Source: an uncultured Phycisphaerales bacterium
GTDB taxonomy: Bacteria > Planctomycetota > Phycisphaerae > Tepidisphaerales > Tepidisphaeraceae
Assembly (NCBI GenBank): GCA_963758525.1
Contig: CAVWVQ010000003.1
Coordinates: forward strand, 1,760,001 to 1,824,000
Direction of reading: 5' to 3'
Length of the DNA: 64,000 bases
The translations under genes and the position numbers were made by a program. How positions within the stretch are numbered: the first letter of the stretch is position 1; every line of letters begins with the position of its first letter. The notes beneath the pieces were generated by a model, which was not told the DNA's origin, ran no database searches, and saw only the letters and a list, made by a program, of their open reading frames with translations. This document shows, piece after piece, positions 1 through 64,000 of the stretch.

Positions 1-331
1 GTTTTTCCTCCGCTGCGTGCTCGCCGGGGCCCGCGTCGAGCTTGAACCGGCGATGCTCGCCGCCTTCAGGCAGCACGCGGAGCAGAAGACAACTCATTGG
101 GATCGATATCAGGCCGAAAGCCGCACGGCAAAGCAGCCATTTCTCACTCCTTACTGGAGCGGCCTGGCCGGTCGATCGCGAATGCGCTGGTCCGCCTGGA
201 TCGAGGCGCTCGCCGGGCATCGCAACATCCATCCTCGCCTGGGGCTCGCGCCGCGATACGATCGGGCGGCGGTCGCTGACTGGTTGTCGCAACTGGGCGA
301 AACAACCGGGGAGCAGACCGAATCGAGATGA
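1..331 (+). CDS. C-terminal part of a probable glycosyltransferase (family 2-like), truncated at window edge
   Basis: AAFRQHAEQKT resembles GT2 C-terminal motif; stop overlaps next ATG (ATGA 328-331); glycan cluster context. Confidence 0.5.
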   Translation, partial: FFLRCVLAGARVELEPAMLAAFRQHAEQKTTHWDRYQAESRTAKQPFLTPYWSGLAGRSRMRWSAWIEALAGHRNIHPRLGLAPRYDRAAVADWLSQLGETTGEQTESR

Positions 332-1425
332 GTGACAAGCCAAAGGTCTTCGGGCTGCTGATCGATCAGGTGGAATTTCTCACCTTCACGGTCGCGCACG
401 CCGTCGCCAGCAGCGGTTGGCGCGTGGTGATCCTCGCTGACCCGGCGCGAAACACATCAACCCAGAACAGCTATTACACGCAACGGCTTTCCGCTCTGCC
501 GGGGGTATCCGTTGAAACAGGGTTCACGTCGATCGATTTCGATTTCCTCTGCGTGGAGCTGACCCGGCTTACGCCGCGCGACCGCGCGGATTTTTACGCG
601 CGCCGGGCCACGCGCGTGGGAATTGTCACGTACTGCGCTCGCGAAACCTGGCTGCGAACCATTCTGGCGGAGTTGATGGACGCCAGGCGCTGCCGTCGAT
701 GCGTGCTGCGGGCCCGGCGATTCGTCTATGTGGATGGCTGGCGCAACATCGATCTGTTCGGGTTGCTGGGCACTCGCAAACATTTGGGAATCGACGTCCA
801 CTCATCCTTTCTGCTCGACGCCCGATTGCGTGAAATGATGTTCGCCCATGATTGGGAACCGTCGCACAGCCGGCCCTATCGGCTGAACTTCATCGGCACG
901 CCCTCGCCCGATTCCCGGGCACGGATTCTTCAGGATCTGGAGGCGGCCCTGTCGCGGCGCGGCGAGCGCGTTGCCCGCGTGCCGGAACAAAGCGGAGACA
1001 TTCTCTGGCTGAATGGCGTGGCAGTTTCAGGCGACCGCTTCTGCCGATTCCTCACCGACTCCGACTACACGCTTTGCCCGCCCGGACACATCCGCCTCAC
1101 TCACCGCGTGATCGAGGCGCTGCTGCGCGGCAGCATTCCCATTCTGCATGCCGACGAACTCCCGCTATACGATCTGAACCTCGAATCGGGGATAAATTGC
1201 ATCGCGGTCTCGCCCGCGAAGTGGGATGAAACCGTGGCTGCGGCAATCAACGCGGATCTGAAGACGAAGATTCGCATGCGCACGGCTATTCTGCAGATGC
1301 GGGAAAAGTATCTCACGATTGCCGCATCAAACCGCCGGATCTGCCGAAGCCTGGGGATATCCCGCGGGATTCGAGCGACGCTTGCCGCACATGCGGCTCG
1401 GCCCTATTCTCGACCTCCTCCATGA
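328..1425 (+). CDS. Exostosin/GT47-like glycosyltransferase
   Basis: C-terminal SDYTLCPPGH...RVIEALLRGSIPIL motif; coupled to both neighbours. Confidence 0.6.
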   Translation: MSDKPKVFGLLIDQVEFLTFTVAHAVASSGWRVVILADPARNTSTQNSYYTQRLSALPGVSVETGFTSIDFDFLCVELTRLTPRDRADFYARRATRVGIVTYCARETWLRTILAELMDARRCRRCVLRARRFVYVDGWRNIDLFGLLGTRKHLGIDVHSSFLLDARLREMMFAHDWEPSHSRPYRLNFIGTPSPDSRARILQDLEAALSRRGERVARVPEQSGDILWLNGVAVSGDRFCRFLTDSDYTLCPPGHIRLTHRVIEALLRGSIPILHADELPLYDLNLESGINCIAVSPAKWDETVAAAINADLKTKIRMRTAILQMREKYLTIAASNRRICRSLGISRGIRATLAAHAARPYSRPPP

Positions 1426-2696
1426 ATGACTCCGCGACGCATCGGCCATTATCGGAGGATTTCGATCTGGCGAAAACCAAACACATCCCCGCATTGGATG
1501 GAGTCCGCGGGATCGCCATCATCCTCGTGCTCTTCGTTCATCTGACTCCCGACAGCCATGTGCGGGCGAATCGACTGCTGGAATGGATCTACAAATTTCT
1601 CTGGTCCGGGTGGATTGGGGTCGATCTTTTCTTTGTTCTCTCGGGGTTCCTGATCACCGGCATTCTTCTCAAGTTGCGCCAGGATCATCACTACTTCAGG
1701 AATTTTTACATGCGCAGAACACTGCGCATTTTCCCGTTGTATTTTGGCGTGCTGTTCGTGCTGTTTGGAATCTTGGCGCATTTGCCGGCGGCGAGCGGTT
1801 TGAGACTCGCGGACATCAGCCGTCATCAACTCTGGTTCTGGCTCTATGCGACCAATTTCGGGATGGCCCTGCACCCGGCCGGCACGCTGGGTTTTTGCAG
1901 CACGCCGGTGATTAATCTCAGCCATTTCTGGTCTCTCGGCGTGGAAGAACACTTCTACCTGGTATGGCCGGCCATCGTCTGGCTCTGCGGAACCAGAAGG
2001 CTGAAGATGGTCTGCTGGGCCTTCATCGTCGGTGCGCTGGCGCTGCGCATTACCGTCGTGGTGATTCATCCGCATTGGCTCCACCCGCGATACGCCACCC
2101 TGCTGACGCCCCTTCGCATCGACGGATTGGCCGCCGGCTCATTGCTGGCAGTGTCGATGGGCGAAAGTGGCAAGGCGACGTGGTTCGTGCGCAACCGTGG
2201 GAAGATCTGGCTCGTGTGCGCAGCCGCTCTTGTCATCGACATATTCATCCGAAAAGGACTCTGGCAAGGCGATCGCTTCATGGAGACGTTCGGCCTCTCC
2301 ATAGTGGTCTGCCTTGCCTCAGCAACATTGGTGCTGGCACTATGCGCCACGCCAACCAGCATCGCCGGCGGCGCCTGGAGCCACCCGGCGCTGCGATTGA
2401 TGGGCAAGTACAGTTATGGCATCTATATGTATCATCCATTTCTGCAAGCGCTCATTGGATCGATGGTGTCGGCTGCAATGCTTGGGAAGTGGGCGCATCA
2501 ATCGGAGATGGGAGATCTGATCTTCCTGTTGCTCTGCACAACTGCAACGATGGCTGTCGCGCTGCTGAGTTACCATCTCTTTGAAGCGCCGCTGCTCAGC
2601 CTGAAAGAATACTTCCCGACCGGTTCCAGTCGGGCATCTCGAGCTTCGGGAGCGCTGAGCAAGTCATCGGCAACGTCGCCCGTAGTGACCGGGTGA
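1422..2696 (+). CDS. Acyltransferase family 3 (OafA-like membrane O-acyltransferase)
   Basis: IPALDGVRGIAI, GVDLFFVLSGFLIT, FYMRRTLRIFPLY, HFWSLGVEEHFY, SYGIYMYH. Confidence 0.92.
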   Translation: MNDSATHRPLSEDFDLAKTKHIPALDGVRGIAIILVLFVHLTPDSHVRANRLLEWIYKFLWSGWIGVDLFFVLSGFLITGILLKLRQDHHYFRNFYMRRTLRIFPLYFGVLFVLFGILAHLPAASGLRLADISRHQLWFWLYATNFGMALHPAGTLGFCSTPVINLSHFWSLGVEEHFYLVWPAIVWLCGTRRLKMVCWAFIVGALALRITVVVIHPHWLHPRYATLLTPLRIDGLAAGSLLAVSMGESGKATWFVRNRGKIWLVCAAALVIDIFIRKGLWQGDRFMETFGLSIVVCLASATLVLALCATPTSIAGGAWSHPALRLMGKYSYGIYMYHPFLQALIGSMVSAAMLGKWAHQSEMGDLIFLLLCTTATMAVALLSYHLFEAPLLSLKEYFPTGSSRASRASGALSKSSATSPVVTG

Positions 2697-2699
2697 CCC

Positions 2700-3662
2700 T
2701 CACAAGCTTACCCCGCGTGCCCGAAGCAGGTGATCGACCATCATGCCCAGGTCGGTTGAGGCGGACCAGCCCGTGGCCCGCCGGAGCTTGGAGGCATCAC
2801 CAACGAGCGTCGATCGCCGCCTTACGATAATGGATGGGTCCTCGACCACGTGCGCTTGCCAATCGAGCCCCAGCCGCTGAAAGACGGTTTCGATAAACGT
2901 GCGGACCGAAGTCAGCCGGCCGGTGGCGATCACAAAGTCGTCGGCATCGCGAAGGGCGAGAATCTTCACCATCGCCGCCACGTAGTCCGCGGCATATCCC
3001 CAATCGATTTCCGCGGAAAGATCCCCGACGGCAAGCCGGGTGCGCTGACCTGCGCGAATTTCGATGGCTGCGTTGATGACCTTGGAGGCGAGAAACGCGG
3101 GTCGACGGGAAGGTGACTCGTGCGTGTACAGGATTCCCGCGGAGGCAAAAACGCCATGGGATTCCCGGTAAAATCTGCATAAATGCATGCCGGACGCTTT
3201 GGTAATCCCGTAGATGCAGCGGGGCTCGATCGGGGTATTCTCATCCTGAGGAGATGTCGCCGGATTTCCGAAAACATGGGAGGACGCGGCGTAGAAGAGC
3301 CTGCTCTTCGCGGAGGTCAGCCTGATGGCCTCCAGGAAGTTCAGCAAGCCCGCAACGTGCACCTGGTGGCTGTGGTGATAAAGCTCGGGCGGCTCAGGCC
3401 GAGCGTCCTCGGAAGCGTGATGAAAGGCGGCCAGATAATACACTTCAGCAGGCTGCACGTCCGCGATCAACGTCGAGACTTGCCGCGCGTCCAGTATATC
3501 CAGGGGGCGCGAACCGCGCGAGTCGACATTGAGTGCTTCGGGAGCGGTTGTGGGTCGTGTAATTCCGATGACCGTTGTCCCGGCACGCTGCAAAAACTCG
3601 GAAAGCAGACGGCCGTCCTGACCGGCACTCCCGATAATGACGGCCGTCCTCGGATCAGGCAT
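2700..3662 (-). CDS. gmd: GDP-mannose 4,6-dehydratase family protein
   Basis: GSAGQDG, YYLAA, YGITK, GILYTHESP, DWGYAADYV. Confidence 0.8.
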   Translation of the reverse strand: MPDPRTAVIIGSAGQDGRLLSEFLQRAGTTVIGITRPTTAPEALNVDSRGSRPLDILDARQVSTLIADVQPAEVYYLAAFHHASEDARPEPPELYHHSHQVHVAGLLNFLEAIRLTSAKSRLFYAASSHVFGNPATSPQDENTPIEPRCIYGITKASGMHLCRFYRESHGVFASAGILYTHESPSRRPAFLASKVINAAIEIRAGQRTRLAVGDLSAEIDWGYAADYVAAMVKILALRDADDFVIATGRLTSVRTFIETVFQRLGLDWQAHVVEDPSIIVRRRSTLVGDASKLRRATGWSASTDLGMMVDHLLRARGVSL

Positions 3663-4923
3663 GGTCAACAATCTCAATCCTGGGAAGCGGGAAGATCATC
3701 TTTCCGCCCGATTGTAAAAACTGAGATTCTCGAGCAATCAGGTTCGGGCGAAAATGCCAGGGCAGCACGAGAAAATAATCCGGCTTCATCGCATGCGCCG
3801 CCGCCTCGGAGACGATCGGTATATGCGTTCCCGGCGTGACGTGTCCGAATTTGTCCGGATTGACGTCGGCGATCGCGGGAATATCAGCTTTGGTCAGCTC
3901 GCAGTATTGCAGGATGACATTTCCCTTTGTCGAAGCTCCATAACCGAGCACCAGCTTGCCCGCCTTGCGAAGCCCGCTCAAAAGCTCTTTTAATTCATTC
4001 TTGTGTGCGACCATGCTTTGCTGGAACCGGCGGTAGCAATCCAGCGAGTTCAACCCGGCGGATTCCTCCTGCTCGATCAGGCGCGCGACGGCCTTGTCGG
4101 CGGCGGGATAGGCGCGCGCCCTGCCTGGCGACGGTGACGGCGAAGCTTCCCCCATTACTGTCATTGCGATTGACATCAATGATCTTCAGGCCGACGCGAT
4201 CGCTCATCCAGGCGATCTGCTTCATTGCATAGTACTCAAGATGTTCGTGGCAGATGGTGTCATATGAGTTTGTCTCCAGCATCGCGGGCAGATAACTCTG
4301 TTCAAAAACCCATATTCCGTCTTCAGCGAGCAGCTCGGCGATCTGAGCGGCAAACTCCGCGGGGCGCTCCAGGTCGTAAAACATCGCCACCGAAGTCACC
4401 ACGCGCGCTGGCGGGCGCCGTATTTTGCACGCACGACCGCGGCGGAGAAGAAGTCCGGTATCAGTTGGATGTCCGGCCGGTAAAACTTGCGAAACTTCGC
4501 TCCAGTGGGATCGACCCCGACCAGCGTTGCCTGCTCCGGCGGGTAACAGGAGAGCAATGTCCCATCGTTGCTGCCAATATCGATAACCAGGTCTCCCTTG
4601 CCAGGCTCCACTATCCGGCGCACATTGGCGACCAATTCTGCGAGGTGCCGGACCATCGTCTGATTCAGGCCCGAGCGGTAGCCATAGTTGTCGCCATAGA
4701 GTTCGGCTGGCTCATACGAATTGGCGAGTTGAACCAGACCGCAGCACTCGGCGTCATTCCCGTGGCATTTCACGAGTTCGAGCGGACCGCGCGTGAGTTC
4801 CATCTCCGGGCTCGTGGGAAAAACTCCGGTCTGCGATTGAATGCCGACGTTTACGATTGCGACGAGGTTTTGATTTCCGCAAATGCGACATCGGCGGGTC
4901 TTTGCGAATCTGTTCTGTTCCAT
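3655..4923 (-). CDS. NDP-sugar C-methyltransferase (Zn-binding, SAM-dependent), split by two frameshifts (~4400, ~4120)
   Basis: CRICG/C..CGLVQL Zn site, DIGSNDGTLL, YDTICHEHLEYY, GYGASTKGN, PDYFLVLPWHF spread over three consecutive ORFs. Confidence 0.85.
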
Positions 4924-4937
4924 GGACGCAGCATCCG

Positions 4938-5990
4938 TTATGGGTTTGTGACGGCAGACGTTAAGCCCGCGGCGTCGATTGCCGCTCGGGCGATCCCCGG
5001 CCAGCTCCAACGATCGGCCAGGGCGCGATTCTGACGGGCGACGAGGTTGCGGTCCGCGGCCGCAGCGCGCTCGATGGCGCGGGCCATACTTGCGGCGTCG
5101 CCCGAATCGTAGAAGAAGTTGGTGGTTCCTTCGAGTTGCTCAGCGTAGGCGGCGTGAGACGGAGCGACCAGCGCTCTCCCAAAGGTCAGGCCGAGGCACA
5201 GCAGTCCGGAGTTCATGTCTTTGATCCGCGGCACCAGAAGCGCATCGCACGCCTCGACATATCGGTGAACCTCTTCATCTTCAATGTAGCCTTGGGAAAC
5301 AATCGCGCCGGCGGAGCGCGTCCAAAGCTTCATCTGCAAGCTGCGAACGCGCCGCTTGACGCGATTCATCGGTTCGTGATACCTGCCTGCCATCAGCAAA
5401 CGCTTCCGCGGAACCTTTGCCAGCGCATATGCCTGGCGAATTAACGCGACCTCGTTCCATGACCGCAGCATTCCGAAGACGAGGACCACGAAGTCCTCCG
5501 GCCCGAACCCAAACGAGCGGCGGCAGGCTTCGCGGTCAAGCTTTGCCGGCAAGAGGTGATCGTTGTTGAAGTAGGTGGTGGTGACATTGTGCTGCCGGCG
5601 CGCGGAAGGAAACTCCTCGAGCACGAGCTGCCGCAGTTTTTCATTGTGATGTAAAATCACCTTGCAGCGCTCGTAGAAGATATCGTAAAGCTGTTTGTAC
5701 GTCGGGTTGCCCTCGAAACCGTGCGGATAGAGATTATGAACGGATATCACGGCGGGGCATCGGTTCGACCACCAGTCGAGAGTAGTGCGAATGCGGTCCA
5801 TCTGCCTGGCGGAAGGCAGCCGCCAGTCGGAGAACTCTTCGGGCCAGTGGCAGTGCAGCAGATCAGCCTGATGCGCCCTGTTGAAGAAATTGGTCTTGCC
5901 GACGATCACATCCCAGCCGTTCGACGCATAGCCGGCGGTCTGACCGGGAATGAGCATGGGGTTGTCAGTGGGCACCAGAACAGTCGGCAT
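4938..5990 (-). CDS. Glycosyltransferase, GT-B (family 4-like)
   Basis: LHCHWPE, VHNLYPH, FGMLRSWN, ACDALLVP..SG.L.LGLTFGR. Confidence 0.75.
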   Translation of the reverse strand: MPTVLVPTDNPMLIPGQTAGYASNGWDVIVGKTNFFNRAHQADLLHCHWPEEFSDWRLPSARQMDRIRTTLDWWSNRCPAVISVHNLYPHGFEGNPTYKQLYDIFYERCKVILHHNEKLRQLVLEEFPSARRQHNVTTTYFNNDHLLPAKLDREACRRSFGFGPEDFVVLVFGMLRSWNEVALIRQAYALAKVPRKRLLMAGRYHEPMNRVKRRVRSLQMKLWTRSAGAIVSQGYIEDEEVHRYVEACDALLVPRIKDMNSGLLCLGLTFGRALVAPSHAAYAEQLEGTTNFFYDSGDAASMARAIERAAAADRNLVARQNRALADRWSWPGIARAAIDAAGLTSAVTNP

Positions 5991-6033
5991 GCGTGTTGAT
6001 CCAGGGGCGTGACGCGCGCTTGCATTTGCTTGC

Positions 6034-6929
6034 TTAATATCGCAGAAAACCCTCGCGTACCAGCCTCCGCATTCCTTCACTATACATCAGGTGCCGAACC
6101 GCTCCAACATAGTGCCTGCACGGGCTGTCGCCGATGCCCTTCCCCAGATGAACCGCGTATGTCGCCGGAAGCAAATCCAACCCGTACCGGGAGCTGCCCA
6201 GGGCGAAAAGCGTTTGCTCGATGCGCCAGAAATGTCCGGTGGCCAAGCCAGGAGCGGCCAGGAATTCCTCGATCCAGTCGAGCCGGAGTGACTGCGGATG
6301 CACGAGCCCAAGTCCCGAATTGAGACGCGGCTGGAGCTCCAGATTCAGCAAGGCGCGGGCGTCGGCCGGGGAGATGGTGTAGCCGTTGCCGCAATCTTCA
6401 TTGAAACTGTTCGCTTTGTACTCCGGATCATCGATGCGCTGCAGCAGCGCCTCGGGCGAGCGGAAAAAGAGCACGTCGCTGTCGAGCAGCAGCATTCGCC
6501 GAGCCTGCAAATACTCTGTGGAATCGAACAATTTGGCGCGAGGAGATTCGTCCGGCGGAATTCCGCGCATCGCGGATGTCCCGCCAGCCTGGCGGCCAGA
6601 CGCCGATCCGCGTCGGCGCGGCGAATGATCCTTGCGAAGGGAAAATGAGTCTGAAGATGCCGCAGCCCCGTCTCGCCAACGGTGCCATCTTCATGAATGC
6701 ACAATTTATAGCGGCGGTCCGAAGCAACGTAGAACGACTTCAGCGCCCAGATGAGGTTCAGCCAATCGGCGCCGCTGGTCATCATATGAATTTCGCATCT
6801 CTCATCCGCGAGGTCGTTGACAGGCGGTGTGCGCAGAATGCGCGGGCGCACGACATCGCGCCAATAGGCCGTGCGCAGACCGTGGCCAAATTTCTGTCGG
6901 AATTTCAGAACCATCGAACCGAGTGACAT
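6034..6929 (-). CDS. GT-A fold glycosyltransferase, frameshifted near 6530
   Basis: LCIHEDG in 5' frame; LLLDSDVLFF, LNSGL, EQT in 3' frame. Confidence 0.7.
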
Positions 6930-7080
6930 TACATGATCCGGACGAGGGAAATCGGAGTGAAGCTTGTATCGCCAGCGCCGTGCTGCCACAAGCGAGAGTG
7001 GCAGCCCGTGGCTAAAGTCCCGCACGCCGATGCGCCGCGGGGTGCACGACGGGTGTGTGACACGTCGACGGACTCTTTTT

Positions 7081-7212
7081 TCCCCTCCCCTGGTACTCCG
7101 GGGGAGGGTTAGGGTGGGGGCCCGATTGGGGAAAGGCGTGGAGACGCGATGGAGCGCATGCGCACCGCACAGCCCCCACCCCGACCCTCCCCGGAGTACC
7201 AGGGGAGGGGGA
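7081..7212. repeat. REP-like inverted repeat pair (CCCCTCCCCTGGTACTCCGGGGGAGGG family)
   Basis: Arms at 7081-7120 and 7173-7212 are near-exact reverse complements; intergenic. Confidence 0.8.
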
Positions 7213-7323
7213 GAGGATGCAGACCAATGCCAAGCCGCCTCCGGCAATTCAACACGACTGATCCATGCCGCGCCGATGTATTCCCGGCGTTCCCACGATA
7301 TCCTCACGCGTCGGTTCACCTCA

Positions 7324-7935
7324 ATGGCCCTTCTACAAGCCCCTCTCGCCTTGGCGGCTCGCATCAGCGTCGCCCTTTCGTCGCGCTGGCGAAACGTCTG
7401 GCTGCGCATGCGCGGCGTCGACGTCCGCGGCTACTGCTGGCTCCGCCCTGTCGAAATCCCGCGCAATCATCAGCAAATCCGCCTCGAAGCTTGCTCGCTG
7501 GATCGCGGCGTGATTCTGCTGGCTTCCGGCGACGACCTGCCGGAGCCGAAAATCGTGATCGGAGCGGGAACGTATGTGAATCGTCACACGTTCATCGACG
7601 CGTCGGAATCAATCATCATCGGCAAGCAGGTCGGGATCGGTCCGGGGGTGTACATCACCGATCATGATCACGGCACCGCTCCGGGATCCTCGCCGATGGT
7701 GCAGCCGATGATCTCCAAGCCCACCCGGATCGAGGATGATGTCTGGATCGGCGCGCACGCGGTGATCCTCAATGGAGTGACGATCGGCCGCGGCGCCGTT
7801 GTTGGCGCGGGAAGCGTTGTCACCCGATCCGTGCCGCCAGGCGCGCGGGTCTTCGGCATTCCCGCCCGCGAGAAAGCGGCCCTCACTGATCAGACCGATA
7901 CACCGCGTTCGGATCCGGGACCAACGCCCGCTTGA
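7324..7935 (+). CDS. Left-handed beta-helix (hexapeptide) O-acyltransferase
   Basis: IGPGVYITDHDH, IEDDVWIGAHAVILNGVTIGRGAVVGAGSVVT. Confidence 0.9.
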   Translation: MALLQAPLALAARISVALSSRWRNVWLRMRGVDVRGYCWLRPVEIPRNHQQIRLEACSLDRGVILLASGDDLPEPKIVIGAGTYVNRHTFIDASESIIIGKQVGIGPGVYITDHDHGTAPGSSPMVQPMISKPTRIEDDVWIGAHAVILNGVTIGRGAVVGAGSVVTRSVPPGARVFGIPAREKAALTDQTDTPRSDPGPTPA

Positions 7936-8851
7936 TGCGCGCCATCTGTTCCGCCAGATCGAATCCCAGCAGCGCAAGCGCCACGCGATAGGAGCGCGGT
8001 CCGGCCGGGCTGGGCGGTATCGGGCCGTTTTTCAGCGCTTGCCGCATCAGCTTGCGAGCGTAGGAGCGATCTGACCGATACATCGACCGCGCCACCTCAA
8101 AGCGCGCCTGCGCGATCATGCCGCGGCGTTTTTCCGTCAATTGCCCGGTCGTTGCCAGATAGTCCGCCATTCGATCGGTCAGCATCATTCGCTGGCGGAT
8201 TGTTGTATCCCGCGACTTGGTCGAAACCGTCTGATTTCCATGAAAGCGGTAGACGCTGCCGGCCACGTCGAGCAAATCGAAGCGGCAGCCTCCAACAATC
8301 AATCGCGAGAGCAGCTCGTGCTCCTGGCAGACCTTCTGCGACTCCTTCCATCCGCCGGCCTCGGCAACGGCTGCGCGACGCAGAAGCAGCGAGTTGGTGG
8401 AGAACGCTTCCCATCCCAGATAATTCGCGATCGCGTCCTCCTTTTCCGCGATCTTCGTCGTGTACTGGGCGCCGGTGCTCTCGATGCGCATGACGATCGG
8501 CGAATAGACCACATCGATCTGCGGTCGCGACGTCAGAAATTCGACCTGCGTCTCCACCTTTCCGGGCAGAAGATAGTCGTCGGAATCCAGGTACTGAAGC
8601 CACTTCCCTTTGGACAGCGCCAACAGCCGGTTCCGCGCCGCGTTTCCGCCGCGATTGGGACCGGTTTCCAACTGAATTGCGTCGCCGAACCCGCGCAGGA
8701 CGGCGAGGCTCCCGTCGGTCGAGCCGTCGTCAACGACGATGACTTCCTTGTTCAAATACGTCTGATTCAGCGCGCTTTCGACGCTCTGGCCAACCCAGGC
8801 CTGGGCGTTGTAGCAGGGGATCAGAATGGAGACCAGAGGTGAGTCGCTCAT
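7883..8851 (-). CDS. Glycosyltransferase family 2
   Basis: VSILIPCYN, VVDDGSTD, ARN, YLDSDD. Confidence 0.92.
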   Translation of the reverse strand: MSDSPLVSILIPCYNAQAWVGQSVESALNQTYLNKEVIVVDDGSTDGSLAVLRGFGDAIQLETGPNRGGNAARNRLLALSKGKWLQYLDSDDYLLPGKVETQVEFLTSRPQIDVVYSPIVMRIESTGAQYTTKIAEKEDAIANYLGWEAFSTNSLLLRRAAVAEAGGWKESQKVCQEHELLSRLIVGGCRFDLLDVAGSVYRFHGNQTVSTKSRDTTIRQRMMLTDRMADYLATTGQLTEKRRGMIAQARFEVARSMYRSDRSYARKLMRQALKNGPIPPSPAGPRSYRVALALLGFDLAEQMARIKRALVPDPNAVYRSDQ

Positions 8852-9882
8852 CGCTTGCCTGCGGCCTCGCGCCGACGCGATTGCCAGCGCTTCAAATAGA
8901 ATTCCCGCACGATTTGCTCCGCCGGCGTCGTCGCGTCCCCTTCCATCCAGACCCGCTCGACGTTGCGCGGATCTTCAGTGGCGATGCCGCCCAGGCAGAA
9001 CAGGGCGTCAAGCTTCTGCTGCTGGTAAGCGGCGTCGTAGAAATCCCCGCCCACGCCGTCGGAGACGAACGGAAACGCCAGATCGCGCGTGGTGATGCCG
9101 AATCGTTCCATCAGAAAATTCGTGCTTTCGCGGGTTTGTCGGAGTTGTTCATCCAATCCGATCTTCGCATACCGGGGATGATCGACGCTATGCGCTCCGA
9201 TGGTAAATCCCTGAGCCAGCAGCGCCTTGATCTGCTCTGAATCGAGGTAAGGACGCTGTTCCCGCAGAAATACGGCAAAGTCGACCCCGAGAATCTGCGC
9301 CAGCGCATCGAGTTGTTCCCGATCGGCATAGCCCACCGCCAATATGGAACGCTTCAGGCTCTGATGATTCGCGGCGTCGACGCCAGCCGCGGAAAGCGAC
9401 GCCCGAAGCGACGACAGTTGCTTGGCCGGGATCTGTTCGATCTTGGCGCACAGCAGGCTCGCCTTGTGCCGATAAAAAAGCGATCGGTTGTCGACAAACG
9501 CGCTGTTCAGAAAAAAAGTTGCCGGCAATCCGCGCCGCAGCAGCATCGGAGCGATCACGTCCGCCACCTCGCGCATCCCATCGTCAAAAGACAAAAACAT
9601 CGCCCGAGCCGGCAGCGGTTGCCGGTCGCCGCAGTGGGCGTGGACCTGCGCGAGTGTGACTGGAGTATACGCGCGAACAAAAAAATCGAGATCGTTGGAG
9701 AAGGTGCGCGTGCTGCGAACAGCGAACAGATGCCGCACATGCGCCGGCGCTTCGTCCGCAACGACGTGATAGAGCGGCGCGATCAGCCGCACTGCCGCAA
9801 GCCGGCGCGCGGCAGAGGCTGGAAGGAGGCGAAATCCTCCCGCCAAGCCGCTCATCATCGAACGTCTGATAACGTCGTGCAT
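8848..9882 (-). CDS. Polysaccharide deacetylase (NodB-like); start uncertain
   Basis: LYH, LSFDDG, ATFFL, IGAHSVDHP, AFPF. Confidence 0.88.
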   Translation of the reverse strand: MHDVIRRSMMSGLAGGFRLLPASAARRLAAVRLIAPLYHVVADEAPAHVRHLFAVRSTRTFSNDLDFFVRAYTPVTLAQVHAHCGDRQPLPARAMFLSFDDGMREVADVIAPMLLRRGLPATFFLNSAFVDNRSLFYRHKASLLCAKIEQIPAKQLSSLRASLSAAGVDAANHQSLKRSILAVGYADREQLDALAQILGVDFAVFLREQRPYLDSEQIKALLAQGFTIGAHSVDHPRYAKIGLDEQLRQTRESTNFLMERFGITTRDLAFPFVSDGVGGDFYDAAYQQQKLDALFCLGGIATEDPRNVERVWMEGDATTPAEQIVREFYLKRWQSRRREAAGKR

Positions 9883-10108
9883 CCGCCTCTGCTGTTTTCC
9901 GTTTGCCCGGCTCCGGAATTGTATTGTACGTTCCGGTGGCGTCGCCCGCGCTGCCGTGGCGCGGTGGCTGGCGCCGGCTGCCAGCGCTCCCGTCTTTGGA
10001 GCGGGAGCGGGCGCCCGCAGCACAGTTTGGAAGTCTTGCGCGAGCTGATCCCGCGGTTGCGGGAAAAGGCGCTGCAAGCGATGAGCGATCGCCTTGCCAG
10101 GAGAAGTT

Positions 10109-10528
10109 ATGGAAGCTGTATTGTCCCCCACACTCGTCGCCGCCCGCGGCACCGTCACTGACTGGCCGCCGCACGTGCAGATGATTCTTTCATCGCTGGA
10201 AGCGGCTCAACGCCCGCAGACGGATCGCCGAGCCCTGCGGCGAGCGCCGTACCGATCCAAAGCGCACCTGCGTCTCTTTACGCACGCCAGCGGCGCGGCG
10301 CCCGTGCTGCTGTATACGCGCGACGCCTGCACCCGCGGAATCGGCTTTGTCACGCCGCACTATCTGCCCCTGGGATACGGCGGCAAACTGGAATTGCTGA
10401 TGCCCTCCGGGCGCGTCGCGATCGCCCAATGCACCCTCTGCCGCTGCCGGCAGATCTCCCCCGGCTGGTATGAAGGCGCCCTGAACTTCAGCCGCGAGCA
10501 ACAGGAGTTTGCCTCGCTGCTGGAATGA
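10109..10528 (+). CDS. PilZ-like domain protein
   Basis: DRRALRR (RxxxR) and RDACTRGIG (DxSxxG-like); AGGAG RBS. Confidence 0.6.
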   Translation: MEAVLSPTLVAARGTVTDWPPHVQMILSSLEAAQRPQTDRRALRRAPYRSKAHLRLFTHASGAAPVLLYTRDACTRGIGFVTPHYLPLGYGGKLELLMPSGRVAIAQCTLCRCRQISPGWYEGALNFSREQQEFASLLE

Positions 10529-10548
10529 GCAGAGCCGCGCCATTGCTA

Positions 10549-10674
10549 CCCCGTGGCATGGGCTACCAGCGCTTCCAGCCCAAGCGAGCGACGTGGGACA
10601 GGAGAGATATTTCGATATCCGGGTTTCTGGGGCTCCTGAGCCGTCTGCATCGGCTGGAAGCCCATGCCACGGGG
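10549..10674. repeat. REP-like inverted repeat between convergent genes
   Basis: CCGTGGCATGGGCT ... AGCCCATGCCACGG. Confidence 0.7.
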
Positions 10675-10679
10675 ATGGT

Positions 10680-11687
10680 TCACAGTTGAACGACGCTCGC
10701 GGTTTCGATGCTGCGCTTCTCGGCTTCCGCGATGCGCAGGCCCATGACGGCGTCGTCAGCGGTCACGCGTTGCGGGCGTCGTCCAGTTGCGACGCAGTCG
10801 AGAAAATAGCCAAGCTCTCCTATGTAGCCGTTCTGTTTCGCGGTTTCGATTGGCTCGACCTTGCCGTCGTGACAGGCCGTCAACTTCGGCTCGCGCGAGA
10901 GGTCGTACTCCACGGTCGCTTTCTCGAATTGTATCGTATAGCGCATCGTGAACGGCGTGCCGGGGCTGTTGGCCCAGCTTCCGGTTGCGGCGACGGTCGG
11001 GCCGTTGTCGTAGAGATATTGCGTGACGACGTGATCGATCTCACCGGACAGGCAGGAAAATCCCCGGCTGAAGACGCCGCGCGGCTTGCCGAAGAGGTGA
11101 GAGACAAAATCGACGTCATGCACGTGCAGATCGAGCAGCGCGCCGCCCGAGCGCGCGCCGTCACGAAACCATCCTTCCGGCCCTGAAGCGAGCCGGAAGA
11201 ATGCCGCAGAGCGAACTTTTCCGTAGCGGCCGTCGCGCACGGCCTCCGCGAGCCATTCCCACTCAGACCAGAACCGCATGCACATGGCGGGCATGAAAAA
11301 TCCCTTCGCCACGGCCGCGGCGTCGGCGATGCGCTGCGCGTCCGCGGCGGAGCGGGCCAGCGGTTTCTCGCACAGCACGTGTTTCCCGGCCGCCAGGGCG
11401 GCCAGGGCAAGCTCAGCATGATCCGGCGTCGGCGTGCAGATATCGATCACGTCGATATCGGGCCACGCCAGCAGATCCTGCCATTGCGTCGTCCCCTTGA
11501 TGCGGTCCATCGGAAGATGCTTTGAGATCCCATCGCCGAGGTTCCCCCAGACACCCGACAGATCGCCGCGGGCTCGCCGCGGATCGATGTCCGCGATCGC
11601 GAGCACTTCTGCTTCCGGCAGCTTCGCGTAGGCCTCGAAGTGGACCCGTCCCATAAATCCCATGCCGATCATTCCGATTCGAATCAT
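10680..11687 (-). CDS. Gfo/Idh/MocA oxidoreductase
   Basis: GMGFMG, ICTPTPDH, GKHVLCEKP, GGALLDLHVHD. Confidence 0.93.
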   Translation of the reverse strand: MIRIGMIGMGFMGRVHFEAYAKLPEAEVLAIADIDPRRARGDLSGVWGNLGDGISKHLPMDRIKGTTQWQDLLAWPDIDVIDICTPTPDHAELALAALAAGKHVLCEKPLARSAADAQRIADAAAVAKGFFMPAMCMRFWSEWEWLAEAVRDGRYGKVRSAAFFRLASGPEGWFRDGARSGGALLDLHVHDVDFVSHLFGKPRGVFSRGFSCLSGEIDHVVTQYLYDNGPTVAATGSWANSPGTPFTMRYTIQFEKATVEYDLSREPKLTACHDGKVEPIETAKQNGYIGELGYFLDCVATGRRPQRVTADDAVMGLRIAEAEKRSIETASVVQL

Positions 11688-11814
11688 GCGCTCTCTCCAG
11701 TTCGGCGTCGCGTCGTGTAGAATCCCCAAACTACGGACGTGCGCGACCACGCGCTTCCGAAGCTTGTTTAGTGACTGCCCGGGAGGCGGCCATTTATCGC
11801 AGGGAGTGTACCGG

Positions 11815-13950
11815 ATGTCCGCGATGCCGTTGATGGTGGCGATTCTGTGTCTGATGGCGATCGCCTATCGATATTACAGCGCGTTTCTCGCCGCCAAGGT
11901 CGCGGCGCTCGACGACGCGCACGTCACGCCGGCGGTCCTCGTCAACGACGGGCAGAACTTTCATCCGACCAACAAGTGGGTCCTCTTCGGGCATCACTTT
12001 GCCGCCATCAGCGGCGCGGGGCCGCTGATCGGCCCGGTGCTGGCGGCGCAGTTCGGGTATATGCCGGGATTGCTGTGGATTGTCATTGGCGTCTGCCTTG
12101 CCGGTGCCGTGCAGGATTTCCTGGTCCTTGCGGCAAGCATTCGCCGCGGGGGAAAATCGCTGGCGCAGATCGCCCGTGACGAAGCCGGACCGGTCGCCGG
12201 CGTGGCGGCGACCATCGCGATTCTCTTCATTCTCATCATTGCGCTGGCGGGGTTGGGAAAAGTCGTCGTCCGGGCGCTGGGCGGAGAAAATGTGAAATAT
12301 CCGCCCGGAAGCGCCCTGATTCTGCCTGACGGAACCTCCTCGCAGGAGGGAGGCTACGCCCCCGGCGACAATGAGATTCCCGCCAACACGCGCCTCTCGT
12401 GGACCGGCGGCGAAATGACCTTCCCGGAGCACTTTGTGCTTCATTCGGACAAGCCGCTGAGCGCATATACCAAAGGCCAACGCATCACGCTCCCGGCCGA
12501 CGCCTACCGCACGCAGCCGGGCAGCACATGGGGCGTCTTTACCATCGCCAGCACAATTCCCATCGCGCTGTTCGTCGGCTTCTACATGTACAAGATCCGG
12601 CCCAAGCGCGTGCTGGAAGCCTCGCTCATCGGCGCCGCCCTGACACTTTTCGCGACGTTCGCCGGCGGGTGGATCTCGCGTCAGCCGATCGCTTTTCTTT
12701 TTAACTGGAGCGACACCACCGTCGTGATTGCCATGGCAGTCTACGGCTTTGTCGCGGCAGTGCTGCCGGTCTGGGTGCTGCTGACGCCTCGTGATTACCT
12801 CAGCAGTTTTCTCAAGATCGGAACCATCGCGCTGCTCGTGCTCGGCGTGATCATCGCCAATCCAAAGCTCGAAGCCCCCGCGTTCAATCGCGTCTTCGCC
12901 GCCGGCGGCCCGACCGTCGCACGCAGCCTCTTTCCGTTCCTGTTCATCACCATCATGTGCGGCGCGATCAGCGGCTTTCATTCGCTGGTCAGCAGCGGCA
13001 CGACGCCGAAGATGATCATGAAGGAATCGCATGCGCGTATGATCGGATACGGCGCGATGCAGATGGAGGGGCTCGTGGCCGTCGTCGCGATGATCGCCGC
13101 TGCGGCATTGCCGGTTCAGGACTACTACGCGATGAACACCGATCTGTCGCAGGTGCCCAAGTATCACGAGCGAATCGTGCTGATCTCCGGCAACGGGATC
13201 GAGCACGTGCAGGAGTACGAAGTGCTCACGCGCGAGTCGCTCCGCGGCCGAACCGGCGGCGCCGTCACGCTCGCTGTCGGCATGGCCCACATCTTCGACG
13301 GCGCGGCCGGGCGAATCTGGACCGGCGGCTCCAAGGCGCTCGAGACCATGTGGAAATACTGGTACCACTTTGCCGTCATGTTCGAGGCGCTGTTTATCCT
13401 CACCACCATCGACGCGGGAACGCGGATCGGCAGGTTTCTCCTTCAGGAGGTGGCGGGCCGGGTTCACCCCTCGCTGGGCAAAACCGACTGGCTTCCCGGC
13501 GCGCTTGTCAGCACGTTGGTGATCGTTATCGGCTGGGCCTACTTCATCAATGCCAACAGCATGGAAGCGATCTGGCCGATGTTCGGCATCGCCAATCAGA
13601 TGCTGGCCGTCATCGCCCTGGCGGTCGTCAGCGTCTGCCTCGCCAATGATGGGAAAGTTCGCTATCTGTGGGTATCGGCCCTGCCGATGCTCGCGGTCGC
13701 CACGACCACCAGCACCGCATCGGCGCAAATGCTTCTGGGCCTGCTGGACGGAATTCACACACAGCTTCAGAACGCCCCCGCGGTCCGGAATCAAAAGGCC
13801 ATGTTCAACAACAGCTTTCAGGCGGCTCTGATCGCCATCATGCTTCTCTGCACCGCGATCATCGTCATCTGCAGCGCTCGGGCGATCTGGAAAAGACTTT
13901 CCATCGCTGAGCGCACTTTCACCCCTTCTCTGGCGGTAGAGTCCATATGA
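11815..13950 (+). CDS. cstA: Carbon starvation protein A (peptide/pyruvate transporter)
   Basis: LFGHHFAAISGAGPLIGPVLAAQFGY, PRDYLS, CGAISGFHSL, RTGGAVTLAVGMA, IWPMFGIANQ. Confidence 0.93.
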   Translation: MSAMPLMVAILCLMAIAYRYYSAFLAAKVAALDDAHVTPAVLVNDGQNFHPTNKWVLFGHHFAAISGAGPLIGPVLAAQFGYMPGLLWIVIGVCLAGAVQDFLVLAASIRRGGKSLAQIARDEAGPVAGVAATIAILFILIIALAGLGKVVVRALGGENVKYPPGSALILPDGTSSQEGGYAPGDNEIPANTRLSWTGGEMTFPEHFVLHSDKPLSAYTKGQRITLPADAYRTQPGSTWGVFTIASTIPIALFVGFYMYKIRPKRVLEASLIGAALTLFATFAGGWISRQPIAFLFNWSDTTVVIAMAVYGFVAAVLPVWVLLTPRDYLSSFLKIGTIALLVLGVIIANPKLEAPAFNRVFAAGGPTVARSLFPFLFITIMCGAISGFHSLVSSGTTPKMIMKESHARMIGYGAMQMEGLVAVVAMIAAAALPVQDYYAMNTDLSQVPKYHERIVLISGNGIEHVQEYEVLTRESLRGRTGGAVTLAVGMAHIFDGAAGRIWTGGSKALETMWKYWYHFAVMFEALFILTTIDAGTRIGRFLLQEVAGRVHPSLGKTDWLPGALVSTLVIVIGWAYFINANSMEAIWPMFGIANQMLAVIALAVVSVCLANDGKVRYLWVSALPMLAVATTTSTASAQMLLGLLDGIHTQLQNAPAVRNQKAMFNNSFQAALIAIMLLCTAIIVICSARAIWKRLSIAERTFTPSLAVESI

Positions 13951-14924
13951 CCGATCTGGCAATCATCGGCGCGGGCCCGACCGGGCTTTTCGCCACCTAT
14001 TACGCGGGCCTCCGGCAGATGTCCGTCAAGCTCATCGATTCCCTGGAGATCGCCGGCGGACAGCTCACCACGCTCTACCCCGAAAAATACATCTACGACG
14101 TCGCCGGGTTCCCCAAGATTCTCGCCAAGGACCTCGCCGCCGGCCTGCTCGAGCAGGCGATGTTCTACAAGCCGGGAATCTGCCTCGGGGAGCACGTTCA
14201 GGAATTGCGCTTTGACGAAGCCGCCGATCATTATCACCTGGTCACCTCGCGCGACACGCACCCCGTGCGGGCGGTCATCATCGCCGGCGGCATCGGCGCA
14301 TTCGAAGCCAAGACGCTGGCGCTTCCAAACGCGAAACAGTTTGAAGGACGCGGGCTGCACTACTTCGTCAAAAATGTTTCGTCATTCGCCGGCAAGCGCG
14401 TGCTGATCGTCGGCGGCGGAGACAGCGCCTTCGATTGGGGCAACGCGATTGCGCCGATCGCCGCCAAGCTGACGCTCATTCATCGCCGCGATCAGTTTCG
14501 CGCTCACGAGCAGAGCGTCGTCGATTTGAAGCAAAAGCCGGTGGACATCAAGACGTTTCGAGAACTGAAGAGCATCGACGGCAACGGGAAGATCGAACGG
14601 GCCGTCATCGTCGACAATCGCACGCACATCGAGGAATCGCTCGATGTCGATGCCGTGCTCGTCAACATCGGCTTCGTCAGCTCCTTAGGCCCGATCAAGA
14701 ATTGGGATCTGCAACTCGAAGGCGGCCAAATCAAGGTCGACAGCATGATGCACACCAATCGCCCCCGCGTTTTCGCCGCCGGCGACATCTGCACTTACTC
14801 CGGCAAACTAAAGCTCATCGCCACCGGCTTCGGCGAAGCCTGCATTGCGGTGAACTTTGCAAAGCATGCCCTGGATCCCAGTGCTCATATCTTCCCAGGG
14901 CACAGTTCGGCAATTGAGAGATGA
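13947..14924 (+). CDS. Thioredoxin-reductase-like ferredoxin-NADP+ reductase (YumC type)
   Basis: GAGPTG, GGQLTTLYPEKYIYDVAGFP, GGGDSAFDW, no CxxC, C-terminal PGHSS. Confidence 0.9.
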   Translation: MTDLAIIGAGPTGLFATYYAGLRQMSVKLIDSLEIAGGQLTTLYPEKYIYDVAGFPKILAKDLAAGLLEQAMFYKPGICLGEHVQELRFDEAADHYHLVTSRDTHPVRAVIIAGGIGAFEAKTLALPNAKQFEGRGLHYFVKNVSSFAGKRVLIVGGGDSAFDWGNAIAPIAAKLTLIHRRDQFRAHEQSVVDLKQKPVDIKTFRELKSIDGNGKIERAVIVDNRTHIEESLDVDAVLVNIGFVSSLGPIKNWDLQLEGGQIKVDSMMHTNRPRVFAAGDICTYSGKLKLIATGFGEACIAVNFAKHALDPSAHIFPGHSSAIER

Positions 14925-14978
14925 CGGGGGCGTAGAAGTCAGAAGCCATGGCAATTAAGCATTGCGAGACAATCACTG

Positions 14979-15007
14979 TTGACTCGCCGGGCAGTTATGC
15001 CGATAGT
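14979..15007 (+). promoter_or_regulatory. Sigma70-type promoter for the abi leader RNA and gene
   Basis: TTGACT (14979-14984), 17 bp, GATAGT (15002-15007). Confidence 0.55.
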
Positions 15008-15013
15008 CAAATC

Positions 15014-15072
15014 AGCAAACCCGCCGGGCCTCTGCTGCAAAGCATGCTCACTTCGGCGGGTCTTTCTATTTG
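15014..15072 (+). ncRNA. Structured RNA upstream of Abi_2 gene (abiF-RNA-like, candidate antitoxin)
   Basis: Stem ACCCGCCG (15019-26)/CGGCGGGT (15054-61), inner TGC..GCA hairpin, U-rich tail; lies between promoter and abi start. Confidence 0.55.
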
Positions 15073-15090
15073 CGGGGCACGGGGGAGCTT

Positions 15091-16039
15091 ATGAAATACA
15101 CAAAGCCACCGCTGACTTTTGAACAGCAAGCCGACCTGCTTTCGTCGCGCGGCATGACTGGCGACCGCGCTCAAATTGTCGACCGGCTCGCGGTTGTGAA
15201 TTACTATCGGCTCAGTGGGTATTGGCACACGTTCCGCCAGCTGCCTGAACAGACATTTAAACCCAACACATCGTTCGAGAAGGTCTGGGAAAGGTACGCG
15301 TTCGATCGTCGACTTCGGTTCCTTGTGATGGATGCTGTCGAACGTGTGGAAGTGGCGTTGCGCCAGCCTCGCTTATCAATATGCGCACCATCACAAGGGC
15401 CCGTTCGCGTACGCGGATGATCCTTCTGCGCTGCCAGCTCTCCGGGCCGACGATCGAAACCGATTCCTCGCATCGCTGGCCGATGAAATGCACAACAGCA
15501 AGGAGACGTTCGCCGAACACTTCCGCACGAAGTACGGCAAGGACCATGCATACATGCCCATCTGGATGGCGACGGAAGTCATGACGTTCGGTCATGTTCT
15601 GACTCTCTATCGAGGATCTCCGCAGAATATCAAACGCGCAATTGCGGCGCCCCTTAAGGTCCACGACACGGTGGTCAATTCCTGGCTTCTGATGCTCAAT
15701 ACCATCCGGAACATCTGTGCGCATCACGGGCGTCTTTGGAATCGAAGCCTCGGTGTTCGTCCCATGATTCCCGTCGCCAAGAACGACGCGCGGTGGCACA
15801 CGCCGGTCGCCGTTCGCAACGATCGAATTTTTGGTGTGCTGACAATCCTGAAACACTGCGTTGATTGCGTCGCACCGCAAAGCCAGTGGCCCCAGCGCCT
15901 TCTCGCGCTGCTCGACGAGTACCCATACATTCCCCGCGGCAGCATGGGCTTCCCGAGCGAGTGGAAGAAATGCCCGATTTGGACCTCCGCCTTCCCAGCG
16001 GAGAATACGAACGCCGACACCAGCGGGGGAGCGTCATGA
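15091..16039 (+). CDS. Abi_2 family (AbiD/AbiF-like) HEPN protein, frameshift near 15362
   Basis: KPPLTFEQQ..L..RGM, NYYRLSGY, Y.FDRRLR, PIWMATEVMTFG, HEPN motif RNICAH-HGRLWN. Confidence 0.88.
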
Positions 16040-16102
16040 TCTGGCAAAGATCCAGGCGACAATTCGGTTTTGTTTGCCACACAAATCTCACGGGGATGGG
16101 AT

Positions 16103-16690
16103 ATGGCAATTGAGACAGCCTATTACTTCATCCGGGCTAACGGCGGAACGTTTCACGCGAACCCCAAGAACTCGAAGTGCTACGTCCAAGGCGAGCCGGA
16201 CGTAGGACCGAAAGGATATATCAATCATGTTCCGTATTGCCTCGCGCAAGGGATCGCACGGATCGGCTGGCCGGATACCGGAGACATGAGCCGCGACTCC
16301 AAAATCGGGGCACTCAAATCCTGCTATGACCTGGCCTCGCTCAAGCCATACATTCAGCGCTACCTGAACCAGTTCCGCGACATCGAGATCGGCAGCGTCG
16401 TCATCATGCCGGACAAGGACAAGTCCGACCGACTATACATGGGCGACGTTACCGGCGGCTATCACTACTTCCATCGCCTGCCGCAGCACACGTACGAGAA
16501 TGCGCATCGTGTGGCCGTGCGTTGGGATCGGCGCGGTGGCGCTTTCGCGCAATACTCGGCGAGTACCATTGGCCTCAACATCCACGGTGGATTCTTCAGG
16601 CTCGCGTTCCATCGGATTGACGTGACGCAGACGCACAAGCTAATTGACGGCATCAACGCCGCGGGCAGAGAACTGGAAAATGACGGGTGA
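16103..16690 (+). CDS. Hypothetical protein with EVE/PUA-like pattern seen in Mrr/McrB N-terminal domains
   Basis: RIGW...F..IEIGSVVIMP...MGDVTGGYHY...HRVAVRW. Confidence 0.5.
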   Translation: MAIETAYYFIRANGGTFHANPKNSKCYVQGEPDVGPKGYINHVPYCLAQGIARIGWPDTGDMSRDSKIGALKSCYDLASLKPYIQRYLNQFRDIEIGSVVIMPDKDKSDRLYMGDVTGGYHYFHRLPQHTYENAHRVAVRWDRRGGAFAQYSASTIGLNIHGGFFRLAFHRIDVTQTHKLIDGINAAGRELENDG

Positions 16691-16885
16691 CTGTCCTGCT
16701 TCGAGAAACCGGGGGAGGATTAGTGGTAGCTGTTCAGAACGCGCTGGCGCTTCTTGGATTCAAATCCGTTATCGACATGGATGACGTAATGAAGAAAGCA
16801 GGAAAGGATGCCTCGCTGCGCGAGGATTTGCGTATTCGTGAGCGGTCGTCGGTGCTCGTCATGGACATCAAGGGTGTTGCCGAAA
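16687..16885 (+). pseudogene. Fragment of a PD-(D/E)xK nuclease-like gene
   Basis: LLRETG..LV.AV..AL.LLGF...REDL.I....LVMDIKG, then runs abruptly into antisense vapC sequence. Confidence 0.4.
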
Positions 16886-17048
16886 AGCCCTCGGCGTCCG
16901 TGGCGTTTCGAAGAATCTCGAATACGATCGGTTCGGCCAAGCAAGCTTGCGCGTCTGAGACGAAAGTTGAAATCAATGTTTTCAGGACCCGCGGAGAACG
17001 TGTCCGGGTCAGGCCGATCCAGAGATTTGTGTCGAGCAGCTTCGCCAT
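16886..17048 (-). pseudogene. vapC: Truncated VapC (PIN) toxin
   Basis: MAKLLDTNLWI...EPIVFEILR; similarity ends after about 54 aa. Confidence 0.7.
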
Positions 17049-17344
17049 TCACTTTCGCCAGGCTTTTGCCCCCCCGCCGCCGATTGTCGATCCGCCTCTT
17101 GCGCCGCCTCATAGCCGCTCAACTCCACGCCCCACTCGCCGGAAATAAATTTTCGCGTGAGTTCGGCCCGGCGTCTTAGCGTTGCCTTGCCGGCCTTCAC
17201 AGCGGTGACCGACCCTGGCGCCGTCGCGCTCAGTCCCTTGCGGAGCAATTCCGCCATTGCGTCCTTGAGCTTCTTCCCCTCGTTGACTGCGTGAAGTTTG
17301 ATCTCTTTCACCAGATCGTCCGGCAAATCCAAGGTGGTCTTCAT
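17009..17344 (-). CDS. vapB: VapB-like RHH antitoxin
   Basis: MKTTLDLPDDLVKEIKLHAV.EGKKLKD...ELLRKGL directly upstream of the PIN gene. Confidence 0.75.
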   Translation of the reverse strand: MKTTLDLPDDLVKEIKLHAVNEGKKLKDAMAELLRKGLSATAPGSVTAVKAGKATLRRRAELTRKFISGEWGVELSGYEAAQEADRQSAAGGQKPGESEWRSCSTQISGSA

Positions 17345-17971
17345 CCGCCCATTTTGTTGATTTTCCCGGCTTTTTGTCAAATTAAGACGCTTGATGGCTT
17401 TGTGATCCGCAACTGTGACGCCGGACCACTCCTGATGGATGATGTTGGTGAGGATGGCGAATTCCTCCCCCTCCTTGATCTCGTGACCGGCCCAGTAATC
17501 GGTGAGCTTATTGCGGGTTTCCTGCCCGGTCATGCGCTGCTGAATCCACTTCGCGCTGCGACCCTGTTTCTGCCAGGTTTCGCGGGCGCGATCGAGTGCC
17601 TGGGCGGGATCAGACATTTCCTGCATGCGTTCATATCCCACCTTCGCGAGCCAGAGCTTGATCGGCTCGGCCTTGGGACTAGGAACGCTTTGGACGAGCC
17701 GCAGGAGGGTTTCAGCAGAAGCGACATCCGTGAGCCGCATTTTCCCGTCGTCAGCGGGAAGTTTGAACTGGTAACAGTTTGTTACCAGTTGACTGCCTTC
17801 CTTCGCCAACCGACCTTTCAGTACCTTCCAGTATTTTCTGGCCGCCTGGAAATCAGGTTGCTGAGTTAGCACCTGGATGATGTCCACAACCGAGAAAAGC
17901 CAGGCTTGAGTCTTCTCATCGTAGAGCCGTCGTATATTCTGGTTTTCAAACTGAACGGGCAGATTCTTCAT
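17345..17971 (-). pseudogene. Bro-N domain protein, C-terminally truncated and reading in frame into vapB
   Basis: FENQNIRR.YDE....WLFSVVDII, RKYWKVLK.RL, SVPSPKAEPIKLWLAKVGYER; GGAG RBS. Confidence 0.78.
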
Positions 17972-18282
17972 TAGAACTCCCTGATCTTTGACAGCGCTTC
18001 CGCGCGCTGGGCGTCGAGAGTAGCGATCTCGTCCATGACTCCCCTGCGGCGTGCGGCGAGCGACCTCCTCGTTGCCGTTGGGGTTATTCGCGGACAGGTG
18101 GAAGGTGGTCGATTCTTCGAGCGTCTTCACGTCAGCTGCCCATGAGTCGGGCGAGTCCTTTTCTCCGGCGCAAGAGTCAGAAACGCCGCGGAGTCGTGTT
18201 TATTGCAACTGGTGGGCTCGCCCACCGTGTCCGTTTGCGGACGCACGGAAACGGCGGGTAAGGTGCGCCGGCTAAACGCCCG

Positions 18283-19993
18283 TCAATTCTCCTGCGGCGC
18301 CAGCGGCGTTTGCACTGCCAGATCCAATGCCTTGGCGACCCTTCCAATCACTTCATCCCAGTCCCCCGCCTTTTGCTGGCGGAACAGTCGCATCGTCGGA
18401 TACCACGGCGTGTCCTCGCGCTCCAGCAGCCAGCGATAGTCGGGACGAAACGGAAGCATCACCCACACCGGCTTTCCCATCGCGCCGGCCAGGTGGGCGA
18501 TGGAAGTATCGACGCAGATCACCAGATCCAGTTGAGACACCAGGCCGGCCGTATCGGCAAAATCGCTGATGTGGCCGGTGAGATCGGCCAGTTTCATCCC
18601 TGCTGGGGGGGTTGCCGTCTGCTCGGAGCCGCACCCAGTTGCAGACTGAAAAACTGCACGTCGGGCCGCGACAGCGGAGCCAGCATTTCAAGGCTGACGG
18701 ACCGGGCACGATCATCCACGTGCACGGCCGAGCCCACCCACGTCAGCCCCACCTTCAACTGCTTCCCGCTGGCTGACACCAGCCCGCGCCAATGTTCCTC
18801 CGACTGCGGATCGGCGTGCAGATAAGGCACCGGCGAAGGAATCTTCGCGGGATCGCCCATTCCCAACGCCATCGGAAGCGAGAGCAGCGGGAGATGAACG
18901 TCAAATGCGACCGGCGGCGGCGCGCCCTGCTCGTCCTGCACCACCACCGATTCGGCGCCGAGATCCGTTTCGTTTTGAAACAGCCGCAACAGCGCCGGCT
19001 TGACCTCGATCACCACGCGCCCGCCCCGCCGCTGCACGTGTGGCGCAAAGCGCACAAACTGGATCGCGTCGCCCAACCCCTGCTCGCCGTGCAGCAGAAT
19101 CGTCAGGCCGTTCAGCTGCGCCCCGTTCCATTGCGGCTGGGAGAAATTGCGGGGGACGCTGGGAAAATTTGGCTTGCGCAGCGCCACTCGTGCTCTCGCC
19201 AGCCTTCGTCGAACTGCCCGATCGTCAGCAGCGCCATCGACAGATTCGAATGCGCTTCGGCGTAATCCGGCCGCAGCGCGATCGCCCGGCGGTAACACGC
19301 GATTCCTTCCTCAAAGCGATTCTGATTCACCAGCGCGTTGCCGAGGTTCAGATGCGGCTCAGGGTAATTCGGATCGGCGGCGATCGCCCGCCGGCAATAT
19401 TCCGCGGATTCTTCGGCCTGACCGGCTTCGCGCAGCACATCGCCGAGATTGTTGAACAGCGCCGCGGAGTTAGGCTCCAGCTCGAGCCCGCGCCGGTAGA
19501 CGTCGATCGCTTCATCGGTGCGTCCCAGCATTTTCAGGGCCGCGCCGAGGTTGAGGTAGGGAAGCGTGAAATCCGGCCGCAGCGCCAGCGCCCGCCGGTA
19601 ACAATCCGCCGCCTCCTCAAATTCACCTTTCACGTGAAACGCGTAGCCGAGGTTGTAGTGTGCTTCAGGAAGATTCGGCTGCAGCGCCAGCGCCTGCCGC
19701 GAACATTCCATCGCCTCATCCCATTTTGCATGGCTCTGCAGCACCAGGGCGAGATTGCCATACGCAATCGCATTATTGGGCTGCAGCGCAATCACTCGGC
19801 GGAGCAGCGCCGCGGCGTCGGGATGACGAACCTGATGGGCGATCAACCCGAGCAGGTGCAGCGCATCAGCCTGGTTTGGATCCTGACCGAGCAACTGCCG
19901 GCAGATCGCCTCCGACTGCTGGAGCTGGCCCGCCTGGTAGTGGGTCAGCGCAATCTGAATAGCCTGTTCAAAGGTAACTTGCGTCGTGGTCAT
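18283..19993 (-). CDS. TPR-repeat protein with GT9-like C-terminal domain, two frameshifts (~19175, ~18600)
   Basis: Many A..NLG TPRs; EQGLGDAIQFVRF; DFADTA.LV.QLDLVICVDTSIAHLAGAMG; DTPWYPTMRLFRQ. Confidence 0.88.
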
Positions 19994-20263
19994 AAGAAGC
20001 AGTTCATTTTCTCGTACAATTTCGGCACAATTGCGGAGAGATGTTCCCCTTTTTCGAACCGGATCAGAGCATCTCCAACCATAATACGCGCTGACGGGCG
20101 GACAGCCTAGATGCTGCGGCGTTTACGTCGTGCATGGGTGCCTGAGACTTTCCCCGGGGCGGATCTATCCCAGCCGCTCACGTCCAGCAACCTGCGCGCC
20201 TTACAATCATTATTACCGGCAACCGGGCAAAGAGTCCTCTAAGAAAAGAGTTGTTTCTTCGTC

Positions 20264-20875
20264 ATGCCTGCAGGGAGCGACAATTTCGCGGGAGAGCGAA
20301 TGGGCGATCGCAGCGCAGGCAGCGACGTGGAGTGGATCCGCGCGGCGGTCCGCGACTACGAGCGCAAGCTCATCGCCTATGCCGCGCACCTCGTCGGGAA
20401 TCGCGAGCGCGGACGCGATATTGCTCAGGAAGCGTTCGTACGACTCTGCGGCCAGGACCGCGCGCAGATCGAGCCGCGATTGGCGGAGTGGCTTTTCACC
20501 GTCTGTCGCAACCTCTGTATTGATGTGCGCCGCAAGGAACGCCGGATGAAACCGCTGGCCCAGGAACAAGCGGAGTTACGCCTCAGCCCTGCAGCCGACC
20601 CCTGCGCAGCTCTCGAACACGAGGAAGCCGTTGCCGGCGCGCTGGCCGCGCTACAGACATTGACGGCCAATCAGCAGGAAGTGATCCGATTGAAGTTTCA
20701 ACACGGACTTTCATACAAGGAGATTGCACAGGTAACCGCGCTGAGTGTGACCAACGTCGGTTTCCTGATGCACACCGGATTGAAGATTCTGCGCAGCAGG
20801 CTGCAGGACGCGGGACAAGCCAACGCGGTTACGAAAAGGCTGGTGCCGTCGGCGGGCAACTCTGCTGAAGATTAA
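20264..20875 (+). CDS. ECF RNA polymerase sigma factor
   Basis: DIAQEAFVRL, WLFTVCRNLCID..R, QQEVIRLKFQHGLSYKEIA. Confidence 0.92.
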   Translation: MPAGSDNFAGERMGDRSAGSDVEWIRAAVRDYERKLIAYAAHLVGNRERGRDIAQEAFVRLCGQDRAQIEPRLAEWLFTVCRNLCIDVRRKERRMKPLAQEQAELRLSPAADPCAALEHEEAVAGALAALQTLTANQQEVIRLKFQHGLSYKEIAQVTALSVTNVGFLMHTGLKILRSRLQDAGQANAVTKRLVPSAGNSAED

Positions 20876-20895
20876 TTGAGGGTTCGCACTTTGGA

Positions 20896-23061
20896 TTGGA
20901 ATGTATGGCGCTGCCGAACATTGATGACATGAAACTGACCGCATACGCGCTGGGCGAGCTTGACGACGCTGACCGCGCGAATGCAGAGATCATGCTGCGC
21001 AACAGCGCCTTCGCGCGGCGCTACGTTCAGAGCGTGCGCGCAATGGCTCTGCAACTGTCCGAGGAGCTGGCTGGGGAAACCGTGGAAGGATTGACCGCGA
21101 TCCAACGCGCTTCGCTGGAGCAGCGCATCGGCCAGGCCGCGGCACGCGAGCCGGCGGCGGTGCGGACTCACCGGCGATGGAATCGCGCCGTGCTGGCGGG
21201 CTGCATCGCTGCGTCGATCCTGATCGTGGGGACGTCGGCCGCGCTGATGTTGCCGCCGCTGTATCGGCAATTCAGCGCGAAGCCGGACGAACGTGGGGCC
21301 GTGGGACATGTTCCCTATATCATCACCGATGGCACGGCGCCGGTATCGTCGCTGCCGGGTGCGGAGAATCTGCCGAGCCCGCGTCCCGTCACCCCGAAGA
21401 TCGATACGCCCGAAGATGCCGCAGCCTGGACCGGCTCGGCTCGCGGCCCGAATGTAAACGGCGCGGCGCTGCTCCTGACGACAATCCCGTTGTGGGCGCG
21501 GCGCACCCGGCATCAACCGGCGGTCCGATCGTGACGCCACGCCTGGTCAGCGGCGGGCCGCGTCCGTGGAACGGCGGCGAAGCAGTTGCGGTCAATCCCC
21601 TCGTTCATTCCCATTCCAGCAGCGGACCCGGATCGGATTGGTTCGGCGAGTATGCGTCGCGCTCGGCCTTCCCGGTGGCCGCGAATTCGCGAGGGAGCGC
21701 GACGCCACCGGCGGACACCGACGCCTACGACCGCTTTACAGACAACCCGTTCCAATCAGCGGCGGAGCACCCGCTCTCGGCATTCGCCCCGGAGGTCGGC
21801 TTCGCGTCATACTGCAACATCCGCCGCTCGCTTGCCGCCGGAAAGTTGCCGCCCGCCGACGCCGTGCGGGTGGAGGAGGTGCTGAATTACTTTTCCTGGC
21901 ATGCGCCAAAGCCGTCGGCAGACAGCGCGATGTCCGGCGCGATCGAGCTGAGCGCGTGCCCCTGGAACGGGCAGCATCGTCTTGCGCGGATCATTCTTCA
22001 GACGCGGGACATCCCGCCGCAGACGCGGCCGCCCGTGAATCTGGTCTTTCTCGTTGATGTCTCCGGCCCGATGGGCGCGGGCGGCAAGCTGCCGTTGATT
22101 CAGCGCGGGCTCAAGCTGCTGCTGTCGCAACTGGGAAGCCGCGATCGGCTTGCCATCGTCGCGACGCCGCAGGCGGAAGGATTTCTGCTGCCGCCGACTC
22201 CCGGCGATCAGCATCGCACGATTCTCGACGCGATCGACCGCCTCCGCAGCGGCGGCGGTCCCGCCGCCGGCGCGGGTTTGGAGACCGCCTACTACGCCGC
22301 CGCTTCCAGCTTCATCTCCGCCGGCATCAACCGCGTTGTGCTCATGACCGACGGGCAATGGCTCGCGGGAACCAGCAACCCCAACGGCTTGACCAGCGCC
22401 ATCCAGCAAGGCGCCAGCGCCGGCATCACCCTCGGCGTCGTAGCTGTCTCGCCAGCACATCTCGATGACGCGGCGTTGCGACACCTGGCGGCCGCTGGAA
22501 ATGGGACACTCTCGGTCGTCGATGGATCGACCGACGCGCGCAAGGCGCTGTTCAACCTCGCCAACGGATCGCTTATTGCGGCGGCCAGGGATGTTCGGAT
22601 CACGGTGAAGGTGAACCCGATCGCCGTCGAGTCTTACCGCCTCATCGGCTACGAATCACATCTATTGCCCAACGCCCGCCCCCAAAATCAGACCGGCGGA
22701 GATATTGGCGCGGGCCACGCCGTCACTGCGCTGTATGAACTGGTCCCCGCCAGGGGCGCCGACGGCTCGCCGCTGGCGGTTCGCGTCCGCTTCAAGCGGC
22801 CCGGCTCGGATGCCGACGAGTCTCTCGATCTTTCGGCGCCGCTGCGATCGGCGCCGCTCTCCACCGCGTCGAATGATTTCTATTTCGCCTCGTCCGTGGC
22901 GGAGTTCGCGATGCTGCTCGCGCCTTTCGAACGATGCCGGCTCGGCTTCCTTCGCCAGCGCGATCGATCTCGCCCAGCGCGGCCGAGGGCCCGACGAAGA
23001 CGGCAGCCGCACGGAGTTCGCCGCGTTGCTGCGTCGAGCGAGCGCGATCGCCGGGCATTAG
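20896..23061 (+). CDS. Anti-sigma/vWA (YfbK-like) membrane protein, frameshifts near 21470 and 22920
   Basis: LTAYALGEL anti-sigma N-terminus, TM helix, then NPF, VRVEEVLNYF, NLVFLVDVSG, NRVVLMTDG, YRLIGYE, DIGAGHAVTALYEL. Confidence 0.82.
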
Positions 23062-23115
23062 TAGGTTCGCACACGTATACCTTGCTCAGTTTCCAAAGCG
23101 TCAGTGACGCAACCA

Positions 23116-23172
23116 TGTAGCACGGCCGTCTCGGCAGTGGCTTTGAAATCACAGCGGGACGGCCGTGCTACA
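23116..23172. repeat. GTAG-type REP-like inverted repeat
   Basis: TGTAGCACGGCCGTC ... GACGGCCGTGCTACA. Confidence 0.7.
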
Positions 23173-23325
23173 GAGGAATCGCCCTTCTGGTGCCTCCGAA
23201 ATAATCTGATCACGTAATTCGTGCGCGGGCCCCGCTGGCGATCGTCGGAGAGCGTACAACCGGCGGGAGACTCGCTCTGGCCTTTGCCAACCGGACAGCA
23301 TCAAGCTGTCGCCTGCCGGTCCGAT

Positions 23326-23901
23326 TCATGGAACCATTCCATCCAGCCGTTGTACCAAGTCGACGCTGCTGGTGATCCACCACAATTGTTTATGGTGATG
23401 CACCGTCGCGAGGATATCCCTGCCCGGCCAGGCGATGGAAAAGTCGCTTCCCATCAAATATTGCAAAAGCCCCTCAAGCAGCCTGCTGAACGACTCTGCC
23501 TCATCGGGCGAGAATTCGAGCGCCGCGGCATTGTTGCGCACGATCAGAAGCCGGCTGTCGATGCCAATGTCGTCGAGCAATCTCGGCATCCACGCCTTGC
23601 TCCCGAAATCAAGCTCATACGACCAGTGACTCTTGGGCATGACCCACGCCACGCCCCCCAGCGCATCGATCCAGACGCGAGTCGCAAGGGCCGCAAGATT
23701 CTGTTCAAGCGGTGCTGGAATCGAGCGGACAAACGCGAGGGCTTCGGGGCGGATCGTTGAGTCGGCCGGCCCGATCCATCCGCGGGCAAAAGTTTCCCTG
23801 CCGGTCGGAAAACCGAAAGCGCCGCTGTTGTGATACAGAGACCGAAACCCGTCGGACGTCATCCGCGCGAGCACATCCGGATAGTCGATAATGCGAGGCA
23901 A
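23326..23901 (-). CDS. Conserved-looking hypothetical protein
   Basis: 191 aa with protein-like composition (YHNSGAFGF, PKSHWSYELDFG, TVHHHKQLWW). Confidence 0.65.
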   Translation of the reverse strand: MPRIIDYPDVLARMTSDGFRSLYHNSGAFGFPTGRETFARGWIGPADSTIRPEALAFVRSIPAPLEQNLAALATRVWIDALGGVAWVMPKSHWSYELDFGSKAWMPRLLDDIGIDSRLLIVRNNAAALEFSPDEAESFSRLLEGLLQYLMGSDFSIAWPGRDILATVHHHKQLWWITSSVDLVQRLDGMVP

Positions 23902-23979
23902 ACTTGCTCCCGGGGGCGTTCTGTCCGTGCGCGCCGGCTTGAGAGCACGTTCAGAAGCGACATATACACAGTTCGATGG

Positions 23980-24285
23980 TTAGCCGCGCCGCGCAGCGAA
24001 GCGCGTCCTGCGAGCGCGGCAAGCCGACGCGAGCCGCACATCCAACAAATACGTCGGACCAGCTTCGCTTCGCGGGCGGCTATCTGCTCTTCCCGCGGTA
24101 AAAGCCCGCGCAACGTGAGCACTCGACCCCCTCTCCCGGTAATCCCGGAGATCTCGTTTCGCTGCCCCCTCTCCCGGTAATCCGGGAGAGGGTTGGGGTG
24201 AGGGTGATTTCGAGGACCAGCGGCGCCGGACGTTTCGAGTCACCCGCGTAGCGAACCGCGTCCGCGCTTCGCTGCGCGGCTAGCT
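23980..24285. repeat. Composite intergenic REP-like cluster
   Basis: Outer inverted GCGCAGCGAAGCGCG/CGCGCTTCGCTGCGC; two copies of CCCCTCTCCCGGTAATCC inside. Confidence 0.65.
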
Positions 24286-24301
24286 ACGCGGCGGCCTTCC
24301 C

Positions 24302-25243
24302 TCACGGCTGCGTTGCCGGCTGTGTCGCTGCGGGCTGAGTCGCCGCGTCCTTCTTCCCGCCAAAATACTCCTCGTCGTACTGCGGCTTGGCCTGCTTCTT
24401 CAGCTCGGCGACCAGCATTTCAAATCGCCGCTGCGCGACCCGCTGATGCGCGTCGGCGAACGACGGCGCCGTCTGGCCGCTGGTGACCTGAATGATGTGA
24501 TACCCGTACTGGGTGCGGACCGGATCGCTGATCTGTCCCTTTTTCAGCGAGAAGACGGCAGCCTCGAAGGGTGCAACCATCTTGCCCCTGCTCACAACCC
24601 CCAGGTCGCCGCCCTGTGCGCCCGAGGAGGTGTCATCCGATTCAGCTTTGGCGACAGCCGCAAAGTCTTCCCCCTTGTCAAGCCGGGCCTTGATCTGCTG
24701 CGCTTTGGCGAGCGCTTCGGCGTCAGACAGCTTCTTCGTGGTCGGCACGGCTGAATCGCCGGTGGCCACGAGAATGTGGCGCGCGCTGACTTCCGAGAAG
24801 TAGTCCTTGTTGTCATTGAAAAACTTCTCGTCGCCGCCGCTGTCATCTGACAGCGATTGCGTCAATGCTTCGGCCAGCAATTGCTGCTCCCGCAGCCGCG
24901 TGGCGGGAACCTGATCGAGCTTGCGGCGCCGCGCCTCGTCGGAAAGAACTTTGAGGTTGATCAGTTCGTCTATCAGCCGGCGCTTTTTCTCAGGATGAGC
25001 GGCAATGTCAGCCTGCTGCTGCGGCGCGAGGCTGGCAAGAAGCCCTTCAAATTCGCCGGCGGTGATTTTTTCATCCGCCACCGAGGCAATCACCCGGTTC
25101 GGGTCCGCCGCTGGCTGCGTGGCGGGCGCCGCGGGAAGCGCCGGCGGAGTATAAAACGGAACATCTTCCTTGCCCGCGGCAAACAGCATGGTCGCAGTCG
25201 ACAATCCGACGGCAACGCCGAGCACAACAGTAGCTTTCTTCAA
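24302..25243 (-). CDS. PpiC/parvulin peptidyl-prolyl isomerase (PrsA/SurA-like), secreted
   Basis: ARHILV, FAAVAKAESDD, GGDLG, MVAPFEAAVF, TQYGYHII; signal peptide; TTG start after GGAGAG. Confidence 0.92.
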   Translation of the reverse strand: MKKATVVLGVAVGLSTATMLFAAGKEDVPFYTPPALPAAPATQPAADPNRVIASVADEKITAGEFEGLLASLAPQQQADIAAHPEKKRRLIDELINLKVLSDEARRRKLDQVPATRLREQQLLAEALTQSLSDDSGGDEKFFNDNKDYFSEVSARHILVATGDSAVPTTKKLSDAEALAKAQQIKARLDKGEDFAAVAKAESDDTSSGAQGGDLGVVSRGKMVAPFEAAVFSLKKGQISDPVRTQYGYHIIQVTSGQTAPSFADAHQRVAQRRFEMLVAELKKQAKPQYDEEYFGGKKDAATQPAATQPATQP

Positions 25244-25402
25244 TGCAACTCTCCGATGAAAAACCTCGCGCCCCTCGCAAGACCGCAATGTATCTCATCC
25301 CCGAAGCCGAGGAAAGTCGCGGAAGAAGACGCAGTGCGCGCAAAGGAAGTTGGTGGCATGAAAATGCCATGCGGAAAAGCAGCCCCGTCGAGTTGTGCTT
25401 CC

Positions 25403-25520
25403 CGTTTCGACATTCGTCATTCGGGTTTCGGACTTGATTCGGATTTCGGGTTTCGTCATTCGGATTTCCCTGACCTGTTTGGGGTTTGGTGCTTTGTTGG
25501 CCATTGGGCCTTGGCCATTT
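25403..25520. repeat. Degenerate heptamer tract (TTTCGGA/ATTCGTC-like)
   Basis: TTTCGACATTCGTCATTCGGGTTTCGGACTTGATTCGGATTTCGGG... Confidence 0.55.
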
Positions 25521-25623
25521 CTTCTCTGAAAAGGGGAGACGCCAGGCAGCCCCCGGCGGGAGTCCCGTAAAGTGATGACCCTTTGGGGCCGATGTTGCAA
25601 TAGCTACCCTTAAGGAGTTCGTA

Positions 25624-26562
25624 ATGCGTTTGGTCACACGGTCAGATTTCGACGGTTTAATTTGCGCGGTGCTGCTGAAGCATATTGGCAAGATCGACTC
25701 CATCAAATTCGTCCATCCCAAGGATCTGCAGGACGGAAACTTTGCCGTCACCGCTGACGACGTGTTGACCAACGTCCCATTTGTCCCCGGCTGCGGCCTC
25801 TGGTTCGATCACCACGCTACGGAAGTCGAACGCGTCGTCGGCAAATTGCCGTTCAAGGGCGAGTGCCGGTTGGCGCCCAGCGCGGCCAGAGTCGTGTATG
25901 AATACTTTGGCAGCGCCAGGCAGTTCCCCGGCATGGAAGAAATGATGCTCGGGGTTGATAAGGCCGATTCCGCCCAGTTCGACCGCGACGAAATCCTCAA
26001 GCCCACCGGCTGGAACCTGCTGTCGTTCGTGATGGATTCCAGGACCGGCCTGGGCCGATTCAAGGATTACCGCATCAGCAACTATCAGCTCATGTACGAC
26101 CTGATCGACGCCTGCCTGAAGCTGTCCATCGATCAGATCCTGAATCTGCCGGATGTGCAGGAGCGTGTGAAACGCTACTTCGAGCATGATGTGCTGTTCC
26201 GGGAAATGGTCAGCAAACACAGCCGCACGGTCGGCGACGTGATCATCAGCGATCTGCGCGACGTCGATCTCATCTATTGCGGCAACCGCTTCCTGGTCTA
26301 CGCCATGCATCCGAAGCAGAACTGCTCCATCTGGATCGTCAACGGCCGCGAGAACCGCAATGTCTCCTTCGCCTGCGGCCACAGCATCATCAACAAAACC
26401 TGCAAAGTCGACATCGGCTCCATCGTCCGCAAATTCGGCGGCGGCGGACATCGCGTCGCCGGCACCTGCCAGGTATCCCACGAGTCCGCGCAAGAGACGT
26501 TGCAAGCCCTCATCGATGAAATGTCCGGTCAGAAAACAGGCACCCGCGTGCTGGCCGCATAG
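25624..26562 (+). CDS. DHH-family phosphoesterase (NrnA/exopolyphosphatase-like)
   Basis: TRSDFDG, FDHH, GGGGH. Confidence 0.88.
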   Translation: MRLVTRSDFDGLICAVLLKHIGKIDSIKFVHPKDLQDGNFAVTADDVLTNVPFVPGCGLWFDHHATEVERVVGKLPFKGECRLAPSAARVVYEYFGSARQFPGMEEMMLGVDKADSAQFDRDEILKPTGWNLLSFVMDSRTGLGRFKDYRISNYQLMYDLIDACLKLSIDQILNLPDVQERVKRYFEHDVLFREMVSKHSRTVGDVIISDLRDVDLIYCGNRFLVYAMHPKQNCSIWIVNGRENRNVSFACGHSIINKTCKVDIGSIVRKFGGGGHRVAGTCQVSHESAQETLQALIDEMSGQKTGTRVLAA

Positions 26563-26648
26563 CGCCAGCTTCACACGGCATCGATGAGGAATTTGAGCGA
26601 CACAAAATGATCCTTCCCGCGTGCGTAGCACTCAAAATTCTTTAGCCG

Positions 26649-26761
26649 CCCCGCTTGCGGGGTGTGTCCAGCGGCGCAATCCCCGAAAACGCGCAGTTCC
26701 GTGCTCCCCGCTTGCGGGGCGTGTCCAGCGGCGCGATCCCCGAAAACGCGCAGTTCCGTGC
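26649..26761 (+). repeat. Tandem duplication with a 57-bp period, containing palindrome CCCCGCTTGCGGGG
   Basis: Units start at 26649 and 26706 and differ at 2 positions. Confidence 0.85.
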
Positions 26762-26780
26762 ACTTATCTGAAAGCAGCGT

Positions 26781-27362
26781 TCAGTACGTCGCCCCGTGCT
26801 CCAGCAGAAGTTCCGCGATCGCCGGGGAATGATAGCGGCGCGCAATCACCAGCGGCGGCGGGGCCCGATCGGTGCGGGCGTTCACATCAGCGCCATGACG
26901 AATGAGCATCGCGGCGGTCGCGTAATCCCGATTCCAGGTGGCGTAGTCCAGAGCCGTCCAGTCGTTGTGATCCCGAGCCTCGACGTTGGCTCCCTTCTCA
27001 ACCAGAAACGCCGCCACGTCCCCCGACCGGTAAAACACCGCCTCGATCAGCGGCGTCCCCTGCTCGCTATCGCGGGCTTCGAGATTGGCGCCATGTTCCA
27101 CCAGCACCCGCGCCGCTGCCAGTTGATCGGCATAGGCCGCGTAATGCAACGGCGTATAACTGCTGGAGTCCGGCGCATTGACGTCCGCCCCCAACGCGAT
27201 GAGCGCGCTGATCCGATCGGTCCGCCCGCTCCTGGCCGCGCCCGTCAACGTATTGACGCTCGCCGGAGAATTCGCGGCGCACCCAACCAGACACGAGGCG
27301 GCAAACCCCACCGCCATGGCAAACACGAAACAACGACGTGAGATATGTGAGATCAACTTCAT
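26781..27362 (-). CDS. Ankyrin-repeat lipoprotein
   Basis: LVGC lipobox; GADVNA..TPLHYAA, GTPLIEA, WTALDYA, LLLEHGA. Confidence 0.9.
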   Translation of the reverse strand: MKLISHISRRCFVFAMAVGFAASCLVGCAANSPASVNTLTGAARSGRTDRISALIALGADVNAPDSSSYTPLHYAAYADQLAAARVLVEHGANLEARDSEQGTPLIEAVFYRSGDVAAFLVEKGANVEARDHNDWTALDYATWNRDYATAAMLIRHGADVNARTDRAPPPLVIARRYHSPAIAELLLEHGATY

Positions 27363-27589
27363 ATCGGCAACGTTCATACCGAAGCTCCCGTACGACGTCC
27401 TTTGCGGATCAGAAGCATACGGTAGCAAGAGCAGCAGTTTGCCGGCACTGGGAATTCAGCCGCAGCGATCGAGTCCCGATGTCAGGCATGGGATCGGGCC
27501 CCGCAATTGCATCAAAATGACATCATCGGATCACTGGCGTTCGGACGCCGCGACATTTTCGCTGCACGCCGAAGCGAGGCACGCAACCG

Positions 27590-28084
27590 CTACCCCTCGG
27601 CGGCATCCGCGAACGCGACGTTGCCGGGATGAATGTCGAGCAGCGTGAAGCCGGTTGCCAGCCGGAACATCTCGGCGACGTGTAATGCGTCGTCCAACCG
27701 ATCGCCGAACATCTCGCGCATGCGCTCCTGATGCTCGGCTACGATCTCTGCGTCAAAATCCGGGACCTGATTTGGCCGTTTCGCCCCGGCGAAATCCAGC
27801 ACGAACGGCCGCTCAACGATCGTCATCTCGATGGCAAGTAACGCATCATCAAAATCGAGGAGCTTGGGAACATTGTGGTCCGCGATGCGCCGCGTTCCTT
27901 TGGCAGACAGAATCAGATAAACTTCCAGTTCACGCTCAAATCGCTCGCGCCGGTCAAAGAATTTAACGGCACTGAACCGATCTGAGCGCAACACGAAGCC
28001 GTCTTGTCCTGGTCCCGACCCCAGGAAGCCCTGCAGTTGGCAATTGTACCGCGAGGTAAAAACGGCTATTCGAGGATCGACCAT
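27590..28084 (-). CDS. Small protein-kinase-like protein
   Basis: GSGPGQDG loop, AVK, ERELEVY, VLDFAG, LDIHPGNV; GGAGGG RBS. Confidence 0.65.
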   Translation of the reverse strand: MVDPRIAVFTSRYNCQLQGFLGSGPGQDGFVLRSDRFSAVKFFDRRERFERELEVYLILSAKGTRRIADHNVPKLLDFDDALLAIEMTIVERPFVLDFAGAKRPNQVPDFDAEIVAEHQERMREMFGDRLDDALHVAEMFRLATGFTLLDIHPGNVAFADAAEG

Positions 28085-28361
28085 GGAACCCTCCCTCAAA
28101 TCCCCAACGCCCCGCGCCGGCTCGCCATGGACCTATGCATCGCTCGCCGTGATAGACGGCCAGCGATGCCTGAAGCCGGCGCAGGTGGGACCGGATCATC
28201 TGCTGTTCTCCAAGCCCCCTCGCCTGACAGGCGAGCGGATCGAGATCATCCTCCAAAACGGCGACGAAGAGCAACGCAGCTTCGCCAATGTCCTCCCGCA
28301 TCCCGCCGATGCCACGATGATACCAATTCAGCTTCTGATACCCAGCCAAAGCCCATCGTGA
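28083..28361 (+). CDS. Small hypothetical beta-rich protein (92 aa)
   Basis: GAGG RBS, ATG at 28083; AQVGPDHLLF..P motif. Confidence 0.55.
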   Translation: MEPSLKSPTPRAGSPWTYASLAVIDGQRCLKPAQVGPDHLLFSKPPRLTGERIEIILQNGDEEQRSFANVLPHPADATMIPIQLLIPSQSPS

Positions 28362-28376
28362 GAATTTCTTCTCGCG

Positions 28377-28484
28377 ACGGACGTGGGGCCGCGTTCGGAT
28401 GAACGCGGAAGTTCGCAATTGGCCCGGGAAACTTCCCTCGGTGGCATAGCTTCAATGGAGCCGCGCGCGTGAAGGGGCGGAAAT
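28377..28484 (-). CRISPR. Antisense one-spacer mini-array with two diverged repeats (candidate crRNA-like regulatory RNA)
   Basis: R1 28484-28449 ATTTCCGCCCCTTCACGCGCGCGGCTCCATTGAAGC; 36-nt spacer 28448-28413; R2 28412-28377 ACTTCCGCGTTCATCCGAACGCGGCCCCACGTCCGT. Confidence 0.85.
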
Positions 28485-28908
28485 CGTGGGCTCCTTGTGG
28501 GTCGCGACCGCAATTCGCCACGAAAATAAATCGCTGCACCGGACAATTCCCACTGAACCACTGTTGTCAGTGACGCTTGGTAGAAGCAGTCAACGGCAAA
28601 CGCTGAACGCGCCCCGTTTAGCCGGTGGGCACCTGTCTTGAGCGAAGTCGAAAGGATGCCCGCCGTGTCGCCGCAGGCGAACCCCCCCCCTGTCGCGAGT
28701 ACGGAAAATGTTTGGTGAACGGTTTGCGGCTCGATAACGTACGCCTGCTCACATCGGGGGAACTCAAGAAGTACCCCGACCGAGCCGGAGGCCAGGGTGG
28801 CCGAAGCTCCGCACTATCGGGGCGACGCGCGGAACGAGCGAATTATGCCAATGAGCGAATGAGTGGAACACTCGTCCGCGTGACGGTTTGACTGCAAAGG
28901 GCGGCCAA

Positions 28909-31572
28909 ATGACCCCGGAACAATTCAGGATCGTGTTCAAGCAACTGACCGACAACCGGCCATTTCCATGGCAAGAGGCGCTCTACGAGCAATTCATCTC
29001 AGATCGGCCTGACAACATCCCCGCGTCGTGTAACATCCCTACGGGATTGGGGAAAACCTCCGTCATCGCAATCTGGCTGATCGCGCTTCTGAACCATCCT
29101 GCCAAGATGCCGCGCCGTCTCGTCTACGTCGTCAATCGACGGACGGTGGTGGACCAGACAACAACAGAAGTCGAAAAACTTCGTGAAAACCTGCCGAAAT
29201 TGAAATCTTCTCTGAACGCTCTGGCGATCAGCACACTGCGTGGTCAATTTGCCGACAACCGCGAATGGTCCGCCGACCCTTCTCGCCCGGCAGTGATATG
29301 TGGGACGGTGGACATGATCGGTTCGCGATTGCTGTTTAGCGGATATGGCATTGGTCGAAACAGCAAACCGCATCATGCGGGTCTGTTGGGGCAGGATGTG
29401 CTGCTCGTGCATGATGAAGCCCATCTTGAGCCGGCATTTCAGGAGTTGCTTCTTTCGATTGAGAAACAACAAAGCGAGCTTGAGCGGACAGCCCTTCCCT
29501 GGCGCAAACTACGAGTGATGGAGCTTTCCGCCACTTCCCGCAGCGGAGGCGAAGTTTTTGAACTTACGGAAGCCGAGAAGACGCCACCAAATCCGCTACC
29601 CGATAGCCCTTCAGATCCGATCCACTTTGCGTGGCTTCGACTCAGTGCAAAGAAAGGCATCAAGCTGATCCCGGTTACAAGGAATCTTGTTGCCGCGACG
29701 ATCGGCAGCATCGCTCTCGACCGTTGGAAGTCCTCCGGTAAAGCAATCCTGATTTTCGTACGCTCCATCGATGACGTAAAGGCCGTCCGTGCGGAGTTAA
29801 CCAAGAAGATGATCGGCGTTCCCGATGACCAAGTTCAAATTCTCACAGGCACGAAGCGCGGCTTGGAACGAAATCGGTTGGCGACGGATGACGCGGTCTT
29901 CGCTCGTTTTCTTCATTCTCCGATTGCCACTCCCAAGTCTGGAACTGTGTACCTGATCAGCACATCAGCCGGGGAGGTGGGGGTGGACCTTTCGGCCGAC
30001 CATCTTGTCTGCGATCTGACTCCACTTGATAGTTTCATGCAGCGCCTAGGACGCGTCAATCGTCGGGGTTTCGGCGCCGCGGAGGTTGATGTTATCTATG
30101 AATCGAATCCCGACCCGAAGCCCAGATCGCCAAAGTTTGAGGCGGCGCGTCTGAAAACTCGCGACGTTCTTGCCACTCGTCTCGTCAAAGCGGATTGGAT
30201 TGAGGACCGACTGGATGGATCGCCGCTCGCGCTTCGCGGGCTAAACCTCAGCGATCTTGAGCGTGACGAAGCGTTCACACCCAAGCCAAGGATCGTACCC
30301 GCGACTGAAATCGTGTTCGATTCCTGGTCACTCACAACGATCAAGCATGAATTTCCCGGTCGGCCGCACGTCGAACCATACCTGCATGGGATCGCGGATT
30401 GGGATCCTCCACAAACCCAGGTCGCCTGGCGCGAGGAGGTTGGAGTCATCACCGCAGGCCTGCTGGGCGAATACGAGCCGTCCGATCTTCTCGAATACTA
30501 CCCGCTCAAGCCGCATGAATGGCTCACCGACCGCTCGGACCGCGTATCGAAAGAACTTGCCGACATCGCAGATCGGAACAACGGTCAATTTGCCGATACG
30601 CCCGTGTGGCTCGTGGATGGGACGGGCGCAGTTAATGTCGTCAGGCTTGGAGAGCTCGCCGACAAACAGAGGAAAGGCCAAATCGAAGGTCGGACCGTCC
30701 TGCTTCCGCCCATGGTTGGTGGACTGACGGGTGACGGAATGTTGGATGGGAAATCACCGTCTGCAAATGACGTGGCCGACGAATTCAAGGTCGAGGTGAA
30801 GAGCAATGGGATCGAATCGCTCGAAAACGGGCGTGTCCGCGTATGGGACAGCGACCCGATGCGAAGTGGAAAAGTGAAATGGATGCGCTTTATCTGCAAG
30901 ATTGTCCCGGCGTCAGAAAGTCAAAATGGTGACGAGGATTCTCCCCCGAACTCATGGCAGTGGTTCAAACGCGCCGAGGTTGGCGATACCGATGGATCAA
31001 AGGCCGCGGCCGCACCAGTCTTATGCGACGTTCACACGGCCGACGTAGTCCGCGAAACAGAGGGCTTCATCTCTCGCCTCCCCGAACTTCCCGACGCATT
31101 GAGACGGGTCCTCAAACTTGCCGCATACTATCACGATCAGGGGAAACGCCGCGAGCTGTTCCAGCGGGTGCTCGGTAACACAAATTTGTCAGTAGCGTGG
31201 GCAAAGTCCGGTGGACGGAGAACGCCCCGTGACCTTCGCACTCCGTACCGCCATGAATTCGGCTCCCTCCTGGACATCCAGCAATCCGGTGAATTCAAGT
31301 CGCTTGACACCCACGCGCAGGATCTCGTGCTGCACCTCATCGCTGCCCACCACGGCCGCGCGCGGCCTCACTTCGAAGGCGAAGAGGTTTTCGACCCGGA
31401 TCACCCCGATGACGTCGCCATCGCGTTGGCGACCGAGACGCCCCGACGCTTCGCCCGGCTCCAACGCAAGTTCGGACGATGGGGGCTAGCTTACATCGAA
31501 TCCCTGCTCCGCGCGGCCGATCACGCGGCCAGTGCATGCCCGTCGGAAACTGTGAAGGAAGATTACGAATGA
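28909..31572 (+). CDS. cas3: Type I-G Cas3 helicase with C-terminal HD nuclease
   Basis: PTGLGKT, YVVNRRTVVDQ, DEAH, SAT, QRLGRVNR; C-terminal HDQGK, RHEFGS, AAHHGRARP, RAAD. Confidence 0.96.
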   Translation: MTPEQFRIVFKQLTDNRPFPWQEALYEQFISDRPDNIPASCNIPTGLGKTSVIAIWLIALLNHPAKMPRRLVYVVNRRTVVDQTTTEVEKLRENLPKLKSSLNALAISTLRGQFADNREWSADPSRPAVICGTVDMIGSRLLFSGYGIGRNSKPHHAGLLGQDVLLVHDEAHLEPAFQELLLSIEKQQSELERTALPWRKLRVMELSATSRSGGEVFELTEAEKTPPNPLPDSPSDPIHFAWLRLSAKKGIKLIPVTRNLVAATIGSIALDRWKSSGKAILIFVRSIDDVKAVRAELTKKMIGVPDDQVQILTGTKRGLERNRLATDDAVFARFLHSPIATPKSGTVYLISTSAGEVGVDLSADHLVCDLTPLDSFMQRLGRVNRRGFGAAEVDVIYESNPDPKPRSPKFEAARLKTRDVLATRLVKADWIEDRLDGSPLALRGLNLSDLERDEAFTPKPRIVPATEIVFDSWSLTTIKHEFPGRPHVEPYLHGIADWDPPQTQVAWREEVGVITAGLLGEYEPSDLLEYYPLKPHEWLTDRSDRVSKELADIADRNNGQFADTPVWLVDGTGAVNVVRLGELADKQRKGQIEGRTVLLPPMVGGLTGDGMLDGKSPSANDVADEFKVEVKSNGIESLENGRVRVWDSDPMRSGKVKWMRFICKIVPASESQNGDEDSPPNSWQWFKRAEVGDTDGSKAAAAPVLCDVHTADVVRETEGFISRLPELPDALRRVLKLAAYYHDQGKRRELFQRVLGNTNLSVAWAKSGGRRTPRDLRTPYRHEFGSLLDIQQSGEFKSLDTHAQDLVLHLIAAHHGRARPHFEGEEVFDPDHPDDVAIALATETPRRFARLQRKFGRWGLAYIESLLRAADHAASACPSETVKEDYE

Positions 31573-32420
31573 GTAAACCCCTCACTGTCAAAGTAGATCT
31601 GACCAACCCCGGCCAGTTCTTCGCCTGCTGCGGTCTGCTGGAACTCGCCAGCAGGTTGGACACTCACGCGGAGGGTTGGTTTAAGGAGGACTCGTTTTGC
31701 GTCGCGGGACAAATTGAGGGCGTGGTAGACAAATTTCTGGCCTGCAACGTCAGTCCGATCCCGACAGAACCTTCCGCAGGCAACGACGACGATGACGCAG
31801 AAGCGGACGATGCCGCGGTGCCTAAGACTACACCGCTTCAAGTCGGACCTCCGTTTAACATTCGCCTTGACTGGTGGCGCGATCCGGCTGCGACCACGAA
31901 GGCCAAGCTCAAGACGTGGTCCGCCGGTCAGAAGGTGACCGATCTTTTCAACGGAACGACCAAGACCCGCACAACGAAGAAAGGACCAAAGGACTCCTAT
32001 CTTCCATCAATGCGTGATCATTTTCGTGATGTCGTGAAAACGCATCCGAACGACTGGCTGAGGCAGACGATCGCCACGGATTCGCCGATGCCCTACTGCT
32101 ACGACAGTCGTCTCTCGCGTAAGGCGCTACTCGACGCTGGCCACTACCGGTTCGGATTGCTGGCCTTTTCTCCGGCCGTTGACGTGCTTGTGCATGTCGC
32201 ATTTCAACGATTCCGGCCTTTGATGATCGAGCAATGGAATCGAAATCTGTATTGCACATGGTCAGTGCCCTTAACTGTTGAAATTGCATCGGTCGCGGCG
32301 CTGGGCATTATTCCTAGCCTCATCGATTTAAGTTTCGAGTTCCCAATCAAACCGTGTGACGCGGCGGGCCGGTACAAGCTCTTCGGTCATGCTCAACCTG
32401 TAAGGAAGGCACATGTCTGA
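31569..32420 (+). CDS. cas8g: Type I-G short large subunit (Cas8g/Cas8u2, Csb3-like)
   Basis: VDLTNPGQFFACCGLLELA, LDWW, KTWSAGQ, QRFRP, YCTW; lies between cas3 and cas7. Confidence 0.75.
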   Translation: MSKPLTVKVDLTNPGQFFACCGLLELASRLDTHAEGWFKEDSFCVAGQIEGVVDKFLACNVSPIPTEPSAGNDDDDAEADDAAVPKTTPLQVGPPFNIRLDWWRDPAATTKAKLKTWSAGQKVTDLFNGTTKTRTTKKGPKDSYLPSMRDHFRDVVKTHPNDWLRQTIATDSPMPYCYDSRLSRKALLDAGHYRFGLLAFSPAVDVLVHVAFQRFRPLMIEQWNRNLYCTWSVPLTVEIASVAALGIIPSLIDLSFEFPIKPCDAAGRYKLFGHAQPVRKAHV

Positions 32421-33507
32421 TTTATTGCACAAGCACGACGACCTCCTCAAGGACACCGGCCCGGCGGCCGTAGTCTTGAAGCATTGGCTCCAAGCCGTGG
32501 GCGGAGCCATATTCTTTCCTCCAACGTACGCAAACCCGTCACAGAAGAAGGGCGATCCCCCTGTATATAACATTGACCGCTTCGAAGACCCCAAGCGCTC
32601 CGTGGGTGTTGTCGATAGCATTCCCGCGCAGGCAAACCGAATCGAGCCATCACTGGGGCGAATTACCAACAACAAAGGCAAAACCGTGCGATTGGTTCCG
32701 CAAATCGTCGTTACCGCCAAGGTGAAGGATGACGACGGGAAGGATGTCTTTCAGCAAGTCAATCTTCTTGACGCCGGACATCGCGCAGCGGACGCGGTCG
32801 TGCAACTTTCCTCGCTCCGCGACGATATCACAAAGGCGATCAGGGCGAGGAGATCGGGCGATTCAAAGCCGCTTGCGAAACTCGCGCCGACCTCGCTGGT
32901 CTTCGGAATGTGGGACTCGCGGGAAAGCGGCATCAAGGTGTCGCGAATTCTGAACTCCATTATTCGGGCGTACGACGTTCTCGAATATCGCCGATCATCA
33001 CAGTTCAACGCTGCGCTCGATTATGAATCGGCGGGAGTAGCGCCGGGCAAGGGCGAAAAGAAACTTTCCGAAGTCGGCATGGACGGCGCGCCAGCCACGT
33101 TCCAGCACGGCGGGATCGAGGCACGGGGCGGAATCTGCAGAGAGGCGTCCCTTAATCTTTGCACGCTTCGAGACATCGTTACGTCAGACACCAAGGAAAC
33201 GCTCAAGCTTCAGCGCTATATCCTCGGTCTGGCTCTAGTGGCGATTACCCACTTCGACGGCAAGGCGCTGAATCTTCGCCAGGGCTGCCAGCTCGTTGGT
33301 ATTCCCGACAAGCCCATGTCGCGGCACCTCATCAAATCCGATGGCACAATCGATCCATTTGATGTCGATCGAGATGCTGCAATTGCTTATGCCAGTGCAA
33401 CAGCCGACGACTTTGGGGTCGGTGAGGATCGTCTTAATGAAACATTCGATGCCAAAGCCGCAAAAGCGGCCCTGAAGAAGAAGGAAAAAGAGGAGGCATC
33501 CACGTGA
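32413..33507 (+). CDS. cas7: Type I-G Cas7 (Csb1)
   Basis: FFPPTYA, VDSIPAQANRIE, AGHRAADA, PTSLVFGMWDSR, LRQGCQL. Confidence 0.93.
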   Translation: MSDLLHKHDDLLKDTGPAAVVLKHWLQAVGGAIFFPPTYANPSQKKGDPPVYNIDRFEDPKRSVGVVDSIPAQANRIEPSLGRITNNKGKTVRLVPQIVVTAKVKDDDGKDVFQQVNLLDAGHRAADAVVQLSSLRDDITKAIRARRSGDSKPLAKLAPTSLVFGMWDSRESGIKVSRILNSIIRAYDVLEYRRSSQFNAALDYESAGVAPGKGEKKLSEVGMDGAPATFQHGGIEARGGICREASLNLCTLRDIVTSDTKETLKLQRYILGLALVAITHFDGKALNLRQGCQLVGIPDKPMSRHLIKSDGTIDPFDVDRDAAIAYASATADDFGVGEDRLNETFDAKAAKAALKKKEKEEAST

Positions 33508-34942
33508 TCTTCCTCCTCTCCATCCGCTTCCTCGACGATCGGTACCACGGGACCACCGACAACGGCGAGAGTACCGAATGGCCGCCCTCGCCGCTTCGGG
33601 TTTTCCAGGCAATGGTCGCGGGCAACGCGCGCGGCGATCGGTTGCCCGACGTGGTACGGGACGCATTGCTCTGGCTCGAAAAGCTCGACCCGCCTGACAT
33701 CATCGCGCCGGGCGGCTGGGACGGAATGCCACTCCTGACGTATGTGCTCAACAATGTGTCGGATTCAAATTTTAATAGCCGCGCGCCTAAGACGATTCGA
33801 CCAACGATTCTGAATGGGGACCGGCTCGTTGAATACGCTTGGACATTCGATCCGTCGGCAGAGTCAGATCGCCAGATTGAGACCTTAATCGGCGCGTCGC
33901 GACATATCCGGGCGCTGGGATGGGGAATTGACCTTGCAATCGGTCATGGCGAAAGGAAGGAAGCTTCAACGCAGACTCCGCCCCACCGAAATCGTTATGT
34001 GCCGGCGCGCACCTTGACAATCGCCGGCAAGGATCGGCGGGTGCCGCGCGATGGGAGCCTCGTCTCGCTCGAGGAAACTTACCGACAATTCCTGGCGCGG
34101 TACGAAACTCCTGGAGTGACTGCGTTCGAGTCCGCTGGTGCGATTTACGACACCGTGCAATATGGAGTCGGCGCGGCGCGCCCTTGCGTCGCGTTCAAGC
34201 TGGTGAACGAGGACGGCGATACTGTCACGATCCGCCAACAGCTCATTAAACCGCTCGTTGGCATGATCCGAAATCTGGCGAATGACCCGCGCCTCGTTGC
34301 TCGATTCGGACAAGAAACGATCGACCGAGACGTCATGGGCCATCCGAAGAGCGGAACAGAAAATCGCGTCTCAATTCTCCCGCTTCCGACGATTCGCGAA
34401 GGTCCAACCGACGGTCGCATCAGAAGGGTGATGTTCGCTCAACCGGCTTCATCGGACGGTGCGCTCTGCCGCGCATTTGACACTTTATTGGATGGCGCGG
34501 CGCTGCATCCGGAAATGAATGAGACGCGTTTGCAGGGTATCCAGCTTGAACGAATCCACCGCAGAGATTCAGTGCTACGTGCGTACACCGATGAATCCGA
34601 AGTTTGGGCTTCGGTTACCCCGGTCCTGTTGCCTGGATATGACGACCGCAAGCAGCATCGTGGCAATCATGTTAAGCGGCTTGCGCGGCGGAAGAGTTAT
34701 GCCAAAAGGCTTTGGCGCAAAGCGGTCTCCCGAGAGCTAAAGATATTCAATTGTCCCGCGTTCCTTATTTCTCGGGGTCACAACACGTCCGTGACTACCA
34801 CCCGCGCGCGAAATTGAGCAACTATCCGCGCTATCACGTGCGGCTGGAATTCGAGCAGTCAATGAGCGGGCCAGTTGCGATCGGCGCGGGACAGCACACC
34901 GGCTTTGGAACTCTTGCTGTTTACGACAAGAAGGGGAGATGA
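33504..34942 (+). CDS. csb2: Csb2 (Cas5/Cas6 fusion), frameshift near 34690
   Basis: RYHG, EWPPSPLRVFQAMVA, LGWGID, WASVTPVLLP; Gly loop GPVAIGAGQHTGFG in second frame. Confidence 0.92.
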
Positions 34943-34946
34943 TGCC

Positions 34947-35873
34947 ATGCCCTCCAACGTCTCCATCACCGGTGATGACGCCCTGACGCTCGACATGGTC
35001 GGGCAATACACCTACTGCCCGCGGCGGTTCCACCTGATGTACGTGGAAGGACGCTGGGACGACAACGCCTACACGATCGAGGGACGGCACATTCATCGCC
35101 GCGTGGATCGGGTCGATCGGTTCTTGCCGGAGGCGGACGCAGAGAAGAAATCGGCCGATGATGCGGTGCGGGCGGCGGCTGCGGGTGACGAGCCGCCTGT
35201 GGTTTCGCGGTCGGTGCCGCTGGCTTCCTCGGCACTGGGACTGTCAGCGAAGCTGGACCTGGCTTCCAGCGACGGGGACGAACTCATTGCGCGGATCGCC
35301 GTCGTCGAGTCGGTGGATTCGCTGCTCGGGCTGGAGGGGAACGTCGCGCGGCAATACTTCGAAAACTTCTCCGCGATGCTCAAGCCGCGTGACTTCGACG
35401 CGGATTGGGATTTCAACTCGCGCAACCGCAGGCCACCGAAAGATCCGGTCAACGCGATGCTGTCGTTCGCGTATGCGCTGCTGGCCAAGGAATGCACCGT
35501 CGCGCTGCTGGCTGAGGGGCTGGACCCTTACTGGGGTCTTTACCGCAAGCCGCGTCATGGGAGGCCGGCGATGGCGCTGGACCTGATGGAACCGTTCCGG
35601 CCGGTCGTCGCGGATTCGGCGGTGATCACGGCCATCAACACCGGCATGGTGCGCGGCAACCATTTCACCCGCGCAGCATCCGGCTGCGCCATGAATGACA
35701 CCGGCCGCAAAGGCCTGCTCCGTGCCTATGAAGCCCGGCTCGACCAACTCGTGACCCATCCGGAATTTGACTACCGATGCTCCTGGCGATCGGTCATCCG
35801 ACTTCAGGCCCGGCTGCTCTCCCGCTGGTTGCGCGGAGACGTGCCCGAATATTCCAACCTTGTTACGCGATGA
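34947..35873 (+). pseudogene. cas4-cas1: Cas4-Cas1 fusion with large in-frame internal deletion (308 aa)
   Basis: Cas4 N-half (YCPRR, EGRHIH, KLDL) joined near 35283 to Cas1 helical domain (LLGLEG, RNRRPPKDPVNAMLSFAY, ALDLMEPFRP). Confidence 0.88.
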
Positions 35874-35879
35874 TCACCT

Positions 35880-36170
35880 ATGAACCGCCGACATCTTCTG
35901 GTTACCTACGACATCAGCGACGACAAACGCCGAACCTCCGTCTTCAACCTCCTCCAGGCGAATGGAGATCACGCCCAATACTCCGTCTTCCTCTGCCAGC
36001 TCAACAACGCGGGACTTGCGCGTCTGCAGGCGGCGCTACAGCCGATGATCCACGCGACCGAAGATCAGATTCTGATTCTGGACCTTGGCAGGGTAGAATA
36101 TTCGGAGGCGCTGGCGATGGTCACCCTCGGCCGCGCATATGCCCCGCCGATCCGAACAATGATCGTCTAG
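35880..36170 (+). CDS. cas2: Cas2
   Basis: LVTYDISDDKRR, QYSVF, DQILILDLG. Confidence 0.96.
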   Translation: MNRRHLLVTYDISDDKRRTSVFNLLQANGDHAQYSVFLCQLNNAGLARLQAALQPMIHATEDQILILDLGRVEYSEALAMVTLGRAYAPPIRTMIV

Positions 36171-36346
36171 ACGGTCGCGAGCGGCGACGTTGTAAAGAGT
36201 TTGCCGTAGCCGCTCGAACTCTTTGGCAATTGAATAGTTGTATTGATATCCGAATGCTCGCCATGTCTCCTGCCGAGCCAGTTGGAGGTGACCACTCGCG
36301 ATGGCCGTTACAAGTCATTGCGAATTCGCCAACAACACCCGGCAGG
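36171..36346 (+). promoter_or_regulatory. CRISPR leader
   Basis: Non-coding, more AT-rich, between cas2 and first repeat; inverted motifs CGAGCGGC/GCCGCTCG and AAAGAGTT/AACTCTTT. Confidence 0.75.
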
Positions 36347-39300
36347 CCTTCCGCGCTCATCAGAGCGCGGCACCATTGAAGCACCGTGCCACCGATCGCG
36401 TTCAGCGTGGTGACCAGCCTTCCGCGCTCATCAGAGCGCGGCACCATTGAAGCGCAATGTGTTCTATTTTTAGTTCGTCAGCGTTCATCCTTCCGCGCTC
36501 ATCAGAGCGCGGCACCATTGAAGCAATACCGCGCAGTGCCGGTTCGACTCCGGCCAGCGACCCTTCCGCGCTCATCAGAGCGCGGCACCATTGAAGCCGG
36601 TATCGCCGATCCTCCAGGCAGTTGGCGCCCGGTCCGCCTTCCGCGCTCATCAGAGCGCGGCACCATTGAAGCCTGCCCCATCTACGTCGCTCGCGTTCTG
36701 GAAGCCTTCCTTCCGCGCTCATCAGAGCGCGGCACCATTGAAGCCCGATGCGCCTGTCACGGGCATGAGGTCCGGCGTGGCCTTCCGCGCTCATCAGAGC
36801 GCGGCACCATTGAAGCCTGGAGGTAAAGGTGTCCTGCGCTCCAAGCGTTGCCGCCTTCCGCGCTCATCAGAGCGCGGCACCATTGAAGCAAGTCAACTTC
36901 TCGTTGGCCTTACGCTCAGCTTCGACCTTCCGCGCTCATCAGAGCGCGGCACCATTGAAGCGACTTCGGCCGCGCTCTTCACTGCCGACTGCTGGAGCCT
37001 TCCGCGCTCATCAGAGCGCGGCACCATTGAAGCTTGCCGGCGTTGTTGGCGCGACGAACAACGGTAAGGCCCTTCCGCGCTCATCAGAGCGCGGCACCAT
37101 TGAAGCACTTGGAACAGCCTTCATCAGCTTGTCCTGCCACGGCCCTTCCGCGCTCATCAGAGCGCGGCACCATTGAAGCCGTCGCGTTCGCGAAGTCGTG
37201 GGGATACGGCTCGCCCCCTTCCGCGCTCATCAGAGCGCGGCACCATTGAAGCACGTTTATTCTTTTGATTGACGGGCAAACTTATTCACCCTTCCGCGCT
37301 CATCAGAGCGCGGCACCATTGAAGCAATTCCCGAATCGTCCAGTCAATCGCCATCCATGCGCCTTCCGCGCTCATCAGAGCGCGGCACCATTGAAGCACA
37401 CTGATGAGCACCGGCAAGTCCACGCGCGGAGGAACCTTCCGCGCTCATCAGAGCGCGGCACCATTGAAGCTAGGGGTAGGTTGCAATGATCCGATCGGCC
37501 GCTGCGCGCCTTCCGCGCTCATCAGAGCGCGGCACCATTGAAGCAGCTGGACACCCGCGCCACCGCGGCCGAGTCGGCTGCCCTTCCGCGCTCATCAGAG
37601 CGCGGCACCATTGAAGCAGCGCGATTCTGCACCTTCGCTTCGGATGCGCCGACCTTCCGCGCTCATCAGAGCGCGGCACCATTGAAGCAAACGATGTCAG
37701 CATGTATCGTGAGGTGATGGCATTCCTTCCGCGCTCATCAGAGCGCGGCACCATTGAAGCAGCGAGATATTGCCACTGATCGAACGTTTGACGCCACCTT
37801 CCGCGCTCATCAGAGCGCGGCACCATTGAAGCCAGTCGGCCGCGTTCGATTTCGCAACCCTACCTGCCCTTCCGCGCTCATCAGAGCGCGGCACCATTGA
37901 AGCCTTGCAACAGCATCGGGAACGGTTGACGACACTTTCACGCCTTCCGCGCTCATCAGAGCGCGGCACCATTGAAGCCTGTCATCCCCCGAGCCCGACG
38001 AAGACCCCGACGTCCTTCCGCGCTCATCAGAGCGCGGCACCATTGAAGCATGCAACGAAGTTTCGGGCAGCAACTCCTCTGTCAGCCTTCCGCGCTCATC
38101 AGAGCGCGGCACCATTGAAGCCTTCCCGACGGCACCCAGTTCAGCGCGTTCCCTTCCGCGCTCATCAGAGCGCGGCACCATTGAAGCGATGCCGCGGGGC
38201 TGGGAACCCGCCGCGAGCGGCGGCCCTTCCGCGCTCATCAGAGCGCGGCACCATTGAAGCGGGATGAACAATCCGTTGCGCGAACCGGGAACGCACCCTT
38301 CCGCGCTCATCAGAGCGCGGCACCATTGAAGCATTGCCATTGGGCGTAAGGGCAAAGAGGCGACGATTACGCCTTCCGCGCTCATCAGAGCGCGGCACCA
38401 TTGAAGCACCTTCCCAAGCGTTCCATACGTTTTGCGTGCCAGCCTTCCGCGCTCATCAGAGCGCGGCACCATTGAAGCTTGACGGATTGTGACTCGTTCG
38501 TGCGTCGGCTTGGCGCCCTTCCGCGCTCATCAGAGCGCGGCACCATTGAAGCGAGACGATCGAAGGCAGGCAGTGGTGCAACGGCGTACCTTCCGCGCTC
38601 ATCAGAGCGCGGCACCATTGAAGCATTTATGGCTGAAGGACGTTGGGTTGAAATTCATGGACGCTTCCGCGCTCATCAGAGCGCGGCACCATTGAAGCTC
38701 ACGGCAGTCACTGGCCTCGGCGGTGAGTTCATCACCCCTTCCGCGCTCATCAGAGCGCGGCACCATTGAAGCATCCCGGAGTGGGCTTGGGCCACATCCG
38801 ACTTCATTGCCTTCCGCGCTCATCAGAGCGCGGCACCATTGAAGCTTGCTGTCCTCCCACACTGCGAACGCGCTTGCCAGCCTTCCGCGCTCATCAGAGC
38901 GCGGCACCATTGAAGCACGACCTGGCCGACGCGATTCTCGGCCGGGACCACGGCCTTCCGCGCTCATCAGAGCGCGGCACCATTGAAGCATCGGCGCGTC
39001 CCCGCTCGTCGTCATGGCCGTCGTTCCTTCCGCGCTCATCAGAGCGCGGCACCATTGAAGCTCGGTTCGGATCGACCCGCGCGACGCCGATATGGCTCCT
39101 TCCGCGCTCATCAGAGCGCGGCACCATTGAAGCGTGTGCCTGCCGCTGGCGTGGCCGGTGCTGTTGGCGGCCTTCCGCGCTCATCAGAGCGCGGCACCAT
39201 TGAAGTATGCCGCTTCCGTCGATGCCAACGGAGTTGACCTGCCTTCCGCGCTCATCAGAGCGCGGCACCATTGAAGCACGCTCGACGGCAACGGACTGCT

Positions 39301-39349
39301 GGAAGTGAACGTCCCTTCCGCGCTCATCAGAGCGCGGCACCATTGAAGC
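36347..39349 (+). CRISPR. CRISPR array: 42 repeats of 36 nt (CCTTCCGCGCTCATCAGAGCGCGGCACCATTGAAGC), 41 spacers
   Basis: Counted by hand; 8-bp hairpin CCGCGCTC/GAGCGCGG; spacers 35-39 nt except one of 30 nt; single-base variants at 38663 and 39206. Confidence 0.99.
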
Positions 39350-39889
39350 CGATCATGACAAACGAAGCGCCGCGAAGGCATGCATTGTGCCAAATCGTGC
39401 CAAATCGTGCCATATGGAGCATTGTTGATTTAATTACGCGTGTCCCTTGGTGCTGGCTGCGGGGCCCCCTGTTTCTTGGACCGCTTGCTGCTCCGTCGTC
39501 ACAATAACACTTTTTTCCAGACGCTGATTCGTGGTAGAAGCGCTGCTGTGATGGTCTACAGAATGCACGCGACCGGCGGCACGCGAAAAAGAGGCAGATT
39601 CTGTCGCGAGGCCGAAAGCCGACATCCGCACAGCGCGGCGCCGGCAGATCGAGAGAAACGCGCCCAAAAACGGGCGAAAAACATTATCAAAACCTATCAA
39701 GCTGATGCTCGTTTTTTAAGCCAGAAGCGGGAAGCCGGGAGTCGGAAGAGAAGCGATTGAGTGATCGGAGTTCACAATGGATGGCAGTCCGTTGGCGTTG
39801 GGGGATTTGCAGTAAAGCGGAATTCCGCGGGGAGCCCTGTTAGAGGAGGAGCGCGTCGATGGATCTCAGCGTGCGCAGCTCCGAAATCG

Positions 39890-39995
39890 TTAGCCGCGTC
39901 GCTTGCGAGGCGTGTCCAGCGGTGCAATCGTTCCGACGGCGCCCCCGTCGGCTGCGACCCAAACAGGAGACCGCGCCCCGCAAGCGGGGCGGCCC
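39890..39995. repeat. REP-like element related to the 26.65 kb repeat
   Basis: TTAGCCGCGTCGCTTGCGAGGCGTGTCCAGCGGTGCAATC ... CCCCGCAAGCGGGGCGGC. Confidence 0.65.
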
Positions 39996-40200
39996 GACGG
40001 AAAGGAAAGAAATTGCTGTCAACATTGACTGCTCCAACTCCCCTCCCCCCTGATGTCAGGGAATGTAAGGTAATGCAAGCCGACAGCGGTTTTCAGGGGA
40101 TCGTGGGGGATGTGAACCTGAGAGTTTTTTTTATCGAGCACGCTCGCGGTAAACCGCGGCGGCGAGGGAGCGTAGAAGGGGCGGCGGACGAAAGATTGTC

Positions 40201-42708
40201 ATGCGGCTGATTCGTACTATTTCCATGGCCGGGGTGATGCTGGGCATCGGCTTCGGTCTGGCGGCGCGGGGCGGCGCTGGCGATGCGCCCGTCGCGGCGA
40301 GGTCCGGGGCAACCGCCGGGGGTGCAAGCCCGGCGCCGGCGGATTCCGTGGGTGTCAATGGGGCGGGGCAGAGTGATTTTGACAAGAGCGTCTGGCCGAT
40401 TCTGCAAGCGCGGTGCGGCAAGTGTCATTTGGACGGCAATCGAAAGGGCGGGCTGCGGCTGGATTCGCGTGACCTGATTCTGCAGGGGGGCGACACCGGG
40501 CCGGCGGCGGTGGCGCATCAGAGCGGGAGGAGCCTGCTGATCGACCGGCTGACGACGACGGATCGCGATGACCTGATGCCCAAGAAGGGCCCGCCGCTGC
40601 CGAAGGGGGAGATTGACGTTTTGCGCGGGTGGATTGACCGGGGGATGCCGTGGGGCAAGGCATCGGCGTCGACGAAGCCGAGTTATGTTGCTCCGCTGCA
40701 GCCGCGCCGGCCGGCGATTCCCGCGCCGCTGGCGGCGGGCGGGAGCGGGAATCCGATCGATCGGTTTGTGGATGTTTATTTTCACGCCCACCAGATCGTG
40801 CCGCACGCGGTGGTGGACGACCGGATGTACGCGCGGCGGGTTTATATGGATGTGCTGGGGCTGCTGCCGACTCCGGGGCAACTGGCGGACTTTGAACGCG
40901 ATGCATCGGCAGAAAAGCGATCGCGACTGGTGGCGGGCCTGCTGAGCGAGGGGCAGGCCTACGCGGAAAACTGGATGAGCTTCTGGGACGATGCGCTGCG
41001 CAATGATTACCAGGGGACCGGCTACATCGACGGCGGGCGCAAGCAGATCACGGAATGGCTCTACCACGCGCTGAGCACGAACATGCCATACGACCAGTTC
41101 GTGCGCGAGTTGGTGGCTGCCGCGCCCGGGGCGGAAGGATATACCGACGGCATCATCTGGCGCGGCGCGGTGAGCGCAAGCCAGCGCCGCGAGCTGCAGG
41201 CGGCGCAGGGCATTTCGCAGGTGTTTCTCGGCATCAACATGAAATGCGCCTCGTGCCACGACAGCTTCATCAATGACTGGAAGCTTGCCGACGCGTATGG
41301 GCTGGCCAGCATCTATTCCGATACGGGGTCGATCGACATTTTCCGGTGCGAAAAGCCGACGGGCAAAACCGCGACGGCGCGGTTCATCTATCCGCAGCTT
41401 GGGTCGATCAACGCATCTGATCCGAAGCCGGCGCGGATGAAGCGGCTGGCGGATCTGATCACATCGCCGCAAGACGGACGGCTTGCCCGCACCATCGTGA
41501 ATCGGTTGTGGCAGCGCTTCATGGGGCGCGGCATCGTGGAGCCGGCTGACGACATGGACAAGGAACCGTGGAGCGTCGACCTGCTGGATTTTCTCGCATC
41601 GGACCTGGCGGACCATCACTACGACCTCAAGCAGACGATCGCGCTGATCCTGACGTCGCGGGCGTATCAGTTGCCGGCCGTTGGAGAGAGCGACGTGGCA
41701 GAGAGTTCGTTTGTGTTTCACGGGCCGACGGTCCGCCGGATGTCGGCCGAGCAGTTTCGCGATGCCGTCGCGATGGCGACGGGCATCTGGCCTTCGCAGG
41801 CAGCGACACCGGTGTTTCCGCAGAGCCCGGACCGGTCGCTGCTGCCGGGAGCGCGGTGGATCTGGAGCGATGCGAAAGCCGCTGTCGCTGCCGAGCCGGG
41901 CACGATTTACTTTCGCAAGACGATCACGCTTGCGAACAAGCCGACGGCCGCAGTGGCGATCGCCGCGTGTGACAATCGCTTCGTCCTGTATGTGAACGGG
42001 AAAAAAGTCGCGGCCGGCGACACTTGGAAGACGCCGGTGCGCGTCGATCTTCGCGGGTATTTCAAGGCGGGTCAGAATCTGATCGCGGTCGCCGCCACCA
42101 ATGACGACACTGGCAAGCCCAATCCGGCCGGGTTTCTGCTGTCGGGAGACATATTCGTTTCCGGACAATCGCCGCAACCGCTTGTGAGCGATGCTTCGTG
42201 GAGCTGCTCGAAAGAGCTGGTGCCCGGCTGGAACGAAAAGAAGGCGGACCCGGGTGACTGGCAGGCAGCGGACGTGCTGGGGGACAGCTCCATCGATCCC
42301 TGGCGAATCAATACGATTCTGAAAACAGTTTCGGGCGACACCGCGGCACTGAAGATTCGCGCTGTCTGGACGACGCGCGACTCGCTCATGAATGCGATGG
42401 GACGCCCGACGCGGGAGCAGGTTGTCACCTCGCGCATCACGCAGGCGACGATGCTGCAGGCGCTGGAATTCACCAACGGACCGGAGCTTGCCGACATCAT
42501 CTCGCGCGGAGCGGCGGGCTCACTGACGGTCAGCAGCGATCCGGAGAAGACCGCGCGCGATCTCTTCGAGCGGGCGCTGGGACGCGATCCGCTTCCCAGT
42601 GAGATGGAGCAATGCCGTCAGCTTCTGGGCGATCCAGCGAGCCAAAGCGGGGTGGAGGATTTGTATTGGGCGGTTTTCATGCTGCCGGAGTTTCAGTTGA
42701 TTTATTGA
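40201..42708 (+). CDS. Planctomycete cytochrome c + DUF1549/DUF1553 (PSD1) protein
   Basis: CGKCH, CASCHD, NPIDRFV, RRVYMDVLGLLPT, NMPYDQFVREL, ARTIVNRLW, RRMSAEQFRD. Confidence 0.93.
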   Translation: MRLIRTISMAGVMLGIGFGLAARGGAGDAPVAARSGATAGGASPAPADSVGVNGAGQSDFDKSVWPILQARCGKCHLDGNRKGGLRLDSRDLILQGGDTGPAAVAHQSGRSLLIDRLTTTDRDDLMPKKGPPLPKGEIDVLRGWIDRGMPWGKASASTKPSYVAPLQPRRPAIPAPLAAGGSGNPIDRFVDVYFHAHQIVPHAVVDDRMYARRVYMDVLGLLPTPGQLADFERDASAEKRSRLVAGLLSEGQAYAENWMSFWDDALRNDYQGTGYIDGGRKQITEWLYHALSTNMPYDQFVRELVAAAPGAEGYTDGIIWRGAVSASQRRELQAAQGISQVFLGINMKCASCHDSFINDWKLADAYGLASIYSDTGSIDIFRCEKPTGKTATARFIYPQLGSINASDPKPARMKRLADLITSPQDGRLARTIVNRLWQRFMGRGIVEPADDMDKEPWSVDLLDFLASDLADHHYDLKQTIALILTSRAYQLPAVGESDVAESSFVFHGPTVRRMSAEQFRDAVAMATGIWPSQAATPVFPQSPDRSLLPGARWIWSDAKAAVAAEPGTIYFRKTITLANKPTAAVAIAACDNRFVLYVNGKKVAAGDTWKTPVRVDLRGYFKAGQNLIAVAATNDDTGKPNPAGFLLSGDIFVSGQSPQPLVSDASWSCSKELVPGWNEKKADPGDWQAADVLGDSSIDPWRINTILKTVSGDTAALKIRAVWTTRDSLMNAMGRPTREQVVTSRITQATMLQALEFTNGPELADIISRGAAGSLTVSSDPEKTARDLFERALGRDPLPSEMEQCRQLLGDPASQSGVEDLYWAVFMLPEFQLIY

Positions 42709-42709
42709 A

Positions 42710-43040
42710 GGGGAAAGGGGGGAAGGCACGGAGGGGGGAAGGCACGCAGGGGGGAAGGCACGGAGGCACGAAGGGGGGAAGGCACGAAGGCACGGAGGCA
42801 CGAAGGGGAGGAAGGGGATGTTTGTGGCGGGCACTTGGTTCGACATAGTTGTTCCGCCGATCGCGCGGATCGTTTCAGTTGGTTGATTGAACGGCGTGCG
42901 GCTTGCGGCGTATGGAAGAGTAGGTACGAAGGCATCCGCCACGTCGGATAAACTGCGGCACGAAGGGAGGAAGTAGGATGTTTGTGCTTTAGTTGGTCCG
43001 TTGAACGGCGTGCGGCTCGGGGCGTATGGAAGAGTGGGAT
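42710..43040 (+). repeat. Purine-rich AAGGCACGG tract plus imperfect duplicated blocks
   Basis: AGGCACGnAGG repeats at 42724-42810; TTGAACGGCGTGCGGCT..GGCGTATGGAAGAGT twice (~42887, ~43001). Confidence 0.65.
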
Positions 43041-43066
43041 CAGCGGATGAAAAGGAAAGAGCGCGC

Positions 43067-44503
43067 ATGAATTCTCACCGTCGGGATTTTTTGAAGGGGC
43101 TTGGGGCGGCGACGTTGTCGGCGATGACCGCGGGAGCGCCGCGGTTGTTCGCGGAGGCTTCGGCAAGCGGTCCTGCGCGGCTGGAGAAGATCGCGCCCAC
43201 CGCTGATACGCTGATCGTGCTGTGGATGGCCGGGGGCATGGCGCATACGGAGACGTTTGATCCGAAGCGTTACACGCCTTTTGAAAAGGGGACGCCGTCG
43301 AACCGCGTGCTGAGTACATTTCCGAGCATCGATACGGCGGTCGACGGGATCAAATTTTCGCAGGGGCTGGAGCGCATCGCGTCGGTGATGGATCGCGGGG
43401 CGCTGATTCGGACGTACAACGCGGCGGATCTGGGCGCGATCTTGCACTCGCGGCATCAATTTGCATGGCACACGGGTTATGCGCCGCCACAGACGGTTGC
43501 CGCCCCGCACATTGGGGCGTGGGTGGCCAAGGCGCTGGGTCCGGTCAATCCGGCGATCCCGTCGTTCATTGACATCGGGCAACGGCTCGATCTGGGCGAA
43601 GGGGAGGAACTGAAGGCGTTTCACACCGGCGGATTCTTCGGCAGCGAGTTCGGGCCGTTCCTGATTCCCGAGCCGGCGGAGGCGATGAACGGCGTGCGCC
43701 CGCCCAAGGGAATGAGTCCCGCGCGATTTCAAAACCGGGAGCGGTTCTACAAGCAGCTCGTTGCGGAAAGCCCGATCGGCCGGTCGGGATCGGATTATCA
43801 GAAGGAGTCGCTCCTGCGGGCGATGGACAACGCGGATCGGCTCCTCAATTCGCCGTCAGCGTCCGCGTTCGACTTGTCGCGGGAGCCGAAGGAAAGCTAC
43901 GACGCGTACAACACCGGGCGTTTTGGGCTCGGCTGTTTGCTTGCCAGGCGCCTTACGCAGGCGGGCGCCCGGTTCATCGAAGTCACGACCGAGTACATTC
44001 CGTTCCTGAATTGGGACACTCACGCGAAGGGACACGAGATCGCGGTGACGATGAAGAAGCAGATCGATGCGCCGGTGGCCCAGTTGGTGCTGGATCTGGA
44101 GAAGAGCGGGCACCTCGACCGCACGCTGATTGTTTTAGCCAGCGAGTTCAGCCGGGACATGATGCTCGAAGGGAGCCCCGGGAAGAAGGTGAAAGACCAG
44201 GTGCAGGTGCCCGATCTGATGGAGAAGCCGGAGAACTACGGCATGCACCGGCATTTCACTGGGGCGGGCTCGGTCCTGCTGTTCGGCGGGGGAATCAAGA
44301 AGGGCTTTTTGTATGGGAAAACCGCGGATGAGCGGCCTTGCACGACGCTTGAACATCCGGTGGTGATCGAGGATCTGCATGCGACGATCTATCGTGCGAT
44401 GGGGATCTCGCCGAAGCTGGCGTATGAGATCGAGCGACGGCCGTTTTACTCAACGCGCGACGGGTCGGGGAAAGCGATCATGGAACTGTTCGCCAGGGGG
44501 TGA
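43067..44503 (+). CDS. DUF1501 family protein with Tat signal
   Basis: HRRDFLK, LWMAGGMAHTETFDPK, CLLARRL, WDTH, SEFSR. Confidence 0.93.
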   Translation: MNSHRRDFLKGLGAATLSAMTAGAPRLFAEASASGPARLEKIAPTADTLIVLWMAGGMAHTETFDPKRYTPFEKGTPSNRVLSTFPSIDTAVDGIKFSQGLERIASVMDRGALIRTYNAADLGAILHSRHQFAWHTGYAPPQTVAAPHIGAWVAKALGPVNPAIPSFIDIGQRLDLGEGEELKAFHTGGFFGSEFGPFLIPEPAEAMNGVRPPKGMSPARFQNRERFYKQLVAESPIGRSGSDYQKESLLRAMDNADRLLNSPSASAFDLSREPKESYDAYNTGRFGLGCLLARRLTQAGARFIEVTTEYIPFLNWDTHAKGHEIAVTMKKQIDAPVAQLVLDLEKSGHLDRTLIVLASEFSRDMMLEGSPGKKVKDQVQVPDLMEKPENYGMHRHFTGAGSVLLFGGGIKKGFLYGKTADERPCTTLEHPVVIEDLHATIYRAMGISPKLAYEIERRPFYSTRDGSGKAIMELFARG

Positions 44504-44520
44504 TGGGATCGCGTGGGAGC

Positions 44521-44913
44521 CTATTTGCGTTTCGGCTCGTCCCATTCAACGATCGTCGCGTCGCCCCACAGATTATCGAGATCGTAGAAACTGCGGGCAT
44601 CGGAGCTGAAGACATGGGCGACGACGTCGACAAAATCGACGACGATCCACTGGCCGCTGTCGTCGCCGACCCGAGAGAGGGCATGATTCCGCTGCGATTC
44701 GCCCAGTTCCTGGAGATCGTCGGCAACGCTTTTCATCTGACGCGGGGAAGTCCCGGTGGCCAGGATCATGTAGTCGGTGATGGGAGAAATGCCGGTGGCG
44801 TCGAGGACGCGGACATTGGAGCAGCGCGTGTTGGCAAGCAGGCGCGCGGCTTCCACTGCAAATTTGCGGGCGGCGGGCACCTTGGCGGCTTTGGTGGCGA
44901 TCGATTTGCGGAT
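44521..44913 (-). CDS. rsfS: Ribosome silencing factor RsfS (likely ATC start; GTG at 44880 is the alternative)
   Basis: ITDYMILATGTSPRQMKSVAD, WIVVDFVDVVAHVF, RSFYDLDNLWGDA. Confidence 0.93.
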   Translation of the reverse strand: MRKSIATKAAKVPAARKFAVEAARLLANTRCSNVRVLDATGISPITDYMILATGTSPRQMKSVADDLQELGESQRNHALSRVGDDSGQWIVVDFVDVVAHVFSSDARSFYDLDNLWGDATIVEWDEPKRK

Positions 44914-44939
44914 GATTCACCTCCTGAATCGCATTGGCT

Positions 44940-46458
44940 TTAATGGCCTGCCTGCAGAATATTCAATCGGGTAATCGCGTGTTTGACGTTGCGGAGGTAA
45001 GAGATGCGCTCGTCGTCATACTGGGGCTGGCGATCCCTCGCGGCCAGCGCCACGACATGCGGGAAAATTTGAAGAACTTCCTGATCGGAAAACCCCGCGA
45101 CGGACTGCCTGCCGCTGTGAGTGGGAAACGCCGCTGCCATCACCTCGTCTTCGGTGTAATAGGTGAGAACGATGCGTTCGCTAATGATCATGGCGCGTTG
45201 GTACTCGGCGATTGCGCCTGGCGCGGAGCTTGCGGGCTTCGTCGCCGGACGCCTGGCGCAGCCGCAGGTAATCGCGATCGGCATCACTCATCGAGCGATA
45301 CTCGTCGGCGTCGGCGAGCATCGAGGCATAGATCTGGAACCGCTGGGCATAAGCAGGGTTTCGGAGATGGCGCGAGATTTCCTCGCTGGTCTCCGACGCG
45401 AGCACACCCGCGCGGGCGAATTCCTGCTCCGCCAGTTGCGCCAGCCTCGGGTCGCGCGGCTCGCTGGCAAGCGGGATCGCGTCGATCGCGGCATCGCTCT
45501 CGGCGGTTGGATTTTCCAGCGTCTGGATGGCAAAAGCGCGAGCCTCGGAGGCGCGGGCTTCGGTTATTTCCTGCTGGGTCCAGGCTTGCAGCTCCAGGCC
45601 CGGGCGGCTGTCGATCACCATCGGGCTGACCTGCAGCGGCTTTTGTCCATCGACCGATTGGGCGACCTGCGCCCGCTTCGCGTAGTTGTAGGCCAGCGCC
45701 GCTGGCGGCACGCCATAAGGATAAGGGTCAAACTTCGCGAGGTATTGCAGTCGCGATCCGTCATTCCACTCTCCCTTCACGTCGGCGGGGCGCGGCCGGG
45801 TTGGAGCGAGAAGTTCCGGCAGAATGTTGTTGTTTTCATCCAGCGCGAGCGTGTTCTGCCAGAGCCGGTGAAAGTGCGTGTCGTCGGGATAGGCGACCTG
45901 CCGGTTGGTGTCGGTCATCGATTCTTCGCGCAACTGGCGGTTGTAAAACTTCTCCTCGGGCCGCGTGGGATGTCCGCCGAGCTTATTGGAGTAGATGGTC
46001 GCGATCGACTGGAGGATGTTGATATCGCCCGGCTTTTCCTTGAGCACGCTGTCGGCGTATTCCAGCGCCTGCATGATCGTCACATATTTATTGGCGGGGC
46101 TGGCCATCAGCACGCTGATGTTGTAGGCCTTGTTCCAGATCTGGAAGAGGTGAACCGTATCGAACTCCGGCTGGAGAAGCCGGATCCACTCGACCTTGGT
46201 GTCGAAATCCTCGAGATCGCGATCGGATTTTTGCGTCTCGCTGCTGGACCAGAGGAACATCACCAGCGGCCCGCGCAACCCGCCGAGCACCAGCGCCAGT
46301 GCGAAGCTGTTCATTCCGCCCACTCCGGCCAGCGGGGACGAGCCGCCCTGTCCCGCCGATTCGGCAAGCTGCCAGTCCACGCTTTCCACGCGCAACAGCG
46401 ACGCCGCCACCAGCGACACGAGCATCACGGCGATAATTCCGAACCTGCCGCGGCTCAT
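44940..46458 (-). CDS. Membrane-anchored hypothetical protein in ABC operon, frameshift near 45220
   Basis: LGGLRGPLVMFLW, LQPEFDTVHLFQIWNKAYNISV; overlaps permease stop. Confidence 0.65.
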
Positions 46459-48644
46459 GGCGCGACCTCTTTGTATCGCAGGATGATGTATCCCGCGATG
46501 GTCACGCTCAAGCCGTATATCAGCAGCGCCTCTCCCGCGTCACCGAGAACCGAAAGCGGCATGCTGATGCCGCGCTCCAGGTTGTCAGTGGCGGGGAATC
46601 GTGAAACGTCCGGCAGGATGACCGCGAGCACGCGCAAGGTCTTGGCCAATGCCTCGACCGTGCTGCTGACGACCTTCGACTCCGTTGGATCGCGCACCAG
46701 GAAGTCGGATGAAACCGTGCGTCCAACCCCGGGATTCAACGCATCGCCCAATTGCGCCACGCCCCAGTTTCCCAGCAGCAGCAGAAGCGAGAGGACGATC
46801 GCGATCGGCCAGGACAAAAACGTGCTGCAGAAGACGGCGATGGAGACAACGAGAATCGAAAGCATCCACAAGATCAGAAAGCTCTTCAGCACGTTGCCGG
46901 AGAAGCTGCGATCGGCGGTGATCAGGGCCACAGAATCGTGCTGAACGTCAATCCACTGCTCATCGGTCCGTCCGCGCAGCTGCACGTCAAAGTCGCCGCC
47001 CTGCACGTCCTCGGCAGGCACGTCGAAGAATGTCATGCGATTAATCTCCGGCGTCACGCGAACCGCGCCGGAGCTCTTTCCCGTGCGCGTGTTGACAACC
47101 GTCAGTTCGACAACCGACTGCGAGGTGCCATTGTCAGCAAAATCCCCGGTCCGCTCCATCTTGACGGCAAGCTGAAATGCCGCTTTTCCCCCGGCGGGAG
47201 GCGTGTAGGACGCGCCGCGGAACGAGAAGACCGCAACACTTTGCACCTCGCCGGAGGTCCCGTTCACGATCATGCCGGCCCTTCCGGGCCGGCTCAAAAA
47301 TTTCGGCTGCTCTGGCTCACCGTTGATCTGGGCGGGACGGATCGTCATCCCCTTTCCGTTGTTGGCGGCCGGGATGAAGATCAGCACCGGCAGGGGTCCC
47401 ACGCCGTATTCGACTCCCGGCGTTCCCGCGCTGACATCCACGAAAAATTCGGGAAGCTCGGCCAACGAACCGACGGCCTTGTCGGAAATCGCGAAACTCC
47501 CGCTGGGCCGGCCGTTGATCCCATCCACCATGTGCACCCCGCTGGCGCTGGCGCCGAGATCTTCGGGCTTCACCAGATCGCGGTCTCCCGCATTCACGAA
47601 ACGGAAGTTGAGAACGGGTGTGTACTTGGTCGGCTTGGTCTTGGGCGTCGGATTCAGCGACGGGCCGAACGGCTCCTGGGGCAACGCGTTGAGGGGCGGG
47701 ATGCCCATCCGCTCGGCGTCGGTCTGCTCCGCGGCGGACAGCGGCAGCCAGTTCACCCGCAGCGTCGTGACCAGGTCCACTTCGGCCCCTTGCGCCGCGG
47801 CGGCGGCCAGCACGCTTCGCTCTTCCTCGGTCGGCGCAGAATGCACGAGAAAGTATTGCGGCTTGCCGCCGCGCATCCAGCGCAATCCATCGGACGGCGG
47901 CCGGGAGTAGATATTGAGGTCGGTTGCAAAGTCGAAGCTTCGCGTCTCGAGAAAGCCGTGGTCGGCGTAGTGCGCCAGCGTCGCGCGGTCCGCGGAGTCG
48001 GCGGGCAGGTTCGCCAGCTGCGCCCGGACGCCTTGGACGCGGAAATAATTGCGCGCTTCGAGATACGCGTAAGTGAACAGGCCCATGATCAGGAGAATTG
48101 CCGCGGAAACGCGGGCGAATCCGATCACCTTTCCGAAGACGATTTCGAGCCGTGTGGTCGGCTTGGTGACGATGGTGAAGATGACGCGATTCTCGATCTC
48201 GCGCGGAAGATTGGTGGATGCGAGAATCAGCGCCGTGATGACAACGATCAGTCCGCTGGCAAAGACGCAGAATTTTGCGGTCTGGCGGATGGCGTCCTGA
48301 TCGTCGGAGGCCTGCTGCAACTGCGACACCACGACGAGCCCGGCGATGGCAAGGGGCGTCACGAGCAGCACCCGGCGGCGCATCGACTCGGTGAAGCAAA
48401 CTCCCGAAAGCGCCCAAATCCGCCGCCACTGCAACCGGCGCACGTCGCTGAAGCCGACGATGAACCCGGCGACCAAAATGATGATCAGCGTGATCCACCC
48501 GGCCGCATGGCCAGCGGCGGGCGGAAGATCGGCTAACGGGAACCAGAGACAAGACACAAGAAAGACTCCAATGGCGACGTGCAGCTCAGGCTCAAGAATC
48601 CCGCATGCTGCGCGCGTTTCCAATCTCTCATTCAGCGACTGCAC
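46455..48644 (-). CDS. ABC-2-type permease with a large extracytoplasmic domain (start uncertain)
   Basis: LPREIENRVIFTIVTKPTTRLEIVFGKVIG, STFLSWPIA, C-terminal KEVAP. Confidence 0.8.
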   Translation of the reverse strand: MQSLNERLETRAACGILEPELHVAIGVFLVSCLWFPLADLPPAAGHAAGWITLIIILVAGFIVGFSDVRRLQWRRIWALSGVCFTESMRRRVLLVTPLAIAGLVVVSQLQQASDDQDAIRQTAKFCVFASGLIVVITALILASTNLPREIENRVIFTIVTKPTTRLEIVFGKVIGFARVSAAILLIMGLFTYAYLEARNYFRVQGVRAQLANLPADSADRATLAHYADHGFLETRSFDFATDLNIYSRPPSDGLRWMRGGKPQYFLVHSAPTEEERSVLAAAAAQGAEVDLVTTLRVNWLPLSAAEQTDAERMGIPPLNALPQEPFGPSLNPTPKTKPTKYTPVLNFRFVNAGDRDLVKPEDLGASASGVHMVDGINGRPSGSFAISDKAVGSLAELPEFFVDVSAGTPGVEYGVGPLPVLIFIPAANNGKGMTIRPAQINGEPEQPKFLSRPGRAGMIVNGTSGEVQSVAVFSFRGASYTPPAGGKAAFQLAVKMERTGDFADNGTSQSVVELTVVNTRTGKSSGAVRVTPEINRMTFFDVPAEDVQGGDFDVQLRGRTDEQWIDVQHDSVALITADRSFSGNVLKSFLILWMLSILVVSIAVFCSTFLSWPIAIVLSLLLLLGNWGVAQLGDALNPGVGRTVSSDFLVRDPTESKVVSSTVEALAKTLRVLAVILPDVSRFPATDNLERGISMPLSVLGDAGEALLIYGLSVTIAGYIILRYKEVAP

Positions 48645-48708
48645 GGGCAGCGATCACCCGCGCGGGCAGCGACCCATCAGCACGGGCGCTTCCTCGCGCC
48701 CGATCATT

Positions 48709-49589
48709 TCAAACCCGCGTCGCCGCACCGTTTCCGCTGTTTTCGCGCACCACCCGCATGAAGAGGTCTTCCAGCGTGGTGGTCGGATGCGTGATGGTCG
48801 ACTCGCCGACTCCGATCCGCGTGAGGAATTCCTGAATCTCCCGAACCTTCTCCGCGTCGAGCCCGCGCGCCTGAATCTGCGTGATGTCCTTCACCTGAAT
48901 CAGATCTTTCACCTGACCCAGCGTCTGCATTTTGCCGGCATACAGGATTGTGATGCGATCGCAAACGTCCTGCACGTCCGCCAGCAGATGACTGCAGAGA
49001 AGCACCGTCTTCCCCTGCGCTTTGAGCGAAAGAATCAGATCCTTCATCTCGCGCGTGCCGATGGGATCGAGCCCGGTGGTGGGTTCGTCCAGCAGAATCA
49101 GGTCGGGATTATTGATCAGCGCTGCGCCAGCCCAATGCGGCGGGCCATCCCTTTGGAATATTCGCGAAGCTTGCGCTTGCGGCTCTTGGCGTCGAGCCCG
49201 ACGGTGTCGAGCAGCGCCGGGACCCGGCGATTCAATTCCTTGCGGGGGATTTTGAACAGCCGGCCGTAGAAGCGGAGCGTCTCTTCGCCATTGAGGAAGC
49301 GATAGAGATACGACTCTTCAGGAAGGAACCCGATGCGCTCATTGATGGAGGTGTTGCCGGCCGGCTGACCGAGGATCGACGCCCGCCCTGCGGTGGGGAA
49401 AATAAGCCCCAGCAGCAGCTTGATGGTCGTGCTCTTTCCCGATCCGTTGGGCCCGAGCAGTCCGAACACCTCGCCGCGCGGGATCGAGAGATTCAGCCCG
49501 TCGAGCGCGCGGACTTTGTCCCGGCCCCAGAAGTCCTTGTACACCTTTGTCAGATTCTCGATCTGAACGGCGTGGTCGGCTGTGGACAT
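48709..49589 (-). CDS. ABC transporter ATP-binding protein, frameshift near 49120
   Basis: [23 protein letters not shown] (next frame), CSHLL. Confidence 0.92.
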
Positions 49590-49606
49590 AATTCTCGAAA
49601 GTGTTG

Positions 49607-49786
49607 CTACCGCATCGGCTTGAGACGTGGCTTGCTGCGAGCGCGGCGGCGGCGCTTCTCGCTGGGCTTTTCGTAATAGGCAATGCGCTTGATGTCTTTG
49701 GTGAGACCCTCTTTTTCACACGCCTTCTTGAATCGGCGCAGCATCTGCTCGGCGGTTTCACTCCCGCGCGACTTAACCCTGATCAT
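49607..49786 (-). CDS. rpsU: 30S ribosomal protein S21 (59 aa; absent from ORF track)
   Basis: Hand translation [48 protein letters not shown]...; AAGGA RBS. Confidence 0.95.
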
Positions 49787-49957
49787 TCAGTCCGGTCCTT
49801 TCTCGTTTCACTCGGCCGGCAACGCCACGACAGGCTTTGCCCGGCAATGGCAATTGCGATAGTGTACCCGGGCAGCCCGCGCGATCAAGCGGCGGAGCAG
49901 AATGAGGGTTCAGGTGCCAGGGTTTTGGCCCAAATTTGGTGAGTGGCTGCCTGCCCA

Positions 49958-50062
49958 CTTTTCATTTTAGCTTTTTCATTTTTCATTTTTCATTTTGTGC
50001 CTTCCGATGGGGCTCCGAGGGGATTGAATGAAAAATGCCAAGTGAAAAATGAAAAATGAAAA
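49958..50062. repeat. Inverted heptamer tracts (TTTTCAT)n ... (ATGAAAA)n
   Basis: TTTTCATTTTTCATTTTTCATT and GAAAAATGAAAAATGAAAA. Confidence 0.7.
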
Positions 50063-50112
50063 GGTTATGCTCGTATTTCCTGACCCCTGACACCCTGAAC
50101 CGACTCCTGACC

Positions 50113-50505
50113 ATGATACAGCAGCACACCATCACCCTGCGAGTTCGCTATCCCGAGGCCGATGCGATGGGATATTTGCATCACAGCCGCTTTTTCCAGT
50201 ACTTCGAAATGGGGCGGATCGAGCTGCTCCGCGCCGCCGGACACAATTATACCGACGTCGAGAAGCAGGGGATTTTCTTTGCCGTCGTGAAAGCAGAGTG
50301 CCGCTACAAGGCCCCCGCCCGCTTTGATGATGAACTGACCCTGCTGACTCGCATCACCCGCCAGACCCTGGTGCGGATCGACCACTCGTACGAACTCCGC
50401 CGCGGGAACATGCTGCTGGCCGAGGGGGAAACGACCATCGCGTGCGTGGATCGCCAGGGGAAGCTGGTCCAGATTCCCACCACGCTTGCTGCTCCCGAAG
50501 CATAG
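50113..50505 (+). CDS. Acyl-CoA thioesterase (YbgC/FadM family)
   Basis: RVRYPEADAMGYLHH..F.QYFEMGR, YKAPARFDDEL. Confidence 0.9.
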   Translation: MIQQHTITLRVRYPEADAMGYLHHSRFFQYFEMGRIELLRAAGHNYTDVEKQGIFFAVVKAECRYKAPARFDDELTLLTRITRQTLVRIDHSYELRRGNMLLAEGETTIACVDRQGKLVQIPTTLAAPEA

Positions 50506-50617
50506 ATTTCCGCGGATTTCCAAGAGCTTTGCAATATTTCAATCGGTCGGGCGTATAGAAGAGCATTCGGTGCTCATGTCGGGCGTCGATTCACACTCAA
50601 ATGTTTTGGAGGCTTCC

Positions 50618-51088
50618 ATGTTTGGTATTTCGCGGAGAGTTTTCGGCGTTATGGCGGTAGCGGCATTCGGTTGCCTGATCAGCGGCAGCCTGGTTCGCGG
50701 CGATGACACGCCGACCGGCACGGGAACGATCACCGGCACCGTCACCACCAAGTCTTCGACCGGCGACACGACCCCCGTTGCGGGCGCAAAGGTCATGCTG
50801 ATGGCCCCCCGTGGCGAAGGCGCCGGCCCCACAACCAAGCCCGTACCGCAGGAGGCGCCCGCTGAAGGCGAGAAGCATCATCACGCCAAGCCGATCGCTG
50901 AAACCACCACCGGCTCCGACGGCACCTACTCTTTCACGAACATTGCCGCCGGCACCTACAACGTTGTCGCGGTGCTTAAGGGCACGGGCATGGGTCACGC
51001 CGAAGCAACTGTCGCCGCCGGCGGCTCCGTGAAGGTGGACATCACCCTCGCACCGCACGGAAAGAAGAAAGCTGCGTCGACGAACTAA
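50618..51088 (+). CDS. Secreted carboxypeptidase-regulatory-like (beta-sandwich) protein
   Basis: Signal peptide; GTITGTV...PVAGAKV...TTTGSDGTYSFTNIAAGTYNV. Confidence 0.75.
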   Translation: MFGISRRVFGVMAVAAFGCLISGSLVRGDDTPTGTGTITGTVTTKSSTGDTTPVAGAKVMLMAPRGEGAGPTTKPVPQEAPAEGEKHHHAKPIAETTTGSDGTYSFTNIAAGTYNVVAVLKGTGMGHAEATVAAGGSVKVDITLAPHGKKKAASTN

Positions 51089-51244
51089 GGGAAGTTATGA
51101 GACGGGGGAAGCGGTCGCGAGCGACCGGGCTAAAAAATAGAGGATCTCTGGGCCGGACCACTTGGTGGTCCGGCCCAGTTTCGTTTGACGCACGCTGGCA
51201 ATCTGTAATCGCCGTCATCCTTTGGAAAACTGCGTCGCCGCGGT

Positions 51245-51366
51245 AAGTTGTCGGCGCCGAATCCGGCCTGTGCGAGGTAACCACTCTTGTCGTTGGTGCG
51301 CCGCCAAGCCAGAAGATAATGAGTGAGCTTTGACGGCGCGATGATGGCGTCGGGGGGTATGATCAA
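51245..51366 (-). pseudogene. N-terminal remnant of a DUF6883-like protein
   Basis: AIIAPSKLTHYLL.....DKSGYLAQAGF, then similarity is lost. Confidence 0.45.
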
Positions 51367-51662
51367 GCGGGCATTGCCTCTCCGACTTGATCGGAAGGTA
51401 AATCTGTGCGGCGGAGCGCAATCTCACCAATAGCAGTCTTTGAGTCAAGGAAAAGGCGTTGCCGCACCGCGTAAAGTTGCCGCTGTGATTGAGCCCAAAG
51501 TAGCCGGCGGCGCTGACGCCAATCCGGGTTCAGCGAACCCGGCTGCAGTGTGTCCGAATGTGCAATGTGCCTTCAATGACCCAATCAATTTGACCGGCGA
51601 TCTCCTTTTAAAAAAAGTGATCGGCCGATCGCGGGACGTCGCGCGATCCGTTGCAGATGGAG

Positions 51663-52655
51663 TCAAAGAACCTTCTTGTACCAATCAAGTGTTGCCTCCA
51701 GCCCTGTGGCGAAGTCCACGAGGGGCGCATATCCCAACACGCTGCTCGCACGCTCCAGCGACGCGAACGAATGCTTTAAGTCGCCGGCACGTTCCGGCTC
51801 GTGCGTGGGCGTTAGATCCGGGCGATTGAACATTTCGCACATTTTTGCGGCCAGGGTGTTGACGGAGATGCTGCTGCCGCAGCCGACGTTGATCACTTCG
51901 CCGGCGATGGTGTGCGGCTTTCGCGCGGCCAGCAGATTGGCGTGTACGGCGTTGGCGACGAAGGTGAAGTCGCGGGATTGCTCGCCATCGCCGTGAATGA
52001 TCGGGCGCTTGCCGGCGTGCAGCGCCTTGGCGAAGGCGGCGATCACCGCGGCGTAGGCGCTGTTGGCGTTTTGCCGGGGGCCGAAGATATTGAAGTAACG
52101 GAGGGAAACTGTGTCCAGGGCGTAAGACCGGCTGAAGGCGCGGAGGAGGGCCTCGCCGGCGACTTTGGTCGCGGCGTAGGGGCTGCACGCGAGGGTCGGC
52201 ATCGTCTCGATCCAGGGGACGGGATTTTCGCCATAGGCGCTGGAACTGGCAGAGAACATGACGCGGCGCACGGACCGCGCATCGCGCGCGGCTTCGAGCA
52301 CGTTGAGCGTTCCGGTGGCGTTGGCCTCGTGAAACTTGCGCGGCTCAGCCACGCTGTGCGGCACGGAACCCAGGGCGGCCAGATGGAACACCACCTCACA
52401 ATTCCGCGTGCATTCGGCCAGCAATTCGCGATCGAGGATGGAGCCCCTGACGAACTCGACGGGGCCAAACGATGCGAGATTCCCGGTGTCTCCCCCGCTC
52501 AGGTCGTCGAGGACGACCACGGACGCGCCCAGCGCGCACAGTGCCTCGGCCAGGTGTGAGCCAATAAATCCGGCTCCTCCGGTGACCAGAGCGCGGCGTC
52601 CCGCAAAATCGTTTCCGTGCAATCGCCGCCAATCAATGGGGAGAATCTGCTGCAT
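51663..52655 (-). CDS. NAD-dependent epimerase/dehydratase (UDP-sugar 4-epimerase-like)
   Basis: TGGAGFIGSH, HLAALGSVP, SSSAYG, YAATK, LRYFNIFGPRQ, GDGEQSRDFTFV. Confidence 0.93.
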   Translation of the reverse strand: MQQILPIDWRRLHGNDFAGRRALVTGGAGFIGSHLAEALCALGASVVVLDDLSGGDTGNLASFGPVEFVRGSILDRELLAECTRNCEVVFHLAALGSVPHSVAEPRKFHEANATGTLNVLEAARDARSVRRVMFSASSSAYGENPVPWIETMPTLACSPYAATKVAGEALLRAFSRSYALDTVSLRYFNIFGPRQNANSAYAAVIAAFAKALHAGKRPIIHGDGEQSRDFTFVANAVHANLLAARKPHTIAGEVINVGCGSSISVNTLAAKMCEMFNRPDLTPTHEPERAGDLKHSFASLERASSVLGYAPLVDFATGLEATLDWYKKVL

Positions 52656-52738
52656 CTCTTTCAAACTCCAGACCGCCCCGCTGCAATCCCTTTCATAAAG
52701 CGTCGATGGGGATTGTAATAGCTGATCGAGGCTTTGGC

Positions 52739-54808
52739 ATGATCCCGCCACTCCCAGCCGATGAATCGCAGCGCTTGGCCGCATTGCGCGAATACCAGGT
52801 TCTCGACACGCCGCCCGAGGAGGCGTTTGATGATTTGGTGAAGGTTGCCGCGGAAGTGTGCCGCTCCCCCGTAGCGCTGATGACGCTGCTCGACGAGAGC
52901 CGGCAATGGTTCAAGGCATGTGTCGGAACGAGCGCGACACATACTGCCCGCGACATTTCCTTTTGCGGGCACGCGATCCTCAGCCACGAAGTCATGATTG
53001 TTCCCGACACGACGCTGGACGCGCGGCTGAAGGACAATCCTGACGTGATCGCGGGGGCCCGCTACCGCTTTTATGCGGGGGCGCCGCTGGTTACGCGCGA
53101 CGGGCATGCCCTGGGGACGTTGTGCGTGCTGGATTATGTCGCGCGAGAGTTGTCCGCCTCGCAGATCGGCGCGCTGCAGGCGCTGAGCCGGCAGGTCATC
53201 TCGCAACTGGAATTGCGTCGGTTGCTGACGGTGTCGCGCAGGGTGGAGTCGGAGATGATTGCCGCCAACGAGGCGGCCGAGCGTGAGCGGCAGGTGTCGG
53301 AGGAGGCCAGCCGTGCAAAGAGCCGGTTTCTGGCGAACATGAGCCACGAGCTGCGGACGCCGTTGAATTCGATCATCGGCTACAGCGAGATGATCGAAGA
53401 GGAGGCGGCGGAGCTGGGGCAGGAGCAGACCGTTTCCGATCTGAAGAAGATTCAGCAGGCCGGTCGGCATCTGCTGCGATTGATCAACGACGTTCTGGAT
53501 TTCTCCAAGATCGAGGCCGGGAAGGCAAGCGTCTTCGTCGAGCCGATTGACGTGCGCCTGATGGTGCGCGATGCGGTTGAAACGATCCGGCCCATGGTCC
53601 AACAGCAACGCAATACCCTCGAGGTTGTCTGCGAGGATCGGATTGGATTGATGGATTCGGATCTGACGAAAATTCGCCAGTGCCTGTTTAACGTGCTGGG
53701 CAACGCGGCGAAGTTCACGGAGGACGGGGTGATTCGTCTCCATGCCGCGCGCGTCCAGCGCGACCACCGCGAATGGATCGAATTTCGGATCAGCGACACC
53801 GGCATCGGGATCAGCGACGAGCAGTGCTCGCGGCTCTTTGCCCCCTTCACGCAGGCCGACCCGGACATGCAGCGCAAGTACGGCGGCACGGGACTGGGCC
53901 TGGCGATCATGCGCCAGTTCTGCTGGCTGATGGGCGGCGACATTGCCGTTGAGAGCGAGCAGGGAAAAGGCGCGACGTTCACGATCCGGCTGCCCGTCCA
54001 CTGTCCGCGGGATGAGCCCGCGCCGGCGCTGGCGGCGCTGACGGCTGCCCTTCCCGCGCCGGGCTCTGCCAAGACCGTGCTGGTGATCGATGATGACGAC
54101 GCGGCGCGCGAGTTGATGGTTCGCCATCTGCAGCGAGAGGGATTCACGGCCGTGGCGGCGTCGTCGGGTCCCGAGGGACTGCGGATTGCCCGGGAGATAC
54201 ATCCCGCGGCGATCACGCTCGATGTGGTGATGCCTCAGATGGACGGATGGGCGGTGCTGGCCGCGCTGAAGGCGGACGCCGAGCTGGCCGCGATTCCGGT
54301 GATCATGCTGAGCATGGTGGATGACAAGCAGATGGGCTACGCGCTGGGAGCGGCCGACTACCTGGTCAAGCCGGTGGGGCGCGGGCAATTGGCCGAGCTG
54401 CTGGACCAATACAAGACGGAGAAGGCCGATCGCCCGGTGCTGGTGGTGGAGGACGACGTCGACACGCGCAACATGCTTTGCCGGACCCTGCAGTTGGAAG
54501 GATGGACGGTGACGTCGGCGGAGGACGGGCAGGACGCGTTGCGGTGCGTCGCCGAGCGCCGGCCCGCGCTGATTTTGCTGGACCTCATGATGCCGCGCAT
54601 GAACGGCTTTGAGTTCATCGCCGAGATGCGCAAAGTGGACAGCTATCGGTCGATTCCGATCGTTGTCGTCACCGCCCGGCACCTCACCGCCGACGATCGC
54701 AACCAACTGGACGGAGCCGTCTACAAAGTGCTTCGCAAAGTGGCTTCAACCCGCGAAGAACTGATGCAGTCGGTCAGCGAGTTGATGAACCGGAGGATTA
54801 AGCGCTGA
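52739..54808 (+). CDS. Hybrid histidine kinase GAF-HisKA-HATPase-REC-REC
   Basis: SFCGHAI GAF, FLANMSHELRTPLN, NAAKFT, DTGIG, GGTGLGL, two receiver domains. Confidence 0.95.
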   Translation: MIPPLPADESQRLAALREYQVLDTPPEEAFDDLVKVAAEVCRSPVALMTLLDESRQWFKACVGTSATHTARDISFCGHAILSHEVMIVPDTTLDARLKDNPDVIAGARYRFYAGAPLVTRDGHALGTLCVLDYVARELSASQIGALQALSRQVISQLELRRLLTVSRRVESEMIAANEAAERERQVSEEASRAKSRFLANMSHELRTPLNSIIGYSEMIEEEAAELGQEQTVSDLKKIQQAGRHLLRLINDVLDFSKIEAGKASVFVEPIDVRLMVRDAVETIRPMVQQQRNTLEVVCEDRIGLMDSDLTKIRQCLFNVLGNAAKFTEDGVIRLHAARVQRDHREWIEFRISDTGIGISDEQCSRLFAPFTQADPDMQRKYGGTGLGLAIMRQFCWLMGGDIAVESEQGKGATFTIRLPVHCPRDEPAPALAALTAALPAPGSAKTVLVIDDDDAARELMVRHLQREGFTAVAASSGPEGLRIAREIHPAAITLDVVMPQMDGWAVLAALKADAELAAIPVIMLSMVDDKQMGYALGAADYLVKPVGRGQLAELLDQYKTEKADRPVLVVEDDVDTRNMLCRTLQLEGWTVTSAEDGQDALRCVAERRPALILLDLMMPRMNGFEFIAEMRKVDSYRSIPIVVVTARHLTADDRNQLDGAVYKVLRKVASTREELMQSVSELMNRRIKR

Positions 54809-54904
54809 GCGGAACATCGGGCTGAAGCTTGTGGCGGGTGTCTGGCCGCCGGTATCATTTTCATCGATTCAGGGGCGCCAGCCGTTCGACAACGAGTAGG
54901 GAGC

Positions 54905-55348
54905 ATGGTCCATCCAGCCGTTAACCCATCTCCCGACTATTTTCGGCGCGATCAGCTGGCGGGCGTCACGGGGCCGGATCTTCATAAAAGCTGCACCTTC
55001 GCGGAGCACATCGTTCGCGCGCGCGGCAAACGGACCCAGTTCACAAGCGTGACTCTTGCACCCGACAAATGCCACGATTTCGGGGAAAGCATCTATCGTC
55101 TGCTGCGGCCACAAGTCGATAACGCCGGGCATGCCGTCGTGGAACATTCGGCGCTCCTGGCAGCACTCCTGCAGGCGGCGCGGAATGAGGAAAGGGCGGA
55201 GCGAGCGAGGGCCTTACAAGCGATCCGGTACGCAAGAAGGCGATTAGAAGGGCTCGTGAGATGGAGATTCGACGTGTCGCGGATCGAGCGTAAGGATATC
55301 ATCAGTTTTGCCACGACCCAGATTGCCGGGTTCTTTGTGAAAGTGTAG
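54905..55348 (+). CDS. Hypothetical protein, candidate ADP-ribosyltransferase-fold
   Basis: GGGAG RBS; YFRRD, EHIV, FTSVT, EGLV. Confidence 0.55.
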   Translation: MVHPAVNPSPDYFRRDQLAGVTGPDLHKSCTFAEHIVRARGKRTQFTSVTLAPDKCHDFGESIYRLLRPQVDNAGHAVVEHSALLAALLQAARNEERAERARALQAIRYARRRLEGLVRWRFDVSRIERKDIISFATTQIAGFFVKV

Positions 55349-55350
55349 TC

Positions 55351-56154
55351 ATGGATTCCCTGTTCAGTTGCCGAAACTGCATCCAGAATTGCGGCCAGAG
55401 CCTGAACCTGGGGCGGGGCGCCGGCTACTGCTTGCATCATAATTCGCTGATCCAGGATCCGGAAGACACGACGTGCAAGTACCTGCACCGGCAGGATCTT
55501 CCTCGGTTCGTGGTGGAAGAAGGGCTTGAGGAGCACGCAGTCGAGTTTCTGCAATTCCCGGCAATGGTTACGCTCAGCACGAAGCAACCGCTTCGCAAGC
55601 AGTGGTACAGCGAGCGTGTGGACTGGGAGCGGGGTGAATTTGACCCGCTCGTATTGCTTAGCGCTCGTTACCATCGGGAGAGTCATGCCTGGGTCATGAT
55701 TCAGACGTTGTCGGGGCGGGTAGACGGTCGCGTCTCAATGGCGCACGCGGCGCTGATACGTCGGTACATGCACCAATGCGGCACTTGGACAAGTTCATAC
55801 CGCCTCGTACTTTCTTTGCTCCGTGAACTCGATGCGAAACCGCAGTTTGACCCAGCGGACCTGGTCATTCGGGACGGTGACGACGAGCAATCGGTTGCCG
55901 ATGACGCCGTCTGGGACGTTGTCTTCAGCAGACTTGCGGCGATTCAGGAGTACGGCTGGCATTCGGGGCTCCAAGAGCTGCTCTGGGCCACCGACGGTTT
56001 CAATGGCGCCTTAACTGACTTCGATTGGGATCTGTTGCAGCCCGAACTCGCGGCCAAGAGAAGGACTTGGACAGAGCAAGTCATCGACCATGCAAAGCAA
56101 CAGGGAGAGTTCTTCCCGCCGGTTGTGGTTGAATCACCGGAGGAAAATCGGTGA
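55351..56154 (+). CDS. Hypothetical protein with N-terminal Cys cluster
   Basis: CRNCIQNC...GYCLHH...TTC; starts 2 nt after upstream stop. Confidence 0.65.
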   Translation: MDSLFSCRNCIQNCGQSLNLGRGAGYCLHHNSLIQDPEDTTCKYLHRQDLPRFVVEEGLEEHAVEFLQFPAMVTLSTKQPLRKQWYSERVDWERGEFDPLVLLSARYHRESHAWVMIQTLSGRVDGRVSMAHAALIRRYMHQCGTWTSSYRLVLSLLRELDAKPQFDPADLVIRDGDDEQSVADDAVWDVVFSRLAAIQEYGWHSGLQELLWATDGFNGALTDFDWDLLQPELAAKRRTWTEQVIDHAKQQGEFFPPVVVESPEENR

Positions 56155-56167
56155 CTCGCCGACAGTA

Positions 56168-57193
56168 TTACCCTGGAATGGGAAACGTCACTTCAATCCA
56201 CGCGCAGTCGCTTCTGGCCTTGATGATCGGATTCTTCATTGCCGCGGGCAGCAGAACCGTCTCTCCACGTTTGAGAGGCGTGGGTTCCGCGACGCCGTCG
56301 ACGCGAATTTCCGCTTCCCCTTCCAGCATCATCCAGACGACCGGATCGTCGTACGGCACCGGCTGCTCGACGCCATTGCTGAGCTTCACCTTGTCCATGT
56401 TGAAATAGGGACAGGCCACGAGATGCGTTACCGTTGTCGAAGCGGTTGCGAGATGGGTCTGCTCCGGCTGCGGCGCGGGCTTGCCGGAGAAGTCGATGCA
56501 CTGCAGGGCCTGGTCGACGTGCAGCGTTCGGAGCTTGCCGGTCGAGGGATCGACGCGGTTGAAGTCGAACACGCGGAATGTCGTGTCACTGGGGGTCTGG
56601 ACCTCGGCGGCGAGAATCCCGGCGCCCAGCGCGTGAACGGTGCCGCTGGGAAGGTAATAGCATTCGCCTTCCTTGACGGGGATGGATTTGAGAAAGCGTT
56701 CGCTCGTGCCATCGCTTAGGGACGCGCGGTATTGATCTTTGCTGACGCCCGGGGCGAGGCCCTTGAAGATGCGCGCGCCGGGATCATTTTCGAGAACGTA
56801 CCAGGCCTCGCTCTTCAAATGCGCTTTGGGATGCGCGTCGGCATATTCCTGCGGAGGATGCACCTGCACGGACAGATCCTCGCGCGCATCGAGAAACTTG
56901 ATGAGAATGGGAAACTGGCCCGCGCCGGCGAGTGGGACGTTGCCTGTCAAATCGCGGCCGAACTCCGCGACTGCCCAATGGAGCGACTTGCCGGCGAGCG
57001 GGCCGTTAGCGATCCGGGCACTGACCCAATCGCTGGTTTTCTCCACCACGCCGGGCGGGAAATCAAACAACTCCCAGCTTTCGCCGATCGGCTTGTTGGG
57101 CGGGAGAGGCTTGCCGAGCACCGTTTCAATTTTCCGTCCGCCCCACATCTTCTCAACCAGACGGGGGTGAAACTTCAGAGGGTATAACGCCAT
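56168..57193 (-). CDS. manA: Type I phosphomannose isomerase (cupin)
   Basis: WGG, IGESWE, FPILIKFLDAREDLSVQVHP, KSEAWY, GTVHALGAG, EVQTPSDTTFR. Confidence 0.9.
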   Translation of the reverse strand: MALYPLKFHPRLVEKMWGGRKIETVLGKPLPPNKPIGESWELFDFPPGVVEKTSDWVSARIANGPLAGKSLHWAVAEFGRDLTGNVPLAGAGQFPILIKFLDAREDLSVQVHPPQEYADAHPKAHLKSEAWYVLENDPGARIFKGLAPGVSKDQYRASLSDGTSERFLKSIPVKEGECYYLPSGTVHALGAGILAAEVQTPSDTTFRVFDFNRVDPSTGKLRTLHVDQALQCIDFSGKPAPQPEQTHLATASTTVTHLVACPYFNMDKVKLSNGVEQPVPYDDPVVWMMLEGEAEIRVDGVAEPTPLKRGETVLLPAAMKNPIIKARSDCAWIEVTFPIPG

Positions 57194-57234
57194 GCCCCGT
57201 GTTGTAGCGGAAAAAGTCGAGAGGGGAAGCCTTG

Positions 57235-57312
57235 AGGGTATCAGGGTGTCAGGGTTCAGGGTGTCAGGGTTCAGCGGGAACACGACGACTGAACCCTGCG
57301 CCCTGACACCCT
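57235..57312. repeat. Heptamer/octamer tract (CAGGGTT/CAGGGTGT) with inverted copy
   Basis: GGGTATCAGGGTGTCAGGGTTCAGGGTGTCAGGGTTCAG ... CTGAACCCTG..CCCTGACACCC; similar unit at ~50079. Confidence 0.65.
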
Positions 57313-57381
57313 CGCGTCGAATGCAAATCCAATACGTGCTCCGCTGCGCGTCGCGGCTAACCTCGGGGGCCTCGCTGCAAC

Positions 57382-57585
57382 TCATTGATTGTCGGTCGTC
57401 TTGGATTTTTCCGTGACTACGTCGCCGTTGGGGGCAACCTTTTTCACGGTCTCTTCATGGGTCGTGGTGCCGTCGGAATGTTGGACGGTTGTCTCATCGC
57501 GCTTGACCTCGCGATCACATCCGACCACCATCGGGAGAGCGACCAACATGGACACGGACAACGCGGTTGACACGAGCTTACGCAT
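57382..57585 (-). CDS. Small lipoprotein
   Basis: GAGGAG RBS, hydrophobic signal, VVGC lipobox, Thr/Asp-rich tail. Confidence 0.7.
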   Translation of the reverse strand: MRKLVSTALSVSMLVALPMVVGCDREVKRDETTVQHSDGTTTHEETVKKVAPNGDVVTEKSKTTDNQ

Positions 57586-57724
57586 ACACTGCTCCTCTTG
57601 TGTTAGGTTCCACCACATAAGGCTGAGCAAAGGTGGGGCCAGCATGCGGATGACTCCGCCCACGCGTCAGCGTCCTGAAATCGCTACTGTCGAGTCCGTT
57701 TATTCCGATTAGCTGGAGATTCCC

Positions 57725-58081
57725 ATGGCAGATACGACACAAGAGACGCCGACGACAATCAACTACGACGATTTCGCAAAACTGGATCTACGCGTGGCAA
57801 CGGTCGTCGAATGCGTGGCGCATCCGAATGCGGACAAGCTGCTGCTGCTGAAAGTGGATATTGCCGGCGAGCGCCGGCAGATTTGCGCCGGGCTTCGCGC
57901 GCACTATCAGCCGGAGCAGCTTGTCGGGAAGCAGATCATTGTTGTGGCGAATCTCGCTCCGCGGCAGATGCGCGGCGAGATCAGCCAGGGGATGCTCCTG
58001 GCCGCGACGGATCCGGCGACGTCGCGCGTGGTATTTATCGCGCCGAGCGAGGCCGTGGCATCGGGGGCGAAGGTGAGCTGA
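57725..58081 (+). CDS. Stand-alone tRNA-binding OB domain (MetG C-terminal/CsaA/Trbp111)
   Basis: INYDDFAKLDLRVA, HPNADKLL, NLAPRQMRGEISQGMLLAA. Confidence 0.92.
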   Translation: MADTTQETPTTINYDDFAKLDLRVATVVECVAHPNADKLLLLKVDIAGERRQICAGLRAHYQPEQLVGKQIIVVANLAPRQMRGEISQGMLLAATDPATSRVVFIAPSEAVASGAKVS

Positions 58082-58142
58082 ACGGCGCTTCGCTTCGAAA
58101 CCCGAATTCCGGAACCAGAATGTCGAATCAACCAGGCATCCT

Positions 58143-58439
58143 TCACATTTTCGCGGCGAGAACGTCCACCTTCTCAATCACTGGCGGCTTTGCGAGCAAC
58201 TCTCCCGCCTTGGCCATCAGGGCAGCTGCAATCGGCCCGGTGAGGTGAGCGGTTCGCCCGGCTTCGTCATCGAACGTGTCGAAGATGCCGAACGTCGACG
58301 GACCGATCTTGATCGCGAACCACGTTGTGGTTCCCTTCTCCTGCTGAGCCAGCGGCAGTGCCCCGGCGAGAAAGTGTTCGACCTCGGCCTCTTTGCCTTT
58401 TTTAGCTTCCACGCGCGCGAGAATTCCATACTTCGCCAT
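58143..58439 (-). CDS. Antibiotic biosynthesis monooxygenase (ABM) family protein
   Basis: EAKKGKE, E.GTTTWFA, FGIFDTFDDEAGR.AHL.G.IAAAL. Confidence 0.85.
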   Translation of the reverse strand: MAKYGILARVEAKKGKEAEVEHFLAGALPLAQQEKGTTTWFAIKIGPSTFGIFDTFDDEAGRTAHLTGPIAAALMAKAGELLAKPPVIEKVDVLAAKM

Positions 58440-58483
58440 GACGATCTCCTTTGGTTACTGCGGATTCTAGGCCCGCGTCGTAC

Positions 58484-58577
58484 CACGGGTTTCCAACCCG
58501 TGCCTGCATCTTTTTTTAGGCGGGCAATCTGCCATTTCTTCACTGCTGTTATGATTCGCACCGGTTGGAAACCCGTG
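58484..58577. repeat. REP-like inverted repeat
   Basis: CACGGGTTTCCAACC ... GGTTGGAAACCCGTG. Confidence 0.7.
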
Positions 58578-58581
58578 ATAC

Positions 58582-58791
58582 ATGAAAAAACGTAAACGCC
58601 GCCGACCGGCTGACGACGCCTCGTATGTCTGCCCGACGTGCGGCGAGCAGATCGTCGTTCCCATCGACGTCTCGGGCGGACGCGACCAGCAATACGTTGA
58701 AGACTGCCCGGTCTGCTGCAATCCGAATGTGATTCACGTCGAATTCTTCGGCGAGGGCGAGCCGCCAAGGATCTGGGCGGATGCGGAATGA
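58582..58791 (+). CDS. CPXCG-motif cysteine-rich protein
   Basis: CPTCGE...QQYVEDCPVCCNP. Confidence 0.85.
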   Translation: MKKRKRRRPADDASYVCPTCGEQIVVPIDVSGGRDQQYVEDCPVCCNPNVIHVEFFGEGEPPRIWADAE

Positions 58792-58798
58792 ATGATCG

Positions 58799-59854
58799 TT
58801 ACTCCGCCCAGCCGTGGGCATCTCTCACTTTGAGCATCGCCGCGAGGATGTCATTCCACGTCTTCGGCTGTTTCATGACGGCGTTGGGAAACATGCAGCC
58901 GTCCCAGCAGATGTGGCGGAAGGCCTTGGTGACCTGGCCCATTTCATCGCGGAGCCAGTAGCCGGCCTCGCGGGGGATGTTGAGTTTGCCGTTCGGATCG
59001 CTGGCGAGGCAGTGCCGGCCGGTCTTGTCGTGGGAGCCGGAGCCTTTGACGGTGGCGTCGTTTTGGGCGACGTGAAAGTCGATTGTCCAGGGGCGCAGGG
59101 CGGCGGTGAGCTGTCGGTACGCCTGATCGAACTGCTTGTCGTTTTTCCAATCAAAGCTGGCGGGAAGCAGCGCGTCTTCGGGGGCGTTGTAGCCGAGCAC
59201 GTAGAGAAGCGTGTGCGCCATGTCGGCCTGGAATCCGATCACGCCGGGGCGGTCCACGAGCTCGAGCAACTCGACCATGCTTCTCCAACTGTGCATGCCG
59301 CCCCAGCAGATTTCTCCCTCGGCGGCGAGGCGCTCGCCGAACTCCGCCGCCACATCGCAGGCTTCGCGGAAGGTCTGGGCGATCAACTTCTGATTGGCTG
59401 GCGGGTCGCTGTACCAGGCATCGGGACTGGCCGCCGAGTCAATGCGGATGACGCCGTGCGGACGTACGCCAAGCTCGCGCAGCCTGCGGGCGATGCGGGC
59501 GGCTTTACGCACCTGGTCGACGAATTTTTTGCGTTCTTCGGGTCCGCCCATCGCGGAGCCGCCGCCGGTCGGCGGCCAGACCGGCGCGACGACGGAGCCG
59601 ACCATCAGATTGCGCGACTGCACTTTTTCGGCCAGGCGTTTGAGCTCGTCTTCGGACGCATCGATATTGACGTGCGGATCGAAGAGGAACAGATCGACGC
59701 CATCGAAGTGCACGCCATCCACTTCCGCGGCGGCGGTGAAATCGAGCATGGTGTCGAGGTCGAACGCCGGCTCGGAGTCGGGGCCCTTGCCGACGAGTCC
59801 AGGCCAGGCGGCGTTGTGGAGCTTGGGGAAGTTGTTCACGTGCGATGATGGCAT
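58799..59854 (-). CDS. Sugar phosphate isomerase/epimerase (xylose isomerase-like TIM barrel)
   Basis: [29 protein letters not shown]. Confidence 0.82.
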
Positions 59855-60075
59855 GAAATCTCCTGATCAACTTGATGATGGGAACATCGGGGCGCTCCGC
59901 GAAGGGGCGAGCCACGGCGGTGTGGTTTGGCGAAGTTGGCTCGACGCGACGTTCGAACGTTGGCTCTCAATGACAATCCGAAATTTGAGATTTGAAATAT
60001 TGCAATCCTCAATTGCAACGCCTCTTTCGTCCCCGCTTCGCGTCTTCCTTCGCGTCTTCGCGCCCTCGCGGTTCT

Positions 60076-61329
60076 TCAAGTATGGTGTCCAATATTTGGC
60101 GCATCCGGATTCACCTCCGGTCCGAAGTACCGCAGGCAGACCAGCGGCTCGGTTGCGGAAGTATTCTCAAACTCCACTCCGGCGTTGGCCGCGCTCTCCG
60201 TGCAGAACACTTCGTCTTCGGTCAGTTCGTGGAAGCGAATCATCTTGGGGCAGTTGAGCCGAAGCTTGTTCATTCGGCCTTCGCCGGCGACGACGATAAG
60301 GCCGTATGCGCCCTTGTCCTTCACGGTGCATTTTACGCCGGGTTCGATGGTCAGTTCCTTGGCGGTGAACACCTGCTCGCCATGCACTTTCCCGTAGACG
60401 ATCCAGCGATCGACGTAGCCCTGGAATGCTGTGTCCCCCACGGCGATCGGCTCGAGATAATGGTTCTTCTTGAAATCCGGATCGACGTTGGCCTCCCAGT
60501 CGAGCTGCTCCACGATGAAGTCCAGATCGCGATGTTTCTCCTTCGGCATGTCCTTCACGAGCAGCCCCCAGGGAACTTCGCGCCCCTCGACCAGAGACTG
60601 ATACATCCCGAAGACATCCGAGCCCCACTGCGGCTCGTAGGTGCAGAGCGATCCGGGCGCGTGCAGGATGCACGGGCCCACGAGCCAGCCGGTGCCGGGC
60701 TGGAGACGATAGGCCGCCGAGAGATCGAGAATTCCGTTGTCCCCTTTATTCCAGTCTTCCAGGCACTTGCGCACCTGGGCCTTGGTCGTGCCGGGGCTGA
60801 GGCCGAAGAACGTGTAGGGAAAATTGTTGCCGACGTTGTTGTGCTGCGGCGGATAGTAATAGCTCTCCGGCTTCCCCTCCTGCCCCACGAGCGCTGCCTG
60901 CGCCTTCGATTGGTGCATGTGATGCGGAATGGGCCCCATGTTGTCGAAGAACTTCGAGTAGACTGGCCATTTCTTGTACTTCTCCCAGATGGCACGGCCG
61001 ATCAGTTGATCGCCCAATTCCGATACCGCGTCGGCGAGCGTGAATCGCTTGCCCGATGACACGACGTAACTCAAGCCCTCGTCTGGCGTCCGATTTTCGT
61101 TGGCACAGGGAGTGGTCGAGGCAAACCAGCGTTCGTCAATTCCGCCACGATTGAGGCCAAACGCATAGAGATCCTGCGGCGCGAGCTTGAGCCGTTTTCC
61201 CGGCTGCAGAAAAGATCGCGGCACCCAGCACGGCGCGAGACGGAGCAGGCCGCCGCCGTCGTCGAGGGCGGCTTCGGTCAGGGATTTGACGTTGGACGAT
61301 ACGGTCGTGAGATCTTTGACACTCTTCAT
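60076..61329 (-). CDS. Cupin-fold PMI-like hypothetical protein
   Basis: KFFDNMGPIPHHMH, KPESYY, ILHAPG..TYEPQ..SD. Confidence 0.7.
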   Translation of the reverse strand: MKSVKDLTTVSSNVKSLTEAALDDGGGLLRLAPCWVPRSFLQPGKRLKLAPQDLYAFGLNRGGIDERWFASTTPCANENRTPDEGLSYVVSSGKRFTLADAVSELGDQLIGRAIWEKYKKWPVYSKFFDNMGPIPHHMHQSKAQAALVGQEGKPESYYYPPQHNNVGNNFPYTFFGLSPGTTKAQVRKCLEDWNKGDNGILDLSAAYRLQPGTGWLVGPCILHAPGSLCTYEPQWGSDVFGMYQSLVEGREVPWGLLVKDMPKEKHRDLDFIVEQLDWEANVDPDFKKNHYLEPIAVGDTAFQGYVDRWIVYGKVHGEQVFTAKELTIEPGVKCTVKDKGAYGLIVVAGEGRMNKLRLNCPKMIRFHELTEDEVFCTESAANAGVEFENTSATEPLVCLRYFGPEVNPDAPNIGHHT

Positions 61330-61448
61330 GAACTAACTCCTCGCTTCGCCATGCTGGCAGCATTTCTTGGGGGACGCAAAATGTAACTCATGCCGCCGTA
61401 AAGACAATCCGAGGCGGAGAAGCGACGGCGTGCATATCAGATTCGGCA

Positions 61449-61518
61449 TGTAGGGCGGGATTCATTCCGCCGTTGTCGTTTGGCGTCCGAGGAGCGGCGG
61501 GATGAATCCCGCCCTACT
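61449..61518. repeat. GTAG-type REP-like inverted repeat
   Basis: GTAGGGCGGGATTCAT ... ATGAATCCCGCCCTAC. Confidence 0.75.
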
Positions 61519-61650
61519 CAGATCACGCTGAGGCATAGAGGTTTCCTCCTCACAGTGCTTCTCTCCTCCGCGGCACCGAGCGAGCCCCAGTCGCGCTGGC
61601 GGAGGCTGCCGGTGCTTGACGCGGATCGGCGGCGGGTCTATCAGACCGCG

Positions 61651-63030
61651 ATGCACAAGACCGTCGTGATCAACGCGGTGGGACTCACGCCGGGGTTGAT
61701 CGGGGAGTACACGCCACGATTGCGCGCCTTTGTCGCTGCCGGCGCAATGGCGCCGATCGGCTCGGTCCTCCCGGCGGTGACGACTACGGTTCAATCCACC
61801 TATCTCACCGGAACCTGGCCAAACGAGCATGGAATCGTCGGAAACGGCTGGTATTTCCGCGACGAGTGCGAGATCAAGTTCTGGAAGCAGTCCAACAAGC
61901 TGGTGCAGAAGCCGAAGATCTGGGACGCGGCCCGGGCGATCGATCCGTCGTTCACCTGCGCGAATCTCTTCTGGTGGTACAACATGTATTCGTCGGCGGA
62001 TTACGCGGTGACGCCGCGTCCGATGTATCCGGCGGACGGACGCAAGCTGCCGGATGTCTGGACCCATCCGACGGAACTCCGCGCATCGCTGCAGAATCAG
62101 CTCGGGCGATTTCCGCTCTTCAAATTCTGGGGGCCGGCGACGTCCATCGATGTCAGCCGATGGATCGCCCAGAGCGCTTTGCGGCTCGACCAACAATTCG
62201 ATCCGACGCTCACGTTGACCTACCTCCCGCACCTCGATTACTCCATGCAACGATTGGGTCCCGACGCGCACGCGAATGCACAGGATCTGCGCGACCTCGA
62301 CGCAGTCTGCGGCATGCTCATCGACCATTACAGCGAACGAGGCGCGAGCGTGGTGGTGCTGTCGGAGTATGGAATCACGCCGGTTTCCCGGCCCATTCAT
62401 CTCAACCGGGTGCTCCGGGAAAATGGATACCTTGCGATCCGCGAGGAGATGGGCGGGGAGCTGCTCGACCCCGGAGCCAGCGCCGCATTCGCGGTGGCCG
62501 ATCATCAGATCGCCCACGTGTACGTCAACGATCGCTCTCGTCTCGCGGAAGTTCGGCGGCTCGTGGAGAAGACCGATGGGATCGAGCGCGTTCTCGACGA
62601 GGGGGGAAAGCGGACCGCGCATCTCGATCATGAGCGGAGCGGAGAGCTCGTGGCGATTGCCGCGCCGGATGCTTGGTTCAGTTATTACTACTGGCTCGAT
62701 GAAGCGCGCATGCCGGATTTTGCGCGGACGGTGGATATCCACCGCAAGCCGGGATACGACCCGGTGGAATTGTTTTACGATCAGCGCCTCAAATCCCCGC
62801 AGGCCAAGGCCGCCTGGATTCTATTGCGGCGGAAGCTCGGGTTTCGTGGGCTGATGAACGTGATTTCGACTGACGCCAACCTGGTCCGCGGCTCGCACGG
62901 CCGCGAGTCCGCATCGGCGGACGCCGGACCACTCTTTGCAACCAATCGGCGGGACCTACTGATGACTCCGGTGATACCGCCGCCCCAGGTTTTTTCGCTG
63001 CTTCTTTCCCATCTTACCGACAAACTATAG
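61651..63030 (+). CDS. Alkaline phosphatase superfamily nucleotide pyrophosphatase (EboF-like)
   Basis: VINAVGL, PAVTTTVQSTYLTG, HGIVGNGWY, YLPHLDY, VDIHRKPGYDPVELF, GSHG. Confidence 0.88.
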   Translation: MHKTVVINAVGLTPGLIGEYTPRLRAFVAAGAMAPIGSVLPAVTTTVQSTYLTGTWPNEHGIVGNGWYFRDECEIKFWKQSNKLVQKPKIWDAARAIDPSFTCANLFWWYNMYSSADYAVTPRPMYPADGRKLPDVWTHPTELRASLQNQLGRFPLFKFWGPATSIDVSRWIAQSALRLDQQFDPTLTLTYLPHLDYSMQRLGPDAHANAQDLRDLDAVCGMLIDHYSERGASVVVLSEYGITPVSRPIHLNRVLRENGYLAIREEMGGELLDPGASAAFAVADHQIAHVYVNDRSRLAEVRRLVEKTDGIERVLDEGGKRTAHLDHERSGELVAIAAPDAWFSYYYWLDEARMPDFARTVDIHRKPGYDPVELFYDQRLKSPQAKAAWILLRRKLGFRGLMNVISTDANLVRGSHGRESASADAGPLFATNRRDLLMTPVIPPPQVFSLLLSHLTDKL

Positions 63031-63142
63031 ACTTTCTAAAAAATTGGGTGTACAAGCTGAACAGCTTATTGGACGCGCAGAATTTTCTTCCTCCCCGCGC
63101 TGAGATTCGATATAATTCGTTGCGTTCTGGAGGTCGAGTTGT

Positions 63143-64000
63143 ATGCGAAAGTCGGTGTTGTACTTTGCGTCGCCATTTGTCGTTGGGATGCTGTGGGCGA
63201 CGACCCCCGCGTGTCTCGCCGACGATGCAGCCACATCCAACCCCGCCGGGGGCGGAGAGTGGTTTCGTCAGCCGGCTCCCTCCTCAGCTCCGGCCGGCGG
63301 CAGTGCGCCGCAAGGCAACATTGGGGATGACCGCCGCGTCTTCCCTCCGTACAACGACAACGGAGATTATCCGAGCCGCGATTTGCGCGACTGGGTCTTC
63401 GCCAATGCTCACGCCGCCACTGCCCGCGCGATTTTCAGCAGAGCGGAGAATGATCTGGCGGCGGCCTATCGTCGATCGCAACATCAATTTGAACGTTCCA
63501 AAGCCTTTCTCGAAGCATCCGCCGACGAAAAGGATGCCTACGACTCCTACAACGCAGCCCGACAAAAAGCGATGCGGGAGCTGAACGAAGATCCCAAGTA
63601 TCGCGAATTGCTCCGCTTGCGCGATGAACTGGCGGATCAGATCGCAATCAAGCGCGCCAACAAAGAAACGCCCAAGGAAGAGATCCTCGCCCTGGCGACG
63701 CTGAAGATGGAATACGCCTCGGATGCCCGGTCGATGGAAGCCACAGTGCTCAGCGCGGACGCGAATCTCGCTGACGCGCAGAAGCGCATGATGGCCGCGA
63801 GTCGCAAGACCGTGCAGATGCGCGCCGACTACGATGACTCGCTGCGTGATAATCCGCAGATTGCCGCAGCCCGGGAGAATCTTGAGGACGCTCGCATCGC
63901 CCTGATCACCTCGCAGGCATATGTCAGTGGCTCATCCGCGGTTGGCGCCGCGGCCCTCGACTACGCGTACTACCTGCATCGCAACGATGTCGGCCGATAC
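63143..64000 (+). CDS. Secreted alpha-helical/coiled-coil hypothetical protein, runs off window end (absent from ORF track)
   Basis: GGAGG RBS, MRKSVLYFASPFVVGMLWATTPACLA signal, open frame to 64000. Confidence 0.75.
   Translation, partial: MRKSVLYFASPFVVGMLWATTPACLADDAATSNPAGGGEWFRQPAPSSAPAGGSAPQGNIGDDRRVFPPYNDNGDYPSRDLRDWVFANAHAATARAIFSRAENDLAAAYRRSQHQFERSKAFLEASADEKDAYDSYNAARQKAMRELNEDPKYRELLRLRDELADQIAIKRANKETPKEEILALATLKMEYASDARSMEATVLSADANLADAQKRMMAASRKTVQMRADYDDSLRDNPQIAAARENLEDARIALITSQAYVSGSSAVGAAALDYAYYLHRNDVGRY

Follow-up and report, generated by a model that had tools for sequence, protein, structure and literature searches.

The closest described counterparts of the element analysed here are the crRNA-like RNAs (crlRNAs) of other type I systems, summarised below from the accessible parts of the papers cited. 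CreA, the RNA of the CreTA and CrePA modules (types I-B and I-F), consists of two degenerate repeats around one spacer, the first repeat being the more diverged, and has a short, PAM-flanked seed match beside the -35 box of the adjacent gene (PMC9458426, 10.1101/2024.01.05.574328). In CRISIS, or crlRNA-supervised defence (type I-C), the crlRNA lies by the cargo genes and matches its target over about 16 bp with a mismatch at position 6; the PAM is of the TTN type, and a -35 box adjoins the target (10.1101/2024.12.27.630466). The CreR mini-arrays are antisense and upstream of the cas operon, with the 5' handle in the first repeat and the 3' handle in the second (10.1101/2023.03.10.532045, PMC10120712). 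The type I-G mini-arrays described below resemble each of these in the features named. They differ from CreTA and CrePA in their I-G effector and in their likely cargo, which is a kinase-fold gene paired head-to-head with a second gene where those modules have a tRNA-sequestering RNA or CreP. They differ from CRISIS in the divergent arrangement of the two cargo genes and in the occurrence of this pair outside CRISPR loci as well, and from CreR in that most of their targets adjoin a promoter facing away from cas, a minority looking directed at cas.

In the characterised type I-G system, as far as the accessible text of that study goes, TTN serves as the PAM, Csb2 produces an 8-nt 5' handle and remains attached to the 3' hairpin, and the guide has each sixth base flipped out (PMC9638904). 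Mini-arrays of type I-G (there I-U) were predicted, without being tested, in the part of 10.1101/2023.03.10.532045 that was available, and Table 1 of PMC10120712 records them in 4% of 235 I-G loci. The available text of 10.1101/2024.12.27.630466 mentions neither I-G nor I-U, and no kinase is among the cargo it names. Our literature search returned no paper on a type I-G crlRNA, none on a Rhodopirellula kinase with a CRISPR-Cas adaptation module, no kinase pair as crlRNA cargo and no tested I-G case; two supplements of PMC10120712 gave no match for either of the last two, and supplements that were not seen could hold such loci. A preliminary description of this DNA had stated that no characterised I-G example was known, which agrees with our search for tested cases and has to be qualified by the earlier predictions.

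The mini-array and its host locus

The window, by which we mean the whole stretch of 64,000 nt that was analysed, carries on its plus strand a type I-G cas operon at 28909..36170 (cas3, cas8g, cas7 (GSU0053), csb2 (GSU0054), cas4-cas1 and cas2) and the main CRISPR array, of 42 repeats and 41 spacers, at 36347..39349. Its cas3 has a C-terminal HD domain, which together with cas8g, cas7, csb2, cas4-cas1, cas2 and the array places the system in type I-G. Domains encoded near by and the best hits that carry a name mark the host as a planctomycete.

The mini-array is on the minus strand and consists, in its own direction, of an upstream degenerate repeat (28449..28484), a spacer-like guide of 36 nt as read from the sequence (28413..28448) and a downstream degenerate repeat (28377..28412). 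On re-reading, these coordinates, the strand and the spacer sequence agree with the preliminary description, as does the character of the two repeats. The upstream repeat has an intact 8-nt handle, ATTGAAGC, at 28449-28456, and a weakened hairpin, with a predicted folding energy of -4.7 kcal/mol, compared with -15.8 kcal/mol for the array repeat and -13.4 kcal/mol for the downstream repeat. The downstream repeat has kept the full 8-bp stem, CCGCGTTC/GAACGCGG, with a compensatory change from C-G to T-A, and has lost the handle, of which 2 of 7 bases are left. Only one figure had to be corrected: the upstream repeat, given as 26/36 identical to the array repeat, is 25/36 identical without gaps, and so is the downstream repeat. 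Given the Csb2 handle and the 3' hairpin of the characterised I-G system, the parts retained are those of the mature crRNA. With two degenerate cognate repeats around one spacer outside the array, the 5' handle in the first repeat and the 3' hairpin in the second, the element has the repeat architecture of a crlRNA.

In the 6.47-Mb genome, both strands taken together, four sites outside the 42-repeat array match the repeat at 25/36 or better. Two of these are the mini-array repeats, exactly 72 nt apart, and the pair is therefore not a product of chance. A soil short-read contig is identical to the window over 28403-28609; since it comes from a single study, and possibly from the source material, it argues against an assembly error and nothing further. 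The mini-array had no match in Rfam at E values up to 1.

Two of the cas genes show changes. The cas4-cas1 fusion (34947-35873, plus strand) has an in-frame internal deletion that leaves it about 270 residues shorter than homologues of 70-80% identity, and spacer acquisition has therefore probably been lost. In csb2 a frame break at 34680-34696 on the plus strand leaves the C-terminal His motif (34883) in a different frame. This break was considered as proof of decay and was set aside, because frame changes are found in 8 of the 41 tested genes of the assembly, csb2 among them; it may thus be a sequencing error. Short-read contigs gave no coverage of the break site.

Upstream of cas3, at 28551-28586 on the plus strand, is a palindrome, CACTGA-N10-TCAGTG, followed by a -10-like hexamer that sits 10 nt past the TGTCAG half. 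The same pair of elements stands upstream of cas3 at six loci of the family, namely the window and the loci labelled L016, L017, L021, L025 and L028. HTH-WYL-type genes adjoin several of the relatives, and three full-length homologues of the WYL regulator are encoded elsewhere in the genome of the window. The arrangement is one that we take to resemble a PafBC-type activated promoter. This suggests that the palindrome may be the site of a WYL regulator combined with the cas promoter, and that such a regulator would activate these I-G operons. Ahead of the first cas gene, L017 and L025 (cas3) and L032 and L033 (cas7) have a small conserved ORF (family F11, 5 loci), which was not detected in the window.

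The genome has a second CRISPR-Cas locus (G000:C3:3908776-3920454; L187, L188), with a 17-repeat array and a divergent WYL-type gene, which appears I-C-like when typed by eye from its repeat and gene order. It was rejected as the parent system of the mini-array, its I-C-type repeat being unlike those of the mini-array.

The family of type I-G mini-arrays and its targets

Loci for comparison were gathered through Cas3 (14 family loci, and 20 of 21 further loci of the phylum) and through the kinase discussed below (157 loci, being the best 79 of 175 in genomes and the best 78 of at least 477 in metagenomes); a scan of genomes by Cas3 alone found nothing. A strict rule, with one manual case, gave 23 mini-arrays once three duplicates and one array end had been removed, and a looser rule added 12 more, with duplicates, second repeats and two doubtful cases excluded. 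The search for the same element at related I-G loci, which the preliminary description had proposed as a check, has in this way found 35 mini-arrays with the same asymmetric repeats, that of the window included, at I-G loci of Planctomycetota and Verrucomicrobiota and on unnamed contigs. The repeat asymmetry is partly built into the search rule; free of it are the counts of a stem of at least 7 bp in the first repeat, present in only 19 of the 35, and of the handle in the second repeat, present in only 11 of the 35. The loci of the family are kin and not independent draws. Among 87 non-redundant kinase loci, a mini-array occurs in 21 of the 31 with I-G genes, in none of the 31 long loci without I-G genes and in 1 of the 25 short ones without, as counted by a rule that detects I-G-type repeats only. 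Five of 33 loci picked by cas3 alone have a mini-array and a target, three of these being without any part of the kinase pair.

Targets were scored over spacer positions 1-17 minus 6 and 12, that is over 15 positions, at sites no more than 1.5 kb away. For 23 of the 35 mini-arrays there is a target matching 13-15 of the 15 positions, against 2 of 1148 pairs in a cross-locus control, and a TTN flank is present at 21 of the 23 targets, against 7% in the control. Among the full matches, at 15/15, are the targets of L137, L139, L093 and L104. The other 12 elements, including that of the window, have no target at 13/15. Scoring of the full 17 positions gives matches in 20-26 of 26 cases everywhere except at positions 6 and 12, each of which matches in 6 of 26; the Cascade signature is therefore not a product of the scoring. 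Mismatches at these two positions are expected where every sixth base is flipped out, as reported in the accessible part of PMC9638904. A scan blind to the repeats gave hits in 16 loci, and in 10 of them, all cas loci, the hit begins exactly after the handle. The 23 target-bearing mini-arrays fall into 12 spacer families, and their explicit guide-target pairs would extend crRNA-like regulation to type I-G. The short targets and free sixth positions may also serve as a natural recipe for I-G-based transcriptional repression.

The targets are on the strand opposite to the mini-array in 21 of 23 cases. A sigma-70-like promoter scoring at least 8/12 begins within 16 nt past the PAM, pointing toward the mini-array and kinase, in 17 of 21 cases, compared with 1 of 21 in the opposite direction (where one control stretch was empty) and 5% at random places. 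In 19 of 21 the distance from the target down to the kinase ATG is 270-727 nt, irrespective of the side of the kinase on which the mini-array lies; in L184 the target stands before the kinase although cas3 is on the far side. The crlRNAs of CrePA and Nezha are reported to have the same geometry, with a -35 box adjoining the target.

As the targeted promoter faces the mini-array and the gene pair of kinase and partner, the family looks CreA- or CRISIS-like, repressing a cargo, more than like a pure autoregulator of cas. The preliminary description had correctly seen a crRNA-like element, and had left out both the kinase/orfX pair and the promoter of the mini-array/kinase unit as its target. Its further claim, that the element is selected for regulation and is not debris, is partly supported, by the family of 35 and by the seed-plus-PAM targets in 23 of them, the best match of this copy being at background level. 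Comparison of the loci supports the view that I-G loci share a family of crRNA-like elements under selection, of which the mini-array is a member.

The kinase is not required for the RNA: in L016 and L021 no kinase was found beside the retained mini-array and target, and the kinase module is missing from L221 and L230, which do have targets. The latter two targets are TTN-flanked and match at 15/15, 159 nt before cas3 in L221 and before cas7 in L230, and their mini-arrays are candidate CreR-type autoregulators of I-G operons. In L032, L069 and L090 the target overlaps, or sits within, the mini-array's own first repeat, which would explain the lost hairpin of that repeat.

The kinase and its partner gene

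Downstream of the mini-array on the minus strand (27590..28084) is a gene for a kinase-fold protein of 164 aa. The PADLOC model ST_Kinase (PDLC01137) matches it over its whole length, with an E value of 6.9e-30; the note to that model locates the kinase in Rhodopirellula, next to an adaptation module in the vicinity of I-C systems, and mentions neither orfX nor mini-arrays nor I-G. Head-to-head with the kinase gene, the two start codons overlapping, is orfX (28083..28361, plus strand), which encodes an all-beta protein of 92 aa. The orfX family is present in 132 of the 134 kinase loci having room and a candidate ORF, and in the window, L032, L033 and L137 its stop codon is abutted by the downstream repeat.

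The model of the kinase has a pLDDT of 92.5. All 50 of its listed structural matches are kinase-fold proteins, the best with a middling Z score of 7.5 (rmsd 3.2, 122 residues aligned), and 147 sequences share residues K41, E52, D97, D150 and N155 without exception. In canonical kinases the catalytic loop comes first and the DFG-type motif after it. Here a DFA motif stands ahead of the DxxxxN catalytic loop and the chain stops just past that loop, and from this reversed order we infer a rearranged minimal kinase. Neither the kinase of the window nor orfX fell into a Pfam family, the kinase alignment matched no PHROG, and no sequence match to a solved structure was found below an E value of 0.03. 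Two weak leads point to an anti-phage or abortive activity of the cargo, a match to the PD-T4-6 model (E 0.002 across 59 residues) and an atlas cluster with Phage_T7_kinase in 23% of its members (score 0.92). The model of orfX is a small beta barrel (pLDDT 83) whose best Foldseek matches are PilZ domains at E values of 0.1-0.5, with none at 0.001, a faint hint that the fold may be PilZ-like.

In 31 long loci the kinase pair occurs without CRISPR, mostly among housekeeping neighbours (42 neighbour proteins were scanned). This is not what an unguarded toxin predicts, unless orfX neutralises the kinase. The closest kinase-orfX pair among the loci collected (72%; L109:1118-2830) adjoins a Cas10 gene, and no mini-array was seen there.

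The kinase is likely to be the regulated cargo of the mini-array, judging from the arrangement of the targets. On balance we think it somewhat probable that the one-spacer I-G mini-array gives rise to a Cascade-loaded RNA that represses the kinase, and that in this copy, with its weak match, the control has loosened or lapsed. Transcription from the sigma-70 promoter would run through the mini-array, antisense through orfX and into the kinase, or through the kinase first and the mini-array next. Cleavage of the repeats by Csb2 would leave an RNA of about 72 nt, made up of the 8-nt handle, the 36-nt guide and the 3' hairpin. With this RNA, Cascade would bind about 17 bp beside the -35 box, too short a match for cutting, and RNA polymerase would be blocked; the kinase would be released once Cascade is lost or inhibited. 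Because orfX is head-to-head with the kinase, the kinase mRNA from the targeted promoter would run antisense over orfX.

On this basis we tentatively hypothesise that type I-G Cascade in Planctomycetota and Verrucomicrobiota may restrain an undescribed anti-anti-CRISPR module, in which a kinase of 160 residues with a moved DFG-like motif and a PilZ-like partner are switched together, such that inhibition of Cascade would turn the kinase on and the partner off in one step. If so, a crRNA-like repressor would be joined to an antisense switch in one module, and if the kinase arrests growth upon inhibition of Cascade, CRISPR immunity would have a safeguard built on a kinase. The minimal, rearranged kinase and its antisense partner gene would be a new candidate cargo, kinase cargo not having been found among the crlRNA papers searched. 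The value of the observations rests on the family and its cargo more than on the copy in the window.

The copy in the window and alternative explanations

The best local match to the spacer of the window is partial and of uncertain status. It is at 28841..28860 on the plus strand (called here the 28844 site), 65 nt before the ATG of cas3, and has an AAT flank. It matches at 13/17 or 11/15, with positions 1-7 perfect and mismatches at 8, 9, 13 and 17, and it overlaps CATAAT, a weak -10-like sequence of the minus strand. Its shuffle P is 0.008-0.07 within a region fixed beforehand, where it exceeds chance expectation. Across the genome, which is about 91% complete, no TTN-flanked site stands above chance, the best among the matches listed being 13/15 at C3:4951836, about chance level. 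There is no promoter of 9/12 in window positions 28000-29000, and no self-matching protospacers from which to read the PAM in this genome; a search of 401 genomes for the PAM gave, among the matches listed and 27 rows aside, array-type matches only.

Comparison with the relatives gives a simple account of this. In L017, L021 and L137, the stretch from the mini-array to the palindrome before cas3 contains a target, a -35 box and a sigma-factor-like gene. In the window only about 67 nt separate the mini-array from the palindrome, a junction that is spanned by two short-read contigs, and the target, -35 box and sigma-factor-like gene are absent beside the mini-array. The simplest reading is that one deletion removed promoter and target together. 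Any lapse would be recent, as the kinase, orfX and the features of the repeats are intact. In our analysis the 28844 site was at first taken as the target of a cas3 autorepressor, a reading that was downgraded once the relatives showed real targets.

It is also conceivable, if rather doubtful, that this copy is active, its RNA guiding Cascade to the 28844 site with AAT as PAM and repressing either a minus-strand promoter of the mini-array and kinase or, in the manner of CreR, the cas3 leader. The site is intergenic and upstream, its seed is perfect at positions 1-7, it has the orientation of 21 of the 23 family targets, and the CATAAT box that it overlaps ties for the best promoter score (8/12) on the minus strand. 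The low end of the shuffle range, 0.008, is for 13/17, and a perfect first five plus 11/15 gives 0.009. A good target in L085 shares the double mismatch at 8-9, and AAN is recorded as an I-G PAM in one genus in the accessible part of PMC8482600. The Cas8g of the window is on a long branch, in a tree of 15 rows that does not include L017, and its closest homologue, from L017 (43%), also goes with a non-TTN flank (GTG). Against this, 11/15 is reached by 399 of the 1148 control pairs and, in the same region, by 5 of the 41 ordinary array spacers, with 13/17 reached by 1 of the 41; and its mismatches at 8, 9 and 13, with 6 and 12 paired, are the reverse of the family signature. The site moreover comes after the inferred cas promoter, which the targets of L017, L021, L137 and L139 do not, and csb2 is broken in the assembly, possibly in error. 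A weakened or lapsed control, for which the shortened cas4-cas1 also speaks, is thus the likelier state of this copy. It is very improbable that the element is a remnant of an old array, or that its hairpin has survived solely to terminate orfX. The downstream repeat at the orfX stop codon in four loci and the lack of a convincing target in the window would fit such an origin, but a terminator needs no handle, no 36-nt spacing and no PAM-flanked target, the reverse asymmetry occurs once, as a poor match, among 87 loci, and the target statistics of the family (23/35 against 2/1148) are far from chance.

The remaining alternative concerns the whole family, which might chiefly regulate cas or the small sigma-factor-like gene and limit its own transcription, with the kinase pair as a passenger of a hotspot. 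Several loci point this way: the target is no more than about 45 nt from where cas3 is estimated to start in L178, L104, L093 and L096, lies between two divergent near-consensus promoters (read by eye) in L173, is on the other strand in L090, L069 and L230, and in L221 and L230 is complete with the kinase absent. In L016 (2069-2452), L017 (9238-9753), L021 (2897-3304) and L137 a short, divergent sigma-70 region-4 gene follows the target, before the cas promoter. CreA itself represses the divergent creT and cas8 promoters together, according to the available part of 10.1101/2023.03.10.532045. We nevertheless consider this explanation improbable for the family as a whole, because the promoter motifs point toward the mini-array and kinase in 17 of 21 cases and away in 1, and because mini-arrays occur in 21 of the 31 I-G loci with the kinase pair against 3 of the 30 cas3-picked loci without any part of it. 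Repression of the kinase as cargo remains our preferred reading, with CreR-type autorepression of cas plausible in L173, L221, L230 and the tight divergent loci, and dual control of cargo and cas likely, on our analysis, in some loci.

Finally, at 42710-42813 and 26649-26761 the window has, in intergenic DNA, a purine-rich tract with a repeat period of 8 nt and a tandem duplication of 56 nt.

Follow-up and report, generated by a model that had tools for sequence, protein, structure and literature searches.

In the window, by which we mean the whole 64,000-nt stretch of planctomycete DNA analysed here, a type I-G CRISPR-Cas locus is preceded by a two-repeat, one-spacer mini-array at 28377-28484 that lies on the minus strand and is directed away from cas3. 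This arrangement raises the question of whether the single spacer guides Cascade to the leader of its own cas operon and, if so, to which site. An earlier note on this DNA had proposed that Cascade binds a partially matching site just upstream of cas3 and thereby represses the operon, in a feedback loop that anti-CRISPRs might relieve.

The type I-G locus and its mini-array

Based on matches to NCBIfam profiles, the locus is a type I-G CRISPR-Cas system with the following components.

28909..31572, + strand: cas3g, intact (TIGR02621, 624 bits against a cut-off of 400; a full-length single frame in comparison with two relatives)
31569..32420, + strand: cas8g (TIGR04106, 122 bits, just below the cut-off of 125)
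32413..33507, + strand: cas7g, or csb1 (TIGR02570)
33504..34942, + strand: csb2, a Cas5-Cas6 fusion (frameshift near 34686; the C-terminal ~85 residues in another frame)
34947..35873, + strand: cas4g/cas1g fusion with an in-frame internal deletion of ~265-285 residues (alignment with loci L203, L248 and L202)
35880..36170, + strand: cas2 (TIGR01573)
36347..39349, + strand: main CRISPR array with 42 repeats of 36 nt and 41 spacers

The surrounding genes encode planctomycete-type domains, and the genome is 90.9% complete. Because of its internal deletion, cas4g/cas1g has a profile score below the cut-off, and spacer acquisition has probably been lost for the same reason. The frameshift at 34686 puts the C-terminal glycine-rich Cas6 motif of csb2 out of frame; it may be an assembly or read error instead of a real change. 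Frames are split at 7 of 33 gene sites sampled from the assembly (43.5 kb), two of them in the locus of the window, and because such splits are this frequent, we did not take the csb2 frameshift as strong evidence of decay. In a quick tree, Cas8g of the window groups with those of L203, L040, L088, L153 and L155 (SH-aLRT 99); this clade comprises 6 of 105 sequences, with identities of 44-53% within it and ~30% to sequences outside it.

We made several side observations on repeats and spacers. Spacer 3 of the main array (36525-36561) resembles a tRNA T-arm by eye and perhaps originates from a phage tRNA gene. Spacer 39 (39134-39170) has a partial match, 19 nt of it perfect, to the chromosome of the same genome (C1:234489-234530) as well as weak matches in several genomes, and its source is possibly a conserved gene. 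A 57-nt tandem duplication is present at 26649-26761 and an 8-nt G-rich tandem repeat at 42710-42813.

The mini-array has three parts.

28449..28484, - strand: repeat 1, degenerate, 25/36 identical to the main repeat
28413..28448, - strand (read 28448->28413): spacer of 36 nt, a candidate regulatory guide
28377..28412, - strand: repeat 2, degenerate, 25/36 identical to the main repeat

Of the main repeat, repeat 1 retains the final 10 nt, with the 8-nt 5' handle among them, and its hairpin is decayed (-4.7 kcal/mol, z=+1.1). Repeat 2 has lost the 3' handle and retains the 8-bp hairpin, with one base pair altered on both sides; it folds into the same structure as the main repeat (-13.4 kcal/mol, z=-3.1). 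As judged from the handle, transcription of the mini-array would run opposite to cas3. The element has the properties by which Shmakov et al. (10.1101/2023.03.03.530964) define standalone mini-arrays, and the same arrangement is found in 22 relatives (see below); its spacer falls in the length class of theirs (34-40 nt among the 20 with targets). No Rfam match was found at 27500-29100.

Beyond repeat 2 lies a head-to-head gene pair with overlapping start codons, which encodes a kinase-like protein of 164 aa (27590-28084, - strand) and an unknown protein of 92 aa (28083-28361, + strand). The Atlas neighbours of the kinase-like protein, YrbL-PhoP_reg and phage T7 kinase, are leads only, and the protein has no Pfam match. 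Of 169 relatives, 9 have the kinase-like gene ahead of cas3, and 8 of these 9 have a mini-array.

A partial spacer match upstream of cas3

The site named in the earlier note is the following.

28841..28859, + strand: AAT flank (28841-28843) and partial spacer match (28844-28859)

We confirmed each element of its description: 13 of 16 positions match, positions 1-7 are perfect, the flank is AAT, and the match lies 50-65 nt before the ATG of cas3 (28909). The mismatches are at positions 8, 9 and 13, and beyond the match, positions 17-24 all mismatch. Two of the 13 matches fall at positions 6 and 12 and do not contribute to pairing, since every sixth base is flipped out by the Cas7 of type I-G.

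Different statistics give different answers as to whether the match is better than chance. Under the rule of the earlier note (first 7 positions perfect and at least 13/16), which is post hoc and fitted to the observed match, a match within the 454-nt region is obtained with 17 of 20,000 shuffled spacers (P=0.00085); in the genome, 7 further sites satisfy the rule among 12.94 million positions. With a plain prefix score, the site has P=0.02, and none of the 41 array spacers reaches its score. With a flip-aware score that disregards every sixth base, and that was set after three loci had been inspected by eye, the site scores 6.5 (shuffle P=0.18). A score of at least 6.5 is reached in the same region by 10 of the 41 array spacers and by 3 of 22 foreign mini-array spacers, and at 1,653 sites in the genome. 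An unrelated site with a GCG flank, 1.3 kb upstream of cas3, scores higher (7.0).

Guides and targets co-vary in related type I-G loci

On the model of the earlier note, spacer and target should co-vary among relatives. We collected 213 loci with a related Cas3, corresponding to 170 non-redundant loci with the window included. The relatives were found by alignment query; single-protein scans of genome and metagenome contigs gave none. A screen for a handle plus a hairpin yielded 65 candidates, of which 23 were kept, i.e. the window and 22 relatives. We dropped plus-strand hits, candidates that lacked a second repeat or whose second repeat lacked the stem-end motif, candidates with a spacer outside 33-40 nt, and one locus that has a complete array upstream. 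These curation criteria are independent of the target score, yet they were written after the result of the screen was known.

For 20 of the 22 relatives, the mini-array has a site scoring 10-16 in its own cas leader, which is where the relatives' targets were looked for. None of the other 22 spacers scores at least 10 in any of these 20 leaders; because only the own spacers reach this score, spacer and target co-vary, as the model would have it. The two relatives that lack a leader target are L185 and L188, and L185 represents a second case without a local target. In the 20 targets, the fraction of matches is 0.15, 0.20 and 0.20 at positions 6, 12 and 18, respectively, at least 0.95 at positions 1-5, 7, 8, 10, 11, 16 and 17, and 0.70-0.90 at positions 9 and 13-15, and matching reaches background by about position 22. 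Fourteen of the targets are located 64-165 nt from the mini-array, four are at most 60 nt from the cas3 start, and 12 have a -35-like pentamer beside them (background 25%). A variant layout is seen in L153, whose guide is in antisense orientation in the leader, 84 nt before cas3 and between its target (-313) and cas3, and where a second repeat is not recognisable.

Compared with these targets, the site in the window has 4 mismatches among 15 paired positions (0-3 in the relatives), and two adjacent mismatches within the seed (positions 1-11), where none of the 20 relatives has more than one. Its flip-aware score, at chance level in the leader, stands against scores of 10-16 in the relatives.

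As far as sequence comparison can tell, regulation of the CreR (Cas-regulating RNA) type very probably operates in this type I-G clade. The prediction for intact relatives is that transcription of the mini-array runs away from cas3 and that Csb2 trims the guide at repeat 2. Once loaded into the type I-G Cascade, the guide would base-pair over ~15-17 nt, every sixth base being left out, with a TTN-flanked site on the promoter that heads the cas operon. Pairing of this length would suffice to block RNA polymerase but not to trigger cutting. The general idea of the earlier note, a divergent mini-array that guides Cascade to the cas leader, is therefore borne out for the clade by the co-variation in 20/22 relatives and not for the site that it named.

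TTN flanks the targets of related systems

The flank was not part of the target score. Among the 20 relatives' targets, 18 have a TTN flank (TTC in 10, TTT in 5, TTA in 2 and TTG in 1), and the other two have CTT and GTG. In a looser screen of 59 handles, TTN was present at 21 of 24 high-scoring sites versus 2 of 32 low-scoring sites; all 24 targets scoring at least 11 have a T at -2, which AAT lacks.

Within the Cas8g clade of the window, TTN flanks both of two real protospacers and one of two guide targets. The L153 guide has a target with a score of 16 and a TTG flank, and L203, the closest syntenic relative, has the non-TTN flank GTG. The protospacers belong to the L040 system (genome G855), for which we found two near-perfect matches among 73 distinct spacer strings, one flanked by TTG (35/36 match) and one by TTC (1 mismatch, 1 indel); both protospacers lie in the assembly that carries the array, possibly on a mobile element that was co-binned.

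For the 41 spacers of the window, no convincing protospacer was found in the same genome, phages, plasmids and 141 genomes of the family, where repeat matches dominate, or in IMG/VR, which was queried with exact 20-mers taken from 4 of these spacers. The L155 and L040 arrays gave no protospacers against phages, nor did those of G737 and G091 when compared with the genomes that contain them. A search for further members of the Cas8g clade gave two in 401 genomes of the class, neither with a mini-array handle upstream, and no new member in 301 genomes of the order of G855. In the rows of a PAM catalogue (PMC8482600) that cover I-U repeats ending like those of the window, the PAM is TTN. As far as the comparison goes, with TTN at 18/20 targets and TTG and TTC at the protospacers, the PAM would be incompatible with AAT. 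The PAM of the window is predicted to be that of its relatives. Because both the flank (AAT instead of TTN) and the pairing differ from those of the relatives' guide/target pairs, we classify the element as a mini-array and not as a functional CreR.

Promoters and repeats in the cas3 leader

We noted three features in the leader.

28551..28586, + strand: degenerate palindrome CTGACA-N6-TGTCAG (28551-28572) with a weak -10-like hexamer 8 nt downstream
28612..28683, no strand: dispersed REP-like palindromic repeat, with 7 and 10 genome copies of its halves
28705..28740, + strand: putative second promoter, TTGGTG-17 nt-TAACGT, the upstream part of which recurs in 3 relatives

The palindrome is conserved upstream of cas3 in ~14 of 169 relatives, in several of them beside WYL-type genes, and two of the four WYL genes of the genome adjoin such palindromes (C3:806085 and C3:2639581-2670074). 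The palindrome is likely a WYL operator, and 28551-28586 is a candidate WYL-regulated promoter of the cas operon; the locus in the window has no WYL gene itself. Binding of a WYL activator to a palindrome between -35 and -10 is among the findings described in PMC10693628. A scan for the sigma-70 consensus gave no promoter in the leader, and the second candidate promoter is below the threshold of that scan. The REP-like repeat is split by a 24-nt insertion, which is a second element. An 88-codon ORF at 28625-28891 was rejected as a gene; it has no family match and no homologue in 169 relatives, and it overlaps the dispersed repeat.

From either candidate promoter, 28844-28859 is predicted to be in the 5' leader, about 100 and 250 nt downstream, and not on the promoter. 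For roadblocks formed by Cas9 and Cas12, the blocking side is the one on which the PAM faces RNA polymerase. A roadblock in the 5' leader would be possible in principle, given stable binding; the flank and the seed argue against such binding here, and it is likely that Cascade would not bind 28844-28859 stably. Cascade-guided feedback at this site, the core proposal of the earlier note, is not supported, in view of its AAT flank, its two seed mismatches and its position away from the two candidate promoters.

The target of the mini-array has probably been lost

In L202, L203 and L204, the order is mini-array, target, sigma-70 region-4 gene, palindrome and cas3. In the window, repeat 1 and the palindrome are just 66 nt apart. 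L203 also has the flanking kinase-like gene of the window, and L204 has the small flanking ORF. On the simplest reading, 0.5-0.8 kb would have been lost together with the target, the sigma-like gene and probably the promoter of the guide; because the sequences are too diverged, the ends of this deletion are not mappable at the nucleotide level. Possibly, the locus descends instead from an ancestor that never had the sigma-like gene. Other wear at the locus includes the deletion in cas4g/cas1g and REP-like insertions in the leader.

The assembly contains no site comparable to the targets of the relatives: the best TTN site in the leader of the window scores 2.0, and the best genome-wide scores 11.5, which is at chance level (P=0.145; C3:4951836, minus strand). 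We also considered a possible relic, TTC followed by five matching bases, which at 28514 is 68 nt away from repeat 1, in the zone of many of the relatives' targets; it is not significant (P=0.10).

Taken together, we favour, with a probability of about 0.65, that the element is a real CreR-like mini-array whose true target has likely been deleted, and that the 13/16 match is likely the best chance match of its region. Some observations count against this reading. The perfect hairpin kept in repeat 2 suggests recent function of the mini-array; the target in L203 has its GTG flank; under the prefix score and under the rule fitted to it, the site is better than a typical chance match; and its position has a precedent in the four relatives with targets within 60 nt of the cas3 start. 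The prefix-score result and the position would also suit a decayed former target, which once had TTN and better pairing and from whose repression the operon has since escaped, and so would the other decay in the locus. We nevertheless regard a decayed target, not working now, as improbable: ~6 of 20 nt would have had to change (2 of them in the PAM and 4 at paired positions) while matches were kept at positions 6 and 12, which match in just 15% and 20% of the relatives. The site also lacks the promoter-like pentamer that accompanies 12/20 targets, its GC content (0.58) is above that of the context of every relative's target (0.32-0.53), and synteny places the ancestral target beside the mini-array.

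Somewhat less probable still is a guide that acts in trans, on a site elsewhere in the genome or in its unassembled part. The C3:4951836 site has a TTT flank and pairs at 13 of 15 positions, with mismatches at 6 and 12, and because the genome is only ~91% complete, the target could be unassembled. The score of the C3:4951836 site is, however, reached by 14.5% of 200 shuffles and by 10 of the 41 array spacers, the site is ~100 nt inside a 348-codon ORF, and all 20 curated relatives have their targets in their own leader, the one region searched there. We give the least credence to the model of the earlier note, in which the AAT site works, Cascade blocks transcription in the 5' leader and anti-CRISPRs relieve the feedback. 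It draws on the perfect positions 1-7 and the low P value under the fixed statistic, and on a location in the predicted 5' leader where the PAM side would face RNA polymerase from either candidate promoter. Among 30 of the 34 I-U rows in PMC8482600, one gives AAN, for a 29-nt repeat unlike that of the window. Shifting the register by 2 nt would provide a TTA flank and a score of 7.0 (P=0.016 over three registers); we rejected this shift, because the register is fixed by the 8-nt handle described for a type I-G effector in PMC9638904, and the flip pattern of the relatives likewise counts from the handle. Against a working AAT site stand the TTN flanks of the clade at large and of the Cas8g group to which the window belongs, the two adjacent seed mismatches and a csb2 that is frameshifted in the assembly. 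The small remainder of the odds falls to sequence error and other roles. On the favoured reading, that of a mini-array that has outlived its target, the earlier note was right in kind and probably wrong about the site; we infer the deletion, like the expression and processing of the guide and the repression that it would exert, from sequence.

A sigma-like gene at the head of the cas operon

In 9 of the 20 relatives (L041, L054, L078, L204, L203, L202, L031, L067 and L194), an ORF of 128-223 aa is located between the mini-array and cas3, at or just behind the guide target. Eight of the nine ORFs have sigma-70 region-4 matches at E<=0.01, and four are above the Pfam cut-off. A tentative idea, which we consider rather doubtful at present, is that the guide in this clade represses an ECF-like sigma-70 region-4 gene that heads the cas operon and often has a WYL-type operator downstream of it. 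If so, loss of Cascade, e.g. through anti-CRISPRs, would free a transcription factor together with the cas genes, making up an RNA-guided two-step alarm, and the window would represent a mutant of this guide/sigma circuit that arose by natural deletion. A sigma-like gene that recurs in this place and is controlled by the guide may give type I-G immunity an additional level of regulation. In the literature searched, we found no paper that pairs mini-array guides with a sigma-factor gene.

Comparison with known systems

The approximately 20 independent type I-G guide/target pairs give a rule, namely a TTN flank, pairing to about position 17 and free positions 6, 12 and 18, and they are ready test cases in a subtype for which CreR regulation has, in the material of Liu et al. 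considered here, been predicted. In the parts of Liu et al. (10.1101/2023.03.10.532045) that concern us, CreR mini-CRISPRs are supported by experiments in I-B, I-E and V-A, and I-U (I-G) elements come from a manual search (Figure S7). The literature searched contained no experimental paper on a type I-G CreR; preprint supplements may list I-G cases. The terms I-G and I-U are absent from the main text of 10.1101/2023.03.03.530964, and the passage of 10.1101/2024.10.29.618823 considered does not name I-G.

The element in the window has features in common with the CreR of Liu et al., as far as described in those parts: it is a degenerate two-repeat, one-spacer element beside the cas operon, in which repeat 1 has the nucleotides of the 5' handle and repeat 2 has the 3' part with its hairpin. 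Unlike the site in the window, the targets of CreR have a canonical PAM and adjoin a predicted promoter. Shmakov et al. survey regulatory mini-arrays, and in the account considered, all of their manually examined targets have a cognate PAM, which the site in the window lacks. The relatives follow the rules given there: their mini-arrays are opposite to cas3, the seed is beside the better repeat, sixth positions are free, and pairing to the cas promoter region is partial.

CreTA likewise has degenerate repeats and represses by means of a guide with partial complementarity. In work attributed to Li et al. in 2021, the CreA guide of CreTA reportedly represses the CreT toxin; passages of 10.1101/2023.03.10.532045 and PMC9458426 describe CreTA as well. 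In the window, we found no toxin gene whose promoter carries a target of the guide, and across the window, no in-register TTN site scores above 6.0, the one with this score being at 63142. The locus may have a small toxin RNA of unknown type.

The type I-G effector of Thioalkalivibrio sulfidiphilus, as described in the sections of PMC9638904 relevant here, has an 8-nt handle and a Cas7 that flips out every sixth base; the same sections cite a TTN PAM for type I-G and leave open how type I-G reads it. That locus and the one in the window share cas3g, cas8g, cas7g, csb2, cas4/1 and cas2 as well as a 36-nt hairpin repeat; unlike the T. sulfidiphilus system, the window has an internally deleted cas4g/cas1g and a csb2 that is frameshifted in the assembly. 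Viewed against these systems, the element in the window is a further mini-array of the described kind that probably no longer works.

Follow-up and report, generated by a model that had tools for sequence, protein, structure and literature searches.

The window, a 64,000-nucleotide stretch of DNA, carries a pair of small genes on its forward strand. Gene A (54905-55348, +) encodes a stand-alone protein of 147 aa with a predicted R-S-E-type (pertussis/cholera-class) ADP-ribosyltransferase (ART) fold, which we propose as a toxin, and after a gap of 2 nt gene B (55351-56154, +) encodes an acidic partner of 267 aa, its predicted antitoxin, for which no family or fold match was found. The whole system spans 1.25 kb. 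It is preceded by the gene of a GAF/HisKA/HATPase/receiver hybrid kinase (52706-54808, +) and followed by a convergent gene for phosphomannose isomerase, manA (56168-57385, -); coordinates and neighbours thus agree with an earlier, sequence-only reading that described two tightly coupled open reading frames between a hybrid kinase and manA.

Each of the two genes has one match in the genome. Their GC3 (0.66-0.68) is lower than that of five nearby genes (0.74-0.82), a mild foreign signature, and the nearest named homologues are found in planctomycetes, which makes a planctomycete host likely. A GC-rich hairpin with a T-rich tail behind it (54832-54851, +) in the gap between the kinase gene and gene A is terminator-like, at a frequency that is at chance level (2 found, 1.8 expected from shuffles), and neither a sigma-70 promoter match nor a promoter consensus was found. 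The final 27 nt of gene B (56128-56154, +) resemble, in another reading frame, the 28 nt that end the kinase gene (54781-54808, +), and these may be the right and left copies of a decayed target duplication, a post hoc similarity that is scored as highly by 3/2090 ends of long, TGA-ending open reading frames in the genome. The kinase end itself is probably among these three.

Conserved residues and predicted fold of gene A

The motifs YFRRD, EHIV, FTSVT and EGLV, which the earlier reading had listed in this order, are present at residues 12-16, 34-37, 46-50 and 115-118 of A. The model of the protein (pLDDT 90.6) has strands at residues 13-17, 46-50, 62-66, 77-79, 115-119 and 144-146, and the residues of the R-S-E class fall on three of them: R14 (codon 54944-54946, +), the putative NAD-binding arginine, lies in strand 1 (13-17) within F-R-x-D, S48 (55046-55048, +) in strand 2 (46-50) within a T-S-x-S/T motif, and E115 (55247-55249, +), the putative catalytic glutamate, at the start of strand 5 (115-119), with neither E nor Q at position -2. 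H35 (55007-55009, +) is found between strands 1 and 2, in a helix of residues 32-37, at a position like that of H35 in pertussis S1, while a conserved aromatic, F59 (55079-55081, +), follows S48 by 11 residues. This arrangement agrees with the catalytic set reported for TreX, in which R15 is at the end of strand 1, S54 in strand 2 and E102 at the start of strand 5 (PMC11606950); residue positions in R-S-E ARTs are also described in PMC8120803. The same source gives the ARTT loop motif as aromatic-x-x-(E/Q)-x-E. Gene A has no (E/Q)xE, and a helical hairpin of residues 81-113 (55145-55243, +; helices 81-94 and 97-113) replaces the loop ahead of the catalytic strand.

When the model was compared with 48,161 PDB representatives, all of the top 20 rows were ART-superfamily or ART-fold toxins, led by TreX (Z 6.7, rmsd 3.0, 94 aligned residues) and pertussis S1 (Z 6.7, rmsd 3.3, 109 aligned), with EcPltA (Z 6.5) and Scabin (Z 6.0) as further matches, and the 50 rows listed by a second fold search were likewise ARTs (50/50). 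The R-S-E toxins (pertussis S1, EcPltA, CARDS, Scabin/ScARP and pierisin) matched A at Z 4.4-6.7; weaker matches were DarT (Z 3.3), ParT/RES (2.9) and MbcT (2.5). The best Z of 6.7 is below the caution line of the fold tool (Z 8), and with Foldseek nothing matched at E <= 0.001. In the ESM Atlas neighbours of A (0.93-0.95), 11-46% of members are assigned to the families Pertussis_S1, Scabin-like or NarE; the recognition value, 2189, is below the line of 2300. Because the Z scores are moderate and Foldseek is without a match, the case for an ART rests on the consistency of the match lists together with the motifs. On this basis the ART fold of A is a confident prediction, which bears out the description of A as an R-S-E ADP-ribosyltransferase-like protein: every top structural match is an ART, and R14, H35, S48 and E115 are near-invariant in homologues of two clades.

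The second of these clades came from a tblastn search with B: on plasmid NZ_CP135728 it picked up a gene with 25% identity that lies behind a gene of 143 aa; this pair adjoins HicAB, ParDE and a tyrosine recombinase. Starting from the 143-aa gene, a protein search that took in lengths of 78-258 aa collected a sister clade of A with 308 proteins, and both genes were present at the three sister loci read (3/3). Between the sister clade and clade 1, hhalign gave 99.5% for A and 97.6% for B, at ~20% identity for A. In the clade 1 alignment (n=104) R14 and D16 are each conserved in 102 sequences, H35 in 103, S48 in 104, F59 in 100 and E115 in 104, and in that of the sister clade (n=116) the equivalents of the Arg, Asp and F59 are kept in 115 each and those of the His, Ser and Glu in all 116; E115 is conserved 65/65 in an alignment spanning both. 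The six residues R14, D16, H35, S48, F59 and E115 are common to both clades, and their retention at ~20% identity argues for catalytic, not merely structural, conservation. Position -2 of E115 is R in clade 1 and W or H in the sister clade. The suggestion of a Y-R signature in YFRRD held for the arginine but not for its context, the likely catalytic residue being R14, preceded by F13, and not an Arg following Y12; R15 varies (89/104 in clade 1) and is Gly in the sister clade.

Neither gene had been assigned to a named family from its sequence, and database searches agree: A and B have no family match in Pfam, PADLOC, NCBIfam or PHROGs, apart from two weak PHROG matches (E 0.01-0.04) that span 23-35 residues and were disregarded. 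A word-indexed search returned 109 homologues of A. A HMMER scan of 1.84 billion representatives returned 82 cluster representatives, the longest of 273 aa, and no carrier fusion was found among these clade 1 matches. No significant sequence link to a known ART family was obtained for A; Pfam scans of individual ART homologues, in sets of 24 and 116, turned up scattered weak matches only, and no significant match came from searching PDB sequences with four profiles. The top PDB sequence match of A was 9ZDM (E=0.25, not significant), which is RhsF-CT, described as an RNA-modifying ART (PMC13324451) with tRNA-Thr as its target (PMC13617354). The net charge of A is +8 (median +5 in clade 1, +3 in the sister clade). 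A scan of its sequence found neither a hydrophobic signal nor a membrane segment; a secreted toxin was rejected, as there is no hydrophobic segment.

Gene B and its predicted complex with gene A

Gene B has 256 homologues and encodes a protein of net charge -15 (median of B -11), whose model (pLDDT 92.6) is nearly all-helical with two 3-residue strands, consistent with the acidic helical domain expected from its sequence. Its N-terminal Cys domain (55351-55500, +) contains C7-x2-C10-x3-C14-x12-C27-x2-H30-x11-C42. The pattern CxxCxxxC-x12-CxxH-x11-C that had been noted is therefore present, but not all of its residues are invariant, only C7, C10, C27 and C42; C14 and H30 were rejected as core metal ligands, C14 being found in 89/119 sequences and H30 being Trp in the myxobacterial partners. 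The simplest inference is that the four invariant cysteines form one zinc site, which we regard as likely; the role of metal-binding sensor that had been suggested is not supported. Residues that do not vary across 15 sequences drawn from both clades are C7, N9, C10, N13, Q16, G21, G25, C27, T40, T41, C42, R47 and D49 towards the N-terminus and H62, D98, R127, L135, R137 and W188 in the helical domain (55501-56124, +).

Foldseek found no match for B at E <= 0.001 in the PDB or viral libraries; its best VIA match (Z 7.2), to a designed helical repeat, is of a generic helical kind, and its best ESM Atlas value (0.76) is a lead only. No match of B was found to HTH or RHH families, or in Pfam to macrodomain, NADAR or ADP-ribosylglycohydrolase, and no DNA-binding domain that could serve autoregulation was identified. 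The ARH fold, that of the partner in the DraT/DraG and Tre1/Tri1 pairs, is absent from the matches listed in the fold searches of B, which does not exclude ARH. With a mean identity of 0.543 against 0.539, B and A are equally conserved, a level that we judge to be high for a pure binder. The C-terminal half of B diverges between the clades in step with the hairpin of A, as a binding surface would.

The two genes co-occur. B lies directly after A at 28/29 assessable genome loci, with 3 more at a contig edge, and among the metagenome loci taken from the best 80 of 130 matches A precedes B at 69/74 that could be assessed, 5 more being too short. Going by record titles, we take the 28 genome loci to span Chlorobi, alpha- and gammaproteobacteria, Desulfobacterota, Planctomycetota, Myxococcota, Eremiobacterota and Acidobacteriota. 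Over 44 pairs, the pairwise identities of A are correlated with those of B (rho 0.565; permutation maximum 0.312).

The predicted A-B complex scored 0.90, against 0.00 for the best of three controls, with at least 77% of contacts agreeing between runs and no partner pLDDT below 89. Of the pairs used for calibration, 116/157 solved and 2/215 mismatched ones reached the mark, which is a rough guide for these alignments, and a pass that merely reproduces a known structure is unlikely because the PDB searches found no like complex. The interface takes in residues 37-42, 54-60 and 89-112 of A, with R14, S48 and E115 outside it, and residues 2-5, 49-65, 185-199 and 212-224 of B, most of it in the helical domain, so that most of the Cys domain is free. 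The inserted helical hairpin of A is predicted to be the main docking site, gripped by B. TriX (PMC11606950) and RhsFi (PMC13324451) are reported to occlude the active sites of their toxins; unlike these, the interface omits the three catalytic positions, and neutralisation is therefore not evident from the model.

Distribution, neighbourhood and decay of the pair

The distribution of the pair is very patchy. B was found in 1/100 relatives and in 0/60 within the family, and A in 1/399 and 0/400 further genomes sampled from two classes and in 6/119 of one family. Searches of IMG/VR viral contigs and of 50,697 phage records found neither clade, and plasmid records gave 1 match in 72,556. In Electrothrix, five genomes have an empty site and one locus (L008) has an insert of 1.7 kb, with a second copy of the 3' end of a trypsin-PDZ gene and a pair of 40-nt palindromic repeats at its borders; we take the gene to be degP and the repeat to be a GTAG-type REP. 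Strong flanking direct repeats were seen at 5/51 cassettes tested. No empty site was found for the window locus; in two same-genus genomes manA is followed by a different gene.

The 148 neighbouring proteins of the 28 genome loci come mostly from housekeeping or metabolic genes and include no Rhs, VgrG or PAAR, and no conserved third gene was found among 1,973 ORFs from 33 loci. An RM, TA, HEPN or transposase neighbour is present at ~7/28 genome loci. In a set of 45 further loci, PADLOC models, some of them generic, were matched by 16/148 neighbours at 13 loci, among them DruE, type I restriction, IetA and TIR, which is a raw count without a background set; all but 27 of 323 neighbour proteins were scanned, each batch against one library. 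The window copy has no defence-model neighbour beside A and B. Since the neighbours are mostly housekeeping genes, no third gene is conserved and the PADLOC counts have no background, the linkage of the pair to defence is weak, and the proposal of a defence module is not upheld by the neighbourhood.

Decay of the pair is one-sided. A total of 117 loci were grouped into 87 lineages, of which 13 at contig edges were dropped and 74 were scorable; one locus (L029) that missed the cut-off by one residue was scored as intact, and three groups with mixed intact and broken copies were scored by majority. Both genes are intact in 53 lineages, A is broken or deleted beside an intact B in 16, and A is in frame beside a damaged B in 2; in the rest both are broken (2) or A is truncated and B absent (1). 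The breaks in A are in-frame stops (L018, L022, L024, L044, L045, L102), frameshifts and deletions, and at four loci (L059, L066, L103, L152) just the last codons of A remain before an intact B. A sister-clade locus (L139) has the same A-first pattern. In the two reverse cases, L016 and L091/L092, A of L016 has Pro at the near-invariant L117 and B of L091 retains the interface. Some of the single-base breaks and indels may be assembly errors. The 16:2 count is biased because the metagenome loci were chosen as best matches to B, and the loci selected on A are therefore the fair test; there the count stands at 6:1 (p=0.009 relative to a length expectation of 0.35), B being 1.8 times longer than A. 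Decay of the toxin before the antitoxin is reported for chromosomal TA systems in PMC13617665, and the one-sided decay seen here is as in toxin–antitoxin pairs, which indirectly supports the predicted toxin role of A.

A candidate toxin–antitoxin pair and its relation to known systems

We consider it probable (roughly 0.68) that A and B represent a new toxin–antitoxin family of type II, where A is predicted to be an R-S-E ART toxin and B its antitoxin. The predicted complex (0.90) and the one-sided decay (16:2) favour the toxin–antitoxin candidate of the sequence-only reading, and none of the three outcomes that it named as refuting (a fold unlike ARTs, motifs that are not kept in homologues, genes that occur apart) was seen. 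A would be a small cytoplasmic protein, a predicted ADP-ribosyltransferase likely to be toxic to its own cell, which would bind NAD+ in the cleft of R14, S48 and E115 and place ADP-ribose onto an essential target. A nucleic acid, probably an RNA of translation, is slightly favoured as this target, with the odds close to even, because A is basic, lacks ExE/QxE and has a tRNA-modifying ART as its best, although not significant, PDB sequence neighbour. The sister clade is less basic (median +3 vs +5), which weakens the argument for RNA. Protein-modifying ARTs, a point against an RNA target, tie for the best fold match.

In the proposed mechanism B would clamp the inserted hairpin together with loops 37-42 and 54-60, so that the target-binding face of A is blocked and the NAD site stays unplugged. 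The putative four-Cys zinc site probably stabilises B, and as it lies outside the interface it could be a trigger point. If B were lost or inactivated, A would be freed and growth would stop, which would make the cassette addictive. That the cassette serves as abortive phage defence is a tentative suggestion, to which we would give somewhat poorer than even chances. A fuller scenario, in which the R-S-E enzyme modifies host RNA, an antitoxin of new fold grips the hairpin that replaces the ARTT loop and leaves the NAD site open, the free Cys4 zinc domain senses phage infection or oxidative stress and so releases the toxin, and the pair spreads across phyla by target duplication without a mobility gene, is unlikely to hold as a whole.

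Other roles for the two proteins were weighed against the same evidence. If A were a toxin held by B that destroys NAD+, as a glycohydrolase or phosphorylase like MbcT or Tse6, then the lack of ExE/QxE and of a canonical ARTT loop, with a helical hairpin there instead, would be in keeping, as would the presence of MbcT, ParT and RES toxins among the structural matches. These matches reach only Z 2.5-2.9, however, against 6.0-6.7 for transferases, the docking of B outside the NAD cleft, as modelled, would silence an NADase poorly, and the conserved basic surface of A would be unneeded, which makes this reading improbable. The same docking outside the catalytic residues would suit B as an activator, scaffold or substrate in non-toxic, DraT-like regulatory ADP-ribosylation under metal or redox control; B is highly conserved, the neighbours are mostly metabolic genes, and a helper-dependent ART has a precedent in TreX–TrxA (PMC11606950). 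Here, however, the 1.8 times longer B should break first and the opposite is observed, no conserved target gene is near and the distribution is very patchy, and we hold such a role to be decidedly improbable.

It is very improbable that B is instead an enzymatic antitoxin of new fold, possibly zinc-dependent, which binds A and also removes ADP-ribose in the manner of DarG, NADAR or Tri1. Polar invariants outside the predicted interface (N9, N13, Q16, T40, T41, R47, R127 and R137) and the persistence of B alone after deletion of A would be explained, but B matches no macrodomain, NADAR or ADP-ribosylglycohydrolase model, and its C-terminal half follows the hairpin of A in divergence, as expected of a binding surface. 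Least probable of all is an orphan polymorphic-toxin tip with its immunity gene, used in interbacterial attack of the Rhs/CDI type. This would account for the toxin-then-partner gene order and for TreX and RhsF-CT (E=0.25) as top structural and PDB sequence matches; against it, no carrier fusion occurs among the 82 clade 1 matches in 1.84 billion representatives (longest 273 aa), A begins at a start codon of its own and lacks a hydrophobic signal segment, and Rhs, VgrG and PAAR are absent from the 148 neighbours of the 28 genome loci.

The toxin–antitoxin reading can be set beside several described systems. TreX–TriX and RhsF-CT (TreThr)–RhsFi share with A and B a minimal ART of ~130-150 aa, R/S/E on strands 1/2/5 and a downstream partner gene (PMC11606950, PMC13324451, PMC13617354). 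RhsF-CT and A also have in common a D-P/L-S...EH[IV]...TQF-x-S pattern, in a match that is not significant (E=0.25), and the S1445-Y1456 spacing of RhsF-CT equals the 11 residues between S48 and F59 of A (PMC13324451). Unlike TreX and RhsF-CT, A has no Rhs/T6SS carrier, has its own start codon, lacks ExE and adds the helical hairpin and an extra C-terminal helix, and unlike TriX and RhsFi, B is twice as large, has a Cys4 domain and, in the predicted complex, docks away from the catalytic residues. Pertussis S1, EcPltA, CARDS, Scabin/ScARP and pierisin are like A in fold, RxD, S and E, and in a His between strands 1 and 2. Toxins of the pertussis S1 type act after secretion or delivery and have B subunits or signal peptides; they differ from A in having (Q/E)xE and in having no dedicated Cys4 partner gene. 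The R-S-E clade of pertussis S1, Scabin and pierisin is the 'Tox-ART-RSE' of PMC3482391, which names Imm41 and ADP-ribosylglycohydrolase as its immunity proteins, and B matches neither in Pfam.

Among cytoplasmic ART-fold toxins with an adjacent antitoxin, like A and B, are those of DarTG, ParST/RES-Xre and MbcTA, which are much weaker in fold similarity to A (Z 3.3, 2.9 and 2.5). The antitoxins of these three systems are macrodomain or NADAR enzymes or Xre-type proteins, and the macrodomain is an alpha/beta fold. DarG is a macrodomain antitoxin (PMC8120803); B matches no macrodomain, NADAR or Xre-type antitoxin in Pfam, NCBIfam or PADLOC. Membership of DarTG was rejected, there being no DarT match in Pfam or PADLOC, a Z of 3.3 for DarT against 6.7 for TreX, and an almost all-helical predicted B that does not suit a macrodomain. 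CmdTAC / PD-T4-9 is also a toxin-first ART operon whose antitoxin binds the toxin, and according to PMC11618068 CmdT is of the H-Y-[EDQ] class, a SecB-like third gene is required and the antitoxin is largely unstructured. In contrast, A is R-S-E, the pair has two genes only and B is predicted to be fully folded; CmdTAC membership was rejected on the R-S-E toxin, the lack of a conserved third gene and the lack of a PADLOC match. Restriction–modification genes that inserted with a long target duplication resemble A and B as a small selfish pair without a mobility gene that has a host duplication of at least 30 bp at some loci (PMC2853133), but their cargo is different and a strong flanking direct repeat is found at just 5/51 of the A+B cassettes.

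The pair is apparently undescribed: full-text searches, which took in few subscription papers, returned no description of it, and the supplementary candidate lists of defence-discovery papers could hold it. B stands as a confidently predicted, 50%-conserved protein without a fold match. What is known of R-S-E ARTs comes mainly from weapons that are secreted or injected and from enzymes of phages, and to our knowledge the described ART toxin–antitoxin systems use other catalytic classes (DarT, CmdT, RES), each of which revealed a new ADP-ribosylation target. If the proposed reading is true, a cytoplasmic toxin of the R-S-E class, paired with an antitoxin, would bring new target chemistry and a new mode of inhibition, and would provide a simple model for an ART fold moving between self-directed and exported roles.

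Insertion sites, copy number and internal repeats

In an Azospirillum MAG (L011:7760-12054), the cassette is bordered on one side by a molybdopterin large-subunit gene and on the other by an FAD-subunit gene, both of which are parts of a CO-dehydrogenase-like operon. The gaps to each of these genes are only ~35 nt, therefore the cassette has entered mid-operon. At other loci, host gene ends are duplicated on the cassette flanks, namely the 3′ end of typA/bipA (~120 nt; L026), the 3′ end of an SDR gene (~62 nt; L019) and the start of a Na+/H+ exchanger-like gene (~44 nt; L150).

The cassette is present twice in locus L038 (375-797 and 4119-4541), with ~3.7 kb between the copies, and PDC-S02 and PDC-S09 candidates adjoin this double cassette. 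Within gene A, the predicted toxin gene, a 21-nt unit is repeated three times in tandem in the region encoding the helical hairpin (L007:10244-10310), which is thereby lengthened while the reading frame is kept.

Genes beside the cassette

A third gene of ~153 aa abuts gene B at three myxobacterial loci (L024:3926-4390, L025:11325-11786 and L029:11316-11774); it is missing at L027 and L030, and no Pfam family was found in the two copies scanned. In the sole cassette-bearing relative (G068; L142:1419-13904), an integrase-like transposase gene, a PIN-like gene and large helicase/nuclease-looking genes, all labelled by eye from their sequences, adjoin the cassette, a neighbourhood that may represent a defence island.

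In the window, the listed manA ORF (56168-57385) begins ~45-60 codons ahead of MALYPLKF, near 57200, where relatives start; the true start is probably later.

Palindromic repeats in Electrothrix

At several variable sites in Electrothrix genomes, small foreign genes adjoin palindromic repeats (L008:9805-9937 and 11270-11309; also L149, L150, L152 and L141), and at L152 the loss of gene A sequence stops at a repeat of this type. Together, these repeats and small foreign genes could constitute a REP-associated cassette traffic system.
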